Below, piece after piece: positions 1-10,969 of a stretch of DNA of 10,969 bases. A model generated the notes under the pieces. That model was given only the letters and a program-made list of their open reading frames with translations, had not been told where the DNA came from and made no database searches. This DNA comes from Deinococcales bacterium (GTDB lineage: Bacteria > Deinococcota > Deinococci > Deinococcales > JAAFIG01), in NCBI GenBank assembly GCA_043778225.1, contig JAYWGM010000005.1, positions 1 to 10,969 on the forward strand, in the 5' to 3' direction. The stretch's first letter is position 1; each line of letters starts with the position of its first letter. The translations under genes were made by a program, and so were the position numbers.

Positions 1-155
1 CGCCGTAATGAGCGCGAGTAGCCCGTGAGGTGCTATTTTACGAGCAAGAACAGAATTGCCGCTTTTTGAAAATTCTAAAATGTAGGCGGGAGATACTTAA
101 ATGCTCACCGAGGTTTGAAGTTATTTAGGCAGTAATTGCGACACAAAACTCGAGC

Positions 156-185
156 GGGCATTGACGGGTAGTAAAGTCAATGCCC
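156..185. terminator. Perfect 10-bp inverted repeat, possible terminator of the oxidase-ZIP operon
   Basis: GGGCATTGAC (156-165), 10-nt loop, GTCAATGCCC (176-185). It lies about 33 nt downstream of the ZIP stop codon. The U-tract on the minus strand is not directly adjacent (GCTCGAGTTTTGTGT), so the terminator role is uncertain. Confidence 0.5.
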
Positions 186-218
186 CAAGAGCGATAAATA
201 AAAAATAAATCGGTTTCA

Positions 219-1397
219 TTATTTAACCATAAATGCGGTGAAGTACATGATGGCGACTCCTGTAAAAACCCCTGCGAGGTTTGTCCAATTGATCACAGGT
301 AACCCGAGTTTGGCAGTGTCTCGAGCCACCAAGCGCCCCACTTCCCAGATGACTTGTAAAATTGCGCCAATGCCAATGGCTAAGAAAACTGTAGCAAGAA
401 TCGGATTAAAGGCAAAGCCACCAACCCAAACGCCAATCACGGCTGGAAAACCCGCCAGTAGTGCCAGTTGAATCCAGTGCTTCCAACCCGGATTTTTACG
501 CACCACGGGCGCAGCAATCCCTACACCCTCGGTGATGTTATGCAGCGTAAAGCCCAAGACCAAAAAAGTGCCAAGCGCAGCTTCGCCAAGCGCAAAAGCT
601 GCGCCAATCGCCAATCCTTCACCAAGGTTGTGTAAGCCAATACCAAGTGCAATTCGATACGATAAGCCCAAGGTATCGGGTTCTTCGTTGCTCTTCTTTG
701 GTTTGTTGGTCAGTGCCAGTAAAATACCCAACGAAAGCGCGGCTATCAGTAATACCAGTGGTGTTCCTTGCCAGAAGGCTGGTAATTCAGCCGCAAACTC
801 GAGGGCATCTAAATATGTGCCTAATGCCAAGTAGCCCAATAACCCAATGGTTAGACTCAAGATAAAATTCATGGCGGCACGGCTTAAATTTCGCATCCAT
901 GGATACCAGAGCATCCCAAGCCCTACTGGAATCACCCCAACATAAAAGCCGATTAAAGCAAAGCGTAAAAATAAGCTCCAATCAAAGACTGGGCTTTGCA
1001 CAGCTACTGGAATTTCAGCCGCAAAAACCGTACCGAGGCTCGAGATAAGCTGGATGGCATGGGCTTCTTCGGCAACCCAAGGGTACGGCACAGTGTAGGT
1101 GGCGCGTCCTAAACGTGGAATCGTGGTGCTTGGCGCAGCACTAAATTGCCAGAACGCATCGTCTACCAAGACTTGTGGAATAGTAACGTTACCGGGTCCA
1201 TCGTTAATCACTTCAATTTTAATCAGGTCTGGAGCGGGCAAAGTAATTCGTTCGATTTTTAGGCTTTCGACAGGTGGTCCTGCCAGTTCGCGCAGACCGC
1301 CGCCAGTCACGACAATGTAGGCTAAGACCACACCAAGCAGCAGCAACGGCACAAGCGCCAGCAACCAGGTAAAATTTGATTTTGTCTCGAGTTTCAT
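219..1397 (-). CDS. ZIP (ZupT/GufA-like) family divalent metal transporter with an N-terminal membrane anchor and an extracytoplasmic domain
   Basis: Paired ZIP metal-site motifs GIGLHNLGEGLAIG and FTLHNITEGVGI, and about 8 hydrophobic helices in the C-terminal part. An N-terminal TM helix is followed by about 100 aa of soluble, beta-rich sequence. ATGA overlap (1394-1397) with the upstream oxidase. Confidence 0.9.
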   Translation of the reverse strand: MKLETKSNFTWLLALVPLLLLGVVLAYIVVTGGGLRELAGPPVESLKIERITLPAPDLIKIEVINDGPGNVTIPQVLVDDAFWQFSAAPSTTIPRLGRATYTVPYPWVAEEAHAIQLISSLGTVFAAEIPVAVQSPVFDWSLFLRFALIGFYVGVIPVGLGMLWYPWMRNLSRAAMNFILSLTIGLLGYLALGTYLDALEFAAELPAFWQGTPLVLLIAALSLGILLALTNKPKKSNEEPDTLGLSYRIALGIGLHNLGEGLAIGAAFALGEAALGTFLVLGFTLHNITEGVGIAAPVVRKNPGWKHWIQLALLAGFPAVIGVWVGGFAFNPILATVFLAIGIGAILQVIWEVGRLVARDTAKLGLPVINWTNLAGVFTGVAIMYFTAFMVK

Positions 1398-2554
1398 TCG
1401 TCCACCCGATTCTTGCTGGGGTTGTACTCGACCGTGCTACCCTCGAGTCCAGCTTTATCCCAAGCACTGTCCATACCAACAGTTTTGACCGCCGCCGCAA
1501 AATCCTCTGGTTTAACCACATTAAAATGCCCCATCCAGCCGAGTTCAGTAAATTCCGAAACGTGCGGGTGAAACATATATTGCCCCGGAAACTTATATTT
1601 GAACTCGAGAATACCGCGTTGCCCCTGCATTTGACTGATGGTGTCCACTCGTCTGAGTGTTGGAGTCAGGGTTGTGCCGTGGTCGTAATAATCAAACATA
1701 TTGGCGTGCAAATGAAAGCCATTAATCAAATCAAACTCGAGGACATTGATTAAATAAATCCGTACCAGTTCGCCAAGTTTGATTGGAATCGGGCGGTTGG
1801 CAAATTCAAAACCGACAGTATTGACCGCATATACTTCGTTGCCATTATCAAAATTGGTATCGAAAGCATTCATGACCATCATCAATTCTCGAGCCGGTGG
1901 TCTGCCACCGATTGGGTCAACAATAAAAGCACCATACATTCCTTTGTGAATATGGCGTTTTAAGGGAACTGAATGGCAATGGTACAAATGACAACCATAC
2001 GGCTCGGCAGTAAATTCGTAAGTAAAGGTCTCGCCGGGTTTAACAAGTGGCTGATTTAAGGGTGTGCCGTCCATTTCGGCTGGATGAATCCCATGAAAAT
2101 GAATCGTGTGCGGATGCGAACCTTCGTTCTTAAAGACAATTTTTAGCCTATCGCCTTCGGTACAACGAATGCTTGGACCGGGTACGCGCCCGTTGTATGT
2201 CCAAGCTGGGAACATAATGCCCGGTGCAATTTCGATTTCTTTGTCTATGGCTATAAATTCGTATTCACGTAAGGTCTGACCGTTCTTTTTAGAGACTTGT
2301 CCATAGTCCCAATCCACCAGCATTCGCATTGGGTCAAAGCCATTGGTGACAGGATTAACGCTCCCCATTGCCATATTCGCACCATGACCAGCGTGATTAG
2401 CACTCGTCATGGCAGCGTGATTCATGCCACTCATAGCAGCTTGGGCTTGGACAGGTTCGGCTTGCGTGCCAAGCAGCGCGGCTGCACCTGTAGCCGCCGC
2501 CAACCCAGTGGCATTGCGGAGAACCGAACGTCTCGAGAATAATTTATTTAACAT
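1394..2554 (-). CDS. Tat-exported two-domain multicopper oxidase (type 1 Cu site in domain 1 only)
   Basis: Twin-arginine signal FSRRSVL...VQA. Cu motifs are HPHTIHFHG, YHCHSVPLKRHIHKGM, FHLHAN and MFHPH. Start moved to the ATG at 2554, which follows the RBS AAGAAAGGA-N7, giving 386 aa. Confidence 0.9.
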   Translation of the reverse strand: MLNKLFSRRSVLRNATGLAAATGAAALLGTQAEPVQAQAAMSGMNHAAMTSANHAGHGANMAMGSVNPVTNGFDPMRMLVDWDYGQVSKKNGQTLREYEFIAIDKEIEIAPGIMFPAWTYNGRVPGPSIRCTEGDRLKIVFKNEGSHPHTIHFHGIHPAEMDGTPLNQPLVKPGETFTYEFTAEPYGCHLYHCHSVPLKRHIHKGMYGAFIVDPIGGRPPARELMMVMNAFDTNFDNGNEVYAVNTVGFEFANRPIPIKLGELVRIYLINVLEFDLINGFHLHANMFDYYDHGTTLTPTLRRVDTISQMQGQRGILEFKYKFPGQYMFHPHVSEFTELGWMGHFNVVKPEDFAAAVKTVGMDSAWDKAGLEGSTVEYNPSKNRVDE

Positions 2555-2612
2555 TGTAAAGTCCTTTCTTTTAATCAAGCCGCAGTTAAGATTCGATAAG
2601 CCTTAAAATAAG

Positions 2613-2628
2613 TTTAGTATACACTAAA
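2613..2628. promoter_or_regulatory. DtxR/MntR-type operator upstream of the oxidase-ZIP operon
   Basis: TTTAGTATACACTAAA is a near-perfect palindrome, 15/16 identical to the box at 5337-5352. It overlaps the predicted -10 box. Confidence 0.85.
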
Positions 2629-2649
2629 TTTTAATCAAAAATTTGCCGA
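2621..2649 (-). promoter_or_regulatory. Sigma70-type promoter of the oxidase-ZIP operon
   Basis: -35 TCGGCA (2649-2644), 17-nt spacer, -10 TAGTGT (2626-2621). The geometry is identical to the ABC operon promoter. Confidence 0.55.
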
Positions 2650-2702
2650 GCCAACAGAACCAAATCTCAACTTCTAAAGAACTTGCTCGAGTAAAAATCC
2701 AA

Positions 2703-3599
2703 TCAGTCGTTGGCGAGCGCTGGGGTGGTTTCAAGCCTGTCCTCGAGTTGCTGCCGTTGGCGCTCGCGGTTCTTGGCAATCATGCCGTGCTTAGGTGCAA
2801 AAATAAACGCCAGAATAAATAAAATCCCTTGCAGCACCACAATACAGCCGCCTGTTGCGCCATCTATAAAATAACTGGCATACGTGCCGAACACACACGA
2901 AAAGACACTCGAGCCAACTGCCAGCCACATCATGCGGTCAAACTTATCGGACAGTAAATAAGCGGTTGCACCGGGCGTGACCAGCATGGCGACCACCAGA
3001 ATAATTCCAACCGCTTGCAGCGCTGTGACAATCGTTAGTGCCAGTACAGTTAAAAGTGCATAGTATAAAAAACCCGTGTTTAAGCCAATACTTCTGGCAT
3101 GGGTCGGGTCAAAACAAAACAGCAATAAATCCTTACGCAACACAAAAACGGTTGTTAGTGTAATACCACCAATAATCATGGTTTGCAGCACATCGCCGTC
3201 GGAAATGCCCAAAATATCGCCAAATAAAATATGAGATAAATGCACACTCGAGGAGACTCGAGACATCAAGACCAGACCAAGCGCAAAAAGCGTTGTAAAG
3301 ACCACGCCAATCACCGTATCTTCTTTAATTCGAGTGCGTGATTTAATAAAACCAATCGCCACCACCGAGCCAAGCCCAAAGGCAAACGCACCAATCGCAA
3401 ATGGCAAATTCAGCACATATGCCAGCACCACACCGGGCAGTACACTGTGCGAAACCGCATCGCCCATCAGCGACCAACCTTTAAGAATCACAAAGCACGA
3501 TAGAACCGCGCAGACAATGCCAATAAAAGCACTGACCAAGGTAGCTTTGACCATAAATTCGTATTGAAATGGCGCGGTTAGGGTCGTAATAATATCCAT
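2703..3599 (-). CDS. mntB: Mn/Fe (cluster A-I) ABC transporter permease
   Basis: ABC-3 family motifs SLMGDAVSHSVLPG, RIKEDTVIG, FDPTHARSIG and AVGIILVVAMLVTPGATA. RBS GAGGA. Confidence 0.92.
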   Translation of the reverse strand: MDIITTLTAPFQYEFMVKATLVSAFIGIVCAVLSCFVILKGWSLMGDAVSHSVLPGVVLAYVLNLPFAIGAFAFGLGSVVAIGFIKSRTRIKEDTVIGVVFTTLFALGLVLMSRVSSSVHLSHILFGDILGISDGDVLQTMIIGGITLTTVFVLRKDLLLFCFDPTHARSIGLNTGFLYYALLTVLALTIVTALQAVGIILVVAMLVTPGATAYLLSDKFDRMMWLAVGSSVFSCVFGTYASYFIDGATGGCIVVLQGILFILAFIFAPKHGMIAKNRERQRQQLEDRLETTPALAND

Positions 3600-3608
3600 G
3601 GTTTATCC

Positions 3609-4391
3609 TCAATTCTTGGGGTGACTCGGAGCGCCACCAAAAACGCGCATTAAATTCTCGGGCGTAAAAACAGTTTTGGTATCGCCGTACTCGAGGACAG
3701 TGCGGTTGGCAATTAAAGCCACCGTATCGCAAAAACTGCTGACGCTATCGAGGTCGTGGGTTGAAATCAGCATTGTATGCCCAAGGTCGCGCAGTTCGGA
3801 CAGCAACTTAATAATCGTCGTTTCGGTACTGGCATCCACGCCACCAAAAGGCTCGTCGAGCAGCATAATTTTACCTTCTTGGGCAAGCGCTCGAGCTAAA
3901 AAAGCCCGTTTGCGTTGACCGCCGCTGAGTTCGCCAATCTGACGGTGCTTAAAAGTAAGCATTCCAACCCGTTCCAAACTGGTTTTGGCAATCTCGAGGT
4001 CGCGGGCAGTGGTTTGGCGCAACCAGTTCATATGCCCGTAGCGCCCTTGCAGCACCACATCCCAGACCGAAACCGGAAAAAACCAATCCACTTCCTCAGA
4101 TTGCGGTACATACGCCACCAGACCCTTTTTCTGGGCTTGCTGCGAAGTGATCCCTTCGACGGCGACCGTACCTTGAAGCGGCGTTAAAAAACCCATGATT
4201 GTTTTGAACAAGGTACTTTTACCAGAACCATTTAAGCCAATTAAGCCACAAATGCTGCCGCTCTCGAGTTTGAGACTGGCATTACGCAGTGCCAGTTTGC
4301 CTTCGGCGTAGGCAACGCTGACATGATTAACCTCGAGCGAAATGCTTTTGGCAGGGTTTGGCGTGGTCTGGAGTTGGGATTGTTGGGTCAT
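3609..4391 (-). CDS. mntA: Mn/Fe ABC transporter ATP-binding subunit
   Basis: Walker A GLNGSGKST, Q-loop AYVPQ, signature LSGGQ, Walker B MLLDEP, H-loop STHD. ATGA overlap with the upstream binding-protein gene. Confidence 0.93.
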   Translation of the reverse strand: MTQQSQLQTTPNPAKSISLEVNHVSVAYAEGKLALRNASLKLESGSICGLIGLNGSGKSTLFKTIMGFLTPLQGTVAVEGITSQQAQKKGLVAYVPQSEEVDWFFPVSVWDVVLQGRYGHMNWLRQTTARDLEIAKTSLERVGMLTFKHRQIGELSGGQRKRAFLARALAQEGKIMLLDEPFGGVDASTETTIIKLLSELRDLGHTMLISTHDLDSVSSFCDTVALIANRTVLEYGDTKTVFTPENLMRVFGGAPSHPKN

Positions 4392-5278
4392 TGTCCGCTC
4401 AGTCCGGCTGTGACAGTCTCAGCGAATTTCTCGAGCAACTTTAAGTAGGTTGGGGCTTCGGGCGAGAGTGAATCGACGTATAAAATACCACCAAATTTTG
4501 CACCCGATTCCTTAGCGACTTGTTTCATGCCATCTGGCTCGACCGTGCTTTCGCAAAAAACGGCTGGAATTTTATTTTTACGCACCACATCAATCACTTT
4601 TTGAATCTGACGCGGTGTGCCTTGTTCGCCAGCATTGACCGCCCAAAGGTAATACTCTTGCAAGCCATAATCCCGTGCTGCATAGCTAAAAGCCCCTTCG
4701 CAACTCACCAAGGCTCGAGCATTAGCAGGCAACTTAGCCAGTTTGGTTTTGAGGCTTTGGTCGACTGCCACAATCTGAGCGCTGTACTTTTTGGCATTGC
4801 TGTTAAAGGTAGCGGCATGAATGGGGTTGAGTTTAACAAATGCCTTACGGATATTTTCAACGTAAATCAAACCGTTCTTAGGCGACATCCATGCGTGAGG
4901 GTTGGGTTTACCGGTGTACTGGGCTTCGGCAATGTTGATGGTAACAATGTTATCGGTCAGGATAACTCGAGGCACTTTTTTGAGTTGCCCAAAGAATTTT
5001 TCTGCCCAGCGTTCTAGGTTTAGCCCGTTGTAGAGCACCAAATCGGCTTGTTGGGCGCGAACAATATCCGACGGTGTGGGAATATAGCCATGGATTTCTG
5101 CCCCCGGCTTGGTGATGCTATTGACCACCAGTTTATCGCCAGCCACATTGCGTGCCATGTCTTGAAGGATCGTAAAAGTCGTGGCAACAATTTTTGGCTT
5201 GGCTTGAGCGCTGGTTTGGACGCTAAGAAGTAGGGCAGCTAGAGCAAGGCTCAAGGTTAGCGCAATTATTTTTTTCAT
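4388..5278 (-). CDS. mntC: Mn/Fe ABC transporter periplasmic binding protein (TroA/SitA/MntC family)
   Basis: His/His/Glu/Asp ligand set in EIHGY, NPHAWM, CEGAF and YVDSL. The Sec signal ends AQA with no lipobox. The ATG at 5278 follows the RBS AAGGGG. Confidence 0.93.
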   Translation of the reverse strand: MKKIIALTLSLALAALLLSVQTSAQAKPKIVATTFTILQDMARNVAGDKLVVNSITKPGAEIHGYIPTPSDIVRAQQADLVLYNGLNLERWAEKFFGQLKKVPRVILTDNIVTINIAEAQYTGKPNPHAWMSPKNGLIYVENIRKAFVKLNPIHAATFNSNAKKYSAQIVAVDQSLKTKLAKLPANARALVSCEGAFSYAARDYGLQEYYLWAVNAGEQGTPRQIQKVIDVVRKNKIPAVFCESTVEPDGMKQVAKESGAKFGGILYVDSLSPEAPTYLKLLEKFAETVTAGLSGQ

Positions 5279-5315
5279 CAAGTCCCCTTAGGATTTTATA
5301 AGCGAAAGCATTTGA

Positions 5316-5331
5316 GTTAGGAAGCCCTAAA
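5316..5331. promoter_or_regulatory. Second, degenerate DtxR/MntR-type box
   Basis: GTTAG-GAAGCC-CTAAA fits TTTAG-N6-CTAAA with one mismatch and lies 21 bp from the perfect box. Confidence 0.6.
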
Positions 5332-5336
5332 TCAGA

Positions 5337-5352
5337 TTTAGTGTACACTAAA
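5337..5352. promoter_or_regulatory. DtxR/MntR-type operator upstream of the ABC operon
   Basis: Perfect 16-bp palindrome TTTAGTGTACACTAAA overlapping the -10 box, adjacent to a DtxR-family gene. Confidence 0.88.
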
Positions 5353-5373
5353 CTTTAAGCCAAGAATTGTCAA
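5345..5373 (-). promoter_or_regulatory. Sigma70-type promoter of mntCAB
   Basis: Consensus -35 TTGACA (5373-5368), 17-nt spacer, -10 TAGTGT (5350-5345). Confidence 0.8.
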
Positions 5374-5389
5374 GCCCCACCGGCAACAA

Positions 5390-6055
5390 TTAGTCCGTCA
5401 ATGCCTCAACCCAGATTTGCCGCGCCACCTCGAGACCAATCGTGATTCTGCCTGTTGCCAGCAAAATATCTACCACACCAGATAATAAATGCAGATCGCA
5501 CATCTCGAGCTTTGCACCCGGAATGATGCCCAGACCAGACAGGTGCTTGAGTAGCATCGGGTCATGCCCAGCCACCCGCCCAACCCGTACCACCTCGCCA
5601 GCCAGCACATCGGCAAGCGGACGGGTTGCTTTAGTAGGCAATGCCCCAGTTAAACTTGGAATTGGGTCGCCGTGTGGGTCATGGGTCGGTTCGCCCAGCA
5701 CTGCAAACATTCGTGCCTCGAGTTCTTCGCTGATATGATGCTCTAAACGGTCAGCTTCGGCGTGCAATGATTCAAGCGGAATACCCAATGCCTGATGCAA
5801 ATAGGTTTCTAGAAGTCGGTGATGGCGCACAATCTCGAGCGCGATTTGTTGACCAGAGGCGGTTAAAGTTGCGCCTTGATAGGGCAAATAATCAATCAAT
5901 TTGAGTTCGGCTAGGCGTTTGAGCATAGCCGTGACTGATGCTCCCGAAATACCAAGCACCCCAGCAATCTCGAGGGTATTGGCTCGAGATTGCTGACTGA
6001 GACTATAAATTGCTTTGAGGCAATCTTCGGTTTGTGGGGTTAGGCGTTCACGCAT
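5390..6055 (-). CDS. mntR: DtxR/MntR-family metal-dependent repressor with C-terminal FeoA/SH3-like domain
   Basis: wHTH segment SVTAMLKRLA, then RHHRLLETYL, EADRLEHHIS, HDPHGDPIP and the FeoA-like LGIIPGAKL. Adjacent to a Mn/Fe ABC operon. Confidence 0.9.
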   Translation of the reverse strand: MRERLTPQTEDCLKAIYSLSQQSRANTLEIAGVLGISGASVTAMLKRLAELKLIDYLPYQGATLTASGQQIALEIVRHHRLLETYLHQALGIPLESLHAEADRLEHHISEELEARMFAVLGEPTHDPHGDPIPSLTGALPTKATRPLADVLAGEVVRVGRVAGHDPMLLKHLSGLGIIPGAKLEMCDLHLLSGVVDILLATGRITIGLEVARQIWVEALTD

Positions 6056-6061
6056 GGTGGC

Positions 6062-6067
6062 AGTCTA
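6062..6067 (-). promoter_or_regulatory. -10 box of a probable leaderless mntR transcript
   Basis: TAGACT-GCCACC-ATG, with no Shine-Dalgarno sequence. Confidence 0.6.
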
Positions 6068-6097
6068 TCCGAATTTAAAGGATGAAAGACAGCCTAA

Positions 6098-6610
6098 CTA
6101 CACAATTTCGTTATCGGTTACAAACTCAATCCGTTGAGCGGGCAGCAGTGCCAAACGCTTAAAAGCAGGATTCTCGAGAACCGCTTGAACGAATTCTTCT
6201 AGGGTTTCGTAGTCGGTGCTGTCTTCGTAAGTGCTTTCAAATCCCGAGAAATCCAGATGATCGTACTCGAGTTCAAGTAAAATCGATTCAAATTGTTCTT
6301 CGCGCTCATTTTCGATTTCGGTTTCATCGTTGCTAACCGAATCCAAAGCCCGCTCTAGCGCTACAATAATCGCTATTGGTTCGCCCGGTTTGGTCATACC
6401 AAATAAACCCATTAAACCTGTCGCACGTTCGGGGTCACTGCGTTCAACATCAACACTAAACATCAGGTCATCTGCCAGCGCCCAATCGTATTTTTGGTCA
6501 CGATGATACTCGAGCAGTGCCTTAAACGCCGCGCCAAGGGTGGTTTTTTCGAGCGGTTCGGTTAAATGTCCAAGGAATGCTAAGCGCATTACGGTTTCTA
6601 CATCGTTCAT
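6098..6610 (-). CDS. Highly acidic hypothetical protein
   Basis: Fills the gap between bshB1 and mntR. The ATG at 6610 gives an ATGA overlap with the bshB1 stop (alternative start 6619). About 40 D/E versus about 13 K/R. No family recognised. Confidence 0.8.
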   Translation of the reverse strand: MNDVETVMRLAFLGHLTEPLEKTTLGAAFKALLEYHRDQKYDWALADDLMFSVDVERSDPERATGLMGLFGMTKPGEPIAIIVALERALDSVSNDETEIENEREEQFESILLELEYDHLDFSGFESTYEDSTDYETLEEFVQAVLENPAFKRLALLPAQRIEFVTDNEIV

Positions 6611-7305
6611 GGTGTCCATAATAGCGCTATTTGGGACTCAAAGGCTTCGGCATAACGCACCCCAAGAAAAGTCCCCCAATACATCAGCCGAGCTTTGCGC
6701 CGCTCGAGGATTTCTGGATTGACCGTTTCAGAAACCGCCACCCCAGTAAATTGGCTTTGGTGCGCCATAATTGCCTTCTCCCATGGCTCGAGAACACTGG
6801 TTATATCCACCAGTACATTGGCTTGTATTGGGGCGTTGCCTTGGTAATACAGCACTCGGCTCACTTTATGGGTTGCACCCTCGAGACTGGCTTTTTGCAA
6901 GCCAGCCAAATGCACCGCCGAAGCACTCAAGAGCGCCGCACCAATGTGGTCTGGATGGCGGTCTGCTTGGTGTGGCACAAGTAAAGTCTGAGGACGTAAG
7001 TCTCGAATAACCTGAGCCAGTTTTAGACGGTACTCGAGGAGGTCTTGAATTGAACCATCGGGCAAACCCAGATTACCGCGAAATGCCAAACCCAGAATTT
7101 TGGCAGCCTCGAGTGCTTCGGCATCACGAATTTTGGGCGTACCAAGTGTTCCCATTTCGCCACGGGTGAGCTCGAGAATCCCAGTTTTTTTATTGTTTTG
7201 GGTAGCTTTTAAGAGCGTTCCACCACAGCCAATTTCGGCATCGTCGGGGTGTGGGGCAATGGCTAAAATATCCAGTGGCTCGAGGTTGCCAAAAATTATT
7301 TTCAT
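6607..7305 (-). CDS. bshB1: Bacillithiol biosynthesis deacetylase (PIG-L/LmbE family)
   Basis: APHPDDAEIGCGGTL, LTRGEMGT, RHPDH and YAEAF motifs. ATGA overlap with plsY. Confidence 0.88.
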   Translation of the reverse strand: MKIIFGNLEPLDILAIAPHPDDAEIGCGGTLLKATQNNKKTGILELTRGEMGTLGTPKIRDAEALEAAKILGLAFRGNLGLPDGSIQDLLEYRLKLAQVIRDLRPQTLLVPHQADRHPDHIGAALLSASAVHLAGLQKASLEGATHKVSRVLYYQGNAPIQANVLVDITSVLEPWEKAIMAHQSQFTGVAVSETVNPEILERRKARLMYWGTFLGVRYAEAFESQIALLWTP

Positions 7306-7943
7306 ACTTTGGTTTCTTCAGTAGGTTGTTTAACCGTGTCGTTTAGACTTGCTGATTTTTGATTAAATTGGCGTTCGTTACCATCGGCTAAGCGCTTTAA
7401 GTTATCGCGGTGTTGCCAGAGTATCAGCATAAAAATCAGGGTTAGCATCACAATTTTCCACCATTCACGCTGCATTGTTATAGCAAAAATAATTCCACTA
7501 AACGAAGCGATCATACTTGCAGCACTCGAGAAGCGTGTAATCGCAACCGTAGCCACAAAAATCGGCAGAATAGCCAAGCCCAATAAAGGATCAATCAAAG
7601 TCATTGTTCCATAACTGGTAGCGACCCCCTTACCACCTTTGAAGCCCAAAAAAATACTGTAATTATGTCCAATAATCGCAAAGAAACCAACCACAGCCAG
7701 TTCCCAACCTGGCATCCCGAGAGCTTGGGCAATCAGCATCGGAAAACCACCTTTGAAAATATCAGCTAAAGCAGTTACTGCCGCCGCGCCCCAACCAACC
7801 GAACGTAAAACATTGGCAGTGCCGATATTGCCACTGCCAACTTTTTGAATATCCACGCGATAAGTACGGGCAACCAGCACCCCAAAAGGAATCGCACCGA
7901 AAAGGTAAGCCACAACAGCAACCCATAAAATGTTGGCATTCAC
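7302..7943 (-). CDS. plsY: Glycerol-3-phosphate acyltransferase (acyl-phosphate dependent)
   Basis: YLFGAIPFG, GSGNIGTANVLR, DIFKG, GHNYSIFLGFKGGKGVAT and HRDNLKRL motifs. GTG start. Confidence 0.96.
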   Translation of the reverse strand: MNANILWVAVVAYLFGAIPFGVLVARTYRVDIQKVGSGNIGTANVLRSVGWGAAAVTALADIFKGGFPMLIAQALGMPGWELAVVGFFAIIGHNYSIFLGFKGGKGVATSYGTMTLIDPLLGLAILPIFVATVAITRFSSAASMIASFSGIIFAITMQREWWKIVMLTLIFMLILWQHRDNLKRLADGNERQFNQKSASLNDTVKQPTEETKV

Positions 7944-7949
7944 ATTTTT

Positions 7950-7955
7950 ATTCTA
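7950..7955 (-). promoter_or_regulatory. -10 box of a probable leaderless plsY transcript
   Basis: TAGAAT-AAAAAT-GTG. Confidence 0.6.
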
Positions 7956-7991
7956 CGCCTAAGCTGTGAATGTGGTGTGACTCGAGCCACC

Positions 7992-8150
7992 TCATTTGCG
8001 GGCGTTGCGACATTTATCCGAGCAGTAAATCACATTATCCCAGTTGTTGCGCCATGCTTTGCGCCACGCAAATGGCTTGTTGCAAACTGGACAAATTTTA
8101 CTTGGGCGCTCGGATGGTTTTTTGCCACCACCAAAATCTTTATTCGCCAT
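7992..8150 (-). CDS. 52-aa DUF2256-like Cys-rich small protein (absent from the ORF track)
   Basis: Manual translation: [52 protein letters not shown]. It has the pattern CxxC..PFxWRKxW...W..V.YCS..CR and overlaps the upstream gene by 11 nt. Confidence 0.88.
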
Positions 8151-8568
8151 GCAGCACTTCCTGTTCAACTTTGCGCCAGAAACCCGAAAAACGTTTAACT
8201 TGCCCTGTAAAACTGGTCAGACGCTCAGGAGGATAAACAATCACGCCCAAACCCGCCGCCTCGAGTAAATCTAGGGTTTTATTAAGTTCTGGGCTAGGAA
8301 TTTCGGTGGTGTGAATTTGGGTACAATTGTGCAATTTAGCAAAGGCAATAATTTCTTGGGCTTGAATCCCGACACAGATTCTGGTCTTGGCTCGAGTTGC
8401 AAAGGCTTCGAGAACACCTTCAAACATAAATTGCAACCTTGGAAAAGCAATTTCGGTATTCTCGAGAAAAGGCTTATCAAACACAAATATCGCAGGTGAG
8501 TCTGGATTATCGGCGAGGGCAGGGTCGGTGCTGGACAAACTGCCACCGTGCAACCAAACCAGCTTCAC
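8140..8568 (-). CDS. Stand-alone photolyase N-terminal (alpha/beta) domain-like protein
   Basis: LVWLH...L...DPAL, AIFVFD and RLQFMFEGV follow the order of the photolyase N-terminal motifs (VWFRxDLR.xDNPAL, xFIFD, RxxFLxESL). GTGA overlap with the upstream FAD-domain gene. Confidence 0.7.
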
Positions 8569-9350
8569 GATGACCAGCCAAATTGCCCACCAAAAAGTTC
8601 AGACTCGAGCGTTTCATAAGATTTATTGAACGGACACTTGACGCGGCAAGTCTTGCACCATTGGTGACTCGAGAATTTGGCAATGTTTTCTTTGTTCATA
8701 AAATACGGCTTGTGCGAGAAGGTACTGGACACCCACTGCCAAGAAAGCGCGTTGCTGGCAATATCACCATCGAGCAAGTGCTGCCTAAAAAATGCGTAGC
8801 CAGCTTTCCAATGGACTTTCCTAAAATGCACCGTGTATGCCGCAAACCAAAGGCGTTCGTGGTTGTGCAAGTAGCCAGTCTCGAGTAAGGTCTCGACCCA
8901 CGCATCGACACAAGGCAGTCCAGTCTGAGCCTCGAGTATATCTGCTGGCATTTGCTCTGCCCAACGGGCTGTGTACTTGGGCTGCTCCAGATTCTCGAGA
9001 ACCGCCGTGCCTTCTTGCTCGAGAACCAAAGAAAAAAATTCGCGCCAAGTGAGTTGCTTTAAGAATTCATCGCGTTCGCGCCCTTGCACATTGGCTCGGA
9101 CATGAGCCGCAACTTCGACAATACTCAGCATTCCATGGCGCAAATATGCCGATAACCTCGAGACTGGCGCATCGGTGTGGTTGCGTCGTCCGTAGTTTTT
9201 GGCTTTGAAGTTCTCGAGTTGCGCCAAAGCAGCACTGCGCCCACCATGCAAGGCGGGCGCGTGGGCTTGACCAGTGTACAGACCTTGCAGTGCTGTCTCG
9301 AGGTACTGGGTTATTGCTTCGCGGCTCGAGAAATCTTGTTTGAGTTCCAT
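8565..9350 (-). CDS. Short photolyase/cryptochrome-family protein, FAD-binding helical domain only
   Basis: GGRSAA..L..F, SRLSAYLRHGMLS, QLTWREFF, TGLPCVDA, TGYLHNHERLWFA and LLDGDIASNALSWQW motifs. At 261 aa it lacks the N-terminal domain. Confidence 0.9.
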   Translation of the reverse strand: MELKQDFSSREAITQYLETALQGLYTGQAHAPALHGGRSAALAQLENFKAKNYGRRNHTDAPVSRLSAYLRHGMLSIVEVAAHVRANVQGRERDEFLKQLTWREFFSLVLEQEGTAVLENLEQPKYTARWAEQMPADILEAQTGLPCVDAWVETLLETGYLHNHERLWFAAYTVHFRKVHWKAGYAFFRQHLLDGDIASNALSWQWVSSTFSHKPYFMNKENIAKFSSHQWCKTCRVKCPFNKSYETLESELFGGQFGWSS

Positions 9351-9356
9351 TGGCTC

Positions 9357-9362
9357 ATTATG
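9357..9362 (-). promoter_or_regulatory. -10 box of a probable leaderless photolyase-operon transcript
   Basis: CATAAT-GAGCCA-ATG. Confidence 0.5.
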
Positions 9363-9396
9363 GCGTTTGGCTCACGCATGGCGCTTGGTTACGGGC

Positions 9397-9402
9397 TACA
9401 CT
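9397..9402 (+). promoter_or_regulatory. -10 box of a probable leaderless transcript for the beta-barrel gene
   Basis: TACACT-TATTGCC-ATG. Confidence 0.6.
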
Positions 9403-9409
9403 TATTGCC

Positions 9410-10339
9410 ATGAAACGCTTTTTGCTGATTCTTGTCTTTGCCATGTTTTCATTTGCCAAAGCCCAAACGCTCGAGTTTTCGATTGCTTATCCGCTCACGG
9501 CTCAGGTGGCAATTTCTGGAGTGGCTGTTTCCGAAGCGCTTTCGTTTGGTTTAGCCGCTTCGCTCGAGCGGCTGCGCTTGTCTGCCAACGCTGGCTTAGA
9601 AATTGCGCCAATTGGTTCGCTGCAAGCCAATGCCAGCCTTGAATGGGCTTTTGTGGGGCGGTTTCGTATCACGCTGGCAACTCGAGCCACCCTCGGTTCG
9701 GCAACCTTAAATTTAGGCTTGGCGCTCTGGAGTGCTGCCCCAGCTAATTTTGACCCGTTCGAGATTTATACCGCCGACCCACTGCCCAATTCGACCGGCG
9801 GCTCCCGCTTTGAGGTGGGCTTGGGTTTACGAATCTCGAGAAGTTTATCGCTTTTTACCAAGCTCTACTTGGGTTCGGATGCCTCGAGTAACAGCTTACA
9901 ATTGCGTTATCGCAGCAATGATTTTGATTTGTACGGCGGATTTTTTGCGGCGACTGGGGCAAATGGCGAGATTTATTTGTTGCAATCTGGCTTGACTTTG
10001 CCTTTCGAGGATGCGGCTTTGGTTTTTTCGGTTGGGGCGGGTGTGGGACTGCTGAACAACAATCTGACTTACGAAGCCAATTTGGGTGTTTTGTTTGGCA
10101 TCTCAGAAAATATCGCGCTCGAGTTGAGTCTGGTCTATCAGCCGTGGCGTTTTGAGGTGCTGCCGTTGCGTTCGAGTCTCGAGCTTAGCCTTTCGCCCGG
10201 TTTTGGGACGCTGCGGCTGACTGGTTTTGTTGGGGTCAATCAACAAAACATTTTTAACTGGGGACTGCGCCTCTCCTACCGTCTGGCACTCGAGGAACTC
10301 TTTCCAGCCCCATCCTCATCTGGTTTCAGATTGCCGTGA
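9410..10339 (+). CDS. Secreted protein, probable outer-membrane beta-barrel
   Basis: Start moved to the ATG at 9410, giving the signal peptide MKRFLLILVFAMFSFAKA|Q. There are many alternating Gly/aromatic amphipathic strands (RFEVGLGLRI, YEANLGVLF, WGLRLSYRL). Confidence 0.7.
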   Translation: MKRFLLILVFAMFSFAKAQTLEFSIAYPLTAQVAISGVAVSEALSFGLAASLERLRLSANAGLEIAPIGSLQANASLEWAFVGRFRITLATRATLGSATLNLGLALWSAAPANFDPFEIYTADPLPNSTGGSRFEVGLGLRISRSLSLFTKLYLGSDASSNSLQLRYRSNDFDLYGGFFAATGANGEIYLLQSGLTLPFEDAALVFSVGAGVGLLNNNLTYEANLGVLFGISENIALELSLVYQPWRFEVLPLRSSLELSLSPGFGTLRLTGFVGVNQQNIFNWGLRLSYRLALEELFPAPSSSGFRLP

Positions 10340-10353
10340 TACGTTTTCTATAG

Positions 10354-10872
10354 ATGAGTAACCTTTACCACCTTCCCGCCGGTCCAAACGTTCCCGAAAT
10401 CATCAATGTCGTGATTGAAGTGCCGCGAGGCAGCGCCAACAAGTACGAATACGATAAAAACCTCGGGGTGATTAAACTCGACCGTGTGTTGTACGCCGCG
10501 ATGCAGTACCCCGGCGATTATGGTTTTATCCCCAGTACCCTTGGTGGCGACGGCGACCCATTGGACGCGCTGATTTTATCCACCCATCCATTTTTACCAG
10601 GTGTGTTGATTGAATGCCGTGTGCTGGGGATGCTCGAGATGTCCGACGACAAGGGGCGCGACGAAAAAATCCTGACTGTGCCAGCCGACGACCCACGCTG
10701 GGATGACCTACAGAATCTCGAGGATGTGCGTAAACACCGTCTGGCAGAAATCGAACATTTTTTCCTCGAGTATAAGTCCTTAGAAGGTAAAACCGTGACT
10801 TCTGAAGGTTGGCGCTCTAAAGCCGAAGCCATGACCTGTATTCTCGAGGCAGTTGAACGCGGCAAGCATTAA
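10354..10872 (+). CDS. ppa: Family I soluble inorganic pyrophosphatase
   Basis: EVPRGSANKYEYDK, LDRVL, YPGDYGFIP, DGDPLD, DEKI and HFFLEYKSLE motifs. Confidence 0.97.
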   Translation: MSNLYHLPAGPNVPEIINVVIEVPRGSANKYEYDKNLGVIKLDRVLYAAMQYPGDYGFIPSTLGGDGDPLDALILSTHPFLPGVLIECRVLGMLEMSDDKGRDEKILTVPADDPRWDDLQNLEDVRKHRLAEIEHFFLEYKSLEGKTVTSEGWRSKAEAMTCILEAVERGKH

Positions 10873-10969
10873 GTGCATTGTCGGACAAGTCGGTAGACTT
10901 GGCGAGCTATGCGAGTACCGATAGGTGCAGCGTCGGAGAGTCTGTAGTTTCAAGGAACGAAGAATCGAA

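Follow-up and report, generated by a model that had tools for sequence, protein, structure and literature searches.

CTCGAG Is a Highly Iterated Palindrome Throughout a Family of Deinococcales

Across a whole lineage of Deinococcales, CTCGAG is genuinely a highly iterated palindrome. The results support its maintenance by a process acting on DNA, not on codons or peptides, as an earlier note on this sequence had proposed, because the word is equally dense in coding and non-coding DNA, has a flat profile at gene boundaries, occurs in all codon phases, exceeds a protein-preserving shuffle 9.3-fold and is found family-wide. New here are a phase-matched control on site conservation, the purging of the word in one genus and its weaker enrichment in other lineages, and searches that found no family-shared methyltransferase orthologue, no XhoI, TaqI or BsoBI nuclease in the family and no Vsr in the source genome.

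Abundance in the Window and the Genome

The window, meaning the whole 10,969-nt stretch of DNA that was analysed, holds exactly 66 copies of CTCGAG (Table 1), against a zero-order expectation of 2.5 and a mean of 1.26 (maximum 5) in 200 dinucleotide-preserving shuffles; other NTCGAN hexamers number 31. The estimates of the earlier note (about 66, 2–3 and 30) were thus accurate. Of these copies, 63 lie inside 13 ORFs, in all three codon phases as the note had said (44 as Leu-Glu, 9 as x-Arg(CGA)-x and 10 as x-Ser(TCG)-Ser/Arg), compared with 8.1 ± 2.5 (maximum 16) in 500 synonymous-codon shuffles of the window genes. Its codon examples at 320, 798, 1039 and 2532 are correct on the minus strand, which carries those genes, and the three copies it had called intergenic all fall outside ORFs.

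Table 1. Features of the window, with CTCGAG copy numbers of genes.
Feature	Position	Strand	Remarks
Array of 66 dispersed CTCGAG	149..10848	.	mean spacing ~165 bp; not tandem; not within a longer repeat
Intergenic CTCGAG	149..154	.	outside all ORFs of at least 100 aa
ZIP-like transporter ORF	219..1397	-	weak Pfam match below cut-off; 4 copies
Multicopper oxidase ORF	1394..2578	-	Pfam; 5 copies
Intergenic CTCGAG	2686..2691	.	between multicopper-oxidase and ABC-3 permease genes
ABC-3 family metal permease	2703..3599	-	Pfam; 4 copies
ABC transporter ATPase	3609..4391	-	Pfam; 5 copies
ZnuA-type metal-binding protein	4388..5281	-	Pfam; 3 copies
DtxR/MntR-type metal repressor	5390..6055	-	Pfam; 6 copies
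173-aa ORF	6098..6619	-	no Pfam match; 3 copies
PIG-L family deacetylase	6607..7305	-	Pfam; 7 copies (10/kb)
PlsY acyltransferase	7302..7943	-	Pfam; 1 copy (1.6/kb, window's lowest density)
Intergenic CTCGAG	7981..7986	.	upstream of plsY
142-aa ORF	8140..8568	-	no Pfam match; 3 copies
ORF with photolyase FAD-binding domain	8565..9350	-	10 copies (12.7/kb, window's highest density)
329-aa ORF	9350..10339	+	no Pfam match; 8 copies
Inorganic pyrophosphatase	10354..10872	+	Pfam; 4 copies, all Leu-Glu

Genome-wide, CTCGAG is the most frequent hexamer, with 24,877 copies in 4,029,277 bases (6.2/kb, about one per 160 bases) and a density of 4.0–10.6/kb over all 107 contigs without exception. ORFs contain 22,156 copies, compared with 2,383 ± 54 in a synonymous shuffle that keeps protein sequence and codon usage (9.3-fold). 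The enrichment thus persists when codon and dipeptide usage are controlled for, and extends from the window to the genome and to all 19 genomes of the family. The earlier note had seen no obvious flanking preference; genome-wide the preferences are indeed mild, with no flank consensus, but the 8-bp palindromic extension is avoided (offset-1 pairing 0.192 vs. 0.258 expected).

An origin of the word in faulty assembly or in codon, dipeptide or base composition has next to no probability. A maximal-order Markov ratio of only 1.16 might seem to favor it, although the ratio is low because the signal is already contained in the 5-mers CTCGA and TCGAG; a large part of the smaller excess seen in high-GC relatives consists of CTC-GAG in phase 0. 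Against it stand the excess over the shuffle (about 12-fold in each of phases 1 and 2), the equal intergenic density, and the presence of the word in 19 family assemblies and four independently deposited named MAGs, and we consider it refuted.

Placement Along the Chromosome

Coding and non-coding densities are 6.17 and 6.15/kb, and the profile stays flat over gene starts, gene stops and each of the three types of intergenic spacer. Copies are placed nearly as in a Poisson process: the index of dispersion is 0.88 for 500-bp windows and 1.0 for 1-kb windows, the coefficient of variation is 1.0, and no spacing rule is visible. Very close pairs are mildly short (0.33-fold at gaps of 6–12 bp, 0.67-fold at 12–24 bp), as are gaps of 300–800 bp. 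A 6-bp palindrome would fit a dimeric DNA-binding protein, and CTCGAG could be bound by an abundant nucleoid or chromosome-structuring protein and be selected for local density; a structural role has been proposed for HIP1, the iterated palindrome of cyanobacteria, in the available text of Xu et al., 2018 (PMC5861425). The uniform density of about 6/kb regardless of coding status and the two mild deficits agree with such a role. However, with near-Poisson placement and no candidate protein identified, we find it doubtful.

The word is absent or nearly absent only from strongly constrained sequence (rRNA and most tRNAs) and recently imported low-GC DNA. In the closed genome G013, the 16S gene has no copy in 1,505 nt and the 23S gene one in 2,933 nt, with 14–22 copies per 3 kb in their flanks. 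Of 68 tRNAs, 6 carry the word. There are 19 gaps of at least 1.5 kb without CTCGAG, most with a GC content of 31–40%.

Distribution Across Relatives

All 19 family genomes (five genera, GC 47–60%; 18 fragmented MAGs and the closed G013) carry 4.3–7 CTCGAG/kb; copies of the reversed word GAGCTC number 0–568 in these genomes. The source organism is an uncultured relative of Deinococcus, and its nearest named records are entitled 'MAG: Deinococcales bacterium', which bears out the suggestion of a HIP1-like palindrome in a non-cyanobacterial genome. Four named, independently deposited Deinococcales MAG loci have 4.7–6.7/kb at GC 47–59%, whereas 76 loci of other phyla reach 2.19/kb at most, with a median of 0.78. 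Enrichment is weaker in other lineages, and one genus (g7, which we take to be Deinococcus) purges the word, with 26–1,010 copies in 83 of 83 genomes.

Most other palindromes are extremely avoided in the source genus, where 20 of the 64 6-bp palindromes occur at 24 copies or fewer. Such avoidance suggests heavy restriction pressure, and the purge in g7 indicates that CTCGAG is "seen" by something in the phylum. Dense, perhaps modified, sites might therefore serve defence as a mark of self, distinguishing resident DNA from incoming DNA some 25-fold poorer in sites, consistent with imported low-GC islands devoid of the word. We think this improbable: we know of no defence system that works by site density, no XhoI, TaqI or BsoBI nuclease was found in the family, and avoidance of other palindromes is genus-specific whereas CTCGAG abundance is family-wide (in G013, GATC counts are normal and GGCC is only mildly short).

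Effects on Proteins and Conservation of Sites

CTCGAG has changed proteins, spreading also through amino-acid replacement. In the source genome, Leu-Glu is the most over-represented dipeptide (observed/expected 2.33, vs. 0.97 for Glu-Leu); the ratio is 2.09 in G013, and 1.09, 1.10 and 1.56 in three outgroup genomes. Synonymous opportunities are almost saturated: CTCGAG spells 69% of all Leu-Glu pairs, where codon usage predicts 7%. The four Leu-Glu columns of the window's pyrophosphatase are Leu-Glu in 0–2 of 76 homologues from other phyla, and in the alignment they stand opposite other residues, not gaps. Of 33 site columns in a six-genome alignment, 10 are singletons, one of them reading CTTGAA in four genomes and CTCGAG in one. 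Eleven pairwise alignments, which come from related genomes and hence are not independent, gave 193 site comparisons: 116 shared, 59 with an amino-acid change, 17 with a synonymous difference only and one gapped. The word is thus created by ordinary substitutions rather than insertions, wherever coding or non-coding sequence tolerates it.

In a phase-matched control, CTCGAG Leu-Glu was no better conserved at the amino-acid level (93 of 135) than other codon pairs were (6,582 of 9,559; both 0.689), while synonymous positions were kept in 81 of 93 CTCGAG pairs and in 2,467 of 6,582 others. The excess conservation is therefore entirely at synonymous positions, much of which could stem from parallel codon choice, and so cannot separate selection from continual re-creation. 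CTCGAG outnumbers each one-mismatch neighbor 18- to 170-fold, which would correspond to a scaled advantage of the exact 6-mer between about e^3 and e^5; the force favoring it appears to act per site, independently of other sites.

Methyltransferases, Nucleases and Repair

In Elhai's HIP1 model, methylation-linked biased repair inflates a word: a CTCGAG or TCGA methyltransferase, with mismatch or very-short-patch-like repair toward the cognate word, would continually create and restore copies without selection on single sites. Several observations fit. The excess of one-mismatch words falls mainly on the outer positions (observed/expected 2.17 for positions 1/6, 0.99 for 2/5 and 1.28 for 3/4), a bias also described for HIP1 in the available text of PMC4390886; lineage-specific gains are frequent; the phase-matched control suits re-creation as well as conservation; and the source genome is methylase-rich, with five full C5 enzymes and several beta and gamma enzymes.

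The tests gave no support, however, for the connection with a methyltransferase or with XhoI/PaeR7I raised in the earlier note. Across five Pfam DNA-methylase families in the 19 genomes, 18 of them fragmented MAGs, no orthologue common to the five genera was found. G013 has no PF01555 match and only one unrelated C5 enzyme, and no C5 enzyme was found in G010; D12 enzymes occur in 18 of 19 genomes, but in unrelated groups, the G013/G001 type being missing from G000. XhoI-family nucleases are found in none of the 19, while the same model matches 6 of 201 genomes of the order. In relatives (families f4 and f2), this nuclease is paired with a beta-class methylase that has no orthologue in the source family, where it gives generic C-terminal matches only (33–47% identity, mostly about 70 residues). 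CTCGAG stands at 0.7–2/kb in relatives that have this pair or the orphan methylase; in genus g9, an orphan XhoI-type methylase is present in 23 of 28 genomes, at only about 0.8–1/kb. Vsr was not found in the source genome by a search whose positive control matched, and no one-mismatch neighbor is depleted like a repair substrate (CTTGAG 1.73-fold, TTCGAG 2.11-fold). A methylase of unknown family may exist in the source family, and biased repair is on balance unlikely, if worth serious consideration.

A Possible Mark of Kin DNA

The reading we prefer, by analogy with HIP1 and with a probability of roughly 0.35, is that CTCGAG marks kin DNA and is recognized in natural transformation, homologous recombination or both. 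Fragments or alleles richer in the word would be taken up or recombined preferentially, and CTCGAG would build up by molecular drive and/or selection, in parallel with the uptake-sequence and Chi-like function now proposed for HIP1. In the portions available, one study reports that HIP1 increases natural transformation and that this effect depends on methylation (bioRxiv 10.1101/2024.09.10.611283), and another that its abundance is correlated with both competence and type IV machinery, proposing an uptake-sequence role (PMC13756078). ComEC occurs in 18 of 19 family genomes, which supplies a necessary condition for transformation only: it is widespread, and the CTCGAG-avoiding genus presumably has it too. 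Also against a kin mark, the HIP1 effect needs a conserved orphan methylase, none of which was found in the source family, CTCGAG differs in form from known uptake sequences, and its Leu-Glu pairs are no better conserved as amino acids.

Comparison With Known Systems

XhoI-type restriction-modification shares the 6-bp word, and a restriction-modification pair at CTCGAG is predicted in M. smegmatis (MamA/MSMEG_3214), according to the available text of PMC7526240. Restriction targets are normally avoided, whereas CTCGAG is enriched in the source family, whose 19 genomes lack the nuclease family. In E. coli, the CCWGG excess, which arises from very-short-patch repair (Dcm and Vsr), shows that methylase-linked repair can inflate a cognate word; that excess is small and its repair substrates are depleted, unlike the neighbors of CTCGAG in a genome where Vsr was not found.

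The DUS of Neisseriaceae and USS of Pasteurellaceae are non-palindromic words of 9–12 bp with an extended flanking consensus, at about 1/kb. Like CTCGAG, they are lineage-specific, spread over core DNA, shape peptides and are lacking in foreign DNA, and both could accumulate by uptake bias and recombination, for which the family has the ComEC channel; CTCGAG differs in being a 6-bp palindrome at 6/kb without flank consensus.

The closest parallel is HIP1 (GCGATCGC), for which a 10–90 kb periodicity has been reported, together with the alternate HIPs of cyanobacteria. These too are short GC-rich palindromes, tens of times over-represented, lineage-wide, and located between genes and within them in all codon phases; HIP1 and CTCGAG both recur at matching positions of related genomes more often than other words do, have one-mismatch variants biased to outer positions, are scarce in rRNA and imported DNA, and have an unsettled function (available parts of Elhai, 2015, PMC4390886; Xu, Lawrence and Durand, 2018, PMC5861425; Rodriguez-Cruz et al., 2026, PMC13756078; Kamoku and Nielsen, bioRxiv 10.1101/2024.09.10.611283). 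CTCGAG differs in phylum, word and length (6 rather than 8 bp), in the lack of a conserved cognate orphan methyltransferase among those searched, in being purged by a sister genus, and in strength, which makes Leu-Glu the top over-represented dipeptide. At about one per 160 bp, it is a denser counterpart, in another phylum, of a cyanobacterial word whose role is just beginning to be understood.

Abundance of CTCGAG in the Window and the Source Genome

The window holds 66 exact copies of CTCGAG, the number that the earlier note had estimated, compared with a mean of 1.26 (maximum 5) in dinucleotide-preserving shuffles of the window and a zero-order expectation of 2.5; the remaining NTCGAN hexamers come to 31 in total, close to the roughly 30 other TCGA-centred words of the first count. 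Of its 13 ORFs, ten have a Pfam match, and the products include metal transport and regulation proteins, PlsY, a PIG-L deacetylase, a photolyase-domain protein, a pyrophosphatase, and others. Sixty-three copies lie inside ORFs, where synonymous-codon shuffles of each gene gave 8.1 ± 2.5 (maximum 16 in 500), and the three that had been called intergenic do fall outside them. All three codon phases are in use, as proposed: 44 window copies encode Leu-Glu (phase 0), 9 x-Arg(CGA)-x and 10 x-Ser(TCG)-Ser/Arg, and the four codon examples offered at the time are correct when read on the minus strand.

The source genome, G000 (4,029,277 bases in 107 contigs, GC 48.7%, completeness 89.4%), of which the window is contig C5, probably comes from two biofilm metagenomes of a single study. 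It carries 24,877 copies, or 6.17/kb, which makes CTCGAG its commonest hexamer; among words not overlapping it, the next-ranked is ~5-fold rarer, and the runner-up palindromic hexamer has 2,854 copies. Enrichment is 27-fold over the zero-order expectation and 74-fold over a first-order model from the motif-masked genome. The maximal-order Markov ratio of 1.16 is not informative, since the signal already resides in the overlapping 5-mers.

The earlier note had allowed that the enrichment might vanish once codon and dipeptide usage were controlled for, or might be confined to the window. Neither is the case. Every one of the 107 contigs carries the word, at 4.0–10.6/kb, and with a simple ORF calling of our own (3,500 ORFs covering 88.9% of the DNA) 22,156 copies were observed vs. 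2,383 ± 54 in a within-ORF synonymous shuffle that keeps protein and codon usage, leaving a 9.3-fold excess. These copies divide among the three codon phases as 13,056 / 4,468 / 4,632. Coding DNA has 6.17 copies/kb and non-coding DNA 6.15/kb; the density stays level at ~6/kb throughout gene starts and stops, and tandem, divergent, and convergent spacers carry 6.15, 6.34, and 6.69/kb, respectively. A codon or dipeptide explanation is thus ruled out by the synonymous shuffles, the equal intergenic density and the flat gene profile, the last of which also rules out positioning relative to genes. A family-wide force at the DNA level acts per site and favors the exact hexamer.

Features discussed in the text, with positions in the window or in other contigs (C) of G000
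Feature	Position	Description
CTCGAG copies	149–10848	Span of the 66 window copies
Copies between ORFs	149, 2686, 7981	Outside ORFs
Codon examples	320, 798, 1039, 2532	Read on the minus strand
Left-end repeat	1–105	Short dispersed repeat, without CTCGAG
Right-end repeat	10872–10969	Short dispersed repeat, without CTCGAG
Pyrophosphatase gene	10354–10872	Four CTCGAG copies encoding Leu-Glu
tRNA cluster	C19:9937–12769	Ser, Cys, Glu, and Met tRNA genes, CTCGAG in each
Low-GC islet	C92:60270–63806	Two genes, adjoining a peptidase gene end
Islet, first gene		338-aa ORF without Pfam or PDB match
Islet, second gene		501-aa gamma-class adenine methylase, NPPY motif, remote similarity to M.TaqI and BrxX
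Methylase/nuclease stretch	C101:10360–11570	D12-class adenine methylase convergent with a 130-aa PD-(D/E)XK nuclease

Word Structure, Flanks, and Spacing

Positions −6 to +6 around CTCGAG in G000 are near background, as the first reading had suggested in seeing no obvious flanking-base preference, and the 8-bp palindromic extension is avoided (offset-1 pairing 0.192 vs. 0.258 expected). This makes the unit 6 bp exactly and places it outside hairpins; membership in a longer hairpin or terminator stem was rejected, since the flanks pair no more often than by chance and, at offset 1, less often. Membership in a repeat family was likewise ruled out, as the contexts are unique.

None of the one-mismatch words is depleted in G000. 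Variants at positions 1/6 stand at about 2.1–2.25 times the first-order expectation (motif-masked genome), the transition variants CCCGAG and CTTGAG at 1.9 and 1.73 times, and the remaining variants at or below about 1. Summed by position, the observed-to-expected ratio (O/E) is 2.17 at 1/6, 0.99 at 2/5, and 1.28 at 3/4. CTCGAG exceeds each of these neighbors 18- to 170-fold.

Gaps between copies in G000 are near geometric (mean 161, CV 1.0), with deficits below 24 bp and at 300–800 bp, and the index of dispersion is 0.88, 1.0, and 1.48 in windows of 500 bp, 1 kb, and 5 kb. Regular spacing was rejected, placement being near-Poisson apart from a mild deficit of close pairs. There are 123 pairs with a distance of exactly 7 bp, CTCGAGNCTCGAG, compared with 30–53 for gaps of 8–11 bp; their N is uniform and their flanks are almost all unique. 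By analogy, the word might serve as a binding site for a nucleoid protein, a reading that we consider unlikely.

Effects on Protein Sequence

Leu-Glu is the most over-represented dipeptide of G000 (18,870 copies, O/E 2.33; Glu-Leu, 0.97), and 69% of Leu-Glu pairs are spelled CTCGAG vs. 7% expected from codon usage. The word takes in roughly half of the CTC and GAG codons of the genome and roughly one in three of its TCG and CGA codons. In 100-kb samples with rough ORF calls, the Leu-Glu O/E was 2.09 in G013 (GC 60%), the closed family genome from another genus, and 1.56, 1.09, and 1.10 in three outgroup genomes.

The window pyrophosphatase illustrates the effect. Its four copies encode Leu-Glu at columns where 0–2 of 76 homologues from other phyla have that pair, and the protein holds five Leu-Glu vs. 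a mean of 1.26 in those homologues, while family members vary at the same columns (LV, LT, LA, ME, AE, ID). Insertion of 6-bp Leu-Glu units was rejected, as the sites align with other residues; the C-terminal site is the sole one facing gaps, in 18 of the 76 homologues. Across the 76 loci from other phyla, CTCGAG density has a median of 0.78/kb and a maximum of 2.19/kb. The closest named records to this protein, four "MAG: Deinococcales bacterium" contigs with 71–92% identity, carry CTCGAG at 4.7–6.7/kb at a GC of 47–59%, and the reversed control word GAGCTC is absent from them. The nearest homologues outside the family (50–57% identity) belong to Actinomycetota, Acidobacteriota, and other phyla, and are not named Deinococcus or Thermus, a pattern that may reflect an old transfer or the limit of a pattern-based search.

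The force on CTCGAG saturates synonymous opportunities and drives amino-acid changes. It is strong enough to change about one per cent of dipeptides, and the word illustrates plainly how a DNA-level force can override preferences at the protein level.

Conservation and Turnover of Sites

In genomes of the same genus (70–85% DNA identity), 55–82% of window sites were found at the aligned position in 10 of 11 pairings and 32% (7 of 22) in the eleventh, vs. 16–41% for other hexamers. Together these 11 pairwise alignments, which involve related genomes and hence are not independent, give 193 site-by-relative comparisons, of which 116 are shared, 59 differ with an amino-acid change, 17 differ synonymously only, and one is gapped. 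A phase-matched control located the excess. Amino-acid conservation was the same, 0.689, for CTCGAG Leu-Glu pairs (93/135) and for other codon pairs (6,582/9,559); given a conserved amino-acid pair, the hexamer was identical in 81/93 CTCGAG cases vs. 2,467/6,582 others, and in 6/23 cases of conserved Leu-Glu spelled otherwise. The whole conservation excess is synonymous. Both genomes of a pair spell most Leu-Glu as CTCGAG, so much of the excess could be parallel codon choice, and for this reason we do not claim purifying selection on single sites. Conservation beyond background has been taken as evidence of selection for sites of HIP1, the highly iterated palindrome (HIP) of cyanobacteria, by Xu et al. 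(2018; PMC5861425); that argument is not established for CTCGAG.

A six-genome alignment contains 33 columns with CTCGAG in at least one genome, two of them with the word in all six and 10 with the word in one only. At several singleton columns the remaining genomes agree; at one of these CTTGAA stands in four genomes vs. CTCGAG in one, and at another CTCAAA stands in three genomes vs. CTCGAG in G000. From the alignment, these columns look like lineage-specific gains.

DNA That Lacks the Word

Ribosomal RNA genes are missing from the G000 assembly, in which three primer motifs had no match, and the closed G013 was used instead. There, the two 16S genes hold 0 copies in 1,505 nt and the two 23S genes hold 1 in 2,933 nt, and the 3-kb flanks of the rRNA genes contain 14–22. 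In G000, 6 of 68 tRNA genes carry CTCGAG (1.1/kb), its 19 gaps of at least 1.5 kb are mostly of 31–40% GC, and its low-GC islands are without the word. The scarcity in rRNA, tRNA, and low-GC islands implies that CTCGAG accumulates wherever it is tolerated and has not yet done so in recent imports; its density marks imported DNA in these genomes.

The tRNA cluster on C19, unlike most of the 68 tRNA genes, has the word in each gene and may be an array of different origin. The two ends of the window are copies of short dispersed repeats. The left-end repeat has 24 matches on 21 G000 contigs, 9 of them at contig ends, and the right-end repeat has eight matches in G000, all at contig ends. Both recur in same-genus genomes at 82–100% identity, and they probably break the assembly.

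Distribution across Deinococcota

In the family to which G000 belongs, all 19 genomes (five genera) carry CTCGAG at 4.3–7/kb, with 0–568 copies of GAGCTC. The phylum scan took in 201 genomes. Several lineages outside the family have intermediate densities: 1.4–3.5/kb in genera g13, g22, and g24, 2–2.6/kb in several genera of family f2, 3.6/kb in one genome of family f3, G236, and about 0.7–1.6/kb in genus g9. At the other end, all 83 genomes of genus g7, which we take to be Deinococcus, hold merely 26–1,010 copies each in 1.9–6.1 Mb, and a 100-kb sample of this genus stood at 0.15 times the codon-shuffle expectation. These counts amount to a purge of the word that the sister family accumulated. 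The XhoI-family nuclease was found in none of 53 genomes of the family of g7. Within one phylum the word thus ranges from ~6/kb in the family through 2–3.6/kb in several lineages to a 10- to 100-fold purge in the presumed Deinococcus.

Ratios to the synonymous shuffle, taken from 100-kb samples except for G000 (all ORFs), were 9.3 in G000, 4.9 in G013, 3.6 in G236, 3.25 in G147, 2.8 in G042, 2.5 in G200, 1.8 in G021, 1.5 in G051, and 0.15 in G044. In G236, G147, G042, and G200, CTCGAG is the top palindromic hexamer, at 2.5–3.6 times the shuffle and mostly in phase 0; these other lineages include complete genomes, perhaps of cultured strains. The excess outside the family is mainly in phase 0, and may in part be a codon-pair effect.

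Four IMG/VR viral contigs (GC 63–69%), among those listed, carry 3.1–3.9 CTCGAG/kb and 0–2 GAGCTC. The word occupies all three codon phases in each, and non-coding DNA in three of the four. No protein matches were found between these contigs and G000. They may be phages or prophages of word-carrying hosts.

G000 shuns most other palindromes (GGCC 131 copies, GATC 2,061, GGGCCC 1, GACGTC 1, AGGCCT 1, GGCGCC 3), and 20 of the 64 palindromic hexamers have at most 24 copies in 4 Mb. This avoidance is not family-wide, since G013 has normal GATC counts, and is therefore a separate matter from CTCGAG; it seems to reflect past restriction pressure at the level of the genus.

Search for a Cognate Enzyme

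The earlier note's link to a methyltransferase and to XhoI found no support: no family-wide methylase orthologue was found in the five Pfam families surveyed, and the XhoI nuclease family had no match in the family. G000 encodes five full C5 DNA methylases, several of beta class, several of gamma class or fused, and D12-class enzymes, and most of these genes have CTCGAG at native density. An orthologue group spanning the five genera was not found in PF00145, PF01555, PF07669, PF02384, or PF02086, with G000 set against a good genome of each of the five genera for PF07669, PF01555, and PF00145; all but one of the family genomes are fragmented MAGs (57–94% complete), and plasmids may be unbinned. 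The closed G013 lacks PF01555 and has a single C5 enzyme, at most 36% identical to others, and the family genome G010 lacks a C5 enzyme. Enzymes of the D12 class are present in 18 of the 19 family genomes and fall into unrelated groups, one of which, in members of genera g1, g3, and g5, adjoins a probable nuclease and is absent from G000.

Two single candidates were rejected. A methylase of 1,072 aa that carries a Type ISP specificity domain (contig C1 of G000) is patchy, occurring in 8 of 18 genomes of the family and in outgroups as well, and five representative genomes of the family hold no orthologue of the gamma-class methylase of the C92 islet. The methylase/nuclease stretch on C101, of low GC and nearly without CTCGAG, is probably a small restriction-modification pair and may be related to the GATC shortage of the genus.

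The XhoI nuclease family (PF04555) has no match among the 19 family genomes, although six of the 201 genomes of the order do have one. Beside one of these nucleases, in G021, lies a beta-class methylase, the natural query for a CTCGAG methylase; we infer that specificity from its nuclease neighbor and from a REBASE prediction quoted in PMC7526240. Families f4 and f5 have orthologues of it (62–79% identity), as does a single genome of f2, G027, and 23 of 28 genomes of g9 have this type without the nuclease. Genomes with the orphan form have ordinary CTCGAG densities, and in the 19-genome family the query gave generic C-terminal matches only, no orthologue. RE_TaqI was found in none of the 19 family genomes, with a matching positive control; Endonuc-BsobI gave 0/19 with a silent control; and Vsr was not found in G000, where the positive control matched. 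An XhoI-type restriction-modification system, encoding nuclease and methylase, was accordingly not found in the family.

By analogy, biased repair linked to methylation could maintain CTCGAG, a reading that we hold rather doubtful. Alternatively, the word could be a self mark related to defense, an idea that appears quite improbable.

Interpretation and Comparison with Known Systems

The reading that we place first, at a probability of roughly 0.35, is that CTCGAG marks the DNA of kin: by analogy with HIP1, it would be read during transformation or recombination. HIP1 has been linked to a methylation-dependent enhancement of natural transformation (Kamoku and Nielsen 2024; bioRxiv 10.1101/2024.09.10.611283), and an uptake-sequence (Rodriguez-Cruz et al. 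2026; PMC13756078) or Chi-like role has been proposed for it. Biased repair, a nucleoid-protein site, and a defense-related self mark follow in that order, all ranked by analogy.

More broadly, and with considerable reserve, one may see here a second, independently evolved HIP, in Deinococcota, denser than HIP1, working without any conserved cognate methyltransferase, and with its word at opposite extremes within one phylum. If so, conserved machinery of the phylum and not a mobile restriction system would read CTCGAG, and HIPs would be a general device by which transformable bacteria recognize or recombine kin DNA. To our knowledge, HIP1 has gone unexplained for three decades and every known HIP case comes from one phylum, which makes its cause hard to tell from shared ancestry. 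Natural transformation and extreme DNA repair are both well known in Deinococcota. A case that is independent and involves another word provides a comparative test for HIP explanations: the machinery should be common to cyanobacteria and this family, but absent or changed in the word-purging sister genus. A further prediction is that XhoI would cut the DNA of these genomes to ~160-bp pieces unless the sites are modified.

No paper on CTCGAG as an iterated palindrome, or on its over-representation, in Deinococcota, Thermus, or Meiothermus was found in a search whose coverage excluded subscription journals, and a term search of the text of Elhai (2015; PMC4390886) returned none of CTCGAG, Deinococ-, and Thermus. 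HIP1 is the closest known case. The proposal of a HIP1-like palindrome in a non-cyanobacterial genome was borne out in density, codon phase, lineage, and mismatch bias: CTCGAG is a palindrome over-represented at least 15-fold genome-wide, it occurs in all codon phases of ORFs and between ORFs, it is common to the whole lineage (19/19 genomes plus the four named MAG loci), and its one-mismatch variants are biased to the first and last positions. Genomes with HIP are described by Elhai (2015) as carrying a cognate conserved (orphan) methyltransferase, and such an enzyme was not found in the family within the Pfam families surveyed. HIP1 is also reported to be periodic along the chromosome, at 10–90 kb. 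With the DNA uptake sequences (DUS/USS), the family shares the uptake machine, ComEC (PF03772) being present in 18 of 19 genomes, which is necessary but unspecific; those motifs, however, are of at least 9 bp with a flanking consensus, whereas the flanks of CTCGAG are near background and its 8-bp extension is avoided. Chi, finally, is an asymmetric, strand-oriented word, whereas CTCGAG is its own reverse complement and is therefore unable to carry orientation.
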